UHGV virus genome: UHGV-0217460
Source of the DNA: a virus
Reading direction: 5' to 3' (one strand)
Length of the DNA: 44,522 nucleotides
In this document: positions 1 to 44,522 of the stretch, piece by piece
Layout of the letters: every line of letters starts with the position of its first letter
How positions within the stretch are numbered: the stretch's first letter is position 1
Notes under the pieces: model-generated
What the model saw: the letters and a program-made list of their open reading frames with translations, nothing else
Databases searched by the model: none
Told to the model about the DNA's origin: nothing
Translations under genes and position numbers: made by a program

Positions 1-513
1 ACGGTCATTACCGTAAAAGGAAAAGCTGTAAGAAAAGAGACAGCGAAGAACAACACGAGAAAACGCAAACACAAAATACCGGCTTATATAAAAGGTCTGA
101 TCGACAAGGTTCCTGGCGATGTACTGGTGCCGATGACTGATGTTTCATTGCACCACCGCTGGAAACGCTTACAAAAAAGCTACGGTATAAAAGACCCTAT
201 CACGTTTCACGACCTCAGACATCTTAATGCCTCAGTAATGGCCCTGCTGCAAATACCGGATAAATACGCTCAGGAGCGCGGTGGCTGGAAGTCGGATGCT
301 GTCATGAAAAAGATCTACATGCAGACATTTTCGTCGGAGCGGCAAAAGGTTGATGATAAAATTGACAGCTACTTTGAGAGCATCGTGGGAACCGAAAAAA
401 GCGAAAAAGAATCCATAAAAGAAGTTGTGAACCGGCTGAAAAAAGAAGATCCAGAGGGATGGAAAAAAGCCATTTTAGAAGCTATGCAACACGAAATGCA
501 ACACGCGCAATAA
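1..513 (+). CDS. Tyrosine recombinase/integrase, C-terminal catalytic part (5' end cut by window), belongs to a neighbouring element
   Basis: Open frame from nt 1 with no upstream stop. Motifs HDLRH...GGW...KIYMQ are typical of the phage integrase catalytic domain. It lies left of the putative att fragment. Confidence 0.75.
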   Translation, partial: TVITVKGKAVRKETAKNNTRKRKHKIPAYIKGLIDKVPGDVLVPMTDVSLHHRWKRLQKSYGIKDPITFHDLRHLNASVMALLQIPDKYAQERGGWKSDAVMKKIYMQTFSSERQKVDDKIDSYFESIVGTEKSEKESIKEVVNRLKKEDPEGWKKAILEAMQHEMQHAQ

Positions 514-538
514 AAAATGGCTTAAATAAGCCATTTTT
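514..538 (+). terminator. Rho-independent terminator after integrase gene
   Basis: Hairpin aaatggctt/aagccattt followed by a T-run, immediately after the stop at 513. Confidence 0.55.
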
Positions 539-540
539 CA

Positions 541-566
541 AGAGCAGACAACGGGAATCGAACCCG
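541..566 (-). other. tRNA 3'-end fragment (T-arm plus acceptor 3' strand), putative att core
   Basis: Reverse complement reads CGGGTTCGATTCCCGTTGTCTGCT, i.e. a T-stem/TTCGATT loop plus the acceptor 3' strand. No matching 5' half is present. Confidence 0.45.
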
Positions 567-569
567 TTA

Positions 570-631
570 AAGTAAAAACTCACAAACCCGCGAAAACACT
601 GAAATCTAGCATTTATGCGGGTTTGTGAGTT
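570..631 (-). terminator. Long hairpin with T-run on minus strand (terminator of lysis operon or att-associated structure)
   Basis: Perfect 15-bp inverted repeat aactcacaaacccgc/gcgggtttgtgagtt (577-591, 617-631). It is followed on the minus strand by TTTTT. Confidence 0.45.
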
Positions 632-686
632 ATAAATATTTATCACTTGCTCTATAAATATATCACAAATAATGTATTTTTGCTTT

Positions 687-710
687 CTATGCAACACGAA
701 ATGCAACACG
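687..710. repeat. 24-bp perfect direct repeat of the integrase 3' end (partner copy at 482-505)
   Basis: ctatgcaacacgaaatgcaacacg occurs at 482-505 (inside the integrase stop region) and again at 687-710, bracketing the tRNA fragment and hairpin. Confidence 0.7.
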
Positions 711-923
711 ACTACTGCAATGGAAACTTTCATTAATTATAAGCAACATTCAAATAGCAAGTACCGGAATCAGTAAAGGCTTCTCTTTTATCATTTCTGC
801 CATAGCCCAGTCATTGACCTGTATTTCCAAAATACTCTCATTTTTCTTACACCAAGCTTCCAACCGGTTCAGCAAAATTTCTTTTATTGTTTCTACCACC
901 CCAGAAAGTACAGAAAATGAGTG

Positions 924-1703
924 CTATTTGGCAATGCCTGGATAATGAAGGACCCCGTCCTGATCAGGAGTAAGTACTACTGGTTCAGTTGCCATGCGAC
1001 CGTCCTGATTCAGGTAGTACCACTTGCCATTGATTGTCTGTAAGCCCTTTAGCATGGCACCGTCGGAGCCGAGATAGTACCAAGACCCTTTGTATTGATA
1101 CCAGACGTCATGAACCATCATTCCAGCACCGTCAAACCAGTACCATAGATTTCCGTCTTTGTACCAGTCATTGGAAACATACTTCCCAGATCCGTCTTTT
1201 AAATAGAAGCGCCAGCCGCCATTTTCCTGCTGCCAGCCTTCTATGATCTTCGGATTTTCCACGGCTGACCAGGTTTTCATAAACTCTTCCGGAGTTTTAT
1301 AAAGCTTTTTAATCCCACTGGTACCACTTCCCCAGTCTGGAAGTTGAAAATGTGGTTTATCTACAATACTCTTCCAGTTTCCACCCCATTCCAAGCCGAT
1401 GGATGTGCCGATCACGCCAACCTTGCTAAAAAATCCATCTGAATCATAATAGGCGCCGCGGCCATCTGCACGATAAATGTCGAAGGCTGTACCCCACTGG
1501 TGATAACTGCTGTAACTGCTGCCTGGGGCATTGGTCACGATATTTCCCGGTTTTGTACGCCCCTGAGCATATAAATCATCTTGCTCTGCTTTTGTCCTGA
1601 GAGTTTCCCCGATTTTGATCTGCAAGCCTTTGGCGGCACACTTGGAAATCAATTCTGTTGCCAGCTTCTGTAAACGTGGATGGCATAAAGTAATATCTCT
1701 CAT
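924..1703 (-). CDS. Endolysin: N-terminal M15 (VanY/L-Ala-D-Glu type) zinc peptidase with C-terminal CW_binding_1 (YG/choline-binding-like) repeats
   Basis: Motifs SSYHQWGTAFD and DKPHFQ match M15 peptidases. Four ~20-aa repeats rich in GxWYY/W-Y. ATG at 1703 with a weak RBS (an in-frame GTG at 1724 is an alternative start). Confidence 0.8.
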   Translation of the reverse strand: MRDITLCHPRLQKLATELISKCAAKGLQIKIGETLRTKAEQDDLYAQGRTKPGNIVTNAPGSSYSSYHQWGTAFDIYRADGRGAYYDSDGFFSKVGVIGTSIGLEWGGNWKSIVDKPHFQLPDWGSGTSGIKKLYKTPEEFMKTWSAVENPKIIEGWQQENGGWRFYLKDGSGKYVSNDWYKDGNLWYWFDGAGMMVHDVWYQYKGSWYYLGSDGAMLKGLQTINGKWYYLNQDGRMATEPVVLTPDQDGVLHYPGIAK

Positions 1704-1733
1704 AATTTCGCCTTTCTTTTGCACCGGTGAAAC

Positions 1734-1865
1734 TTAGTATTTTTCTCCGGTCAACTCCTGATACTCTTCTTCTGTCAGTTTTCCAGCCTGTACCAAAGTT
1801 CTAAGTCTATCTTTGTCCCAATATTTTGGATAGTATTTTTCAGCCAGATTCTTTACACTTAACAT
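1734..1865 (-). CDS. XkdX-family small phage protein (43 aa)
   Basis: Unlisted ORF MLSVKNLAEKYYPKYWDKDRLRTLVQAGKLTEEEYQELTGEKY with RBS AAGGAGG. Size and the ELTGE tail are typical of XkdX proteins that precede lysis genes. Confidence 0.55.
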   Translation of the reverse strand: MLSVKNLAEKYYPKYWDKDRLRTLVQAGKLTEEEYQELTGEKY

Positions 1866-1877
1866 ATGCGCTCCTCC

Positions 1878-2288
1878 TTATAAATCGGTTCCTGTCATTA
1901 CAGCCAAAAAGTCTATGTCAGCTCTATTGTGTTTAACCTGTTCTGTCACTCCTGGTTGGGACAGAATCAGTGTTACAGCCCTGCCCATTACAGCTTCAGC
2001 TTTTACGCTGCCATCATCATTATAAGTTGCGGGTTGCACCTGTGCATTGTCATCTACACTCTTGGGATTTCCCAAAGCAGTATAACCATCATACACGGCT
2101 AATGTCTCCCCAGTGCCATTGATGATTTTTATCTGATCCGTGTTGGAAGCGTTGGAGAAAATAGTGATCAGATCTTCAAGGTTGTCATCCGACAAAAATG
2201 TCAACTTAAGGCTGTCGCTAAACGCATCAAGCCCGTTTACTACTAAATCAAATTCTTTTTCATTTTTTAACTTGATTTTTTCGTTCAT
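1878..2288 (-). CDS. Hypothetical phage tail-associated protein (XkdW-like position)
   Basis: ORF with RBS AAAGGA, placed between the tail fibre genes and the XkdX-like gene. Confidence 0.45.
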   Translation of the reverse strand: MNEKIKLKNEKEFDLVVNGLDAFSDSLKLTFLSDDNLEDLITIFSNASNTDQIKIINGTGETLAVYDGYTALGNPKSVDDNAQVQPATYNDDGSVKAEAVMGRAVTLILSQPGVTEQVKHNRADIDFLAVMTGTDL

Positions 2289-2433
2289 TCTTTTTTCCTT
2301 TCTTTTTCTTTTGTTTTTTTTACTTAATATATGCGATTTTTCTGTTTCTATTACTCAACTAAATAGTAATTTATCAGATATACTATTAAGGACATTTAAT
2401 GCCTTAGAAATTTCTTTATCATCTGGCATAATA

Positions 2434-2751
2434 TCAATCATCACGTACCACCATATATATTAAAAATGAATTTTCTATTGAGGAAAGTTCGCTATGGCAG
2501 AGTTCACATTCAAAAGTTTCTGGTAACTCATTAAACAAACGTACTGTCCCCATAGATTTTTGGCAATTACTACAATATAATTCATAATAACTTTGCAAAA
2601 TTCCTTGCTTTTCCAATTCAGATAAAAAATCATAGATTTCAGGAATAGATAAGGAAAATTTTCTTTTCAAAACGCCAGGATAAATCCACATATTTTTTCT
2701 ATAATTCTTGAAAAAATTAGTTAAGGCAATGCTATCTATATTTTTATTCAT
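2434..2751 (-). CDS. Hypothetical Zn-ribbon protein in AT-rich moron (alternative starts at 2769 or 2799)
   Basis: CSNC...CELC pair. Very low GC compared with the flanks. The start at 2751 lies 2 nt after the upstream gene's stop. Confidence 0.45.
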   Translation of the reverse strand: MNKNIDSIALTNFFKNYRKNMWIYPGVLKRKFSLSIPEIYDFLSELEKQGILQSYYELYCSNCQKSMGTVRLFNELPETFECELCHSELSSIENSFLIYMVVRDD

Positions 2752-2971
2752 TTTGCGTTGTATCGTCATTTCTATGATTGACAATGTATTCGATAACATA
2801 ATTCATTCGCTCCATTCCAATTAGCACATTACTATAGTAATATTGTATTAAGCAATAAGATTTATTCATGTAATTGAAAACGAACTTAACACGGTTACTT
2901 CGTGTTTTTATTTCGTTTTCCCATAATAATTCAATCCAAGGATAATCGGACATTTCTTCCATTTCAAACAT
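2744..2971 (-). CDS. Hypothetical protein in AT-rich moron
   Basis: 75-aa ORF, AT-rich, co-oriented and adjacent to the Zn-ribbon ORF. Confidence 0.4.
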   Translation of the reverse strand: MFEMEEMSDYPWIELLWENEIKTRSNRVKFVFNYMNKSYCLIQYYYSNVLIGMERMNYVIEYIVNHRNDDTTQNE

Positions 2972-3042
2972 AAATTGTTCTAAGGCTTCTCTGAAATCAG
3001 GTACTTTCTCTAATTCAGCCTGATTGTCATTTTCGGTAATAA

Positions 3043-3774
3043 TTACCTATACCACATTTTTAATTGCGATGTGGCAGTATAGTCGTGTCCTGAAATTTTG
3101 AGGGAATACAAATAGGCATTGTATTTATTAATTCTAAAAAAAGCAAGATAAGTTTGTTGATCATTTGCCCCATATCCACCATTCAGAAAATCCTGATATA
3201 CGTCACCTAGTATGTAAACAGGAACTAATAACGATAATGTAGTATCACCAGTATTAATAACGGACGATTTTGTAACTGTAACAAATATTTCGCAAGCATC
3301 AGATGGTATATTTATAGTAGATGACCCAATAACATCTGCAACATATTTCCATTCTAAATTACTATTTAGCTGATCAAGTTTCTGCCCCATAGCATAGGCC
3401 AGTGCCGCAGAAACACCTTTAGTCGCATCATTGGTCTGTACGCTTACCAGATCGCTGATCTTAAGCAACTTAGTAGCAGCCTGATCTACTACCCAGTTTA
3501 TCAAATCCTGTGCAGAAACTGTACCGCCCACTTCTCCCAGCACTCCGCTGGTATCCTCTGCCTGCACTGATTCCAGGGCTGTAGGGTTAAAGCCTTTAGC
3601 CATCAGCTGATAATTAATGTGATCATCTGTAGGTGTGATGCCTTGTACAGTCTTCAAGGTAATATACGTACTGTTTTCATACATTACCATTGTAAGTTGT
3701 TCATATGCTGTTTCCGGATTGTATTCTCCACCATTGGTAAGCATCCACTTACCAAGATCTGTTGTGCTTGCCAC
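3043..3774 (-). CDS. Phage tail fibre/receptor-binding associated protein
   Basis: 243-aa ORF in the tail module. Its start overlaps the upstream stop (ATGA). Confidence 0.45.
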   Translation of the reverse strand: MASTTDLGKWMLTNGGEYNPETAYEQLTMVMYENSTYITLKTVQGITPTDDHINYQLMAKGFNPTALESVQAEDTSGVLGEVGGTVSAQDLINWVVDQAATKLLKISDLVSVQTNDATKGVSAALAYAMGQKLDQLNSNLEWKYVADVIGSSTINIPSDACEIFVTVTKSSVINTGDTTLSLLVPVYILGDVYQDFLNGGYGANDQQTYLAFFRINKYNAYLYSLKISGHDYTATSQLKMWYR

Positions 3775-4544
3775 TATGCCACCTCCACTAATACATGGTT
3801 ATTTTCAACTTTAACTGTTACTGTTTTTCCTTGTTTGCACATCAAATGCCCTGTTGATGCATCCAGATAAAACTCCGGTAAGATCAGATTTGCATATGTC
3901 CCAGCCTTTTCAGCTTCTTCTTTCGCCTTTTCGCTATAATATTTGCTGTTATCAGTATCTTCCCCTGTTCTGGAACCAGTACCACCCACAGCATAGCTTA
4001 TAGATGATTTATTATATGCCTCTGCCTCTTGCGCTGCTGTCTGAGCATCAAGCATATACTGCCGTAAAGTCTTCTGCAATGTAGGCTCTAGCTTATCTGC
4101 TGTTATTGACCCGTCTACCACATTTGCAGATATAGTCGTTCCATCCAGGTTCATTGCAATAGTCGCTGTACTGGAAACGTTATAAACAAAACGCTGGAAG
4201 CTGATCTTCTTTATGGTTCCGTCCTGCTGGACCAGTACGAGATTACCGTCTTCGTCCAGATCAAGCTTCGTTGGCATCATCTCAATAGGAAAATCTACCG
4301 TTTCTACAGTGCCATCCTTATGTGTTACAGTTACAATCCAAGTGGATGTGTCAACTTCCCATCCAGTTATAAATTTGGCCGCATCCGATGCTTCCAGTTT
4401 GTCCTGGGATAGGCCAAGGATATATTGCGCACATTGCAGGATACCATTATCCATATGGCGCAGATTTGTCTTGCCAACTGGTGTGGATGTGTCCGGGTAG
4501 TTCACCCAGCCTATAATGCTATAAAACAGCTCACTCAGCTTCAT
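3774..4544 (-). CDS. Phage tail fibre protein
   Basis: Start MKLSELFY with RBS AGGAAG (the TTG at 4607 is unlikely). Coiled-coil segment QYMLDAQTAAQEAEAY is typical of fibres. Confidence 0.5.
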   Translation of the reverse strand: MKLSELFYSIIGWVNYPDTSTPVGKTNLRHMDNGILQCAQYILGLSQDKLEASDAAKFITGWEVDTSTWIVTVTHKDGTVETVDFPIEMMPTKLDLDEDGNLVLVQQDGTIKKISFQRFVYNVSSTATIAMNLDGTTISANVVDGSITADKLEPTLQKTLRQYMLDAQTAAQEAEAYNKSSISYAVGGTGSRTGEDTDNSKYYSEKAKEEAEKAGTYANLILPEFYLDASTGHLMCKQGKTVTVKVENNHVLVEVA

Positions 4545-4722
4545 TCTTTGCTTCCTTTCCGGACTGCTGTGGTTTTTCCGGGATTTCTTTAACGATTCCA
4601 CTGTCAAGGATAGCCGCAGCCTGTGCCATAAACTTTATATTGTCAAATCCTTTTACAGCCACCATATTAAGTAGTGCTGTTAAAAGCTGGATATCCTCTT
4701 TTTTGTACTCTACCTTAGCCAT
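4531..4722 (-). CDS. Small hypothetical tail-module protein
   Basis: ATG at 4722 with RBS GGAGG. Overlaps its neighbours by a few nt. Confidence 0.35.
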   Translation of the reverse strand: MAKVEYKKEDIQLLTALLNMVAVKGFDNIKFMAQAAAILDSGIVKEIPEKPQQSGKEAKNEAE

Positions 4723-6742
4723 GATCAACCTCCACTCTCCGCAGGATAAATTGCAATGCCTTTACTATCACCGGGATGTAATTTATGTACGGGATGGAAT
4801 AATATTTACCATTTTTAGTATACAATGGCATTTCCGTGCCCAGATCTGCACACATTTTTTTTACTTCCTGTGCAATAAATCCCAGGCTTTCCGCATCGTT
4901 TACATTCAGTGCATAGGCTACCGGCCGCAGCCCTTTTATCACTTCTACAGCAAGCTTTTCATGAACATCTCTGATGTCATGTTTTAATCTTATGTCTGAC
5001 CAGGTTTCCCCAGCCATTGATGAATAAACGCTTACACAGCTTATTCGATTAGCATCGATATTTTGGCAGTTAATCGCTCCTGAAAAATCCGCTCCTGAAT
5101 TAAATACCGCATTACCTCCAACTTCCAGATGGTTTGTGTAAATCGTACTCGCACCGATGGAACTTGTATTTGCAGTTCCATCAATTTCTGCACCGGTAAT
5201 CTTCAGTTTTCCATTTGCCAATATAATACTTCCATCATTGGTTTTAAAACTGTTCGCCACCACATCACCTGTAAATGATCCGCTGCTTGCTGTCAGTTTA
5301 CCATCTGCCGTCATAGAGGAATATGTAGAACTCCAGCTAAAACGATTCCCTTTTATGCTGATCCCACCGGTTTCCACCGAAAGCTGATTTGATACGTCTC
5401 CCTGGCTAACTTTCAGTTCAATCTTATCACTGACTACGTTAATCGCTGATCTCAGTTCTGCTTCCTGACCGGTAGCTCTCGTAACTTCCAGGGAAATCTG
5501 ATTAGCCATCTGGGTAAACTTGGAATTAGTTCCCTCTTCCAGATTGGTAAGTTCATTTGATATTTCTTCTACAGATCGCTTAAGGATAGCAGATAAGCCT
5601 TTTATCTGTATCAATTCACTTTCAATGCTAAAAGGTCTTGATAATTCCTGACTTCCAGTGCTTTCATAGCTGTCCATAGCTCCCTGAATGCCCGTAAAGG
5701 TTCTTTTCATCACAAGGGTATTAACTATCCCGTCTGTAGTCTCCAGACTGATCCTATCCCCTATTTCAATCCACGGGGAACCGTTTGTAGATATGGTTGC
5801 GGGCTGGTATTCCAGACCGTTTACGACGTTTTTAATGTTATTGGCAATTCCTATCATCTCTGATGTGGTCTTGCCATATACCAGCATGTTTCCTTCAATG
5901 ATATAAACATTTTGACCGTCTCCTGTGCTGGTTCCGCCTATGTCCCCTTCTTCCTGACGGATCTGTACGGTATCTATATCTGGAACTGTGTACTCTTCAC
6001 TCTCGGCATTCTGATAGATTGTAATCCGCGCGGATATATCCTCTTTTTCCGGAAGTGCGATATACCGCAGTTCCCCGTTCTTATTGATGTTTCCAAATAC
6101 TCCATTGATCTGGCAGATCTGCTGCAGTACTTCCCGCCCTTTCAAAGCTGTAGGATTTATGGTCTTTTCTACCTGCATTTCATCATTAACAAGAACTGCA
6201 TTTTCTTCCCGCACACCTACAAATGAACAGAGTGATTTACGAAATGCTTTTAATGTCATTGGAAAACTCAATGCATTATACCAACCGGACACATCTACAT
6301 CAAAACGCTGCATCCTATCATAGGCTATTATCTTTCTGGTATTCTTGTCTTCCTGCTTGGGTGTAGACTCTACTTTAAACAAGCCCAGGATCATGTTATA
6401 GCCACCAAATGACTCTGTAGCCATAAATTCGCGGCCTGAAATACTCTGGGTCAGTCCCGTTACTGTGATTTCAAACTGGGATGCCTCACACGATCCAAAG
6501 CTTAGATCTTCGTCTGAACACAGGCTTTCTGTAATGGCAAGGGAATCTGTTACTATCTGATCATCTTCTATGGAAAAATCCACAGCGTCCGCAGACATTT
6601 CAGAAGGATATAAATCCTCTGAAGGATATAGTGTTTCAGACGGGTATAGAGCATGATATTCTTCTTTAAAAAAAGTCAGCTTAAGACTTTTTCCACCATA
6701 TTCGTTAAACAGGTCTTTATAAACCTGATCGATCTCTATCAT
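4715..6742 (-). CDS. Tail fibre/spike protein with C-terminal peptidase S74 intramolecular chaperone (auto-processing) domain
   Basis: C-terminal segment SDIRLKHDI...LGFIAQEVKK...YSIPY matches the chaperone-of-endosialidase domain. RBS AAGGAG. Confidence 0.7.
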   Translation of the reverse strand: MIEIDQVYKDLFNEYGGKSLKLTFFKEEYHALYPSETLYPSEDLYPSEMSADAVDFSIEDDQIVTDSLAITESLCSDEDLSFGSCEASQFEITVTGLTQSISGREFMATESFGGYNMILGLFKVESTPKQEDKNTRKIIAYDRMQRFDVDVSGWYNALSFPMTLKAFRKSLCSFVGVREENAVLVNDEMQVEKTINPTALKGREVLQQICQINGVFGNINKNGELRYIALPEKEDISARITIYQNAESEEYTVPDIDTVQIRQEEGDIGGTSTGDGQNVYIIEGNMLVYGKTTSEMIGIANNIKNVVNGLEYQPATISTNGSPWIEIGDRISLETTDGIVNTLVMKRTFTGIQGAMDSYESTGSQELSRPFSIESELIQIKGLSAILKRSVEEISNELTNLEEGTNSKFTQMANQISLEVTRATGQEAELRSAINVVSDKIELKVSQGDVSNQLSVETGGISIKGNRFSWSSTYSSMTADGKLTASSGSFTGDVVANSFKTNDGSIILANGKLKITGAEIDGTANTSSIGASTIYTNHLEVGGNAVFNSGADFSGAINCQNIDANRISCVSVYSSMAGETWSDIRLKHDIRDVHEKLAVEVIKGLRPVAYALNVNDAESLGFIAQEVKKMCADLGTEMPLYTKNGKYYSIPYINYIPVIVKALQFILRRVEVDHG

Positions 6743-6754
6743 CTGCTCCGCTCC

Positions 6755-7168
6755 TTAATACTGGATCATTTCAATGGTTACTTTCTCATAGTACATTTCA
6801 CCGATGTCATTGTCTGCTATGTGGTCAATAGCAAACTCTGTATCTGGGATATAAAAAGAACCGGTGCCATATACACATGTATCTAAATTCCAGTAGGTCA
6901 CTCTGTACTTCTTTTGGGTAGCATCCTGCAGACCATTGGACTTAATGGAATTAAACAAATCCTTTTCTCTCTGGGATAATGGTCTCAATTCCAGATTGAG
7001 AGTCGTTTTGAAATTAGGAGAGGTCACCCTCTGCAAGGACTCATTATTATCTCTCCAGGCCTTTTTCTCTATTCGCTGGTCCGGTGTTGACCTGTACCGG
7101 GTAAGAAAGCTGTTTGGAAGCTGTGTATTTCCAAACATTACCAAATAGCCTTTATAATCTGCCTGCAT
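6755..7168 (-). CDS. Hypothetical tail protein (distal tail region)
   Basis: 137-aa ORF immediately downstream of the tape measure gene. Confidence 0.4.
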   Translation of the reverse strand: MQADYKGYLVMFGNTQLPNSFLTRYRSTPDQRIEKKAWRDNNESLQRVTSPNFKTTLNLELRPLSQREKDLFNSIKSNGLQDATQKKYRVTYWNLDTCVYGTGSFYIPDTEFAIDHIADNDIGEMYYEKVTIEMIQY

Positions 7169-7180
7169 ACCTTACACCTC

Positions 7181-10039
7181 CTAAACCAGTACAGGATTCT
7201 TTCCCGTTCTTTTCTTTTCCTGACGGACGAATTTAACCGTAGATGCACCCATTTCTTTGCCGTCCAGATAAATGTATCCTACTATATCACCACCACCCAG
7301 GCCACCAGCTTCCTGAAGTGCCTCTTTTAGTGCCTGTTTCATGGTTGACAGCGGAGAGACAACCTCTGTTTCTTTCTTGTTATCTCCCAAGATTGCAGCA
7401 AATTCACCAGCACGAGGCGGAACCACTGTACCAGAAGCAAGGCGGGGAAGTCTGACTTCCTGAAGCTGGAACCCAAAAGTCTTTCCACCAATCTCCGGGA
7501 TCCAGTCAGGCACATCAAAACTGACCCTATTCAATGCTCTGACAATATAATTCACTGCATTCTCTGCAATGGATACAATGCCATTGAAAACACCTTTAAA
7601 GATATCCTTAATACCTTCCCAGGCTTTTCCCCAATCTCCGGAGAATGTTCCATTGATAAATGTTATGAGGCCGTTTACTGCCTGTTTGAGGCTTTCTATG
7701 ACCTCATTCAAGCTGGGAAGCATATCTGTGATACCCTTTTTCAATCCTTCAATCAGATATCCGCCCATTTCTGCCATAACAGTTGACGGGCTATGTATAC
7801 CAAATGCATCTTTAAAGCCATTTAGGAACGGCTGGAATACATGTTCTTTGATCCAATTCCCTATGTCCTTAACTGCATCTATGATACCATTAAGGATACC
7901 TGCCCCCCAGTCTCCACCAGCCTGCTTTGCGTACTCTGTAAAGTAGCTCTTCATACTCTCTATAGAGTCATGGAACAGACCATAAAGGAACTCGCCTAAT
8001 GATGCAAGGGCCGCTCCTAACCCATAAAACAGGCTAGCAGCAATTCCTGCATAGTCTATAGTGGCAAGTCCCTCGGCTATCTTTTCACCGGCCTCTTGCC
8101 AGTCTGTTTCTATCAATGCCGCACTGATACCATCACATATACCTTTTGCAAGCCTGCTTATAGCTTGTGCGTAGCTTTTAAGGTCAATATTTGCAATAGC
8201 TCCATTAATGCCTTTTCCCAAGGCAGTTCCCGCTTTAGACCAGTCAAAGGTTGTTACAAATCCTAATAATGTTTGAAATACAATATTAAACTTTGCTACA
8301 AACAGCTTTCCCAGGTTTTCCCAGTTTACTTCATCAACAAAACCGTTAAAGCCCTCTGCAATCTTGCTTCCAAGTTGTACCCAGTCAATACCATCAACCA
8401 GAAGATTTAATGTATTCACAAGGGTATTTAAACCAGCGCCTACCGTCCTTCCCATTAAGTCCCAGTCAATATTTTTGACCAGGCTGTTAAATGTCTGTGT
8501 AAAGGCATTTACAAAAGCTGTGATCTTTGGTCCTACATGATCCCAGTTAATAGCATCATAGACTTTCTGAAGACCTGCATTGATCCCCTGAGCCAGATAT
8601 GCGCCTAATCCGGTCCAGTCCTGGGCCTTGATCAGGCTGCGGATCTTATCAGCCATGCCCTTGATCGAACTTTCAATAGGTGTAGTCTCAAACATCTGGG
8701 ATGGGGATACGCCACCGTCTCCACCACTTCCGGAAGAAGAATCTGCTTTCTTAACATTTAATTTGTCAAATGCGGCCAGTTCTCCCTCTGCTTCCTTGGC
8801 AGCACTTCCAGTCTTTTTTAGAGACTTAGCATAATCCTGCTGTACCTTTGTAGCTTTTACTACTGTGCTTTTTCCGGTCAGTGCTGCCATAAACTGAGCA
8901 ATGGCCGTTACTGCGGTATTAAGCAGTCCGATCAAGTAATTAAGCGCCGGAGCTACTGCAGATAATATGGGCGCAAATGCTGTTGCAAAACTGTTCTTAA
9001 GCTGTGTCATGGAAGACATCAGACTGGAAATATCTTTATTGGTTGATCCAGAATATTGCGCCAGGTTCTTAAAACCTTCAACAACAGCACTTCTCATCTT
9101 GCCGAACAGTGCATACAATGTCCGGATACCCAAGCCATACTTAACCAGATTTTTCAGGCTTAATGTAGTCTTATTCGCAGATTTATGGATTCCAAACATA
9201 CCGGTAGTCATCTTTACAAGCCCGTTTAAGATCGGCTTACCTACCAGTTTTCCAAGGCTTACAGATGCCTTTGCCGCCAAGGAGGCTATGTTTTTAATTC
9301 CTTTTGCTGCTGTTTTCAGTATCCCGCCAGACAGCATTTTGACACCTAAGCCCAGAGAGTGGAATCCCTGTTTAACTCTGTCAAGTGTTCCTCCATAATC
9401 TGAAGTTTCTCCTTTTGCCGCTGCCAGACTTCCGCCATATTCCTGTATCTTCTGTTTAAGAGCCATAAAGGACGTATTCACCCGGTTATTGACATCAGCA
9501 AGCTTCTGTTGCTCTGTTTCCAGCTGGGCTGCTGCCTTCTGAGCGGCAGGTGTATCCGCCCCAGAAGTAAATGCACCGCCACTTTTTTCAAGATCTTCTT
9601 TTTCGGCCTTTGCGTACTCAAGGGTCTTTTTCAGCTGTTCAATTTCGTATTGCATGCCAGCATAAGCTTTGCTGTTCGTTTTGCCTCCAGTGTTTACAAA
9701 TTTTTCCTGGCGTTCATTTAATGCTGCGAGTTTCTTTTCCGTCTCTGCTATCTGCTTCTGGATCTCTGCATATTCTTCTGTAGGGATCTTCTGGGAGTTA
9801 AATTCTTCTATTTTCTTTTTCAGGGCTTCAACCCGTTTTTCCTGTGCCGCATACTGCGCATTTAACTTTGAAAAGGAATCCAACTGTTTCTGAAGCGCTA
9901 TCTTAGATTTATCTCCAATATCACTGACTGTCTTTGCCATGCGTTTGGCAGCAAGTTCTATATCTTTAGATCCGGCTTTAAAGCCATCTTCCGAAATTGT
10001 GGTATCAATCAGTATTGTTCCGTCTGCCTGCACGCTCAT
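7181..10039 (-). CDS. Tail tape measure protein
   Basis: 952 aa with long coiled-coil N-terminus, Gly-rich TM-like middle section and repeated W/F-rich motifs. Lies after the chaperone genes. A GTG at 10033 is a possible true start. Confidence 0.8.
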   Translation of the reverse strand: MSVQADGTILIDTTISEDGFKAGSKDIELAAKRMAKTVSDIGDKSKIALQKQLDSFSKLNAQYAAQEKRVEALKKKIEEFNSQKIPTEEYAEIQKQIAETEKKLAALNERQEKFVNTGGKTNSKAYAGMQYEIEQLKKTLEYAKAEKEDLEKSGGAFTSGADTPAAQKAAAQLETEQQKLADVNNRVNTSFMALKQKIQEYGGSLAAAKGETSDYGGTLDRVKQGFHSLGLGVKMLSGGILKTAAKGIKNIASLAAKASVSLGKLVGKPILNGLVKMTTGMFGIHKSANKTTLSLKNLVKYGLGIRTLYALFGKMRSAVVEGFKNLAQYSGSTNKDISSLMSSMTQLKNSFATAFAPILSAVAPALNYLIGLLNTAVTAIAQFMAALTGKSTVVKATKVQQDYAKSLKKTGSAAKEAEGELAAFDKLNVKKADSSSGSGGDGGVSPSQMFETTPIESSIKGMADKIRSLIKAQDWTGLGAYLAQGINAGLQKVYDAINWDHVGPKITAFVNAFTQTFNSLVKNIDWDLMGRTVGAGLNTLVNTLNLLVDGIDWVQLGSKIAEGFNGFVDEVNWENLGKLFVAKFNIVFQTLLGFVTTFDWSKAGTALGKGINGAIANIDLKSYAQAISRLAKGICDGISAALIETDWQEAGEKIAEGLATIDYAGIAASLFYGLGAALASLGEFLYGLFHDSIESMKSYFTEYAKQAGGDWGAGILNGIIDAVKDIGNWIKEHVFQPFLNGFKDAFGIHSPSTVMAEMGGYLIEGLKKGITDMLPSLNEVIESLKQAVNGLITFINGTFSGDWGKAWEGIKDIFKGVFNGIVSIAENAVNYIVRALNRVSFDVPDWIPEIGGKTFGFQLQEVRLPRLASGTVVPPRAGEFAAILGDNKKETEVVSPLSTMKQALKEALQEAGGLGGGDIVGYIYLDGKEMGASTVKFVRQEKKRTGKNPVLV

Positions 10040-10045
10040 ACCTCC

Positions 10046-10603
10046 TTACAGCCACTTTTCAAGGTTTGCAATCTCCTGTTTCTGCTCTTCACTCTGGACT
10101 ACCGGCAGCTTAACCAGGTCCAGATTTTCCTTTTCAAATTCCTTCTCCCATTTTTCCAGCTTTTTATGTCTTGCTTTCTTTTGCCTGATCGATAACACCT
10201 GGGAAAAGAGACCGTCTTCCACTTCCATGAAATATCCCAGGAATGTCCACCAGTGCATGTATTTCTCTGCACGAAGTTCTTTGCCAGCCACTTTATTAAC
10301 AGCTGGCATAATGATAGCTGCATCATGCTGCCAGTCAATGACCTTTTTCTGTGGTCTTCGCTTATCATTCAGACCACCATCTATAAAATCAGCGGCCTTT
10401 TTGCATGCCTCTTCATAGCAGTGTACAGGGATTGTATCCGAATCCACATACAGGATCTGATACATGGCATCCTGCTTTTCATAATCATTCAGATCCGGAT
10501 CCTCGCAGGCTATGAGAATATCCAGTATGACCCGAAAGTCCGACTGGATATTGTAATCAATGCCTTCGATATTTATTACTTTTGGAAGATTATAACCTAT
10601 CAT
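10046..10603 (-). CDS. Tail assembly protein (Gp15-like)
   Basis: Positioned between the major tail and TMP genes. ATGA overlap with the upstream ORF. Confidence 0.5.
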   Translation of the reverse strand: MIGYNLPKVINIEGIDYNIQSDFRVILDILIACEDPDLNDYEKQDAMYQILYVDSDTIPVHCYEEACKKAADFIDGGLNDKRRPQKKVIDWQHDAAIIMPAVNKVAGKELRAEKYMHWWTFLGYFMEVEDGLFSQVLSIRQKKARHKKLEKWEKEFEKENLDLVKLPVVQSEEQKQEIANLEKWL

Positions 10604-11007
10604 TTCTTATACTTGTCCGTGTACTTCTTTACCTTTGCACTAGTCTTCCGTACTCTAACATCCAGCTCTTTTTCAATGAATCCTGCAACAACGCTTAACA
10701 CATATTCACATAAAAGAGTTCCGTCTGGACGTGGGGTAAATGGATTAGCTCCGGCAAACAGAGCTTCTGATGCATTGGTATTTAACAGATAATCAAACTG
10801 CTCTTTTACTTTATCTGAGATGGCATACATCTTATCAATGTCTTCCCCTTCTGGAAGCTGTATTTTCTCAAATTCTGCTGCCACTTTCTCATAGCGTTTT
10901 ACTATATCCAGATCCGCAGGGTTCCAGTAAAATCCGCCTGTCACATTTCCTTTGCTGTCAACAATATCGATCCACTCCCGGTTATCCAGTACCAACTGCT
11001 TTCCCAT
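10600..11007 (-). CDS. Tail assembly chaperone
   Basis: Acidic 135-aa ORF directly after the major tail protein gene. Confidence 0.5.
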   Translation of the reverse strand: MGKQLVLDNREWIDIVDSKGNVTGGFYWNPADLDIVKRYEKVAAEFEKIQLPEGEDIDKMYAISDKVKEQFDYLLNTNASEALFAGANPFTPRPDGTLLCEYVLSVVAGFIEKELDVRVRKTSAKVKKYTDKYKK

Positions 11008-11018
11008 TTAAATCTCCT

Positions 11019-11516
11019 TTAACCTAAATCTGATGGTGTGAATGTTTTCTTGCTTACATCCCATGTACCTTTAACCCTGTTTCCAGCTTTGTACACAGTA
11101 AATGGAGTCTGTATGCCGGATGTATCGCCGCCTACACTGTTCGGGATTAAGTAAACATCTTCTCTATAAGCCCATACTACAGTAGGCGCAGCATCCTCGG
11201 TTAATCCTGGCTTTAACAGCACATCAACCATAGTGGTCTTGCACTTATCGCCTGTGGCTCTTGTATTGGCCAGATCCATGATCTTGTTGCTAAGGGTATC
11301 GTCATAATCTTCGTAGTAAAAAGGATCTACATCTGACTGTACTTCATAGCCTGAGTGCTGCACTGACTGTTCGCCTAAGATGTTTTTAGTAACCTCAACA
11401 TCAGGGTTCAGCTCTTCATTGTACTCTTCCAGGTTTTTTCCGATTCTTACATAAGTCGGAGTTGATGTGCTAAAGGCTGCGTCAATGTAATGCGCCAAGT
11501 ACTTACGTTCAATCAT
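11019..11516 (-). CDS. Major tail protein (siphovirus type)
   Basis: 165 aa, in the major tail protein position upstream of the chaperones and TMP. Confidence 0.6.
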   Translation of the reverse strand: MIERKYLAHYIDAAFSTSTPTYVRIGKNLEEYNEELNPDVEVTKNILGEQSVQHSGYEVQSDVDPFYYEDYDDTLSNKIMDLANTRATGDKCKTTMVDVLLKPGLTEDAAPTVVWAYREDVYLIPNSVGGDTSGIQTPFTVYKAGNRVKGTWDVSKKTFTPSDLG

Positions 11517-11537
11517 GCTATCATTTCCTTTCTATGG

Positions 11538-12035
11538 TTAAAATTCTATGTCATTTGTATACTGAACTGTTACCGGCAGTACCCAATCCTGTACTGCGTT
11601 TTCATTTGGCTCCAGTCCGTATGAGTTATCGCGAGTGATTCGTTTTATAACCCGGCCTTCTGACAATGCCGGGAAAGTCGTAAGACGCGTTTGAGCACCA
11701 TTTATTACTACCGGTTCATGGCACAGCCACTTCCCAAGAGTGTCGAGGAACTCTTGGGCGCTAAGCTTTAGCCTCTCTTTATTTGAGGCCGTCCGGTATA
11801 CAACATAAAACGGGTACTGGCACTTTTGATGCCTGCCGCCGCATACGTCTTCAGTTTCGGCGTACACCAATGCGCCGTTATCAGCCGAAAAGGCTAATCC
11901 AGAGTCTTTAGTAAGCTCTTCAAATTTAATGATTTCACCATCCTTAAGACCTGGATATTGATTTAAAAGCGATTTAACGGCACGTGTCAAAATCTCATAC
12001 CCGCTGGCATCCATGCCGATTGGCTTACTATCCAT
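11538..12035 (-). CDS. Head-tail joining/tail completion protein (minor capsid protein family)
   Basis: Position between head-closure and major tail genes. Confidence 0.45.
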   Translation of the reverse strand: MDSKPIGMDASGYEILTRAVKSLLNQYPGLKDGEIIKFEELTKDSGLAFSADNGALVYAETEDVCGGRHQKCQYPFYVVYRTASNKERLKLSAQEFLDTLGKWLCHEPVVINGAQTRLTTFPALSEGRVIKRITRDNSYGLEPNENAVQDWVLPVTVQYTNDIEF

Positions 12036-12519
12036 GTTTTCCTCCTCCGGCTATGCGTTTAACGTCTTTAATCCATGTCTTTCCGTCCGCTTCTTTTGCA
12101 GCATCAAACCAGTGATCTTGCGCTTTAGGATGTGCCTGATGCGTGTAAGATATGTTTTCTCGCACATTTGTCTTGCCAGTGTATTCACTTACAAGTACCT
12201 TCCGCGCTCCACGCCTCGCCCGAGGTGATCCAGTCTTTTCGTCCACCATGACTTTACCCTCGTACAGGTATCTGCCTTGTGGGCCATAAGCAGCAAATAC
12301 TTTTCCAGTTCCCTGTTCCGCAGCACTAGCGGCTCTGGTTGTGTTTATAAAGCTGCTTGTAACCATTGGCATAAAGGGTACCATGCTGTTCATGACAGCG
12401 CCGTCAAGATGGTATTGTGCCCGCCTGTATTGCACTTCAAAACGGTCATATCCTATCTTTACGTGTACATCCCCATCAACAACGGAAAAACCCTTAAAAT
12501 GTCGTGTCTTTGAGCTCAT
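12028..12519 (-). CDS. Head-tail joining protein (minor capsid protein family)
   Basis: Position. Overlapping start/stop with its neighbours. Confidence 0.45.
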   Translation of the reverse strand: MSSKTRHFKGFSVVDGDVHVKIGYDRFEVQYRRAQYHLDGAVMNSMVPFMPMVTSSFINTTRAASAAEQGTGKVFAAYGPQGRYLYEGKVMVDEKTGSPRARRGARKVLVSEYTGKTNVRENISYTHQAHPKAQDHWFDAAKEADGKTWIKDVKRIAGGGKHG

Positions 12520-13023
12520 TTACTTACCTAAAATTTCAAAATGAGGGATAACGGTATACGGACCACCTACACTGCTGACCTTATAAACATTATCCCTTTG
12601 GGTGTTCATATACTGATAAAATCCGCCAAGGTAATCATCATCCGTTACCGTTCCGCCCGTCCATTCTCCAAGCCAAAAAAAGTCATCTGGTCCAAATGTT
12701 AGGCGCTCTGGCAGGTCATCATTGACTTGTCTACTCCACTCTTTTGGTGCTAACCATAGCATAAAGCTGTCACCGCTTTGCCGTACCATCACATTGTCAC
12801 CGTCCGGAATGTAAGATATATGCAGCACAGCATTGTCAGAGCTGTCGGGACCGTATTTTTTTAAGATAGCGCCATGATCCGTTATCAGATCAACGCCAGG
12901 AAGGACATGCGGATACCAGTACACCTTGCCGGTTGTCGAGGATTCATAGTAGTTAAAAACCGTCACTGTTTTGTCATACATAATATTTACCACCCTGATA
13001 TAACGTTTCGTACTCTGTTCCAT
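12520..13023 (-). CDS. Head closure/minor capsid protein
   Basis: Position in the connector region. Confidence 0.45.
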   Translation of the reverse strand: MEQSTKRYIRVVNIMYDKTVTVFNYYESSTTGKVYWYPHVLPGVDLITDHGAILKKYGPDSSDNAVLHISYIPDGDNVMVRQSGDSFMLWLAPKEWSRQVNDDLPERLTFGPDDFFWLGEWTGGTVTDDDYLGGFYQYMNTQRDNVYKVSSVGGPYTVIPHFEILGK

Positions 13024-13071
13024 ACGGCTTTCCCTTATCGCTCATACCACTTGCTGATCCGCGGCCACCCA

Positions 13072-13371
13072 TTACTTATTTATGCTCTGCTTATATACCT
13101 GGTTCACTCCTGTGGCTGCCAGTCCATTGAACATTCCCACAGCAACCGCTGTAATGTAGTCCGATGCCGGGAAATCTGGAATAATTCCCATTCCGACTGC
13201 TCCGAGAATTCCGCCAATAACTGCCATGATTACCGGAATCCATTCATCAGAGATTCTTTTTGATGCTTTGCAGCCCATTCCCACGATGTAGCAAATCATA
13301 ACGATTGCTATACATGAGCCAAGCGTTGAAATGTCCATATGATCACACTCCTTTATAAAACGGGTTTGCAT
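13072..13371 (-). CDS. Holin-like small membrane protein (phage_holin_4_1/LL-H-like)
   Basis: Hydrophobic segments and the motif GLAATGVNQ resemble LL-H/S. thermophilus phage holins. It is misplaced within the connector genes. Confidence 0.45.
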   Translation of the reverse strand: MQTRFIKECDHMDISTLGSCIAIVMICYIVGMGCKASKRISDEWIPVIMAVIGGILGAVGMGIIPDFPASDYITAVAVGMFNGLAATGVNQVYKQSINK

Positions 13372-13592
13372 TTGTCAGACCATTCCTTTTCTGGGTAATG
13401 GCTAACAAATCTGTTACACTCATCCCGACCTTTTATATGCGTAAAGAAATATTTCCCACATTCCGTACATTTTCTTTGGATTTCTAAAGATCTTATATCA
13501 TTGCCATTTGGTCCGTGCGTCCAGTGCCAGCAGATCACTTCGCTGTTCTTATGTTTGCAAAGTATTTTTCTTAAAAATCCTTTCATGCTCAC
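13353..13592 (-). CDS. Small Cys/His-rich (Zn-binding) hypothetical protein
   Basis: C..C.H...CTEC..C pattern. Adjacent to the holin-like gene. Confidence 0.4.
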   Translation of the reverse strand: MSMKGFLRKILCKHKNSEVICWHWTHGPNGNDIRSLEIQRKCTECGKYFFTHIKGRDECNRFVSHYPEKEWSDKCKPVL

Positions 13593-14083
13593 ACCCCCGC
13601 ATATAATATCGGCATTCCATCATCTGTCCTTACTCCCATCAGAAGCGGTAAAGCTGTCTTTAAGAGTAAGTCGTTCGTTTTCTGTATATCTCCGGCGGCG
13701 GCATATACCGCACTCCATTCCTTTGCACTCGCTCCAATCTGCTGTGGCGTTGCGTAAGAGATGGATTCACTGCCGGATGATACAGATGTTACAATGCCTG
13801 TTGATTTGCCACCGGCATTTGTGTCGGTCGCACTTGCTGATGCCTGATTGATTGCATTCTTTTCAGCAAGTTCAATCTGATACATTAATTCAGCCAATGA
13901 ACAGACCGCCTTTTTTATACGTTTCTGCTGCCGATCATCGGACGGTAATCCGTCTGCCAACCGGTCAAATGTCAAGCTGTCAATAAAGTCACTTGCTCTC
14001 TCAGACATCCTCATAAAATCAGATTCCGGCACGACATTGCCGAAAAATGATTTTTGGTAAAACTCATAATCTACATATGCCAT
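13589..14083 (-). CDS. Head-tail connector (gp6-like) protein
   Basis: Position right after the capsid gene. Size and N-terminus are typical of the family. Confidence 0.5.
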   Translation of the reverse strand: MAYVDYEFYQKSFFGNVVPESDFMRMSERASDFIDSLTFDRLADGLPSDDRQQKRIKKAVCSLAELMYQIELAEKNAINQASASATDTNAGGKSTGIVTSVSSGSESISYATPQQIGASAKEWSAVYAAAGDIQKTNDLLLKTALPLLMGVRTDDGMPILYAGV

Positions 14084-14098
14084 GCCGGAACCTCCTCA

Positions 14099-15265
14099 TT
14101 ACTGTGCGGTTACAGTCGTATGACCTGCGCTCAGCGCTTTATATGTGCTGTCGCACTCAACTACAGTGATAACCTGGCCGTTGGCCGCTGTGATATCGCT
14201 CTTGCCGTCCCATGCGCTCCAGTTTTTCACATTCTGTCCATACTCTACAGTGGTCTCAGAAGATGCCACTTTGTACTTATAGACGTTACCAGCGTTGCCC
14301 TTTTCCGGATTAACAGTAATCTTTGTGGTACCGCTGGATGATCCAGCTGTAGACTGTACAGTCAGATCGCCAAGAGTCTGAGATGCCCCAAATGTAATCA
14401 CAGAAATAGCATCCAGATACTCAGCAAACAGCACCATACCCATGATTGCGAATGCCTCAGATACAGCAGTGCTGTAGTTGCCCTGAGTATGGAAGCCGAT
14501 CAGATTGGTTTCGCCGGACACTGTATAGGAGAGCCCAGCACGTGCAAAGTCTGAATCGCTCGGATCAACATAGTAAAGAACAATGTTGTCTACCGGTGTA
14601 GCGATTACCTTGCCACGCGGGATCTCGCTGTCGGACAGCAGGAACACAGTATTAAATCCCATAAAATCTTTCATATACTGGAATCCGAACTGGTTCTGAA
14701 TAGTGATATTTGCAGCGCCAAGATACTCATATACGTCAAGGATGTTTACAAAGCCTGCAATACCATTCGGAATGGAACGATGCATGTTTTTGAATTTGTC
14801 CTCAACGCGGCCTTTTGCCATAGCAAGAGCCATCTGGAAAGTGTTCTCGGTAGAGGTAAGGGTACCGGTCTTAAGATAAGTGTAAAATCTTCCGGTTACA
14901 TCCGTCTGGAGCTGGAAGAGGAACTCTTCGTCTGTCAGCTCTACAGCCACATCGTAGCCATAAGTCTTGATTGCCTCGATGGATACAGCCTTTGCGTACT
15001 TCTCCACATCCATTTCAGCATACTCTTTTTCTTTTACATCGAATTTGGAGTACGGAATTTCCTCTCCCTCTGCGACCTTACCGCTCTGTAAAGTTCCGGT
15101 TGCATATTTGGATTTCAGAGTTGATCCCGGCTCTTTCTTTATCATTCTCAGCACGCCAAGGATTTCTGATAAGTGCTCCCAGTTACGTTCAAATCTGGTT
15201 ACAAAATCCACCTCTCTCGCGCGTACCTGAATATTTTCTGTTTTTATAAGATTTGCTTTTGCCAT
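14099..15265 (-). CDS. Major capsid protein with C-terminal Ig-like domain
   Basis: Lies after the scaffold gene. ATG MAKANL with RBS AAAGGG (the TTG at 15307 is less likely). C-terminal Thr/Ser-rich beta-rich region. Confidence 0.7.
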   Translation of the reverse strand: MAKANLIKTENIQVRAREVDFVTRFERNWEHLSEILGVLRMIKKEPGSTLKSKYATGTLQSGKVAEGEEIPYSKFDVKEKEYAEMDVEKYAKAVSIEAIKTYGYDVAVELTDEEFLFQLQTDVTGRFYTYLKTGTLTSTENTFQMALAMAKGRVEDKFKNMHRSIPNGIAGFVNILDVYEYLGAANITIQNQFGFQYMKDFMGFNTVFLLSDSEIPRGKVIATPVDNIVLYYVDPSDSDFARAGLSYTVSGETNLIGFHTQGNYSTAVSEAFAIMGMVLFAEYLDAISVITFGASQTLGDLTVQSTAGSSSGTTKITVNPEKGNAGNVYKYKVASSETTVEYGQNVKNWSAWDGKSDITAANGQVITVVECDSTYKALSAGHTTVTAQ

Positions 15266-15326
15266 AAAAGTTAAGCCCTTTCTGCCCGTAATTTGGGCGC
15301 CAGTCAAATCACTGGATTAACAACGA

Positions 15327-15962
15327 TCACTCAAACAGTGACATGTTGCTTGCAATTGCAGCCTGCCGTTCGCTTGCATCTTTGATGTCCATGATTTCTT
15401 TTTTGGTCATCTTTCCACCCGGATGATTATTGCGGGTTATCCCCGTTGTAAATCTCGCCTGATTCTGCATAGCGGTCTGCTGATTTTCATCAACAAATGC
15501 AGATGCATCGTCTTTCTTCATCTGATCCAGCAGATCATTAAGACCCAGAATCTTTCCATCCTTAAGCTTAAGACCAGCTGCTTTGATGTCTGCCATTACA
15601 GCCTTTTTAGCAGCCTCGGAAGAAAATTTAACTTCCTCCAGCGCAGATTTGAGTGAATCCGCAAAATCTCTTTCGTAGATTTTGTCTTTAAAGTCTTTCT
15701 CTGCATTTTCTGCCTTCTGTTTCCATGTAGCAAGCTCTGTTTTGATATTCTCCGGGTCGATTCCGTCAAAATTCTTGAGTGTAGCTTCTGCCGTTTCTGC
15801 ACGGATCTTCCAATTATCACGCTCATTTTCGACCTTTGACAGTGTTTTAGAAACTTCTCCGGCATTCTTGTAATGCTCAGACAATGCCTTTTTTACATCT
15901 GCCTGCTTATCTTCTGGAATGTCAATACCAAATGATTTGAGTGTTTCAATGAGTTTCTGCAT
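15327..15962 (-). CDS. Scaffolding protein
   Basis: Highly charged helical 211 aa with RBS AAGGAGG, placed upstream of the capsid gene. Confidence 0.7.
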   Translation of the reverse strand: MQKLIETLKSFGIDIPEDKQADVKKALSEHYKNAGEVSKTLSKVENERDNWKIRAETAEATLKNFDGIDPENIKTELATWKQKAENAEKDFKDKIYERDFADSLKSALEEVKFSSEAAKKAVMADIKAAGLKLKDGKILGLNDLLDQMKKDDASAFVDENQQTAMQNQARFTTGITRNNHPGGKMTKKEIMDIKDASERQAAIASNMSLFE

Positions 15963-16039
15963 AGTATCCTCCTTGGCCGTGTTTATTGACCTGCCGCCGC
16001 AGGTAGTGGATTAAGCCCGATAGACCACGGGCGGGGTAA

Positions 16040-16113
16040 TGGACCGCCAGGGATTTGAACCCCGGACCATCCGGTTATGAACCGGACGCTCTGACCATCT
16101 GAGCTAGCGGTCC
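16040..16113 (-). tRNA. tRNA-Met (anticodon CAT), phage-encoded
   Basis: 74-nt cloverleaf read by eye: acceptor GGACCGC/GCGGTCC, D-stem GCTC/GAGC, anticodon stem TCCGG/CCGGA with loop TTCATAA, T-arm GGGG-TTCAAAT-CCCT. G1-C72 pair argues for an elongator rather than an initiator. CCA is not encoded. Confidence 0.8.
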
Positions 16114-16116
16114 TAA

Positions 16117-16146
16117 AATGCCTGGCATGATTACATACCAGGCATT
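16117..16146 (-). terminator. Hairpin (terminator/processing site) between accessory unit and tRNA
   Basis: 9-bp stem aatgcctgg/ccaggcatt with a short U-tract on the minus strand. It directly abuts the tRNA 5' end. Confidence 0.4.
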
Positions 16147-16441
16147 TGCAAGTGGAAAACAAAAACTCTGCTTAGAGCAGCAGAATCCTCGCTGCGGTCG
16201 TAAGCCGCATTAACAGCCTATCAGCTACGAGGTGAAAGGAGGAAATTCAAGGCCAGTCAAAGCACTTGAATTTTGATCTGGCAATGCGCACGCCGGAAAT
16301 CGCATCCGCTTTTCAACCTCCAGGGAAAGCCCCCTGTTTATATTAAGGACGTGCGCGGGAGGTGTGTGTAAATAATAAGAAAATCAATCATCCTGCACAT
16401 TTTTAGTGTACCACTTATCTGTATGTCAGTTATCCACACAT

Positions 16442-16984
16442 CTACAGCATATCTCTAAGCTTATCAACATAACGCTTCACAAGGTCTCGCTCTTCGCGAC
16501 ATTCTGCGTCCTTTGACATATCCCCGATTTCTGCTGTAAGTCCATCCAAATGTTCCTCTAATGCGGCCAGCATCTTACGCTTACAGTCCTCTGATTTGCC
16601 GGATCGATAGCTCTGCTTTTGCGTCATGTAATCATCATAAGCATCTCGACCATCGCTCCGGCTGTAATGTCCACGCACATAATGCTCACCGCGGCGCATA
16701 TAGGATGAACCGCGGTCATAATCTGGCATTCGGCCATCAGAAGCGCTATAACGCCCCATATTATCACGTCCGCGGCGCTCGCTGTAGTCACCTACACGCA
16801 TCTGTTCCAAAACGGTCATATAATATTCACCCTTTTTATCCCAATACTCTGTGTTTTTAATGTCTTTATACATATCAATCAGCTTAAAAGCCGTGTCCAG
16901 ATTGCCGGAGGTGAGGCCTTTTTCAGCAATGTTAGATATCTCATCTTCAATACGTGCACATAAATCTTTAACATCTCTCATCAT
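16442..16984 (-). CDS. Hypothetical protein with Arg/Asp/Tyr-rich low-complexity core
   Basis: ORF with low-complexity segment RGRDNMGRYSASDGRMPDYDRGSSYMRRGEHYVRGHYSRSDGRD. Part of the terminator-bounded unit. Confidence 0.5.
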   Translation of the reverse strand: MMRDVKDLCARIEDEISNIAEKGLTSGNLDTAFKLIDMYKDIKNTEYWDKKGEYYMTVLEQMRVGDYSERRGRDNMGRYSASDGRMPDYDRGSSYMRRGEHYVRGHYSRSDGRDAYDDYMTQKQSYRSGKSEDCKRKMLAALEEHLDGLTAEIGDMSKDAECREERDLVKRYVDKLRDML

Positions 16985-16993
16985 CCCACCTCC

Positions 16994-17416
16994 TTATGCT
17001 ACCCGTGTAACCACAAGATTTGCGTTTGCCACGGTGATAGCCTGGGTACTGGTATTCTCTACCGCAACATCAAAGCAGCATCCGCGCGGAACATCAATAA
17101 AGATTCCGGCAGATACATTATTAAACGATTCTACGGCGGTCGGTGTGGATATCATCTGAGAGGATAAGACTGGTTCGCCGCCGATTGCAACAGCAAGAGA
17201 AATTGCTCCCGCCGTCCCTCCGGTTGGTACTGCGATATTTGCGGAAAAGCTCACAAAATAGCGGGCCTTACACTGGTTCGTCATTCCTCTGAGAGTAACT
17301 ATTCCGCTGCCCTCCCGGTGCTGCACACATGCGGTCCCTTTTACCGCTGTGTTGGTATATACTACATTTCCATTCGCTGCCACTTCCTGAGCGGCAACAG
17401 CTACATATTCAGCCAT
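16994..17416 (-). CDS. BclA C-terminal-like (C1q/TNF-like jelly-roll) domain protein
   Basis: ATG at 17416 with RBS AAGGAGAA. ~140 aa, Ala/Val/Thr-rich beta pattern ending VVTRVA, resembling the BclA exosporium C-terminal domain. Confidence 0.45.
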   Translation of the reverse strand: MAEYVAVAAQEVAANGNVVYTNTAVKGTACVQHREGSGIVTLRGMTNQCKARYFVSFSANIAVPTGGTAGAISLAVAIGGEPVLSSQMISTPTAVESFNNVSAGIFIDVPRGCCFDVAVENTSTQAITVANANLVVTRVA

Positions 17417-17550
17417 ATTGTTTTCTCCTTTTTCATATCGCAAAAAGGCAGGACTGGGCCTGCCGATTTGCGTAATACCGGCTCTGGGCCGAACATCTGA
17501 CCATATTGCCGATGTCAGGAAAATGGTCAGAAGATACAGATATGAGGTTG

Positions 17551-18324
17551 TCAGCAGTTGCATCCAGTGTTACAGCCATAGTATACGTTCGGGTTCGGCA
17601 CCTGGTAAGCCGGAATCGGTGCCGGATTGATCGCATTAATGAGCTGCTGGGTCTGTGCTGACATAGCGGTAGTAAGCAATGCACTCTGACGATCCTGAGA
17701 TGCAGCACGTCTGAGATCATTGTTTTCAGCCTGGAGGGAAGAAATCTTCTCGTTGCACAGGTAGTCCAGAATGGCTCTGGTTCCGGCGTTCTGGCTGTCG
17801 ATAATGTCTCTGGTGTTGTTGTTCATGGTGTTCTGGAGTGCACAGGTGTTCTGCGCCATGTTGTAATTTACACCCTGGATTGCTTCCCGGGTCTCGCAGC
17901 AACACTGAGCAAGCTGCGCCTGGAGTGCGTTAGTGTTCTGCATGTTGGCTACAGTATCGGCATTAATAGCCTGCTGGATGCCGAAACCAGTCTGCATGAC
18001 GTTTGTATTGATGCCGTTGAATCCGGTAAGCATACCGTTATTCATGGCATAGAAGCCATCACACAGGCCGCTGGACAGGCCGTCCAGTTTGCTGATAACT
18101 GCCTGGTTGTCAAAGCCGCGCTGGATCGCAGAATCGGTGTATGCGCTTCCGGCTGCTCCACCTCCGCCGTTTCCCCAGCCATTGCCGTTGCCCCATCCGC
18201 AGAACACAAACAGGAACAGGATAATGATCCACCATGCGCCATCTCCGCCCCACATGCCATCATTGTTGCGGTTATTGGTTCCGGTAGCTGCCGCAATATC
18301 GGCTAAGCTATAATTTCCATCCAT
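17551..18324 (-). CDS. Membrane-anchored Gly-rich, Q/N-rich, Cys-rich protein (YjcZ-like TM/Gly motif)
   Basis: Segment WWIIILFLFVFCGWGNGNGWGNGGGG (TM plus Gly-run) and C-terminal QCCC...YYGCNTGCNC. RBS AAAGGAG. Confidence 0.5.
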   Translation of the reverse strand: MDGNYSLADIAAATGTNNRNNDGMWGGDGAWWIIILFLFVFCGWGNGNGWGNGGGGAAGSAYTDSAIQRGFDNQAVISKLDGLSSGLCDGFYAMNNGMLTGFNGINTNVMQTGFGIQQAINADTVANMQNTNALQAQLAQCCCETREAIQGVNYNMAQNTCALQNTMNNNTRDIIDSQNAGTRAILDYLCNEKISSLQAENNDLRRAASQDRQSALLTTAMSAQTQQLINAINPAPIPAYQVPNPNVYYGCNTGCNC

Positions 18325-18373
18325 TTTGATATCTCCTTTAATTTTTATTTACATTCCTGGCCAGGATAATGTA

Positions 18374-18589
18374 CTACTTCATTCCACGCAGCATGCTCTG
18401 GAACTGCTGCGCCATCTGCTGCACCTGATTAAGTTGTGCCTGTGATATCCGTCCAGATTGCAGCATCTTCTGTACTTCTGCTTTAGGATCCCCTTTAAAG
18501 CTTTGTTTAAACTGCATAAACTGCTGCATCATTTGCATAGGGCCGTTGCCCTGCGCCCTTCCAAGCATCTGAAATAGTGGGTTACTCAT
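18374..18589 (-). CDS. Small Gln/Met-rich protein
   Basis: 71-aa ORF with RBS AAAGGAGG. Low-complexity Q/M-rich sequence. Confidence 0.45.
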   Translation of the reverse strand: MSNPLFQMLGRAQGNGPMQMMQQFMQFKQSFKGDPKAEVQKMLQSGRISQAQLNQVQQMAQQFQSMLRGMK

Positions 18590-19073
18590 TTGCTGTACCT
18601 CCTTTTACTCTGCGGTTTTCTGTTTTGGCAGAGGTTCCACCAGGCTCCACATTTGCAGAAAATGAGTTGAGCCTATTTAAAATTTCGTTATATTTGTTAA
18701 AAAGATCTTGGTACTCTTCTCTAGTTACATACATGTCAGCCATAACATTTTCTTGCCGCTTCTGCGGCATTTTACCGTTAATTTCATGATATTCAAAGAT
18801 GCGAAGCGGCTGAGGCATCCCAGATACGTCCGTAGATTTGATATAAAATCGCTCTGATTCACTGTCCATCAGCAGCACACTTGATCCCGGTGCTACAAGA
18901 TAGGACTTAGCGCCTGTCTCGCCCTGTACCCATAAAATACCCTGATTATTTGCTGGCGCTGGTATTGACAAAGGTTGTGGCGTGGGCTGATATTGGTTCA
19001 TTTGTGCAATTCTGTCCTGGTATGCCTGATATGGCTGATACATGGGGGCATTTGGATATATTGCCATGTTCAA
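18582..19073 (-). CDS. Hypothetical protein with Q/P/Y-rich N-terminus
   Basis: RBS GGAGGG. First gene after the upstream terminator. Confidence 0.5.
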   Translation of the reverse strand: MNMAIYPNAPMYQPYQAYQDRIAQMNQYQPTPQPLSIPAPANNQGILWVQGETGAKSYLVAPGSSVLLMDSESERFYIKSTDVSGMPQPLRIFEYHEINGKMPQKRQENVMADMYVTREEYQDLFNKYNEILNRLNSFSANVEPGGTSAKTENRRVKGGTANE

Positions 19074-19153
19074 TTCCCTCCAAAAACTTTAAAATGTCAC
19101 GGTAATCGGTTACTATAGGTATTTCTATTTCGTCTTCCATACCTGTATTTTTG

Positions 19154-19190
19154 CAAAAAAAATAAGTCTCTGACAGTTCGTCAAAGACTT
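19154..19190 (-). terminator. Rho-independent terminator (minus strand)
   Basis: Stem aagtctctgac/gtcaaagactt (10 of 11 bp) followed on the minus strand by a U-run of 8. Confidence 0.55.
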
Positions 19191-19395
19191 AATAAAGTAG
19201 CACACGTGTTATTTTTGTGTTTACCCGGCGGCTGATCCGCTTTGCAGTGGATAAGCTCACATTCATGTTTTCTGCGCAGATCTCCATTGGCACGCCTGCG
19301 GCTCGGTATTCAAATAAAGCTCTTTCCTCTGGTGTAAAATTCGCAAGTTGCCGGAAGCGGTTCAGCTCCGGTACTGTAAAATCATACACTTTCAA
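19189..19395 (-). CDS. Small sigma-70 region-4-like HTH protein (putative transcriptional activator)
   Basis: Segment FTPEERALFEYRAAGVPMEICAENMNVSLSTAKRISRRVNTKI looks like a sigma r4/LuxR-type HTH. TTG or GTG start with a weak RBS. Confidence 0.4.
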   Translation of the reverse strand: MKVYDFTVPELNRFRQLANFTPEERALFEYRAAGVPMEICAENMNVSLSTAKRISRRVNTKITRVLLY

Positions 19396-19406
19396 GATAA
19401 GATTTA

Positions 19407-19748
19407 TTACCCCTCACTTTCTATCGGTTCATATGGCAGAGCCAAGCACCTGTTATAAAGGTCCTCACCTGTTCCATTACCTCCAAGTGTCTTGTATGGC
19501 CGAAACATATACTCAAGATTGTCTCTGTCTTCCAAGGTACAATATTTCCTTTTTAAATAAAACGTACAAGCCTGATAAAGCCGATCATGGAGAAGTGCCA
19601 GAACTCCCGCATTAATAGCGTTTGTCCTAGCACGTTCCGTCTTCAGCTGTTTAGCCAATTTGTGATATGCTCGTGAAAGTACTACTGATATAAGCCCAAG
19701 CAGCCATGATACCCAGTTTGCTGTTATGTACTGTATAATCATTTCCAT
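19407..19748 (-). CDS. Membrane protein with BhlA/UviB-like N-terminus
   Basis: ATG MEMIIQY with RBS AAGGAG. The N-terminal pattern MEM..QYI....W.SWLLGL.. resembles the BhlA/UviB holin-like family. Confidence 0.35.
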   Translation of the reverse strand: MEMIIQYITANWVSWLLGLISVVLSRAYHKLAKQLKTERARTNAINAGVLALLHDRLYQACTFYLKRKYCTLEDRDNLEYMFRPYKTLGGNGTGEDLYNRCLALPYEPIESEG

Positions 19749-19758
19749 CGTATACTCC

Positions 19759-20154
19759 TTAGTTATGATCTTTCTCCCAGTAATATATAGGAATTTCTCC
19801 TCCACTATCCCAGGTATCGTATATATGGCCGTCCTGCACACAAACAACATGGCCATCAATGCAAAGTATGTACGTCCCATGCTGATGCTCCGTGCAAAAA
19901 TCAGCTACTGTATAGATATTTTGGGTATGATCGTCTATCATATGCCGTCGATATCCCTTTTCTTTTAGATATGCGCCCCATACGTAATTAGCACTTGGCA
20001 TATCCGACAGCATACAAGCCTTTACCATGATGCCGGAGAAAACCGTTTCCCAGTCCTGCCCTGTTGCCTTACAGATGGCCCGGATAACGCAGTCACCTAC
20101 GCGCTTACCGGCTGGATTCGGATTGTAATACTCCCACTCAACATCATATTTCAT
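19759..20154 (-). CDS. Cys/His-rich hypothetical protein downstream of MuF
   Basis: 131 aa with GDCVIRAIC...C..H.H...C..GH motifs. Abuts the MuF stop. Confidence 0.4.
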   Translation of the reverse strand: MKYDVEWEYYNPNPAGKRVGDCVIRAICKATGQDWETVFSGIMVKACMLSDMPSANYVWGAYLKEKGYRRHMIDDHTQNIYTVADFCTEHQHGTYILCIDGHVVCVQDGHIYDTWDSGGEIPIYYWEKDHN

Positions 20155-20158
20155 AGCA

Positions 20159-21376
20159 TTATCCTTTCTTCAAATACGCATATCTTTTTGCCGCTCCTCG
20201 CGCCTTTGCCGCCTGTTCTCTTCCCCATTTGGCAATTCTGAGGCGGTCATCCAGTAGGCGTAAGTCATTGGCTTTGCAAAAATCATTGTACGCCCGGTTC
20301 TGCCTCTGTAAAAGATATGACTTTCGATCTAACTCCTCTTGTAGCTCTATCCTCAGTGCATCATCATTGCAGGTGTCTACAGCCGTTTGCAAGCCCATAA
20401 CCATTTGCTTTGTCTTTCTGATTCTTCGCTCTAATGCTCGCTGCCTCTGCTCTAACTTTTCCAGCCTCACATTATCCTCTGTCTCTATATCCTTATACGG
20501 GTTGTTTACCCCGTCACCGGGTCCAAAGCTGTGGCGGCAGTTCCAGCCACTTAACCCTTCGCCTGTCCCGTATCCAGTCACAGAAAATGGCGGGTATCGT
20601 TTATCTTGCCCCGTCCGGCTGTAAAACTGTCCTTGCCACCACAAATGGTTACCTGGATTCTGCCCGCCGTCTCCCGTTCGCGCCCCAATATGTGCCGACA
20701 CAAGGATTATATCCCACTCCTGTTCCTTCATGCGCTCCATAGATATATCACCGGCCGCCTGGGCGATTCCGGTGCGAACCGCTCGCGCCGTGGCCGTCTC
20801 AATCGTGTCTCTATGGCCCGTTGGGTATTTCACAGTTACGCCATTCTGAGCGATAATGTCAACCGCTTCTCTTACTGCCTGTGTGTATGATACAGCGCCG
20901 GTCATAACTTTATGATAAGCGTTATCGCACTCGCTTATAAAAAGGCTCTGCGCGGCTTCTGCGGTTGTCCTTGTCATGTTTGACCACTCACCTACAGTCG
21001 CTTCGTAATCTCTTTGCAAGATCCGCGTAATTACAGGAGATAGTTCCAATGCTTCCTCTGTAATCCCGGCCGAAGCATACACAGAGTTGTCATACTTAAC
21101 CGCTTTTATCTCTGCCTCTTCCATCGCCTCGGCTATCTCTTTTTTCTGTAAGTGTGTGTGCTGTGCAATCTCCTGCATGATATCCTGTAAAAGATAACCA
21201 GCGTCTTGTAGCACCTGGATACGCCAGCGGTCTGAGGATGTAAATAAATAGTCTTCTCCACGCCCCAAACGAATCATGACTGCTTCTATGAGTCGTCCAA
21301 TGATATAATTATGCAGTGATGATGCTATAGCTTCACTGCCCTCTGCTACCCTTTTTAGATAATCTGGTGTCAGCAT
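20159..21376 (-). CDS. Head morphogenesis protein (Phage_Mu_F/SPP1 gp7 family)
   Basis: Conserved MuF motif GWNCRHS with a coiled-coil C-terminus. Lies after the portal. Confidence 0.75.
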   Translation of the reverse strand: MLTPDYLKRVAEGSEAIASSLHNYIIGRLIEAVMIRLGRGEDYLFTSSDRWRIQVLQDAGYLLQDIMQEIAQHTHLQKKEIAEAMEEAEIKAVKYDNSVYASAGITEEALELSPVITRILQRDYEATVGEWSNMTRTTAEAAQSLFISECDNAYHKVMTGAVSYTQAVREAVDIIAQNGVTVKYPTGHRDTIETATARAVRTGIAQAAGDISMERMKEQEWDIILVSAHIGARTGDGGQNPGNHLWWQGQFYSRTGQDKRYPPFSVTGYGTGEGLSGWNCRHSFGPGDGVNNPYKDIETEDNVRLEKLEQRQRALERRIRKTKQMVMGLQTAVDTCNDDALRIELQEELDRKSYLLQRQNRAYNDFCKANDLRLLDDRLRIAKWGREQAAKARGAAKRYAYLKKG

Positions 21377-21386
21377 GGTCTTTCAC

Positions 21387-22082
21387 CTACTCTTCATCAA
21401 ACAGCCTCTTTTCATCTGGCTGGGCTTCCTCAACCATAGCCTTTGCGTCTCCTAAAGCTTTTACTGCCTCAGGTAATGTTTTATATGATCCAAAGTAATA
21501 TCTCTTCTTGTTTCTTCTAATTTGCACCCTATACGCTCCCTCACTATAATAAATGCCCTTATATCCTGTCTTATTGTCTTTTCTTAGTCCCTGGTTTAGA
21601 CATTGGGTTTCGTTGTCCGCCCAGCGGCAATTATCTGGTTCATAATTTCCATTTACGTCTATTCTGTCGATAGACAATCCCTCTTTATATCCATTTTTTA
21701 TAGCCCAGTCAAAGAACTTTTTCGGATCATTTAACCATTCCGTACAGATTTTTATTCCTCTTCCTCCATACTTTTCATAGTCTTTATTTTGGGGATTATT
21801 GCATCTCTGCTTCATTCCCTCAAAAACTTTTCCAAGTTTTGTACGAGAATATCCGTGGGTTTTCGCCGCCGATTCTTTTTCATAGTTATAACAGCCACAG
21901 CTTAAAGTACTTCCATTTCTTAAATCGCCATGCCTAACGATTGTGATATTTCCACAATCACATTTACATTTCCATCTCCGAATCATTTTGCCTGTTTTAC
22001 TATAAATTGGTTCGGCTTCTTCCATAACTACAAGCTTTCCATATCTTTCACCTTCAAGATGTAATCTTATCTGATTTTTCAT
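21387..22082 (-). CDS. HNH homing endonuclease with AP2 DNA-binding domain
   Basis: HNH_3-like segment SIDRIDVNGNYEPDNCRWA and AP2-like GYKGIYYSEGAYRVQIRRNKKRYYFGSYKTLPEA. N-terminal Cys cluster. ATG at 22082 with RBS (the GTG at 22118 is possible). Inserted between portal and MuF. Confidence 0.65.
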   Translation of the reverse strand: MKNQIRLHLEGERYGKLVVMEEAEPIYSKTGKMIRRWKCKCDCGNITIVRHGDLRNGSTLSCGCYNYEKESAAKTHGYSRTKLGKVFEGMKQRCNNPQNKDYEKYGGRGIKICTEWLNDPKKFFDWAIKNGYKEGLSIDRIDVNGNYEPDNCRWADNETQCLNQGLRKDNKTGYKGIYYSEGAYRVQIRRNKKRYYFGSYKTLPEAVKALGDAKAMVEEAQPDEKRLFDEE

Positions 22083-22191
22083 ATCATGTTCTCCGTTTAT
22101 ACGTATGCACTTATTCACGTATATTGTAGCATATTTTATTCTTTACGTCTATACGTATTTATGGTATATTCATATTAAAGGAGGTGCCATA

Positions 22192-22338
22192 ATGAGTAAA
22201 ATTAAATTTACGACTACCATAGATGAAAATTTATTGGAACAAATTAAAATTCTTGCAATTAAAGAAAAGCGTTCCGTAGCATCTATTCTTGAAAAATTAA
22301 TATCTGATTATTTAAAATCTTATTCAGAGGGAAAATAA
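22192..22338 (+). CDS. Ribbon-helix-helix (CopG/Arc/ParD-like) DNA-binding protein, 48 aa, opposite strand
   Basis: Strong RBS AAAGGAGGTG. Sequence KIKFTTTIDENLLEQIKILAIKEKRSVASILEKLISDYL shows a beta-alpha-alpha RHH pattern. The ORF track lists an over-extended version (22105-22338). Confidence 0.55.
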   Translation: MSKIKFTTTIDENLLEQIKILAIKEKRSVASILEKLISDYLKSYSEGK

Positions 22339-22351
22339 ATCCCTCTTTTTT
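22326..22351 (+). terminator. Terminator after RHH gene
   Basis: Stem agaggga/tccctct followed by TTTTTT. Also serves the convergent portal gene end. Confidence 0.55.
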
Positions 22352-23780
22352 ATTCATCATCAAATAATCCTTTTGCTTGTGTATTTTCTGCTTCTTTTGT
22401 CATTGATACCGCCTCATCTTTCGTCATGCCCTCGAATTTTGTAAAGTATAACCACGCCGGGACCTTTCCTTGCATTACGTACTGCCACCAGCGGCTGCGA
22501 TCTGCTTCGCGGTCATAAAGGATATCACCAAAATCATAGGTCACATCATATGTACCGACAGGTGCCAGGCCATACAGGTCCGCATACACGTTAAGCGCAT
22601 ATAGTGTATCATCCAGGCATGACTCCAGCTGATCACGCACGTCCTTAATGAATTGTACGGTACGCTGCTGATCTGCTTCCACTCCTGTAGCCGTCTGGAT
22701 ACCCGATGACTGGTTAAATACAAAGTACCCATTTGCAAATCCGGCCTTGTATCCTATCTGACTTAACAGATTGTTGATGCCTTTTACTCTGGTATCCGTA
22801 TTAAGCTGAGGGTTGATCTCCTGATAAAACTCTTTTTGATCGTTGCCAAACACATTTTTAACATAGTGCGGAAGTCCCTTCACATCTGCAGGGCCTCTGT
22901 GCTTAATGTTTTTTCCACTTTCATACAGTAATCGATCATCCGCCAGTATGATTTTCTGACTGTCAAAAATCTCACCCGCATTCCGGCTGTATGCTATATC
23001 AAGGTCTTTCAACTCTTCCAGTGCTTCTCTGAAGATTGGAAGTCCCATAGGAGAAGATATGTCTACGTTATTGGCTTGCGGTGTGCGCAAGATGCCAAAC
23101 ATAGGCTTATCAAGTGGCTCTCCTGACGCCTTAAGGATTGGCGGCGTGTCTGCTGCCATGTCCGCCCATTTAGTCTGTGTTAGCGGTATCGGATCTCCTA
23201 TACTGTCCGTTGATTTTGAAACATATGCCCGATTGCTGATATAGTACGGGCGCAACATTGCACCGTCCATCTCTGTCTCAACAAAGCGATGATGTTCTAA
23301 CCTGGTGTACCACTTTTTCCCAGACTGATAAGTATCTTTAAATATAATCTCCCGTACTCCCAGGTTGTCATAGTCTACCAGTAAGACATCCGCAGGAGTA
23401 AAAACGTCTAGGTTTGTGCCGTTTGGCTTTAAAAACACAGTGCCGTAAGCGCATCCGTACTCCACCCAGTCACGAAGCTTAGAATAAATCAAATCTATCT
23501 GCTGCTGCAACCACTCTGCCCGGGCACTGCCTTCCAAATGTATACCGATACCCAAGGTTACCAGGCGGGCCGTCTCTGAACAAAGGGCTTTTGCAAAATT
23601 AATTGTTTTTATGCCTTCTTCATCATCCAGCCACTCCGGATTGCCGTGGTAGACATCTGCGCATTGATTTATGGCCTTTTCCATGTCTGGTGATACAATA
23701 GATTGAACATTAAAAGCCTTTTCTGCCTGCCGCTTAAATATCATATTAATCCACCTTTTTACCGTTGATAATATACCCAT
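22350..23780 (-). CDS. Portal protein (SPP1 gp6-like)
   Basis: 476 aa, in the portal position after the terminase. The start at 23780 overlaps the terminase stop. An internal ATG at 23744 has a better RBS (AAAGGTGG). Confidence 0.75.
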   Translation of the reverse strand: MGILSTVKRWINMIFKRQAEKAFNVQSIVSPDMEKAINQCADVYHGNPEWLDDEEGIKTINFAKALCSETARLVTLGIGIHLEGSARAEWLQQQIDLIYSKLRDWVEYGCAYGTVFLKPNGTNLDVFTPADVLLVDYDNLGVREIIFKDTYQSGKKWYTRLEHHRFVETEMDGAMLRPYYISNRAYVSKSTDSIGDPIPLTQTKWADMAADTPPILKASGEPLDKPMFGILRTPQANNVDISSPMGLPIFREALEELKDLDIAYSRNAGEIFDSQKIILADDRLLYESGKNIKHRGPADVKGLPHYVKNVFGNDQKEFYQEINPQLNTDTRVKGINNLLSQIGYKAGFANGYFVFNQSSGIQTATGVEADQQRTVQFIKDVRDQLESCLDDTLYALNVYADLYGLAPVGTYDVTYDFGDILYDREADRSRWWQYVMQGKVPAWLYFTKFEGMTKDEAVSMTKEAENTQAKGLFDDE

Positions 23781-25408
23781 TATGCACTATTCCCCCGTCT
23801 CTCCCACAGCGATTCCGTAGCGTAACGGGCCGCATCAATGAGATGGTTATTTTTGTCTGGATAGCCGCTTATGATGTTGCCGTCCTTGTCTCGCTCGTAC
23901 TCATACTCTTTAAATTCCTTGCAAGTGTTCGGCGTTCGGTTCGGATCCATGACAAATTTTTTCCCTTGTAACCACTTCATTGAGTACTCAATGCTGCCAG
24001 GTCCTTTATGTGCTGCTCTGGCTGGTAGCCCTGAATCTCTGTAATCCTCAACAGATTTTGGCTCTGCACTATCGCATGTTATAACATAGTCGTCATATTT
24101 GCGCCGTTTGATTTCGGCGGCTGTCCAGCTGTTCTTTTTCTTGTTTTCACAAATCTCGTCTATAAAGTATATGGTTTCACGCGCCGAATCGTAATATATC
24201 CTTACAAAAGCATATTTGTCTGGGTACCATCCCCAGTCAACGCCTTGATATATGCGATCCATAATTTTAATTTCTTCATCTGTGATAGTGCGCTCTTCGA
24301 TAAATTCAAAGACATTGCCACCGTTTCCGTTTGCTTCTCCCATATACTCATTTTCGTATGCACTCGGATTAACCTCTTTTAGATGTTCTGCATCGTTAAG
24401 GAACTCCTCGCCCAGCCAGTCAGCAGGGACATCTTTATATGTACTTCGCATAACAACGGCACTTGCGTTTTTAAACTCTGCCTCTACAGTATATTTATTG
24501 GCCCAGTTGATCTTGCTTCTCGGTGGGTTAAATGACTTAAACTTATACGCCTTATCACCGCCACGTATAGCGGACTGCTGGATGCTTCTGACCTCTTCGG
24601 GTCCGGCGAACTGGTCCAACTCTTCAAACCATACGATACCGATATATCCAAACTTCGGTTTAATCGATTTGATCTTAATCGGGTCATCTGCACCTCGAAA
24701 ATAGATCTTTTGCCCGGTAGGTTTGTATGTGATCTCAAAGGGAGATTGTTTGAATTTAAACTCTGCATCAAGGCCAAGCTTTGAGATAGCCCATTGCAGC
24801 TGCGCATACACAGAATCTTTTATAGTGTTACCGACTTTTCGCAGCACAAGCGCGTGCATATCAGGATGCTTTTTTATCAGCTCCGGGATAATGCATGATA
24901 TACAAGACGATTTCGAAGATCCTCGCCCGCCTGGAAGCACATATTCCGTATGCATGCCGCGCCGGATATCGCGAATCATCGGGTGGAATACATCTGCCAC
25001 CACATCAAGATCAATATGATATTCTTTTGCCGTTCTGGCTTCCTCTTCTGCCTTCTGCTGCGCTTCTTTTTCCTCTTTTACGGCTATAGCTTTCTCCAAA
25101 TCAGACATGGCTTTAAGCTGTTCGGAAAACGCCGGGGCAAATCCAAACGAATCCTTTACTTCCCCCCGTGCGATCATGGCGCGGCGCTTCTGGATATCAG
25201 CAAGAGACATGGTGTCAGTACCGTTGCGCCTATCAAGTTCTGCCTGTTTGTCCGCTATATAGGCCAAAACATCAGCATTCTTCAACAGTCTGCATCCTTC
25301 CTGTTCTGGCTTCTTATATCCAGCTTTTCTCGCCGCATCAGTTGCATTCCCGCCGTTTTCTATGAAGTTTTTCGCGAACGCTTCCCGCTTCGGCGTAAGC
25401 TCACCCAT
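23780..25408 (-). CDS. Terminase: N-terminal small-subunit-like (Terminase_2 HTH) domain fused in frame to large subunit ATPase/nuclease (PBSX XtmB-like)
   Basis: N-terminal ~110 aa TPKREAFAKNFIENGGNATDAARKAGY is TerS-like. It is followed by Walker A VLPGGRGSSKS and the TerL body. There is no stop between them. Confidence 0.7.
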   Translation of the reverse strand: MGELTPKREAFAKNFIENGGNATDAARKAGYKKPEQEGCRLLKNADVLAYIADKQAELDRRNGTDTMSLADIQKRRAMIARGEVKDSFGFAPAFSEQLKAMSDLEKAIAVKEEKEAQQKAEEEARTAKEYHIDLDVVADVFHPMIRDIRRGMHTEYVLPGGRGSSKSSCISCIIPELIKKHPDMHALVLRKVGNTIKDSVYAQLQWAISKLGLDAEFKFKQSPFEITYKPTGQKIYFRGADDPIKIKSIKPKFGYIGIVWFEELDQFAGPEEVRSIQQSAIRGGDKAYKFKSFNPPRSKINWANKYTVEAEFKNASAVVMRSTYKDVPADWLGEEFLNDAEHLKEVNPSAYENEYMGEANGNGGNVFEFIEERTITDEEIKIMDRIYQGVDWGWYPDKYAFVRIYYDSARETIYFIDEICENKKKNSWTAAEIKRRKYDDYVITCDSAEPKSVEDYRDSGLPARAAHKGPGSIEYSMKWLQGKKFVMDPNRTPNTCKEFKEYEYERDKDGNIISGYPDKNNHLIDAARYATESLWERRGNSA

Positions 25409-25426
25409 TTACTCACCGTCCCGTCA

Positions 25427-25684
25427 TTACTTCCAGTCCTCCAGCGCTTCCCACATCTCTTTCAGTACCATAACAACATCCACCTGTGATGCCGTCCGAA
25501 TGATCTCATAGTCCTTTGTCTTCCACTTATCCCGCACGTATTGCAGTGTAGGTGTGCTCACGCTATACATGGTTATCATCCGGTTCTGGTCTGCGCTGTA
25601 AAACTGGTTCGTGCCTATCTTTGTTACAAACCGCTTTGTAAGCAACGCTCTTTGCAGCTTTCTTTGTATCTGGTTAAGGTTCAT
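25427..25684 (-). CDS. Hypothetical protein
   Basis: 85-aa ORF upstream of the terminase. Confidence 0.35.
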   Translation of the reverse strand: MNLNQIQRKLQRALLTKRFVTKIGTNQFYSADQNRMITMYSVSTPTLQYVRDKWKTKDYEIIRTASQVDVVMVLKEMWEALEDWK

Positions 25685-25773
25685 ACTATCACCCTATTTT
25701 CATTTTATTTCGATTCAAAAAAAGACGTATCACCATTTTTGTGATAATACGCCTTTCTGATTGCCGTTAAATC

Positions 25774-26046
25774 TTAATTTACTCCTCCGCCTTTCACAAT
25801 TTTTATTGCAATTTCAAAACCATCTGCTTCACCCTCAAAATATTTTGATGTATTTTCCGGCTCTTTTTCTCTGGCTTTCGCCATTTTCTTTTCCAACTGT
25901 CGCACAACTGCATCCACATCGTAGGCGGTCGATTGTTCTATAATCCTATGCAACGCAAAACTATATAAAGCCTTATCCATATCGTCTTGCGTATTCCATT
26001 CTTGTAGCTTTTTAATCATTTCATCTGCATCTATCAATCTACCCAT
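25774..26046 (-). CDS. Hypothetical protein
   Basis: 90-aa acidic ORF. Confidence 0.35.
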   Translation of the reverse strand: MGRLIDADEMIKKLQEWNTQDDMDKALYSFALHRIIEQSTAYDVDAVVRQLEKKMAKAREKEPENTSKYFEGEADGFEIAIKIVKGGGVN

Positions 26047-26060
26047 TTACCATGACCTCC

Positions 26061-27497
26061 TTATGCAAATCGTAACTGCCCGCCTGTCTCTTCTTTCAAG
26101 CGATCCGAACGGCAGTTTGGCAACCGTTTCGCAATACACAACTCCTTTAAGTTTGCTCTCACCAGTGCCGTTGGTATTGGTGGGCATACTGCATTTCCAC
26201 ATCTCTTCACCTGTTCGGCCCGGGGGTATACCTTCCCTTCGCAGTCACGGTCGATTATGTAGTCTTCCGGAAATCCCTGGCACCCATACAACTCCTTCGG
26301 CTCAAGCATCCGCAATCCAATATCAACAATCTGGTATTCAGTGCCGTATATAGTTACAAGGCCAAATCTATCCTGCGCTGTGATCGTATCAAGCGGCTCT
26401 TTTATATCCTGTCCGGTGCCGGACCCATAATATTTCGTTAAAAACGCTCTCACTTCTCCAAAATGACCGTCTCCCGCCGTGATCGTATGCAGCGGCTCCC
26501 GCATATCCTGTCCCGTGCCGCTTTTATAAAACTTGCTGATAAAGGATGTCACAAGACCGTACCGGTTCGAACTGTCCACAGTCATGATCGGGGCTTCGAT
26601 GCCCTGCCCGCGGACTTCGTCTTTCGTTGTCTCGGAATGGTATTGAATCAGAATCGGCATTTTTATGTCCTCTGATTCGTCCTCTATGACGAATGGATCC
26701 GGATTATCCAGCACGAACTTTTTCACCCCTCTGGCGATTCGATCCATTGTTTTTCTGGCAAGCGGGCGCACTGCCCGGATTCCGTATTTCTTTTTGATTT
26801 CTTCCGATGTATCGAAAATGGACGGGCAAGGAAGCGAAAAGTCAAGCTGCGTATATGCTCCCACATATGGCTTAAGTAATCCGGCTTTCACCTTTGCACT
26901 GTCCGCCGGTCCGTGTGTAGGCTTTGGCCATACGATGGGATTTCCGTCACATCTGGCGATCAGAAAGAAACGTTTCCGCATGGTCGGTGCACCGTAGTCT
27001 GCTGCGATCAGCTCTCGGTACTGAACTTCATAGCCCAAATCCATAAGCTGCTGCACGAACTTCTCAAATGTCTTGCCCTGTTTGCTTTTGATTGGATGAT
27101 GCCCGCGGTTTAATGGTCCCCACGTTTTAAACTCTTCTACGTTTTCTAGCATAATGACTCTTGGCCGAACCAGCCCGGCCCAACGACAGGCAACCCACGC
27201 AAGGCCGCGAATAAACTTGTCCTTCGGCTTACCACCTTTTGCCTTGCTGAAATGCTTACAGTCCGGCGAGAACCATGCTAGGCCAACCGGATGCCCTTTG
27301 CACGCCTTTACCGGATCCACCTGCCAAACATCCTCACAGTAATGCTCTGTGTACGGATGATTTGCTTTATGCATCTTAATTGCTTCTGGATCATGATTGA
27401 TGGCAATGTCGACACAGCAACCGGTTGCGTCCTCTATGCCAGTGCTAGCTCCTCCACCGCCTGCAAAATTATCTACTATCAGCTCACCGTTAATCAT
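26061..27497 (-). CDS. DNA (cytosine-5) methyltransferase, orphan, with duplicated variable-region segment
   Basis: Motif I DNFAGGGG, PC motif SPDCKHFS, motif VI MLENV. Internal ~33-aa repeat (YKSGTGQDMREPLHTITA / YGSGTGQDIKEPLDTITA). Confidence 0.75.
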   Translation of the reverse strand: MINGELIVDNFAGGGGASTGIEDATGCCVDIAINHDPEAIKMHKANHPYTEHYCEDVWQVDPVKACKGHPVGLAWFSPDCKHFSKAKGGKPKDKFIRGLAWVACRWAGLVRPRVIMLENVEEFKTWGPLNRGHHPIKSKQGKTFEKFVQQLMDLGYEVQYRELIAADYGAPTMRKRFFLIARCDGNPIVWPKPTHGPADSAKVKAGLLKPYVGAYTQLDFSLPCPSIFDTSEEIKKKYGIRAVRPLARKTMDRIARGVKKFVLDNPDPFVIEDESEDIKMPILIQYHSETTKDEVRGQGIEAPIMTVDSSNRYGLVTSFISKFYKSGTGQDMREPLHTITAGDGHFGEVRAFLTKYYGSGTGQDIKEPLDTITAQDRFGLVTIYGTEYQIVDIGLRMLEPKELYGCQGFPEDYIIDRDCEGKVYPRAEQVKRCGNAVCPPIPTALVRANLKELCIAKRLPNCRSDRLKEETGGQLRFA

Positions 27498-27571
27498 GGC
27501 ATTCCCCCTGTAATCTCTGTATATTTCTCATTTTTTCAAAGGAGACCGCATATGCTTCACTCCGGCCAGAG

Positions 27572-27800
27572 TCTCGGCTCCTTTCTTAAATCTGTACCAT
27601 TTCCCGGACATTTCTCAGTGTCTCCGGTGTAGACTGCGCATAATACATACTTGTCACTGCCGGGTTTGCATGTCCTAGGATTTCTTGGATGATACCAATA
27701 TCAACCTTTCTGTTTTTTAAATTCATTCCAAGCGTTTTCCTCATTTTATGAGGATATACCGCGCTTTTCACATCCGCTCTCTTCCCAATGTCTTTAATTA
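27572..27800. repeat. ~215-bp direct repeat A (integrase 3' end), ~93% identical to copy B at 30393-30615
   Basis: Aligned by eye, about 15 mismatches over ~215 nt. Copy A is the true 3' end of the int gene at 27586-28623. Confidence 0.75.
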
Positions 27801-28623
27801 TGACTCTTAAACCACATACACTCATTTTATTGTATGGTGCTCTGGACTGCGGAAACATGTATGGGCTTTTATCTGTTCTGCTTTCAAGATATTCGTTGTA
27901 ATAGTGCCTTGCATCATCATCAAGGTATAATGTGCGGTATCTGCCGCCCTTCTCCCCTTTGATGAGTATATCTCCCGTTTCTGTGTTGATCTGGTCGGTT
28001 CTGATCTCTGCAATTTCTCCAACCCGCGCTCCGGTGCTGCGGAATACCTCAATGATCGCACGCTCTCTTTTTGTGCGGCAAGCGTCACGCATCTGGATAA
28101 TCTCCGACCGGCTAAAGTAATCAATTGGCTTTAGCGCAATCTTTTTCGCTTCCGTTGCTTCCACAGGATTTTCATCAATGAGTTTTGATTTTCGCATCCA
28201 TGTGTAAAAAGCCGAAAGGAATCGGCGCTCGTTATTGTATGTGCTGTCCTGTACCTTTTCACTTTTTGTTCCTGGGCGTTTCTCGTACTGTGCCAAATAC
28301 CACTCCACATCAAATGTATCTACACTGTCCAACGACTTCCCCATCATGTCAGATAACCTTTTTACAGATCGGATATATCCGCTGATTGTCGCAGGACTGA
28401 GCCCGCGCTTTTTGATCTTAAAAAGTTCCAGTAAATAGCGGTTTCTTTTTTCTACATCTGTTTTCCACTCCGCTGGAAGAGATGTGATTTCCTGCACATT
28501 TACCTTTGTAAGCTCACTCGATACTACACTATCCAGGATTGCAAGTGTGTCCGAATCAGAAATGTAAATCGACATTGCAACAATGATGTTATCAACGATT
28601 TCTCTTTTGATATTCTGGCCCAT
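27586..28623 (-). CDS. Tyrosine recombinase (XerC/D-like phage integrase family), internal to prophage
   Basis: ATG at 28623 with RBS GAGGGAGG. The C-terminus LGHANPAVTSMYYAQ matches the integrase HxxR...Y region, and the N-terminal SAM-like domain is present. Confidence 0.75.
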   Translation of the reverse strand: MGQNIKREIVDNIIVAMSIYISDSDTLAILDSVVSSELTKVNVQEITSLPAEWKTDVEKRNRYLLELFKIKKRGLSPATISGYIRSVKRLSDMMGKSLDSVDTFDVEWYLAQYEKRPGTKSEKVQDSTYNNERRFLSAFYTWMRKSKLIDENPVEATEAKKIALKPIDYFSRSEIIQMRDACRTKRERAIIEVFRSTGARVGEIAEIRTDQINTETGDILIKGEKGGRYRTLYLDDDARHYYNEYLESRTDKSPYMFPQSRAPYNKMSVCGLRVIIKDIGKRADVKSAVYPHKMRKTLGMNLKNRKVDIGIIQEILGHANPAVTSMYYAQSTPETLRNVREMVQI

Positions 28624-28739
28624 AGTAATCCTCCCTCTTGCAGAATCTGCAAAGGTCTGATACAATGGACCTAAGCAGATCAGGTAAGTGGCGGTAACAT
28701 CTTGGCTGGTGTCCACCACTTATTTTTTTGTGTCATTGT

Positions 28740-29054
28740 CTAGCTCCTTTTATACTTCCAAAAGCCAAAAAGCTTAAGTCTGTGGTAAAATTCTGCTTTT
28801 ACTTTCCTCCGGTATCCATAAAAGTCATCTGCCTTTGCCGGAATATCTCTCCCACGCCGGATCAGCGTATAATATCCGTCTCCAGTCACCAAGCTATCAT
28901 ACGTTTGGATTTCAAGCCCTGGCGCTTTTGATATCGCACAGCCAAATAGTATGATTTTTATCTCAGGATCCGGACTCCTGCAATATAGGTCAAGTTGTGA
29001 TTCGTCCTCTTTTGGCACGTTGTAGTCAGATAACTTAGCTTCTCTTGTCCTCAT
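28740..29054 (-). CDS. Hypothetical protein (cassette cargo)
   Basis: 104-aa ORF between the int and PAPS-reductase-like genes. Confidence 0.4.
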   Translation of the reverse strand: MRTREAKLSDYNVPKEDESQLDLYCRSPDPEIKIILFGCAISKAPGLEIQTYDSLVTGDGYYTLIRRGRDIPAKADDFYGYRRKVKAEFYHRLKLFGFWKYKRS

Positions 29055-29375
29055 CTAATCTCCTTCTTCTTTTTTTGCTGTCAGATATATCGTAGACAAA
29101 TTATAGCCACTCCGTTTGAGGCGTTTTACAATCTCGTCCCGGTCTTTTAACAAACTTCTCTTTGCTCTGTCTTTTACTGGTTTTTCTTCTTTTTTCTTGG
29201 TTACAAGCTTAGAGCATCCCCAGCAGATCCTATAGTAGCCACCTCTAGCTTTCTTTTGCCCGTTACACCAACCTGTCCCGTTGTCGTAGTAGCATGACAT
29301 TCTTTTCCCCTTTCCGCAGCTATCCGGCGCATGGCTGCTATTACGTATTCCGTGCCCGGGTTTGTTTTTTTCCAC
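29055..29375 (-). CDS. Zn-ribbon, basic hypothetical protein (cassette cargo)
   Basis: CYYDNGTGWCNG...CWGCSK Cys pairs and a Lys/Arg-rich tail. Confidence 0.4.
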   Translation of the reverse strand: MEKNKPGHGIRNSSHAPDSCGKGKRMSCYYDNGTGWCNGQKKARGGYYRICWGCSKLVTKKKEEKPVKDRAKRSLLKDRDEIVKRLKRSGYNLSTIYLTAKKEEGD

Positions 29376-29473
29376 ATGGCTGTATCTCCGCTAAATTTCA
29401 GTTTGTGACATCACTGATAATCCCCCGCAGTTTCCTGCATTCCACTGTTGTTATTGTGTTTTCTTCCATCTCT

Positions 29474-30211
29474 CTATCCCTCCATGCTTAAATAACACAT
29501 TATTCCGCAATCTGGAAATATCTCTGTATTCATATTCCCGCGTGTAGGCTCTAGCTCGTCAAGGTATACCGGGTGGCCTTTGCTGTCTTTCAATATTGCA
29601 TAGCCCACCTGCCGCTCCAATCTGGCCCGACTCTCAAAAACCTCTGGGAAGTCCTTGCGAATCCGGTTCCAATAACCCATTCCTCCTTTGACGCACCCGA
29701 GGCAGTTATTATTTGGATACCCCATGTCATACATAACTGGCCGCCTAAACGAAAAGGTCCTTTCAAATAGTCCGTGAACCTCTTCTTTCGATAATCCACG
29801 GTCAATCAACGGAAACTCATGAGCTGCCTGTGGGTTAGCCTCTATGGTTCGCTCTGCCCGCCATTTCTCTTTCAGGTCAAATCCCCAGACATAGGTCAGA
29901 TCATAATCTTTATGAGCTAACTCCCATTCTTTACGAACACGCTTTTTAAGCCAGTTTGTGCAGGGAGCAAAACCATTCATAGCACGAAAACCACCAAAAG
30001 CTCTGACACAATCATCAACACTGCTGTATTCCTCAGATCTCAATATCTGTATCTTCTGTCCGATTGCAGCTTCACAATCCCGTATAAATCGTATGCTGTC
30101 TGGATGCTGATCTTTGATATCTATATAAATCCATTCGTCAACATCTCCTGCCAGGTATCCAGCCATAAAACTGCTTACTCCTGCACTGATCCAACACACT
30201 TTTTTCGTCAT
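29474..30211 (-). CDS. PAPS reductase-like (adenine nucleotide alpha-hydrolase/PP-loop superfamily) protein
   Basis: N-terminal VCWISAGVSS resembles a degenerate SGGxDS PP-loop. C-terminal CLGC. Size ~245 aa is typical of phage PAPS-reductase-family proteins. Confidence 0.45.
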   Translation of the reverse strand: MTKKVCWISAGVSSFMAGYLAGDVDEWIYIDIKDQHPDSIRFIRDCEAAIGQKIQILRSEEYSSVDDCVRAFGGFRAMNGFAPCTNWLKKRVRKEWELAHKDYDLTYVWGFDLKEKWRAERTIEANPQAAHEFPLIDRGLSKEEVHGLFERTFSFRRPVMYDMGYPNNNCLGCVKGGMGYWNRIRKDFPEVFESRARLERQVGYAILKDSKGHPVYLDELEPTRGNMNTEIFPDCGIMCYLSMEG

Positions 30212-30403
30212 AACACCACGCTACAAATGCTGTATCGTGGATCACCATTCGTTTGCTCTTATGCGACCTGTGCCGTTTCCAACACAAGCCTTATAGCCAC
30301 GGTGTTGAATTTTTCGGTACGCCACCGTCATTCACTGCGCACCAACCCGGTTTACCGGGCATTCGTTATTCCTTTCTTTTAGTTATAAATTTCATATTGC
30401 TCC

Positions 30404-30615
30404 TTAAATTTGTACCATTTCCCGAACATCTCTCAGCGTTTTTGGTGTAGACTGCGCATAATACATACTTGTCACTGCCGGGCTTGCATGTCCTAGAATC
30501 TCTTGGATGATACCGATATCAACCTTTCTGTTTTTTAAATTCATTCCAAGCGTTTTCCTCATTTTATGAGGATATACCGCGCTTTTCACATCCGCTCTCT
30601 TTCCAATATCTTAAT
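30404..30615 (-). pseudogene. Orphan integrase 3'-end fragment (repeat copy B)
   Basis: Encodes 61 aa ~90% identical to the C-terminus of the 27586-28623 integrase, with no upstream int body. Confidence 0.65.
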
Positions 30616-30897
30616 TGTTTTATAATAACTTCCAAACCAAACATGTACGGGAGGATTTTTAGCTCCAGGCATTAAAGAACCACTTATCATTTCCATAACC
30701 TGTCCTGAATCATTCCACCCATTTAATTCCATTTCTATTTTATGTTCCATCTTTTCTTCTTCTGAATCATAATGGTACTGTTCTATAAGTTCTGTGTATT
30801 TGCCTACACAGTTATCTCCATCCCATATAAATTTTGTTGTATTATCTTTCATTTTAATTCTTTTCACATAACCATCTCCATTCTGCCTTGAAAGCAA
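30586..30897 (-). CDS. Hypothetical protein whose C-terminus runs into repeat B
   Basis: 103-aa ORF. The last ~10 codons are encoded by repeat B sequence in a non-int frame. Confidence 0.4.
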   Translation of the reverse strand: MLSRQNGDGYVKRIKMKDNTTKFIWDGDNCVGKYTELIEQYHYDSEEEKMEHKIEMELNGWNDSGQVMEMISGSLMPGAKNPPVHVWFGSYYKTIKILERERM

Positions 30898-31005
30898 TTT
30901 TTCAACCTACTCATTTATCGACAACCATAAATTTGTGCCTTCATATTTTCTTATGATTTTCAATAAATCGTTTTCAATTTCAGACAATCTTAATATACAA
31001 ATAGC

Positions 31006-31179
31006 TCAATCAATATCTCCAGAATCGTCATCATTCCAATATATTGAAAAGCTTGCAACATGCATTTTTACTATTTTTTCATATCCTGCAGCTTCTTCTT
31101 CAGAAAGCTCTTTGTTTACAATGGAAGGATGTTCAAGTTGGGTAATTCCGTATTTATTACGGATTTGCTCACGTGTCAT
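31006..31179 (-). CDS. Small hypothetical protein (57 aa)
   Basis: Unlisted ORF MTREQIRNKYGITQLEHPSIVNKELSEEEAAGYEKIVKMHVASFSIYWNDDDSGDID with RBS TAAGGAGC. Its start overlaps the stop of an upstream 33-aa ORF (ATGA). Confidence 0.4.
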   Translation of the reverse strand: MTREQIRNKYGITQLEHPSIVNKELSEEEAAGYEKIVKMHVASFSIYWNDDDSGDID

Positions 31180-31336
31180 AAAAAGCTCCTTATATTAGCG
31201 ATGATACCAAACCATCTTACCATCAGCCCTCTTTTATGCAGTTCCAGTGCCTCATCTATTGCAATTTGTTTTATGATCATTGCCCTTCTCCTTTTTATTC
31301 AACGGACACCATCTCGGTGCGGTTTTAATAGTTAAT

Positions 31337-31597
31337 TTACCTTCCTTGTGTTTCCACAACATTCAATATTTTTTCAACTGCCTTTTCCCAAAAATACCGG
31401 GCAAAATCTTCAACTGTACAAACAACATCTTCGTCTAAATCTATGACGGTCGCATCATCGCATTGGCAACAATGGCAGCCATTTTCTTGCAAAACTTCGT
31501 CGGCTATTTCTCGAACAATTTCTGCTGTTCCGCTAAATTCGCACCCCAACGAGCAAAGCTCTCTCAGTTCTTCCATATCCTTTTTTGATAATTTTGC
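31337..31597 (-). CDS. Small Cys-rich hypothetical protein
   Basis: CHCCQC motif. The conserved TTAAGAATTTGGAGG motif upstream suggests a GTG start at 31597 rather than 31639. Confidence 0.4.
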   Translation of the reverse strand, partial: AKLSKKDMEELRELCSLGCEFSGTAEIVREIADEVLQENGCHCCQCDDATVIDLDEDVVCTVEDFARYFWEKAVEKILNVVETQGR

Positions 31598-31622
31598 CAC
31601 TATTATTTCTCCCTCCAAATTC

Positions 31623-31847
31623 TTAATTGTCTGCTGCATGTTTTAAGCCTTGTCTATAGCCTAATACAAATTCTACTCCCACTTCGCAGCCACAATTTTT
31701 ACATCTATACTTTCCAAATCTGCTACCATCTACAAAATCATGCCTTTTGCAATTATCTCTTTTTACGCTATTTTCGTTAATTTTTTGCATGATTTCTATC
31801 TGTGCTGGATCCAGTCCTCTACTTTTTGCTTTTTCGATATCAAACAT
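31623..31847 (-). CDS. Small Zn-ribbon hypothetical protein
   Basis: CKRH...CKNCGC motifs. ATG MFDIEK is preceded by a TTAAGATTTGAGGTG motif. Confidence 0.4.
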   Translation of the reverse strand: MFDIEKAKSRGLDPAQIEIMQKINENSVKRDNCKRHDFVDGSRFGKYRCKNCGCEVGVEFVLGYRQGLKHAADN

Positions 31848-31855
31848 TTCACACC

Positions 31856-32152
31856 TCAAATCTTAATACTCTCATAAGTCTTTTCAAAGATATCCGGTTT
31901 GCATGGATACAGTTCACCGTTGACACCCTGAATCACATAATCTCCTATGGAGACGTGGTGAATACCTTCCAGAGTTTCGATAAAAAGCTCACACGGCGGA
32001 GCGCCGCAGCTTTCAGAACTATAATACATGACGCCCTTTTCGTAAGCTTCAACCGCCCAGGCTGGTACATACCAGCTACCATCACGGTCTTTTAAATCTC
32101 CATCATACTGAAATGCTTCAATAACCACAGGTTTCTTTCTATATTTAGCCAT
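31856..32152 (-). CDS. Small phage protein, paralog 1 (GDYVIQG motif)
   Basis: 98 aa, ~85% identical to the 33068-33358 product. Preceded by TTAAGATTTGGAGG. Confidence 0.55.
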   Translation of the reverse strand: MAKYRKKPVVIEAFQYDGDLKDRDGSWYVPAWAVEAYEKGVMYYSSESCGAPPCELFIETLEGIHHVSIGDYVIQGVNGELYPCKPDIFEKTYESIKI

Positions 32153-32246
32153 AATATCTCCTCCAAATCTTAAATAGTGAAAATGAAATTTCTGACCATT
32201 TCGGTGAATTCACCGAGATGGTTCCCATTGGCTCAAATGCCAATTT

Positions 32247-32414
32247 CACTCAATTTTCTCTGCCGCCTCTTCTAGTTCATACATCCAGCTGCTCAACTTT
32301 TCATAGCAATCTTTACAAAGCACTTTATCCTCATCTTTCATTCTAATTTTTTCATATCTATCCCTAAAGTAAACATCCATAACCTTGTTGCATCTTTCAC
32401 ATGCTATTTTCATT
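32247..32414 (-). CDS. Small Zn-ribbon protein (55 aa)
   Basis: Unlisted ORF MKIACERCNKVMDVYFRDRYEKIRMKDEDKVLCKDCYEKLSSWMYELEEAAEKIE. Preceded by TTAAGAATTTGGAGG. Confidence 0.45.
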
Positions 32415-32465
32415 TCTGTACCTCCAAATTCTTAATTTTCTGATTTTATTTTTTCTGCCTTCCGC

Positions 32466-32626
32466 TTAATCCTTGACAGTCTGTCTTGCGTATTTCAGCA
32501 AATCCTCTAAACCCTGCTGATATCCATTGTAAAAGCTTTGCGCCTTTAGAACCTCGGAATTGCATTTAATACACGCATTCTTCTCTAAAAAATCAGCATT
32601 CTTTTCCATTTTTTCGTATTCTTCCT
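32466..32626 (-). CDS. Small Zn-ribbon hypothetical protein
   Basis: CIKCNSE motif. GTG start after the conserved TTTAAAATTTGGAGG motif (the listed ORF to 32765 is probably over-extended). Confidence 0.35.
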
Positions 32627-32667
32627 TGTTCACTGTCCGCCTCCAAATTTTAAAATATCCCATATTT

Positions 32668-33042
32668 TCACCGGCTCCACTCCTTGATTTTTGTCGGGTC
32701 AAACTTTTTTTGACATTCCGGACAATATGGGAATAGCCCGGCGTTGTAATGCCTCTGCATCTCACGAAATACTTTACTCTTTATCATTTTACTTCGTTCT
32801 TGTTCAGCTTCCTCTTTATATGCTTTAATTCTTTCCTGCATCCGCTTTTGCATTTCTACCATTTTTTCCGGGTGCTCCGCTAACTTCACAAGCGCTTCGA
32901 AAGGATCCAGGATAGCTCCGCATTTCTGACATAATACAATCCTGTTTTCTGTATCAATTTCGAAATGTGGTACAACACACTTACAAAGTTTTTCTCTTCC
33001 TCTGTTGATCTTTACAAGATCGAAACGAACAATGTCCTTCAC
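32668..33042 (-). CDS. Double Zn-ribbon hypothetical protein
   Basis: CKC...CQKCG and CPECQ pairs. GTG start preceded by TTAAGATTTGAAGGTG. Confidence 0.45.
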   Translation of the reverse strand: MKDIVRFDLVKINRGREKLCKCVVPHFEIDTENRIVLCQKCGAILDPFEALVKLAEHPEKMVEMQKRMQERIKAYKEEAEQERSKMIKSKVFREMQRHYNAGLFPYCPECQKKFDPTKIKEWSR

Positions 33043-33067
33043 TGTGATTCACCTTCAAATCTTAATT

Positions 33068-33358
33068 TTAAATATTCTCATAGGTTTTTTCAAAGATATC
33101 CGGCTTACACGGATACAGCTCACCGTTGACGCCCTTAATCACATAATCCCATACTGAAACATGGTGAATGCCTTCCAGAGTCTCTATAAAAAGCTCACAC
33201 GGCGGAGTGTCACAGCTTTCGGAAGCATAATGCATGACGCCCTTTTCGTAAGCTTCAACCGCCCAGTTCGGTACATACCAGTTACCATCACAGTCTTTTA
33301 AATCTCCATCGTACTGAAACGCTTCAATAACCACGGGTTTCTTTCTATATTTAGCCAT
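33068..33358 (-). CDS. Small phage protein, paralog 2
   Basis: 96 aa paralog of the 31856-32152 product. The identical upstream motif region is duplicated at nucleotide level. Confidence 0.55.
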   Translation of the reverse strand: MAKYRKKPVVIEAFQYDGDLKDCDGNWYVPNWAVEAYEKGVMHYASESCDTPPCELFIETLEGIHHVSVWDYVIKGVNGELYPCKPDIFEKTYENI

Positions 33359-33375
33359 AATATTTCCTCCAAATC

Positions 33376-33915
33376 TTAATTTCTTATCTCTTGTCTCGAT
33401 AATCCCTCTCCTCCTGTATTTAATCTCTTAAAAAGCTCATATCTCATTTTAAATTCACTTTCTTTAAGAATGATTTCTACTCTACATGGTGTACGCTTAA
33501 TTTGCAATTTATATTCCAATGGTAAAGTATCAATAGTAATATCTTTCAACCCCTTAAGCATACTTCCCTCTACTAATTTCAAGCCATTTTTAGGGTAAGG
33601 ATTTCCCTCTTCATCTTTTAATTCATTAAAAAAAGATAACACCGTCGATACTCTTTGCAGTCCATCAATCAGTTCCCATTTTCCATTTGGATTTGTAGCC
33701 ACAAAAATAGACGGAAAAGGAATCCCTAATAATATTGATTCTATAAAATCTGACTGTCTTTGTTCATCCCATCGAAAAGCTCTTTGATATTCTGGAGAAA
33801 TAATTATTTCTTTATCTCTATACATATTAATTATCTCTCCAAAAGACATATCCATCCTCTCTGATTTTATTTCTTGCCGATATTTTTGAATCTCTGCACT
33901 AATATCCATAATCAT
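33376..33915 (-). CDS. DUF262 (ParB/Srx-fold, GmrSD N-terminal-like) domain protein, short/truncated
   Basis: Segment SPEYQRAFRWDEQRQSDFIESIL...IDGLQRVSTV matches the DUF262 signature (DGQQR). Only 179 aa and no DUF1524/HNH partner domain. Confidence 0.6.
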   Translation of the reverse strand: MIMDISAEIQKYRQEIKSERMDMSFGEIINMYRDKEIIISPEYQRAFRWDEQRQSDFIESILLGIPFPSIFVATNPNGKWELIDGLQRVSTVLSFFNELKDEEGNPYPKNGLKLVEGSMLKGLKDITIDTLPLEYKLQIKRTPCRVEIILKESEFKMRYELFKRLNTGGEGLSRQEIRN

Positions 33916-33951
33916 GCTTCTCCTATATTCTACTTTCTAAACACTATATAC

Positions 33952-35337
33952 TTATTCATTGTTAAATATCACAGATAATGTCTTCTCCATATCTACCACC
34001 AGATTAACAACCAATGCATTTCCCATCATAAATCTACGTTTTCTTAATGGCATCTTCACAGTCTCTCCTTTAACCAAACAATACTTTGTATGGTCTGTAG
34101 GAAATCCCTGGATTCGTTCTGCTTCTGCTGCAGTAAGTAATCTCACTCTTCCAGTCATCTTATCTTTCACAATATGAGTTGTTCTACTGAATCCACCCTC
34201 AGATGTCAGCATTGTACGTGCCGGTTTATCTTCCTGATCGATCATAGGAATAGCACCTTCTGAGAATACATATTCATGACCTGTCGAACTTGTACGCAAC
34301 AATTTTTTTGCACCTTTCAGGTACTGCCAGGTCTGTCTATCTTCCTTTGAAAGACACTGATCCGTTTCATCGCTATGTGTGACTGTTGGATCTGTATAAT
34401 ATAATTTTTCTTCCGGAATAAAATACTGCTCTTCTACTTGTCCAGTTTCCATAACATCGCCAAGCGTAATCTGCTTTCCATGATAATCGGGAACGGTCTT
34501 CATTGTATATATTATTCCATCTTTCATTATTCCGGAATTTTCAAATGCACATTGAAATGTTTCGGAGACTTCACCTACTTCTACCGGCAGTTTCTTAATT
34601 TTCATCTTAGCAGACTCTGCTTTATTTACTGGAAATGTTTCTGCAAAAAAGCCTTCTTTTAAGATTACATTTTCCATACATTCTTTCTTATATTCTTCTT
34701 CCAATGCATCTGTATATCCAATTGTATTTAAAACTCTATCCGCATATTTTGTATTATTTTTATAGGCAAAAATAAATGTTCTACGACGTCTCTGCTGATA
34801 CCCATATTCCGCAGCATTTATCACACGCCATTCCACTGTATATCCTTCATCTCGAAAACATGCAAGAATCACACCAAAATCTCTACCTCTTTGTTTTGCA
34901 GGAGATTTTAACAATCTATCAACATTTTCTAATAATACGAATGGTGGTTTCTTTGCTTCTAAGGTCTCACGTATTGACCACCATAAAATTCCTTTTTTTC
35001 CCTCGAGTCCTTTGGAAGTAGCTAATGAAGAAGCTACAGAATAGTCCTGACACGGGAATCCACCAACAAGCAAATTAAAGTCAGGAAGTGTTGTCTTATC
35101 CACATCTTCAATATTATAATTCGTGGTATCATCACCATTATTATCTAATCGTGTTCCAAATCGATATACATAACAGTCATGTGCGTACTGTGTATTTTTC
35201 TCTGCTGGCTCCCACTGACTAAACCAAACGGTATCCCATTTTTCTTCTTTTTCATAATCTTCTGCTGTTCTTATATTATTAAGCCCACATCTAAAGCCAC
35301 CTACTCCGGCGAACAATTCGCAAACTGTTTTCTTCAC
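33952..35337 (-). CDS. DNA (cytosine-5) methyltransferase, orphan
   Basis: Motif I ELFAGVGG, motif IV GGFPCQDYS, motif VI LLENV. Confidence 0.8.
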   Translation of the reverse strand: MKKTVCELFAGVGGFRCGLNNIRTAEDYEKEEKWDTVWFSQWEPAEKNTQYAHDCYVYRFGTRLDNNGDDTTNYNIEDVDKTTLPDFNLLVGGFPCQDYSVASSLATSKGLEGKKGILWWSIRETLEAKKPPFVLLENVDRLLKSPAKQRGRDFGVILACFRDEGYTVEWRVINAAEYGYQQRRRRTFIFAYKNNTKYADRVLNTIGYTDALEEEYKKECMENVILKEGFFAETFPVNKAESAKMKIKKLPVEVGEVSETFQCAFENSGIMKDGIIYTMKTVPDYHGKQITLGDVMETGQVEEQYFIPEEKLYYTDPTVTHSDETDQCLSKEDRQTWQYLKGAKKLLRTSSTGHEYVFSEGAIPMIDQEDKPARTMLTSEGGFSRTTHIVKDKMTGRVRLLTAAEAERIQGFPTDHTKYCLVKGETVKMPLRKRRFMMGNALVVNLVVDMEKTLSVIFNNE

Positions 35338-35383
35338 TTCTTTTACCTCTTTTTATATTCTTGTAAAGATCCTTTTCTATTTT

Positions 35384-35875
35384 TTAGTATGATTTTATAA
35401 AATCTTTAATCTGTTGTTTCAGATATTTCTTGTTAAACCAAAAGCATTGTTTTGTCATGTATTCTCCAGTAGGTATCAAAGTATTTTTCAATTCCTCTGG
35501 AATTTCTTTTAGCGTGATAACCTCTGCCGTTTTTTTCAACCTCACTGAATTAGCATTTTCACAAAAATACTCGCTCTCACCAGCTTTATTTCTTACATGT
35601 GCCACATTATTAAAGTTGCTTTTCGGAAAATTATTTTCATATACGAATACTGGATCTGTTACATTGGTCCTGTATACAGCACTGCGCCTGCATTCGCAAT
35701 AAACATATACCCTTACAAGATCATGCAGCGGAGTGATCGCTCCACATCTGCACCTGTAATGATCTGACTTCCGTCTTCCGCAATACGCATTCAGCATCCC
35801 ACACTTTTCACAGCGGATAGCAAGAAAACCTTTGTATCCTTCTTCCGGCTCTATTTTCTGTACTTTTTTGTTCAT
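35384..35875 (-). CDS. Cys-rich hypothetical protein
   Basis: Multiple CxxC pairs (CEKCG, CRCG, CEC). Confidence 0.4.
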   Translation of the reverse strand: MNKKVQKIEPEEGYKGFLAIRCEKCGMLNAYCGRRKSDHYRCRCGAITPLHDLVRVYVYCECRRSAVYRTNVTDPVFVYENNFPKSNFNNVAHVRNKAGESEYFCENANSVRLKKTAEVITLKEIPEELKNTLIPTGEYMTKQCFWFNKKYLKQQIKDFIKSY

Positions 35876-36058
35876 TTTTTCCCCTTTCCAAATTCCCGCC
35901 GTTATTAGTAATTACTCATGTTTGTGGGCTTTTTTGTGCTGCTCTGTGGTCCCTCCTTTTGGGCCGGGAAATGGAGGACTGTGATAGGCTCCCGGCCCAG
36001 GTAAAATTATCGGTCAGAGTGTATATCGTGACATATAAACCGACCACAAGTTTTTTAT

Positions 36059-36274
36059 CTATGTATCATCCCCGTTTGGGATCGGGGTGGATACCTTTTT
36101 TATAGCTTTATGCGTCCGTCTGTTTGGATCTGGGCATAAAGCCGTGCCGTCATATGCTGGTCTCCTGAAGCTTTCGCTCATAGGAGATGGGTATTTTTCC
36201 AAATATGCCAGCTCGGCCATTTTCTTTTTTACACTTTTTTCATGGTATGTAACTTTATCCTTGTGACTTATCAT
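36059..36274 (-). CDS. Hypothetical protein
   Basis: 71-aa ORF overlapping the upstream gene end. Confidence 0.3.
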   Translation of the reverse strand: MISHKDKVTYHEKSVKKKMAELAYLEKYPSPMSESFRRPAYDGTALCPDPNRRTHKAIKKVSTPIPNGDDT

Positions 36275-36854
36275 TATCCATCCACTCTTTTACTTTATCT
36301 TGCATTATGCTGTCATAATCAGTGTCTCGCTGATCGTAGTTAAAAAAGGCATTCTGTTTCTTAGTCTGGCTTTTCCCAGACTTTGCTGACTTATCTTGTT
36401 CCCTTGCAAACCAGCTGTTCAAAAACCGTGGTGCACCTTTGCGTGTTTTTCGGCGTGTAGGGTTCGAATCACACCACCCAATAATCTTGTTAAGCTCCTG
36501 GTCACACTCAACGCCCGGGTACAACTTTTGCATCTTATCAAGTGCAGTTTTTGTTACTTCATATAATGTTCCATCATTAAGCTTAAATGCTCCAACTACA
36601 GGCCCGTTTTCTTCTTCCGGAATATCTTCCGCCGGTCTCCCACCTTTTGCTCCATTGGCCTTTCGCTTGATATTGGCATCTATTTGAGGCTTAGCCATCT
36701 CGTATATGGACATATACAGCTCTCCATTGTCTTCCGGTTCTTCTCCTTCCAGCCCATAATCAATGATTGCCCATAGAGCTTTAAGCTGTTGGTTTTCTGG
36801 CAGCCGCTTGATAGCTTTTGAAAAACTGCTGTAAAAAATCAAGCTATCTCTCAT
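36255..36854 (-). CDS. Phage replisome organiser-like protein (conserved phage C-terminal domain)
   Basis: RBS GGGAGG. C-terminal KIIGWCDSNP...FLNSWF resembles the conserved C-terminus of phage replication proteins. Confidence 0.4.
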   Translation of the reverse strand: MRDSLIFYSSFSKAIKRLPENQQLKALWAIIDYGLEGEEPEDNGELYMSIYEMAKPQIDANIKRKANGAKGGRPAEDIPEEENGPVVGAFKLNDGTLYEVTKTALDKMQKLYPGVECDQELNKIIGWCDSNPTRRKTRKGAPRFLNSWFAREQDKSAKSGKSQTKKQNAFFNYDQRDTDYDSIMQDKVKEWMDNDKSQG

Positions 36855-37179
36855 TTCGCCCAGCCTCCCACTCCCGGTAAATTTTTATCCAGTCGGAAAG
36901 CCGCATGGTCACAAGCCATTCGCAGCGATCACGCCTGTGGAATACCGCCGGGAGGAGTCCGGGAAACGCATCATTCACTGCCTGTGCTACCGCATCCAGA
37001 AGATTGAGTTTCTCAACCCTCTTGCACTCAACGTGGATGCCTGGAAGCCCGATTACATCAGCATTACCGGCTGCGCCGCAATACTGTTGCCCTCTTCGGG
37101 CATCGTATCCGTACTCCCGTAACACTCTGGAAAGTTCCCTCTCTCCGCGTTTTCCTTTTTCTCTCTGTATCTTACCCAT
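36844..37179 (-). CDS. PD-(D/E)XK nuclease, putative Holliday junction resolvase
   Basis: GERELSR...ADVIG...HVECKR matches the E-D-ExK signature. ATG at 37179 with RBS GGAGG. Confidence 0.5.
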   Translation of the reverse strand: MGKIQREKGKRGERELSRVLREYGYDARRGQQYCGAAGNADVIGLPGIHVECKRVEKLNLLDAVAQAVNDAFPGLLPAVFHRRDRCEWLVTMRLSDWIKIYREWEAGRNER

Positions 37180-37546
37180 CACAACAACCTCCAAACAATG
37201 ATAGCTGCTCATAGTTTTCTTTATCAGGCGGTTTCATTTTCCTAGCGAAACGCTTAGCCCCTCTTTCTGCTGTCTTTATGCTTCTGCATCTTCTATCCTG
37301 TGTCTCAATCCATCGGGCCGCTTCTCTCCGTCCCTGTGCGTCTGTACGTGGGATATAATAGCCCAGTCCGTTGTCTGCTGTGAGAATTGGGCGATCATAC
37401 CGCAGTATCTCAATCGCTTTCCGCACCGCCCTGTCTGGCAATCCAGTTACCCGGCATAATTCCCTGCGGCTCGTGGCGTTTTCCTTACCTACACCAATCG
37501 CATTATATACAGTTGCTGTTGCAGCAGATGTTAATCTAAAATCCAT
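37172..37546 (-). CDS. Hypothetical wHTH-like protein
   Basis: 124-aa ORF with Arg-rich C-terminus. Confidence 0.35.
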   Translation of the reverse strand: MDFRLTSAATATVYNAIGVGKENATSRRELCRVTGLPDRAVRKAIEILRYDRPILTADNGLGYYIPRTDAQGRREAARWIETQDRRCRSIKTAERGAKRFARKMKPPDKENYEQLSLFGGCCDG

Positions 37547-37656
37547 AGCTTTTCCTTTCTGCTTGCCTGCATGTCATAAATATGATTTTCCAAACTCCCT
37601 CCGGAAATCTTCCCGGCTCCCGTAGTGAGTCTCATAATACTGCTGTGCCTTACATT

Positions 37657-37860
37657 TTAGGATCTCGTCAACCTCTGGTCCATGTGGACACTGTACGGCG
37701 TCATATTGTGCCAGTCCGGGCGGAGCGGCACCAGAAACCCATATTTCTCTGACAGCTTCCGGTTTGCCCCGTTAAACACATGATGGATAGCCACGTTACT
37801 TGATCCGGTGATGATGCAATGCTCCAGATCATCTGCTAAAACACTATACAGTCTTTTCAT
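37657..37860 (-). CDS. Hypothetical protein
   Basis: 67-aa ORF. Confidence 0.3.
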   Translation of the reverse strand: MKRLYSVLADDLEHCIITGSSNVAIHHVFNGANRKLSEKYGFLVPLRPDWHNMTPYSVHMDQRLTRS

Positions 37861-37871
37861 GTTTTAAGCTC

Positions 37872-38462
37872 CTAACTCGTTTTGGTGGTTTCAACAAAAC
37901 GTTGGTTGTTTTGCTCATAGAGCTGTTTCATCCGTTCCAACTCCTCTGGTGTGGCTGTCTCTATCCCGATCGCCTTACATTCGCTTATCAGGCCATCCAG
38001 AAGGTGTGTCATTTCTGCGCTGTCGTAATTGCTGGATCCTTTAAGTAGCACATAGGTTCTATAGCTTACGCCATCACTTCCAGCCACGACCTGTGATGTA
38101 GGTTTTAAATGAAATGTTTCTCTTTCAATCACATCATTTTCCGCTTCTTCTGTGTCAGGTATCCGCGCATAGTATCGAGAACCATCGAACAGCTCTACCT
38201 GTCCATATCCTCTAAGCATAAGATTATGCGCTCTTGGCTTTGAGATATGTGCTGCCTCTGCCAGCTTAGACAGCAATACCCAGTAATAAGAATTGCTGTC
38301 AAGGCTGCGCTTGTCTCGCCACTGCTTTGCAGTCAACCTAAGGGGTTTATCCCGCATGCCATCAATCTGGCCTGATATATCATCTTCAGCTTCGAAAGTT
38401 ACACGGAGTTTTCCCGTTGCCCAGTCTCGCGTTACATCAGTTAATGTGCATTTACACTCCAT
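37872..38462 (-). CDS. Hypothetical early protein
   Basis: 196-aa ORF downstream of the ERF gene. Confidence 0.4.
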   Translation of the reverse strand: MECKCTLTDVTRDWATGKLRVTFEAEDDISGQIDGMRDKPLRLTAKQWRDKRSLDSNSYYWVLLSKLAEAAHISKPRAHNLMLRGYGQVELFDGSRYYARIPDTEEAENDVIERETFHLKPTSQVVAGSDGVSYRTYVLLKGSSNYDSAEMTHLLDGLISECKAIGIETATPEELERMKQLYEQNNQRFVETTKTS

Positions 38463-38470
38463 AAGCTACC

Positions 38471-39100
38471 TCACTTCCGCGTAAGACTCTCATCTGCCTT
38501 GTCTGGCTTTTTATTAAGTATTTCCATTGCTTTTTTCCAATCCTCAAGTCTAAGATCATGCACGTCAGTCACATTGTATGTCTGCAATATTCCTTTAAGG
38601 CCTACCCCAGTTCGTTGAAGCTCGGCAAATAATTCATTTACGTACCCCGCTTCAAGCACTGGCTTACTCGGCAGCGGTGTTTCTGCATCTGGGTCTTTCA
38701 TTTCTTCTGTCGGGATGCAAAAAACCTGGAAGCACGCATATTTAAATGCTATTGACATTGCTTTGTTGGTCGCTTTGTCGCCGCTGTCCATTCCTTCACC
38801 GATCACCGTTGCAGAAACGGAAGATCCATCTTCTGCATAAAAGGTATATTTCACAGTGCAGATGGAGTAGATCAGATTTCCGCCCTTTGCCGTGAGACGT
38901 TCTTCACGTCTCTGTTCCAAAATCTCCGGCACAACAAATAATTTGTGTTTTATCAGCGCCGGATTGATCGCATTCATGACAGCATCAATACCGCGATACA
39001 TGAATCGTTGCTGTTCATTTCGGCTATCCTTTCCAACCGCTCCGATTTCAGCCATGACGGCAGTTATCGTCTCATAAATATTTTTCTTCTTCTCATCCAT
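38471..39100 (-). CDS. ERF-family single-strand annealing recombinase
   Basis: Segment RFMYRGID...ATNKAMSIAFKYACFQVFCIP resembles the ERF core. Paired with a Gp157-like gene upstream. Confidence 0.55.
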   Translation of the reverse strand: MDEKKKNIYETITAVMAEIGAVGKDSRNEQQRFMYRGIDAVMNAINPALIKHKLFVVPEILEQRREERLTAKGGNLIYSICTVKYTFYAEDGSSVSATVIGEGMDSGDKATNKAMSIAFKYACFQVFCIPTEEMKDPDAETPLPSKPVLEAGYVNELFAELQRTGVGLKGILQTYNVTDVHDLRLEDWKKAMEILNKKPDKADESLTRK

Positions 39101-39108
39101 ACTCTCAC

Positions 39109-39600
39109 CTACTTAATCTGGAGATTCTGCCTTGCAACCAGCCGTGCCCCTTTGACTTCTGTGCCACTTTTCAAGAGCTTCTTAAGTGCTGTCTTATCCA
39201 CTACCGGATCAGCAATCTTGATACAGGATTGCGGCAAGGCGTTGACATCACCAGCAAATTCAACAGCTTCTGACTTTCTCCATGATGCTGATACACGCTC
39301 CGTCTGGAACTTCTGTCCATTCAGCACCCCGCTGACATATTCTTTAAGGCTTTCGGCTTTCGCTTCCGCTCTTGATTGTCGATCTGCAAAGGCCATTTTT
39401 TCTTTTTTCAGTGCCTCTGCATCCGACTGCAAATTTTTAATCCATAAAAGGATATTTTCTATTTTCTCATTAAGATCGCACTGTAAGCTATCAATGGCCG
39501 CATACGCTTCTGTATCAACAATCTCTCCTGTCTCTGGATCTAAGGCATTTTCAAACGCATTCATAATTTCCGCGTTGATCTGGTATAAATTCACGTTCAC
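39109..39600 (-). CDS. Siphovirus Gp157-family protein
   Basis: ~160 aa, N-terminal NLYQINAEI...LD pattern, and the usual position upstream of ERF/RecT. Confidence 0.5.
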   Translation of the reverse strand: MNVNLYQINAEIMNAFENALDPETGEIVDTEAYAAIDSLQCDLNEKIENILLWIKNLQSDAEALKKEKMAFADRQSRAEAKAESLKEYVSGVLNGQKFQTERVSASWRKSEAVEFAGDVNALPQSCIKIADPVVDKTALKKLLKSGTEVKGARLVARQNLQIK

Positions 39601-39680
39601 ATTCCTCCATTACGTTCTGCCTGTTTTTTCTTTGTTTTGCCCTATCTCTGCATTTACAGCACTCGTCTGCTTCGCAGCTA

Positions 39681-39854
39681 TCACACCGGCTGTTCATTTT
39701 CTTCACCATCAAGCAAAGCAATCATCACATCATCATCTACTATAGTCCCCGATTTGGCTTTTAAATATGCCAGCGTTGCACTTACTCGTCCTTTTAATAA
39801 GACCAGCTCTGTAAACTCCTCATACGGGATTTCAATCTTTTTTTTCTCTTCCAT
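39681..39854 (-). CDS. Small acidic hypothetical protein (57 aa)
   Basis: Unlisted ORF MEEKKKIEIPYEEFTELVLLKGRVSATLAYLKAKSGTIVDDDVMIALLDGEENEQPV with RBS GCAGGAGG. Confidence 0.4.
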   Translation of the reverse strand: MEEKKKIEIPYEEFTELVLLKGRVSATLAYLKAKSGTIVDDDVMIALLDGEENEQPV

Positions 39855-40023
39855 CTTGCATTCCTCCTGCGCACCTGCTAAACTGTAATTGTAATTTTTT
39901 TGTTAAATGGTCGTTCAGCTCCGTCAAGCTTGCGGCCTTTTTCTTTGGCTTGGCATACCCAGTGTATTTACTGCCTCCGCATAACGCGGCCGCTCTGTTC
40001 GTGCCATTTGCCCTCCTACTCAT
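39832..40023 (-). CDS. Small basic hypothetical protein
   Basis: ATG MSRRANG with strong RBS AAAAGGAGG. Confidence 0.4.
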   Translation of the reverse strand: MSRRANGTNRAAALCGGSKYTGYAKPKKKAASLTELNDHLTKKLQLQFSRCAGGMQDGREKKD

Positions 40024-40040
40024 GATTTCCTCCTTTTGGG

Positions 40041-40259
40041 TTAGATTGCATGTACCCACATAAATGCCGCAAACACAGCGACCACAAATCCAAAGGTTGC
40101 GCATCCGGCAACAAGCAGTGTTGTCAACATATCGGCCGCCAGATTAAGCACCTTAGAAAACTTTTTCTTCTGTCTTGGAGTCTCTTCTTTTTCGCTTTTC
40201 ACTGCCACATAACTAGGCATCTTTCCCTCATACTCACTTATAAACTTAAGACTTGCCAT
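40041..40259 (-). CDS. Small membrane protein (C-terminal TM)
   Basis: ATG MASLKF with RBS GGGGTGA. C-terminal LLVAGCATFGFVVAVFAAFMWV is hydrophobic. Confidence 0.4.
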   Translation of the reverse strand: MASLKFISEYEGKMPSYVAVKSEKEETPRQKKKFSKVLNLAADMLTTLLVAGCATFGFVVAVFAAFMWVHAI

Positions 40260-40299
40260 TTTTCTTTCACCCCAGTTTGTTCTCTTTTGGTTCTTCATT

Positions 40300-40863
40300 T
40301 TATTCCTCGTCTTTGTTTTTATGCACAACCATTTCAAATTTTTCACCATCTGGGATCATGATTTTTATTAACGGATAACTTTTAAAGTCTCGTGCGGTTG
40401 AGCTGCCCCACATCTCGCCGACCTGAGAGCTGCCACACATCTCGCCGACCTGAGAGCTGTCCAACATCACTCGTACATCGTTAAGCAGCTTTTTGACCTC
40501 GCAACGCTTAAGACGGTAAAAACCAGCTCTCAACTCCTCCAGTTTTTTGTCAACAAGTACATGTGTTCTCCACCAGTCGCATACTGATTCGCGGAACTCT
40601 TTCTCATGAGTTTCTTTATCAAACCAATCAGGAGTTATGTCTTGATCAACAACAAACATCCACTTCTCAGGGTTCTCTGCCGGATCAATCCACCACTCAT
40701 CATCTTTTTTCGGTACCAGCTCAGCCCGAACAAAGGTTTTTGATGCGCCTATGTAATCGTCCTTAATTCCGAGGCTTTCCAGCAAATCGGAATGGCTTTC
40801 ATTATCTTCTGGCGCAATTACGATTTTGTTTTTCAAGATAATTCCGCTCTTAAATCTACACAT
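40300..40863 (-). CDS. Hypothetical protein containing 9-aa tandem repeats
   Basis: RBS GGAGG. Contains a 27-nt tandem repeat that encodes SSQVGEM(C/W)G. Confidence 0.45.
   Translation of the reverse strand: MCRFKSGIILKNKIVIAPEDNESHSDLLESLGIKDDYIGASKTFVRAELVPKKDDEWWIDPAENPEKWMFVVDQDITPDWFDKETHEKEFRESVCDWWRTHVLVDKKLEELRAGFYRLKRCEVKKLLNDVRVMLDSSQVGEMCGSSQVGEMWGSSTARDFKSYPLIKIMIPDGEKFEMVVHKNKDEE
40402..40470. repeat. 27-nt tandem repeat (~2.4 copies) inside CDS
   Basis: GCTGCC(C/A)CACATCTCGCCGACCTGAGA occurs at 40402-40428 and 40429-40455, with a partial third copy. Confidence 0.7.
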
Positions 40864-40875
40864 TGTTTTCCTCCG

Positions 40876-41112
40876 TTAAATCACATTTTTTTTCTCGTCA
40901 TCCGTTATCCCGGCAGCCTTTAATATGGCCCACAGTTCCCGCAGCCGCATAGAGCCTGGATCCTGCTTTCTCAGCCGGTACGTTGACAGTTTCATTCCCG
41001 CCATTCTCGCCATACGCTGATCGTCATAGCGCTTGCGGGATTTGATAACGTCAAGGAGTATCTGGAGGTTTTCCCCCTTCTCCTCAGCGTATGTCTTTTT
41101 TTTAAGCGCCAT
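40876..41112 (-). CDS. HTH DNA-binding regulator
   Basis: ATG MALKKK with RBS GGGGGT. ARMAGMKLSTYRLRK looks like an HTH. Confidence 0.45.
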   Translation of the reverse strand: MALKKKTYAEEKGENLQILLDVIKSRKRYDDQRMARMAGMKLSTYRLRKQDPGSMRLRELWAILKAAGITDDEKKNVI

Positions 41113-41251
41113 ACTACCCCCGATCTTGATGCGCTTGTAATCAAAGCCAGTGTAAAAACCCCTAAGCATCCAATCTAACGCGTAGCACTGCTACCGTGTT
41201 GCGCCTACTTACGGGCCGGAGAGGCTCCTGCCAGCTCCGGGCATACAGCTA

Positions 41252-41352
41252 TTTACATTTACCTTTACATTTTCATTTACATTAACATTTACCTTTACAT
41301 TAGGTTTTCTGATAACATAACCTATGGTTTTTAAATTGCAAAACCTATGGTT
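41252..41352. repeat. Iteron-like repeat cluster: TTTACAT-type 7-mers (x6-8), 16-nt repeat x2, and AACCTATGGTT x2
   Basis: catttacctttacatt occurs at 41255-41270 and 41285-41300. AACCTATGGTT occurs at 41319-41329 and 41342-41352. Confidence 0.65.
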
Positions 41353-41354
41353 AT

Positions 41355-41573
41355 TTACTCCTTATGTGATATATTTTTTCCCTCATAGCAGGTTCCAAGT
41401 AAATCATCTGCCAAATGCCCTAACGGAATTTTTTCACCCGGCTGCACATCAGCCGCTTTCGGATATTCCAATCCGCTCTTGTCTCCGGTCAATACCGCAA
41501 TGGTCAGTTGATTTACTTTGTGCTGTAAGTATCTTATGTAATTAAAAAGATACTCCTCTTCGCTTTTCTTCAC
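41355..41573 (-). CDS. Hypothetical protein
   Basis: 72-aa ORF with GTG start and a weak RBS. Confidence 0.3.
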   Translation of the reverse strand: MKKSEEEYLFNYIRYLQHKVNQLTIAVLTGDKSGLEYPKAADVQPGEKIPLGHLADDLLGTCYEGKNISHKE

Positions 41574-41582
41574 TTTTCTCTC

Positions 41583-41753
41583 TCACAGCCTTCCAGTTGT
41601 TCTTCGTGAATCCTCGAATGCTTTAAGATCATCCTCGGAAACCCGATATTCTTTACCAATGCGGATCGCTGGGAGTTTCTTCTTTCTGATCCACTCCCAC
41701 ACCGTAATTATCTTTACGCTGTATCTCTCTGCGATTTCTCCGCAGTTATACAT
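41583..41753 (-). CDS. Excisionase-family (MerR-like) HTH protein, Cro/Xis-like first gene of leftward early operon
   Basis: Unlisted 56-aa ORF MYNCGEIAERYSVKIITVWEWIRKKKLPAIRIGKEYRVSEDDLKAFE matches the excisionase-type HTH. RBS AAGGAGGTGA. Confidence 0.55.
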   Translation of the reverse strand: MYNCGEIAERYSVKIITVWEWIRKKKLPAIRIGKEYRVSEDDLKAFEDSRRTTGRL

Positions 41754-42176
41754 TTTTGACAATGTATCACCTCCTTATAGTGCTTTTTAGTTGTGTTTAC
41801 CTTGCGTTTGTGATATGCTATATATGCCTTTTGGCAAGGAAAGGAGCTGGTGTCTATTGACCAAACTTTTGTCTTTGCCTGTTCCCTTTGCTTCTAACCC
41901 GCCCACACTGAAACCTCGACAGTCAAAACAGGTCAAAGGCGGCTCTGGTTGTTTTGTCAGCGATTAGGCATATTGCAGAACCAAGACTGCTAAAGTGACA
42001 AGGTGCTTCAAGAAGCATTTGGCACCATCATATGTGGCTCATGCCTGCAAAGTACATAGGGTAAACAAATTTGGAAAAGAACTGTTCAGAATGGTGCTCT
42101 GGGCAGTTTCTTTTTGCAGTTTTGCGTCAAAAATTGCATTCCTGACAAAAAACTTTATGCAAAAGTACAATTATAC

Positions 42177-42356
42177 TTGCGTATAGTTCGGTTTAGTGAT
42201 ATACTGTGAGTGTCAATCGAAGTAATCAACTTCACCGAGGTATTTCTTTTGCTTAGCTCGTTCCACCGAACTATGTGTATACTATAACACGGTAAACCGA
42301 ACTAGTCAATAGTTTTATCTCAATTTTCTAAACTATTTTTTGAGGTGCGAACTATG
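42177..42356 (+). promoter_or_regulatory. Lysogeny promoter/operator region with 4 copies of a CCGAACTA(T/G) operator-like motif
   Basis: TTGCGT-17-TATACT promoter (42177-42206) with an operator copy in its spacer. Further copies at 42266, 42297 and 42347, the last overlapping the XRE RBS and start. Confidence 0.5.
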
Positions 42357-42737
42357 TATGAAATTTTTAAAATGCTGTGCGAAGAAAAAGGTATAACGAC
42401 ATACCGTTTCTGCAAAGACACCGGGGTAAACTCCTCAACAATAAGCACATGGAAAACAAAAAATTCCGTATGCAGTTCAAGGCTCGCCGGAATAGTTGCC
42501 AAATATTTTGGAGTGTCCGTTGATTATGTACTTACAGGAAAGGAGGAGGTTGCCGTTGCACAGGAAGAGCACATTGATTTAAAAGCGGAATTTAACCGCA
42601 TCAAGAAACTGTTGGAAAGCGGGGAAAACGCACCGTTGTACTTTGACGGGCAACCCGCAGATCAGGAGAGCATCAACTTGCTGCTCGATCAGATCAAGAT
42701 ATCTGTTGCGCTTATGGAACGTATGCGCAAAAAATAG
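42354..42737 (+). CDS. XRE-family HTH transcriptional repressor (phage cI-like)
   Basis: Cro/C1-type HTH ITTYRFCKDTGVNSSTISTWKTK...VAKYFGVSVDYVL. RBS GAGGTG. Paired with ImmA downstream. Confidence 0.8.
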   Translation: MYEIFKMLCEEKGITTYRFCKDTGVNSSTISTWKTKNSVCSSRLAGIVAKYFGVSVDYVLTGKEEVAVAQEEHIDLKAEFNRIKKLLESGENAPLYFDGQPADQESINLLLDQIKISVALMERMRKK

Positions 42738-42749
42738 GAGAAGTGGAAC

Positions 42750-43187
42750 ATGACAGATGCAAAAAGGACAGCCGCAGAGCTATCAAATATGTATCATACA
42801 AATGACCCCATTGATCTCGCCGATCATCTGGGAGTATATACACAGGTTGGCCCTTTGGGTAAGATATACGGATGCTGTTTAACCATAGCGGGTGAACGCT
42901 TCATTTATATAAACAGCGATCTGGATAAGTCTACACAAAAGATGGTTGCGGCCCATGAGCTGGGTCACGCCGTAATGCATCAGGAAGATTACTTCTTTTT
43001 TAACTGGATGCCGGACAGCTTGCACCGGAACCGTGCAGAGATCGAAGCGCATACTTTTGCTGCTGAGTTGCTGGTACCGGACAGCGTTGTGTTGGAGCAT
43101 CCAGGTTTTACTTTAGCGCAGCTATCCGCATTAACCGGATACGCAGAAAATTTCTTAAAATTCAAAAAAGTAGGGGGAGTATTATGA
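42750..43187 (+). CDS. ImmA/IrrE-family zinc metallopeptidase (anti-repressor protease)
   Basis: HEXXH motif AHELGHAVMH, size ~145 aa, directly downstream of the XRE gene. Confidence 0.8.
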   Translation: MTDAKRTAAELSNMYHTNDPIDLADHLGVYTQVGPLGKIYGCCLTIAGERFIYINSDLDKSTQKMVAAHELGHAVMHQEDYFFFNWMPDSLHRNRAEIEAHTFAAELLVPDSVVLEHPGFTLAQLSALTGYAENFLKFKKVGGVL

Positions 43188-43633
43188 AGCTGAAATTGAA
43201 TCCTGACGAAAAAACTATATATCAATGCAAGCCGCACTGGATCGCGTTTGTTGTGCCTTCCATTGTAGCGATTTTCTTTTTTCTTTTGTTTGCGACAGAC
43301 TTAACAAATACAAGCAGCAGTGCAAGTTCCAATTTGACATTTTTTGTCATTTTTCTGTTATCGCTTGTCCCGATTATAAGGCTTAAAGCAATGATTTTGA
43401 TCTTGACTGATAAAAGAGTCTTTGGAAGAACCGGAATCGTAAAGACAAAGTCCTTAACTATGCCGTTAAACCAAGTTAACACTGTAAATTTAACGCACAG
43501 CGTGCTGGGAAGGATTTTGAAGTACGGAACGATCCAAATCAGTGCTGTAACCGGAGTGTACCGTTTCCCTAAAATGCAAAATCCAGAAGAAATGCAAAAT
43601 GCGATCATAAACAAAGTATCCAACAACAAATAA
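43184..43633 (+). CDS. Bacterial PH-domain (bPH_2/DUF304-like) membrane protein
   Basis: Two N-terminal TM segments followed by TDKRVFGRTGIVKTKSLTMPLNQVNTVNLTHSVLGRIL, which is bPH-like. ATGA overlap with ImmA. Confidence 0.55.
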   Translation: MKLKLNPDEKTIYQCKPHWIAFVVPSIVAIFFFLLFATDLTNTSSSASSNLTFFVIFLLSLVPIIRLKAMILILTDKRVFGRTGIVKTKSLTMPLNQVNTVNLTHSVLGRILKYGTIQISAVTGVYRFPKMQNPEEMQNAIINKVSNNK

Positions 43634-43793
43634 AAAACGCCCGGCGCTACCAACACCAGACGTTTTAGGAGTGTGATATTTCTATCACGAAACCTACACC
43701 CGTATAATATCACATTTCCAGGCAGTCACGCAAGATAAACCATGTAAAAATCTGGTGGCTGTATTTTTTATACCCAAAAAGGAGTGTGCGACT

Positions 43794-44522
43794 ATGGCAA
43801 AAGCAAAAAAATTACCCTCAGGATCATGGCGTGTACTGGTGTTTGACCACTACGAGCCTGTCTTAAATCCAGACGGAACACCCGTCATGCAAAACGGAAA
43901 ACCGAAACAAAAAAGAATATATCAGTCCTTTACGGATGATGACCCGTCAACCAAAGGACGCAAACGGGTCGAATTGGCAGCTGCACAATACATGGCAGAG
44001 AAAGATTCACGTGAAGCGGAAAGGCGCAACCAAGAGGCGAATATGACGCTTAGAGGGGCGGCAGAAAAATATATAGATCTGTGCAGAACATTGAAAAGGT
44101 CTCCGTCCACCATAGAAGACTATGAGTGTATCATGCGGAACGGGTTCCAGGATCTTTTTAACATGCGCCTGTGTGACATATCGGAAGATCTACTGCAAAA
44201 CGCCATAGCCAAAGAAGCGCAGAGGCCTGTCAACGGGAAGCCGGGTAAAACCCTTACAGCAAAGCGGCTGAAAAATGAATGGGGGTTTGTATCCTCTGTG
44301 CTGCACAAATACACAAACATCCGCACCGACAATCTGCAATTACCTACGCCAACGCAAAGAATGGTTGACCTGCCAGATGCAAAAACAGTAATGGACATAG
44401 TACGCGGCACCGAAATGGAGCTGCCGGTGCTGCTTGCAATGTGGCTGTCGTTCACGGCATCGGAGATCCGCGGTCTTACAAAATCCAAATCAATTAATGG
44501 TGATTACATAACAATAAAAGAG
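43794..44522 (+). CDS. Prophage tyrosine integrase (3' end beyond window)
   Basis: RBS AAGGAG. No stop before the window end. N-terminal MAKAKKLPSGSWRVLVFDHYEP and the SAM-like core-binding domain are typical of Firmicutes phage integrases. Terminal position next to the lysogeny module. Confidence 0.65.
   Translation, partial: MAKAKKLPSGSWRVLVFDHYEPVLNPDGTPVMQNGKPKQKRIYQSFTDDDPSTKGRKRVELAAAQYMAEKDSREAERRNQEANMTLRGAAEKYIDLCRTLKRSPSTIEDYECIMRNGFQDLFNMRLCDISEDLLQNAIAKEAQRPVNGKPGKTLTAKRLKNEWGFVSSVLHKYTNIRTDNLQLPTPTQRMVDLPDAKTVMDIVRGTEMELPVLLAMWLSFTASEIRGLTKSKSINGDYITIKE

Follow-up and report, generated by a model that had tools for sequence, protein, structure and literature searches.

An uncharacterised seven-gene cassette, very common in phages of gut and rumen Firmicutes, between the MuF and scaffold genes of virus genome UHGV-0217460

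What are the genes that separate the MuF gene from the scaffold gene in virus genome UHGV-0217460? An original prediction held that positions 16040-19395 of the window (the whole stretch of DNA analysed, 44,522 nt) carry a terminator-bounded accessory transcription unit encoding spore-coat- or exosporium-like proteins, together with a sigma-region-4-like regulator and a tRNA. We find that it is one copy of a cassette of seven genes that is very common among phages of gut and rumen Firmicutes but has not been characterised (Table 1). The window phage is temperate; its genome carries an integrase fragment (127-513) and repressor and ImmA-like genes (42345-43187).

Table 1. Features of the cassette region in the window
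Feature	Coordinates	Strand	Size	Description
p131	19759-20154	-	131 aa	Outside the region originally described; frequent cassette member
Variable insert protein	19407-19748	-	~113 aa	N-terminal hydrophobic helix; listed ORF 19407-19880
sig68	19189-19395	-	68 aa	Stand-alone sigma-70 region-4-type HTH; putative cassette activator
Intrinsic terminator	19163-19191	-		Directly after sig68; 12-13 bp stem, eight U; dG -15.7 kcal/mol, z -5.8
g1	18582-19067	-	161 aa	phrog_21718
g2	18374-18589	-	71 aa	phrog_22984; Gln/Met-rich, helical
g3	17551-18324	-	257 aa	phrog_16490; ends YYGCNTGCNC; signature protein
Terminator-like hairpin	17447-17464	-		Between g3 and g4, possible attenuator; dG -19.1, z -4.5, then five U
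g4	16994-17416	-	140 aa	Predicted stand-alone TNF/C1q-like jelly-roll protein; four invariant Cys
g5	16442-16984	-	180 aa	phrog_28802
RAGATH-21 structured RNA	16285-16357	-		Gap between g5 and tRNA; Rfam RF03097, 79.8 bits (gathering score 70.3)
Downstream hairpin	16117-16146	-		dG -24.2, z -5.2; ends 3 nt before tRNA
tRNA, anticodon CAT	16040-16113	-		ARAGORN and Rfam

Results

Cassette genes are real and co-inherited

The flanking genes had been correctly named: the MuF protein matches Pfam PF06152 (3e-70) and the scaffold protein matches phrog_194, with a major head protein gene (phrog_544) nearby. All cassette genes in the window lie on the minus strand. Each of g1 to g5 matches a PHROG family annotated as of unknown function (E 7e-26 to 6e-63, the latter for g5 against phrog_28802), and the g3 and g4 families comprise at least 7999 and at least 2858 clusters at 90% identity, respectively. 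These matches and the size of the families indicate that g1 to g5 are real genes rather than chance ORFs. The compositional biases ascribed to them are also borne out, with 17 Gln and 10 Met among the 71 residues of g2, 20 Arg, 23 Asp and 14 Tyr in g5, and 10 Cys, 35 Asn and 29 Gly in the Cys-rich, Q/N-rich g3. For g1, an ATG start at 19067 agrees better with the family consensus than does the TTG at 19073.

Cassette membership was surveyed by iterative HMM search, first across 247 loci and then across 327. Among the 327, g1 occurs alongside g3 in 303, g4 is present in 255, sig68 in 254, g5 in 247, p131 in 226 and g2 in 212. The co-inherited set thus defined consists of sig68, p131, g1, g2, g3, g4 and g5, with g1 and g3 as a near-universal core. 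The genes originally assigned to the unit therefore stand, but not its size, since the co-inherited unit reaches upstream to p131. For the small protein encoded at 19407-19748, phrog_4105 matches residues 56-152 of the listed ORF. This protein is present in only a few close relatives (loci L005, L006 and L009) and so does not count among the constant members of the cassette.

Gene order is p131-sig68-g1-g2-g3-g4-g5 in 65 of 67 complete close relatives and sig68-p131-g1-g2-g3-g4-g5 in 33 of 44 complete rumen (Ceridwen-type) loci; the permutation g1-g3-g4-g5-p131 is found as well. Some members tend to occur together. The link is strong for g2 and p131, which are both present in 130 loci, both absent from 46, and found one without the other in only 20, and g5 and p131 co-occur in 144 loci and are jointly absent from 35. 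The orientation of the cassette is always that of the late genes. Many hosts of cassette-bearing genomes are Clostridia, and further genomes are assigned, through MAGs, to Lachnospira, Erysipelotrichaceae, Mycoplasmatota and a few non-Firmicutes bins.

The cassette changes genome position as a block

At 88 loci the cassette sits between MuF and scaffold, as in the window. At about 100 loci, the nearest recognised upstream gene encodes a lysin, tail fibre or tape measure protein, or an opposite-strand integrase gene is nearest downstream, or both. Wherever the upstream gene can be recognised, it belongs to the late genes and shares the strand of the cassette. Three phages with homologous major capsid proteins (Ceridwen, Dulem virus 33 and MT835551) carry the cassette elsewhere, and Dorea phage DO134P1, whose major capsid protein (MCP) is 53% identical, lacks it and has MuF, two small ORFs and then scaffold. 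Flavonifractor phage Chenonceau has different small genes at this junction. These comparisons show that the cassette moves as a block between genome positions and bear out the original view that the unit is an accessory lying outside the core head machinery.

Morons, as described in lambdoid phages, are independently transcribed accessory units located between conserved late genes. The cassette resembles them in probably having its own transcription signals, in changing position, and in occupying a junction that, in phages whose capsids are related, is short or filled with different small genes. It differs in being far larger, with seven co-inherited genes, and in carrying its own regulator. 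Furthermore, its conserved terminator precedes the payload, following the regulator, rather than lying behind it.

Transcription signals within and around the cassette

The terminator proposed upstream of the payload is strong and evolutionarily conserved, and separates the unit from the genes before it. A hairpin followed by a run of five or more T occurs in 75 of 82 (91%) distinct gaps between sig68 and g1 and in 48 of 64 (75%) distinct gaps between sig68 and p131, compared with 1-3% of shuffled sequences in each case. The sequence of the stem varies between lineages. Such conservation of a hairpin and T-run supports the existence of a separately controlled unit. We found no good sigma-70 promoter match upstream of g1 in the window, and a TATAAT in relatives lies too near the g1 start codon to serve as a promoter.

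A terminator-like site is also present in 55 of 115 (48%) distinct gaps between g3 and g4, versus 3% of shuffles; the representative of this hairpin in the window was missing from the features originally listed. The hairpin said to close the unit downstream is real and strong, but it was not called by our terminator scan because of its short U tract, a tail of only four U that is partly paired. This structure may act as a weak terminator or serve in RNA processing. Only 14% of loci have a terminator-like site within 150 nt past g5.

The sig68 regulator and the p131 peptidase

A sigma-70 region-4 HTH is the only domain of sig68. The window protein matches Pfam Sigma70_r4 and r4_2 weakly (E 0.02-0.03, below threshold), phrog_1190 'RNA polymerase sigma factor' at 8e-5, and its own family HMM at 1e-22. 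Among diverse family members, 22 of 39 match Sigma70_r4 (best E 1e-12) and 21 of 39 match r4_2. In most loci its gene is found immediately before the cassette, and this synteny is maintained across very divergent phages. The small upstream gene is thus sigma-region-4-like, as had been proposed, and its synteny makes it a putative activator of the cassette.

Small phage activators of the LtrA (Sigma70_r4) family have been shown to switch on late operons (PMC3753634; Quiles-Puchalt et al. 2013). Like sig68, an LtrA protein is small, consists essentially of one sigma-70 region-4-like HTH, and is encoded immediately upstream of an operon. However, LtrA genes precede terS and turn on the whole late operon, whereas sig68 lies within the late region or at its end, before an accessory cassette and with a terminator behind it.

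Confident modelling of p131 predicts a papain-like cysteine peptidase (clan CA; C39/staphopain/Josephin-like). Consistent with this fold, the putative catalytic residues C22, H102 and D113 are invariant in alignments of 32 diverse and 121 further homologues. None of the 32 members matches Pfam, C39 included, and p131 has no match among PDB sequences. Compared with C39 peptidase domains, staphopains and Josephin-type proteins, p131 is a minimal stand-alone enzyme candidate of 131 aa that lacks an ABC transporter or prodomain, and no ABC exporter gene was noted beside it among the loci inspected. A Gly-Gly motif preceding the hydrophobic segment of g3 shows no association with whether a locus has p131 (odds ratio 1.7, p 0.41). 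Tsamsa-like phages of Bacillus, Geobacillus phage GBK2 and Lak megaphages have p131 homologues on their own, so p131 may have an independent role.

The proteins encoded by g1 to g5

The g1 protein starts with a P/Q/Y-rich stretch, has a small beta-rich core that is conserved (WV.GE..AK.Y.VAP..SV.L.DSE..Y.KS.D.SG.P by conservation pattern) and ends in a C-terminal coiled coil; searches of Pfam and PDB gave nothing above coiled-coil noise. In g5, helical ends enclose a central low-complexity region rich in Arg, Asp, Tyr and Gly. Its family conserves the motif SYARGRGRNA-RDSMGRYS, and Pfam and PDB provide no informative match.

An acidic N-tail, one hydrophobic segment and a Gly/Trp-rich linker make up the first part of g3. 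Next comes a helical region that is rich in Q and N and contains an invariant CCC motif, and the C-terminus is Cys/Gly-rich. Residues C141-C143, P238, C255 and C257 are invariant in a diverse alignment, and family members contain 11 Cys on average, and their hydrophobic segment begins near residue 25. This segment is short and almost devoid of flanking positive charges, which leaves its membrane insertion and topology uncertain. We found no match to PDB, Pfam or NCBIfam, and a single weak coiled-coil-type match to the PADLOC defence models (ZorA tail, E 0.0011). The suggestion that g3 is YjcZ-like does not hold at the level of sequence, with no NCBIfam match at E up to 1 and no Pfam match at E up to 0.1. 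The likeness consists of a Gly-rich stretch adjoining a hydrophobic segment, but YjcZ proteins are tiny single-pass sporulation membrane proteins, whereas g3 has 257 aa and a large helical Cys-rich domain.

A low-confidence model (pLDDT 58.8) gives g4 a TNF/C1q-like jelly-roll fold spanning all 140 aa, and the protein may well be of this class; the family has four invariant Cys. We compared it with the BclA C-terminal domain and other TNF/C1q jelly rolls (PDB 1wck and 3twi) and with Pgp3 (4jdn). The proposed resemblance to the BclA C-terminal domain extends to the modelled fold but not to sequence homology or to a collagen stalk. Specifically, g4 gave no Pfam match and no PDB match at E up to 10, either as a single sequence or as a profile. 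It lacks both the collagen-like GXX stalk and the N-terminal exosporium-targeting region of BclA, and the stalk is also absent from the best 150 of the 762 family representatives, which range from 54 to 196 aa. To our knowledge, BclA does not have four invariant Cys of the g4 type. A TNF-like fold is no less characteristic of Pgp3, lectins and the tips of phage fibres. Jelly rolls of the TNF type generally form trimers, and g4 is therefore probably a trimer too.

Discussion

Possible functions of the cassette

We tentatively favour, at a little short of an even chance, the view that the cassette is a portable, self-contained accessory operon of Firmicutes siphophages that is activated by sig68 and is neither a head-assembly nor a spore-coat module. 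The spore-surface function originally put forward, in which the mother cell would deposit the products on the coat or exosporium and the small regulator would act like GerE, is highly improbable. The products do resemble coat proteins in being rich in Cys, Gln, Tyr and Gly and in lacking signal peptides, a GerE/LuxR HTH model is matched by 6 of 39 regulator homologues, and many of the hosts are Clostridia. However, we detected no sequence similarity of the cassette proteins to coat, exosporium, YjcZ or Ena families in Pfam, NCBIfam or PDB, collagen-like stalks are missing from g4 and its best-matching relatives, and the jelly-roll fold class is common to many unrelated proteins. The cassette stands beside late lytic genes in the same orientation, and the additional MAG-assigned taxa in which it occurs are ones that we take to be largely non-sporulating. 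It is also carried by Ceridwen, whose Butyrivibrio host is presumably non-sporulating; such a host, and a phage seen only in lytic growth, leave the spore-surface reading unsupported. The products could alternatively be virion-associated, either as capsid decoration or fibre proteins, with g4 as a trimeric knob, or as internal or ejected head proteins that are packaged alongside MuF and matured by p131, in the manner of the Dar proteins of phage P1 or the internal proteins of T4. This we judge unlikely, although the invariable late-gene orientation, the MuF-scaffold site in the most sampled lineage, the lack of signal peptides expected of cytoplasmic assembly, and a dedicated peptidase reminiscent of head maturation all fit it, and g2 (80%), g4 (77%) and g5 (83%) are about as conserved among close relatives as the MCP (78%). 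A private regulator and a conserved terminator ahead of the genes would be unusual for structural genes, many phages have the block after the lysis genes next to the integrase and far from the head genes, and the block is missing from a phage whose capsid is related. Moreover, g3 has a hydrophobic membrane-type segment, and the products have neither a PHROG structural annotation nor similarity to known decoration or internal proteins.

It is quite unlikely that the cassette is instead a conversion or exclusion module, switched on in lysogens by its own regulator to alter the membrane or envelope of the host, for instance to provide defence or to exclude superinfecting phages. In many temperate phages the cassette lies between the lysis genes and the integrase, which is the classic place for conversion genes. 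The window phage is itself temperate, the regulator and the insulation from late transcription by a terminator would suit such a module, and g3 has its membrane-type segment. Yet apart from the weak ZorA match there is no hit to the PADLOC defence models, and seven co-inherited genes are more than an exclusion function would seem to need. The terminator lies upstream rather than downstream, so lytic growth does not simply read through the unit as it would through a lambda moron. In addition, the cassette is present in Butyrivibrio phage Ceridwen, for which only lytic growth has been seen and no integrase reported (PMC7372960). Use in the lytic cycle is favoured by this phage and by the upstream recognisable genes, which are late and on the same strand.

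For the sig68-activated operon, our best guess at a purpose is that it acts at the cell membrane during the lytic cycle, late in infection, through a very late, membrane-associated assembly. In this model, sig68 would be produced from the 3' end of the late transcript that comes from upstream and halts at the terminator, and would then turn on a promoter before g1, as LtrA-type activators do at the terS promoter. A 'very late' expression class would result, with the internal hairpin damping g4 and g5. With the exception of the single hydrophobic segment of g3, the cassette products are without signal peptides, and they may assemble inside the infected cell into a membrane-associated complex anchored by g3. 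The complex could include the g1 coiled coil, g4 (probably as a trimer), g5 and g2, one or more of which p131 would process. Read-through past the terminator would weaken this cascade model. In the lineage of the window phage, the scaffold and capsid genes lie downstream of the terminator and therefore need read-through, antitermination or an unrecognised promoter.

A variable slot upstream of the scaffold gene

The tRNA reported beside the unit is present and has the anticodon CAT, but its tie to the unit does not hold. This slot upstream of the scaffold gene holds between one and three tRNAs, with varied anticodons, at 50 of 60 related loci. A RAGATH-21 RNA is found at the same place in loci L014, L036 and L002 and is absent where the cassette sits elsewhere (L001, L166, L211 and L084). 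Both RNAs belong to the variable slot and not to the cassette.

The cassette is a portable accessory operon

The accessory unit that was originally predicted between the MuF and scaffold genes is borne out by comparison with other phages, and on recheck its coordinates and composition statements are correct (see the table; all genes of the region are on the minus strand). Its extent is larger than was described, taking in the gene for a 131-aa protein (p131). Seven genes that are inherited together make up the complete cassette (p131, sig68 and g1 to g5, named from the window copy), a portable accessory operon equipped with its own regulator of the sigma-region-4 type and a conserved terminator. 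Among its products are a peptidase of clan CA, a jelly-roll protein of TNF-like fold and a Cys-rich protein that has a hydrophobic anchor; the three partners of these are low-complexity or coiled-coil proteins.

Features of the window in and around the cassette, cassette region in transcription order
Feature	Coordinates	Strand	Remarks
Portal	22350-23780	-	first in transcription order
HNH endonuclease	21387-22118	-	between portal and MuF
MuF	20159-21376	-	Pfam PF06152, E 3e-70
p131	19759-20154	-	131 aa
~113-aa protein	within ORF 19407-19880	-	hydrophobic N-terminus
sig68	19189-19395	-	68-aa HTH protein
Hairpin with eight U	19191-19163	-	between sig68 and g1
g1	18582-19067	-	161 aa
g2	18374-18589	-	71 aa
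g3	17551-18324	-	257 aa
Hairpin with five U	17464-17447	-	between g3 and g4
g4	16994-17416	-	140 aa
g5	16442-16984	-	180 aa
Gap			330 nt, between g5 and tRNA
RAGATH-21 RNA	16285-16357	-	between g5 and tRNA; Rfam RF03097, 79.8 bits against a gathering score of 70.3
tRNA	16040-16113	-	anticodon CAT
Scaffold	15327-15962	-
Major head protein	14099-15307	-
Integrase fragment	127-513
Endolysin	924-1724
Repressor and ImmA-like genes	42345-43187

We collected 327 loci with a homologue of g3, the signature protein of the cassette, from IMG/VR contigs, GenBank phages and one genome per species, and labelled their ORFs by iterative HMM searches seeded with the window proteins. The partners of g3 in these loci are g1 (303), g4 (255), sig68 (254), g5 (247), p131 (226) and g2 (212), counts that are lower bounds because many of the loci are cut by contig ends. 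Among complete loci, the order p131-sig68-g1-g2-g3-g4-g5 is found in 65 of 67 from close relatives, and sig68-p131-g1-g2-g3-g4-g5 in 33 of 44 from the rumen, which are of the type seen in Butyrivibrio phage Ceridwen. Other lineages have g1-g3-g4-g5-p131 or reduced sets around g1-g3. The p131 gene tends to come and go with g2 (both in 130 loci, neither in 46, only one in 20) and with g5 (both in 144, neither in 35). A candidate claim that g3 is more conserved than the structural genes was dropped, as the 80 close loci had been chosen by g3 similarity and the comparison was thereby biased.

The cassette lies between MuF and scaffold in 88 loci, while in about 100 the nearest recognised upstream gene encodes a lysin, tail-fibre or tape-measure protein, or the nearest downstream gene is an opposite-strand integrase, or both; the flanks of 94 loci remained unlabelled in these counts. 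Phages whose major capsid protein (MCP) is homologous to that of the window fall into three groups. Dulem virus 35 has the cassette within the head module; in Ceridwen, Dulem virus 33 and MT835551 it lies some 12-17 kb from that module; and Dorea phage DO134P1 (MCP 53% identical) lacks it, with two small ORFs between MuF and scaffold. At the same junction, Flavonifractor phage Chenonceau carries unrelated small regulator genes. Together, these observations indicate that the MuF-scaffold junction is a hotspot for accessory DNA, with the cassette as one mobile occupant. One refuting condition set with the original prediction, that all related phages have the genes as a conserved part of the head module and lack terminators around them, is answered by this comparison: in close relatives the genes are present almost throughout, but accompanied by terminators, and in more distant relatives they are absent or placed elsewhere.

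In relatives, the module is broken at several points by inserts of 0.8-3 kb, HNH-type homing endonuclease genes among them: inside MuF in loci L013 and L015, between g2 and g3 in L007 and L084, and between sig68 and g1 in L009 and L018. The MuF gene is split in some relatives' loci.

The tRNA, which the original prediction counted with the unit, belongs elsewhere. The gap between g5 and scaffold holds one to three tRNAs in 50 of 60 related loci (L004 to L075), with at least 10 anticodons represented (CAT, Tyr, Gln, Thr, Asn, Val, Leu, Ile-TAT, Ser and Cys). RAGATH-21 occurs at the equivalent place in L014, L036 and Dulem virus 35 (L002), always upstream of scaffold, and is absent from loci with the cassette in another position; a literature search for this RNA returned nothing. 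Because of this placement and the varied tRNAs, we assign both RNAs to a variable slot upstream of scaffold and not to the cassette. The CAT tRNA of the window has the pairs G1-C72, C4-G69 and C5-G68, and in these resembles a lysidine-modified tRNA-Ile2 rather than an elongator tRNA-Met. In one relative (L012) the slot is occupied by a tRNA-Ile(TAT), and 30% of the Ile codons in sampled genes are ATA.

A putative regulator followed by a terminator

The window sig68 matches sigma-70 region 4 marginally (E 0.02-0.03) and its own family HMM at 1e-22. Among 39 diverse members of that family, 22 match Pfam Sigma70_r4 (best E 1e-12) and 21 match Sigma70_r4_2, with GerE/LuxR matched by six and Mor by four. 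Directly after sig68, a hairpin with at least five T is present in 75 of 82 distinct sig68-to-g1 gaps (1% of shuffles) and in 48 of 64 distinct sig68-to-p131 gaps (3% of shuffles). That the stem sequences of different lineages bear no relation to one another argues for selection on structure. Ceridwen's own annotation also has a predicted terminator at the matching site. Terminator-like sites are also found in 48% of g3-g4 gaps, compared with 3% in shuffles, and within 150 nt after g5 in 14% of loci.

Two hairpins were originally proposed to bracket the unit. The upstream one, between sig68 and g1, is supported as a terminator by these comparisons. The downstream one (16146-16117) does fold strongly, as all three window hairpins fold far better than shuffled sequence (z -4.5 to -5.8), but its U tract is short and partly paired and it ends 3 nt before the tRNA; it is therefore not a canonical terminator. 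Scaffold and capsid genes, too, come after the sig68 terminator in the window lineage; they would be served either by late read-through or by another promoter further down.

Small phage proteins that resemble only sigma region 4 are known as the LtrA family of the Ltr superfamily, and one member that was tested, from phage 37, controlled expression from its cognate terS promoter (PMC3753634). By analogy with LtrA, we infer that sig68 is produced late, at the end of the preceding late transcript, and would then switch on the cassette, giving a very-late expression cascade. A promoter search of the region from the terminator to g1, in the window and its relatives, gave no convincing candidate. 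A 7-mer present at least three times occurs in nine of 144 terminator-to-first-gene regions (0.8% of shuffles). Tandem direct repeats lie between the sig68 terminator and g1 in L023, L024, L038 and L048, and also in L106 and L159; examples are AAGTCATAGAAT, present three to four times, and AAGTTGC or TAATTGC, present three times. These could be regulator binding sites in the relatives concerned. As general regulator binding sites they were rejected, being confined to some relatives and absent from the window.

Proteins of the cassette

The six proteins other than sig68 each match a PHROG family without annotated function (E 7e-26 to 6e-63), and searches of Pfam, NCBIfam, PADLOC and PDB sequences, with single sequences and with profiles of diverse homologues, gave no significant match. 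The g3 protein has an acidic N-tail and one hydrophobic segment from about residue 25, followed by a linker rich in Gly and Trp. Next comes a Q/N-rich helical region in which a CCC motif is invariant; beyond it a P-x-P-A-Y is conserved, and the end of the protein is rich in Cys and Gly. The topology of g3 is not predictable, since hardly any positive charge flanks the hydrophobic segment on either side. In g1, an N-terminus rich in P, Q and Y is followed by a small, conserved core of beta type and by a coiled coil; g2 is a helical mini-protein with a high content of Gln and Met; and in g5, whose family motif is SYARGRGRNA-RDSMGRYS, the ends are helical and the centre is of low complexity. No signal peptide was seen by inspection in g1 to g5. 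Cleavage of g3 by p131 after a Gly-Gly before the hydrophobic segment was considered and rejected, as the motif is not associated with the presence of p131.

The model of g4 is all-beta and of low confidence (pLDDT 58.8, pTM 0.55). Its matches include ectodysplasin (8.6), BAFF (8.4), cerebellin (8.2), cyanophage tail-fibre tips (8.1), the BclA C-terminal domain (8.0, 15-16% identity) and ExsFA (7.3), as well as microvirus capsid proteins; among viral models, Foldseek picked out small phage proteins, tail fibres, and C1q and collagen-repeat proteins. Despite the low confidence of the model, these coherent matches make a TNF/C1q-type jelly-roll fold a reasonable prediction for g4. The BclA-C-terminal-like jelly-roll originally proposed is thus reasonable as a fold class, which is not evidence of BclA ancestry or function. 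Homology to BclA is not upheld: single-sequence and profile searches gave no sequence similarity, and no collagen-like stalk is present among the best 150 of 762 g4 family representatives.

In some lineages the g4 position is held by a different family of about 130 aa (L003, 7905-8324; L086, 6813-7196; L087, 6812-7216). The N-terminus of these proteins is rich in Cys (e.g. MACSQYTNGGYGCGGC) and their body is rich in beta structure. Their alignment with g4 is poor (18-20% identity), and Pfam gave no match. Minimal cysteine peptidases of the p131 type also stand alone, in Geobacillus phage GBK2 (L328), Bacillus phage Tsamsa (L329) and Prevotella Lak megaphage records; in GBK2 and Tsamsa the gene lies among small uncharacterised genes, without the rest of the cassette.

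Possible roles of the cassette

The original prediction viewed the unit as a prophage module acting on the host spore surface. Beyond the fold class of g4 and amino-acid composition, nothing supports a coat or exosporium function, and no cassette protein matches coat, exosporium, YjcZ or Ena families. Butyrivibrio fibrisolvens, the host of the cassette-bearing phage Ceridwen, is not known to sporulate. For Ceridwen itself, only lytic growth was observed, and no integrase or excisionase was found (PMC7372960). The orientation of the cassette is always that of the adjacent late lytic genes. A spore-surface role is therefore very improbable in our judgement, and the analysis removes an attractive but unsupported link between prophage and spore surface. 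A further alternative is that the cassette is a conversion or exclusion module expressed from the prophage. The window phage is temperate, with an integrase fragment, a repressor and ImmA-like genes.

The main rival reading takes the cassette products to be non-essential virion components, either decoration proteins or internal, ejected ones. Such a role would agree with the g4 fold, the late orientation and the placement in the head module; against it stand the regulator-plus-terminator arrangement, the many phages in which the cassette comes after the lysis genes, and the hydrophobic anchor of g3. We infer instead a very-late cascade in which a g3-anchored complex would be assembled within infected cells in the course of the lytic cycle. 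Because the cassette often follows lysin genes, a role of g3 in lysis was weighed as well; no positive evidence for it was obtained, and the window has an endolysin gene of its own. In its fullest form, which we put forward tentatively and regard as rather doubtful in its entirety, our proposal is that of a widespread, previously unrecognised phage system. A very-late operon driven by a sigma-region-4 protein would build a membrane-anchored assembly, possibly Cys- or Gln-cross-linked, in the dying host. This assembly would consist of g3 as anchor, g1 with its coiled coil, g4 as TNF-like trimers and the low-complexity g5 and g2; it would be matured by a minimal clan-CA peptidase and would serve a lytic-cycle step without a described counterpart.

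Abundance and hosts

At 90% identity, the g3 family comprises at least 7999 clusters, the p131 family 5138 and the g4 family 2858 (762 representatives at 50% identity). Public gut and rumen data thus contain g3 in thousands of sequence clusters, but no function is annotated for any cassette protein. Mobile accessory blocks in phage late regions are already known; as far as our searches reach, the gene content, regulator-terminator architecture and abundance of this one are undescribed. A block so widespread, travelling with its own regulator, likely does something important to these phages, and its function, once known, would annotate a recurrent piece of gut-virome dark matter. Tractable handles are the confidently modelled cysteine peptidase, the sigma-region-4 regulator with its conserved terminator, and Ceridwen, the sole cultured phage found with g3.

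Named sources of family members are Lachnospira, Eubacterium ramulus and uncultured gut phages. A scan of one genome per species found the g3 motif in 136 genomes, from Lachnospiraceae, Oscillospiraceae, Christensenellaceae, Bacilli and Erysipelotrichaceae MAGs and one Mycoplasmatota MAG, with a few bins assigned to Collinsella, Prevotella, Muribaculaceae and Melainabacteria. Contigs binned outside the Firmicutes carry g3 homologues with parts of the cassette in a Prevotella sp. MAG (L283, on a 557-kb scaffold), Melainabacteria MAGs (L310, L321) and Collinsella MAGs (L254, L300). These bins may reflect either a wider host range or binning error.

Two further features of the window were observed. 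The 542-aa ORF called large terminase (23780-25408) has matches to small-terminase families in its residues 1-122 and, starting at residue 135, to large-terminase families; it may be a TerS-TerL fusion or contain a missed frameshift or stop. A FuFi-1 RNA (Rfam RF02986, 134.7 bits) lies on the plus strand at 41953-42112, near the repressor/ImmA end of the prophage, and a second copy is found at 15418-15641 of L211, an unrelated cassette-bearing phage contig.

Follow-up and report, generated by a model that had tools for sequence, protein, structure and literature searches.

An orphan integrase tail beside a PP-loop gene in a gut phage is probably a recombination scar of phage mosaicism

Why would a phage carry, close to an intact tyrosine recombinase gene (INT), a second copy of that gene's 3' end? 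The question arises in the window, by which we mean the whole 44,522-nt stretch of viral DNA analysed here (UHGV virus genome UHGV-0217460). A sequence-only reading had taken the roughly 3 kb bounded by the two copies as one unit, either a nested integrase and PAPS-reductase-like cassette or a satellite-like element targeting integrase 3' ends. Comparison with related phages makes it very probable that the second copy, repeat B, is instead a scar of phage mosaicism, left by a transplanted patch that brought an INT tail and a PP-loop gene together; the locus would reflect ordinary phage gene shuffling rather than a new mobile element. The features discussed below between 26061 and 30897 all lie on the minus strand.

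The two copies align without gaps over 210 nt at 94% identity (27585-27794 and 30403-30612), and a longer blastn alignment covers 215 nt, including a single 1-nt indel, at 93.5% (27585-27799 against 30403-30616). These values agree with the repeats of about 215 bp and 93% identity first described, although the outer ends given for them, 27572 and 30393, overshoot by about 10 nt. Since the 44.5-kb window holds just one other repeat of at least 200 nt, the direct repeat is far beyond chance. In the alignment, homology ends 1-2 nt beyond the INT stop codon. Repeat A (27585-27799), found by repeat search, alignment and blastn alike, consists of the last 70 codons and the stop codon of INT and is, as had been said, the real 3' end of an intact 345-aa gene (27586-28623). 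Repeat B (30403-30616) is an orphan INT 3' fragment, a pseudogene remnant holding a 61-aa ORF (30404-30589) that matches positions 126-169 of Pfam family PF00589; its kinship to the INT C-terminus had been recognized, but at about 90% identity, whereas 58 of the 61 residues (~95%) are identical. The copies differ by 13 mostly synonymous substitutions and share an identical core of 86 nt. With 9 of the 12 differing codons synonymous and 3 non-synonymous, both copies appear to have diverged while they were working alleles, and the SNP pattern of B is that of the INT alleles in the relatives L003 and L004; both observations uphold the earlier view of B as a diverged remnant of a related int gene and not a fresh att duplication. 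Orphan tails are almost invariant across contigs, and the assembly collection has the exact 46-aa orphan product in 212 of its index blocks. Such a tail is absent from all 160 IMG/VR relatives, an orphan-specific 38-mer had no match in a one-genome-per-species set of bacterial genomes, and no near-identical DNA was found among GenBank phages. A search of 27000-31500 against Rfam gave no match, and a promoter and terminator scan of 27400-31000 gave counts not above those of shuffled sequences and so no sign of a promoter provided by the orphan.

The intact copy belongs to a gene with a settled place in this phage lineage. INT encodes a Xer-like tyrosine recombinase (PF00589, E 1.4e-29; N-terminal SAM-like PF13495, E 2.2e-8; PHROG 1/216) in whose translation the catalytic R, K, HxxR, H and Y motifs can be read (RSTGARVGE, HKMRKT, LGHAN and SMYYAQ), and it is, as first noted, the second recombinase of the phage besides the lysogeny integrase at 1-513. 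Its scores fall below the NCBIfam cut-offs for XerA (164.8 against 220), XerD (114 against 330) and XerC (106 against 335), and it would best be called Xer-like only, outside those three equivalogs. The gene is also called as 345 aa in L161, a related scaffold. IMG/VR holds 122 INT relatives; in the bacterial set, relatives at 33-64% identity occur only in genomes of Lachnospiraceae and related Clostridia, which points to the host range. Upstream of INT lie its conserved partner o104 (28740-29054; 104 aa, tblastn 79-100% in L001-L012), for which Pfam, PHROG and PDB sequence searches returned no match, and o106 (29055-29375), a small Cys-rich ORF with tblastn matches in L001-L005 and residues 22-105 kept at 33-62% in L014-L016, L019 and L020; over this region gene callers prefer an overlapping 58-aa ORF (29201-29377; gene calls in L161). 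The order o106-o104-INT is found upstream of o85-terL in L001-L005, and o104-INT there in L006-L012, a pattern that identifies a conserved resident syntenic module with o106 as its first gene. In L001, L002 and L004 the module stands just upstream of the packaging genes with neither an orphan nor a PAPS-like gene, an arrangement that shows the 3-kb block not to be one unit and that the sequence-only reading had itself named as refuting it. What lies downstream of INT varies among relatives between a PAPS-like gene, a C5 methyltransferase and nothing; in the window this variable cargo is the C5 cytosine methyltransferase MT478 (26061-27497; 478 aa, PF00145), which also adjoins INT in L001 and L002. 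The proteins of o103, o104, o106 and the PAPS-like gene had no Pfam or NCBIfam match, and a PDB sequence search with the DUF262 protein was empty.

The other gene of interest between the repeats encodes a 245-aa PAPS-reductase-like protein (29474-30211) with 3,746 homologues. It matches PHROG 424, 'PAPS reductase' (E 2.5e-31), and in a PDB search its family profile matches, over 238 of 248 profile positions (E 8.2e-55), the homologue PptA, a solved phage protein from Vibrio phage vB_VhaP_VH-5 (PDB 21fy). The top Foldseek matches of its predicted model are TtuA, NAD synthetase, LarE and PAPS reductase, and PP-loop enzymes fill ranks 1-22 entirely, at probabilities of 0.77-1.00, with weak E-values (best 5e-4) and a model of moderate confidence (pLDDT 66.9). 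PHROG 424, PptA and the predicted fold together indicate a PP-loop-fold enzyme (adenine-nucleotide alpha-hydrolase fold), in line with what had been proposed from the letters, and the SAGVSS motif on which that proposal drew is present. S9, A10, G11, S13 and S14 of this P-loop variant are invariant in 18 homologues, and PptA reads SCGAPS at the same position. The protein is thus like the PP-loop ATP pyrophosphatases (PAPS reductase/CysH, DndC, TtuA, LarE, NAD synthetase, PptA) in PHROG, profile and predicted fold, but differs in having S-A-G-x-S-S in place of the canonical SGGxDS and in lacking a match to Pfam PAPS_reduct (PF01507); no Pfam family matched at E <= 0.01. A literature search on 'PptA', PDB 21fy, Vibrio phage VH-5 and phage PAPS-reductase function found no relevant paper.

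Repeat B and this gene belong to one stretch of 1,225 nt (29392-30616), the patch, which combines the final 210 nt of INT with a spacer, the PP-loop gene and the opening 23 codons of the gene that follows, geneX; in the window it lies upstream of the resident o106-o104-INT. The INT fragment and its neighbours are colinear with an intact arrangement in L003, L004 and L005, and in relatives an intact INT is followed immediately by a PAPS-reductase-like gene. Window 30616..29403 runs colinear with L003 2084-3301 (INT 3' end, PAPS-like gene, geneX start) and window 29404..27585 with L003 483-2298, and window 30616..30209 is 96.3% identical to L004 8825-9233. In L003/L004-type phages the spacer (30212-30402 in the window, ~190 nt) comes after the stop codon of INT. 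In L007, L008, L010 and L011 the INT 3' end runs straight into geneX, so that spacer and PAPS-like gene together are an indel right after INT. A progenitor with a full-length B-type INT followed by the exact PAPS allele was not found; the closest are L004 (96%) and L003 (88%).

Both ends of the patch are joints between sequences that are separate in relatives. Junction 1 (30608-30616, AATTAAGAT) joins the natural end of o103 to an INT-internal site, AATTAAAGAT. The 103-aa ORF o103 (30586-30897) is a complete early gene, 99.5% identical to L001 4317-4711 up to the joint, where its stop codon was replaced and it gains six residues (LERERM) read out of frame from INT sequence; this is the ORF that had been seen to end inside repeat B, with a junction estimated at about 30615. 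Junction 2 (29399-29404) lies at AAACTG, a microhomology that codons 21-23 of geneX share with the o106 5' leader, AAACTGAAATTTAGCGGAG. Intact geneX, a 52-aa gene compared here in L007 and L003, follows INT or PAPS in relatives, and its stub in the window (29398-29469, the first 23 codons) meets a stop codon created at the joint; the loci show three different right flanks after this stub end. Each joint has microhomology with both parental sequences, and the genes are cut to 70 of 345 codons (INT) and 23 of 52 (geneX). The joints at the patch ends mimic the stop-codon/ribosome-binding-site linkers that recur in this phage: AATTAAGAT is present 5 times against about 1 expected, on the coding strand in every case, TTAAGATTTGGAGG is present 4 times at <=2 mismatches against 0.5 expected, and 6 gene junctions at 31626-33379 bear the looser form TTAAGA(T/A)-TTGGAGG. 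In L012, INT is broken independently at a further site that resembles a linker, between AATTTAAAA and TTTAGGAG.

Joints of this kind raise the suspicion of an assembly artefact, a chimera of co-occurring INT-PAPS and INT-MT478 strains, and the 86-nt identical stretch does exceed some assembly k-mers. The two novel joints, however, share 6-9 nt only, too short for k-mer chimeras; junction-specific proteins are indexed in 65 blocks of the assembly collection (the 103-aa protein) and in 212, spanning many samples and several assemblers; and L161, a 44.8-kb ENA scaffold 100% identical to the window over 11.4 kb, reproduces the full arrangement, as does L164. An artefact is, on this evidence, hardly credible.

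The same patch recurs elsewhere. With the same ends and at 100% identity it is found in at least 12 metagenome loci with at least four different flanks; the patch loci have at least three left flanks, at least three right flanks and several different terminases. It is 100% identical between other flanks in L176, L179-L182, L203 and L205-L209, 99.9% in L184 and 99.8% in L210, and at o103-flanked loci (L165, L168 and L211 at 100%; L162, L163, L177 and L204 at 99.9%) the alignment extends from a point further left to 29395. Phages L176 and L179-L184 carry the patch and have no INT. Identical patch ends in several contexts are also compatible with a dedicated cassette mechanism. Across the assembly collection, the exact patch proteins are indexed in 182-212 blocks, and at each of the 10 places shown for the exact PAPS allele the orphan comes before it. 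The orphan had been read as the leftover of a resident int gene; its presence with the PAPS-like gene in one patch, 100% identical in other backbones and in INT-less phages too, points to the two having arrived together. These comparisons indicate that one recombination product spread at 100% identity over at least four Lachnospiraceae phage backbones and many human-gut samples. Such spread of one identical patch points to selection on the PP-loop gene, which is likely the selected cargo.

From these arrangements we infer an order of events and the kind of recombination involved. Some related Lachnospiraceae phages have the order o106-o104-INT-spacer-PAPS-like-geneX, with the PP-loop gene a moron right after the INT stop codon. 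Two illegitimate joints in one such genome would have excised the 1,225-nt piece. At the left joint, the stop/RBS linker that ends the early gene (AATTAAGAT) may have fused to its look-alike inside INT, AATTAAAGATATTGG, leaving the last 210 nt of INT; at the right joint, AAACTG in geneX codons 21-23 may have fused to the leader, AAACTGAAATTTA..GGAG, of a gene lying downstream. The patch could then have passed between co-infecting phages by recombination at short linker homologies, and in the window would have landed between o103 and the resident o106-o104-INT. The INT tail is now present twice, and recombination between the two tails (215 nt of homology, 86-nt identical core) would delete the PAPS-like gene, o106, o104 and INT.

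Contigs of the last kind exist. All comparators are metagenome assemblies, and these deletion contigs are short and of low coverage: in L167, L171 and L172 exactly the inter-repeat 2.8 kb is missing, leaving o103, a chimeric B/A tail and MT478, which indicates that the block can be deleted through the repeats. The crossover can be placed only within the 86-nt stretch identical in A and B, so that sequence does not separate homologous from site-specific recombination. In L174 an A-type orphan tail precedes a truncated ORF, and the left flank is of the L176 type; an L001-type INT allele was rejected as the source of the A-type orphan, its SNP pattern being different. Concerning direction, deletion-type contigs could also be 'empty sites' entered by a recombining 2.8-kb circle. 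The same scar would then have formed in reverse: o103-orphan tail-MT478 would be ancestral, and a 2.8-kb circle, released from an L003-like phage via AAACTG, would have recombined homologously into the orphan. The deletion-type contigs themselves accord with this, as do two AAACTG sites that flank exactly the 2.8 kb in L003-type order, but B-type orphans are far wider, in 212 blocks against 5 A-type contigs, and in more contexts; phages that lack INT have the same geneX stub end; and the flanks of the A-type orphan are 99.9% identical to the window, as if derived from it. We regard the reverse direction as unlikely.

More improbable still is that the inter-repeat block, from the PAPS-like gene through o106 and o104 to INT, represents an integrative cassette or a satellite whose recombinase has its site in its own 3' end, with the repeats as attL and attR. 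A complete recombinase lies inside the block, the block-less contigs with a single chimeric repeat resemble empty sites, and a short palindrome, CCTCATAAAATGAGG, falls within the 86-nt identical core. Homologous recombination between the repeats, however, would also yield single-repeat variants, and the palindrome encodes the conserved YPHKMRK motif; to our knowledge its 6-bp arms and 3-bp spacer are unlike tyrosine-recombinase cores. Against the cassette also stand o106-o104-INT at the same position in relatives that have neither orphan nor PAPS-like gene, and the PAPS patch 100% identical in phages that have no INT. On its left, repeat B stops at an illegitimate joint to an unrelated gene; on the right, both repeats end simply where INT has its stop codon, and the 13 mostly synonymous substitutions (93.5% identity) set the repeats apart. 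There is no sign of site-specific targeting, and the suggested satellite or element directed at integrase 3' ends finds no backing here. A related idea, that INT has a recombination site in its own 3' coding end and that the orphan tail is a portable docking site for the capture and loss of INT-bearing blocks, keeps a place because the crossover of the deletion variants falls in the 86-nt stretch identical in both repeats, and we hold it to be very doubtful; if true, it would mean a self-targeting cassette-exchange system in gut phages.

Likeness to known systems can be judged in the same terms. Hendrix, Juhala and Clark reportedly described phage mosaicism arising by illegitimate or short-homology recombination at gene boundaries, with 'linker' sequences and morons in lambdoid phages. 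The window is like this in its joints at gene ends, microhomology, truncated gene stubs, a near-identical module common to otherwise different phages and a moron directly after a conserved gene; it is unlike it in that the linker is a recurrent stop-codon and Shine-Dalgarno motif, TTAAGA(T/A)TTGGAGG, and in that a coding-sequence look-alike was used, so that an integrase tail tags every copy of the module. Integrative elements flanked by att sites that carry a copy of their target gene's 3' end, such as islands and prophages that insert into tRNA genes or the 3' ends of other genes, also have a direct repeat of a gene 3' end, one intact and one orphan, a recombinase inside the block, and block-less variants, but here the orphan is upstream of the intact gene instead of downstream, an illegitimate joint and a stop codon bound the repeats, and the block is no unit in other genomes. 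SSV1-type integrases have attP inside the int gene, and integration splits int; in the window, too, recombination that involved the coding sequence of int has set a fragment of the gene apart, but a complete int and an extra tail are present and not complementary N and C halves. Integrons likewise set a tyrosine recombinase beside variable cargo in discrete cassettes with fixed ends; in the window, by contrast, the cargo follows the recombinase and shares its orientation, no attC-like structured sites were noticed, the patch occurs in phages that have no recombinase, and its ends are stop/RBS look-alikes. INT scores 53 with the NCBIfam integron-integrase model against a cut-off of 265.

For those who annotate phage genomes, an int fragment and a direct repeat beside a recombinase are not by themselves evidence for an integrative element. 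Read as a scar of mosaicism, the locus would be a worked example, nucleotide by nucleotide, of how a moron, here a 'PptA-like' PP-loop gene, may be moved between temperate phages at short stop/RBS linkers, with a dragged-along integrase tail that marks every descendant copy of the patch. The twofold INT tail would also give this phage a built-in 2.8-kb deletion polymorphism that removes INT together with the PP-loop gene.

All genes in the studied part of the window lie on the minus strand. In that order they are o103, a small ORF (30897-30586); an orphan integrase tail (30616-30403); a spacer of ~190 nt; the PAPS-like gene for a 245-aa PP-loop protein (30211-29474); a 23-codon stub of geneX, a 52-aa gene in relatives (29469-29398); the small ORFs o106 (29375-29055) and o104 (29054-28740); INT, the intact Xer-like recombinase gene (28623-27586); directly after it MT478, a C5 methyltransferase gene (27497-26061); and then o90, o85, large terminase, and portal. 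The gene model at 29055-29377 is uncertain: a 106-aa GTG ORF overlaps, in a different frame, a 58-aa ATG ORF with a good GGAG site that gene callers choose, and conservation in distant relatives favors the 106-aa frame from about residue 22. In the large terminase (542 aa, 23780-25408), a small-subunit-type domain (PF03592, Terminase_2) at the N-terminus is fused to Terminase_3, judging by precomputed Pfam matches on the identical L161 protein. As a whole, the window has the appearance of a circularly permuted genome from a temperate phage, with a lysogeny integrase fragment (127-513, plus strand) adjoining an endolysin and a repressor/ImmA pair at 42345-43187; the hosts are Lachnospiraceae, for example, Enterocloster and Hungatella.

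The direct repeat proposed from the sequence alone is real: 210 nt at 94% identity, ungapped (27585-27794 and 30403-30612); a longer alignment with a single 1-nt indel covers 215 nt at 93.5%. The homology stops at 30612-30616 at one edge and 1-2 nt past the INT stop codon at the opposite edge. The tyrosine recombinase to which copy A belongs is intact (PF00589 and a SAM-like N-domain) and Xer-like yet scores far under the XerA/C/D equivalog cut-offs; copy B, the orphan, matches the last part of the catalytic domain only. Nine of the 12 homologous codons that differ between the copies do so synonymously, so the divergence arose while both sat in working genes, which supports the sequence-only reading in its case against a fresh att duplication.

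Relatives point to the source of the orphan. IMG/VR holds 122 confirmed relatives of INT and 181 of the PAPS-like gene, and the closest carry the o106-o104-INT module at the same place, upstream of o85-terL-portal, with varying cargo after INT: MT478 (L001, L002), the PAPS-like gene (L003, L005), or a short spacer only (L004). No separate orphan INT tail turned up among the 160 IMG/VR loci. Colinearity at the DNA level pairs window 30616..29403 with L003 2084-3301 (INT 3' end, spacer, PAPS-like gene, and start of the next gene) and window 29404..27585 with L003 483-2298 (o106-o104-INT). In L007, L008, L010, and L011 the INT tail runs straight into the sequence that follows the PAPS-like gene in the window, so the spacer and PAPS-like gene form a moron-type indel right after INT. 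Together, the colinearity and the indel pattern identify the orphan, already suspected to be a remnant of a related int, as part of an INT-PAPS phage piece set upstream of the resident INT module.

This piece, window 30616..29392, is a patch of 1,225 nt that recurs at 100% identity at no fewer than 12 loci with differing flanks, on metagenome assembly contigs. It lies between o103 and o106-o104-INT-MT478 in the window, L161 (100% identical to the window across 11.4 kb), and L164; between o103 and 57-63-101-INT'-REP-terS-terL in L162, L163, and L165, where INT' is ~65% identical in nucleotides along part of its length; between other early genes and 46-61-125-144, with other terminases and no full INT, in L176, L179-L184, and L203-L209; and in a further variant in L210. 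The orphan precedes the exact PAPS allele in 10 of the 10 places shown, and in L178 and L183 an orphan tail without the PAPS-like gene stands between o90 and an intact geneX. The assembly collection has 65 index blocks with the junction-specific o103 protein, 212 with the 46-aa orphan product, and 182 with the exact PAPS allele. A nested integrative cassette or satellite, as first proposed, does not fit a patch shared identically with phages that have no full INT, nor an o106-o104-INT module that is resident in relatives; what is seen is a scar of mosaic recombination joined to a moron that is widely shared. INT is also independently broken in L012 (8900-9000) at another linker-like site, between AATTTAAAA and TTTAGGAG, where fusion to a downstream ORF replaces the last 29 codons and removes the catalytic His and Tyr, and in L038 (359-1394) its match falls in two pieces overlapping at residue 258, consistent with a frameshift. 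This damage, and the absence of INT from L176-type phages, suggests that INT is dispensable.

Both joints can be read to the nucleotide. At the left, the natural o103 end in L001 is ACAATTAAGAT followed by TTAG, the internal INT sequence is TAATTAAAGAT followed by ATTGGAAAG, and the window joins ACAATTAAGAT to ATTGGAAAG, which removes the stop codon of o103 and extends its product by the residues LERERM. At the right, geneX, which encodes 52 aa in L007 and L003, breaks off at AAACTG after codon 23 and is fused to the o106 leader AAACTGAAATTTAGCGGAG, creating a stop codon. Microhomology at both joints is 6-9 nt, too short for an assembly chimera, which we rejected as their origin. Three upstream contexts share one starting nucleotide for the orphan, whose first bases, AATTAAGATATTGGAAAG, resemble the recurring stop-codon/Shine-Dalgarno linker found in these phages, TTAAGA(T/A)TTGGAGG. 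This linker ends o90 as well as a series of six consecutive small early genes (31626-33379). The motif AATTAAGAT occurs 5 times against ~1 expected, always on the coding strand, and the 14-mer 4 times (at most 2 mismatches) against 0.5 expected. The natural sequence of the L176-type left flank in L001 is AAATTAAGAGTTGGAGG, and the right end of the patch, AAACTGAAAT(TTA), is the common leader start of o106 and the 46-aa gene, intact in L178. Short-homology recombination at such linkers would create and move modules, a process that is classical phage mosaicism.

Other repeats occur in the window. A second long direct repeat (31848-32147 and 33054-33353; 300 nt, 87%) comprises paralogous 98-aa and 96-aa genes of PHROG 419 (function unknown), 1.2 kb apart and each followed by a TTAAGATTTGGAGG-type linker; in L002 only one copy is present, and the 96-aa paralogue is the one it matches, at 99% identity. 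A perfect 24-nt direct repeat, CTATGCAACACGAAATGCAACACG, has one copy (482-505) in the 3'-terminal part of the lysogeny integrase gene (127-513, plus strand) and another (687-710) 205 nt downstream; the two are possible attP arm or core sites and are unrelated to the INT studied here, contrary to the suggestion that they repeat the same theme. Overlapping repeats of 12-nt period (ATTTACATTTAC...) and a 27-nt tandem duplication near the repressor end (41251-41304 and 40400-40453) could be operator or iteron-like elements.

The PAPS-like protein matches PHROG 424 (E 2.5e-31) and no Pfam or NCBIfam model. Its homologues number 3,746; in Clostridium sp. AM43-3BH, NCBI annotates some as PAPS reductase. 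An 18-member profile matches one solved chain, 21fy_C 'PptA' (E 8.2e-55), from a recent PDB entry that is the family's sole solved homologue; our literature search found no paper describing PptA or 21fy. At 100% identity, the chain corresponds to a hypothetical protein from the Autographiviridae Vibrio phage vB_VhaP_VH-5 (18758-19510; L212 4977-5729), encoded just after the RNA polymerase gene. A moderate AlphaFold model (pLDDT 66.9) has PP-loop enzymes at all of Foldseek ranks 1-22 (TtuA, NAD synthetase, LarE, NcsA, and PAPS reductase), which with the PptA match supports the proposed PP-loop fold as a prediction. SAGVSS, first read as degenerate, is a P-loop variant conserved across the family rather than a decayed motif, judging from the homologue alignment and the PptA match. 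In many unrelated phages (IMG/VR loci L091, L093, L101, L107, L123, L150, and others) the PAPS-like gene lies at most ~300 nt upstream of an MT478-like C5 methyltransferase. DNA hypermodification offers a precedent in the C5-methyltransferase homologue CmoX and the asparagine-synthetase-like ATP-dependent amide ligase CmoY (PMC12783734), a pairing that may be a lead to the function of the PP-loop gene. MT478 itself contains an internal duplication (26376-26453 and 26475-26552; 78 nt, 72%) yielding two Y(G/K)SGTGQD(I/M)(K/R)EPL(D/H)TITA segments, which by analogy with multispecific phage methyltransferases could be tandem target-recognition modules.

The repeats themselves appear to recombine. 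L167, L171, and L172, from different samples (L172 is named k127, and L167 is a SPAdes-style NODE contig), each have o103, a single INT tail, and MT478, with exactly the 2,818 bp between the repeats missing. The tail in these contigs is B-type at its first two variable positions and A-type at every subsequent one, which places the crossover within the 86-nt identical core, 27698-27783; the allele pattern of L001 differs, so these variants derive from the window type. L174 joins an L176-type left flank to an A-type tail, followed by a truncated ORF. In these sequences the orphan serves as portable homology through which the PAPS-o106-o104-INT segment is deleted and new joints are made, by a crossover that may be homologous or INT-mediated.
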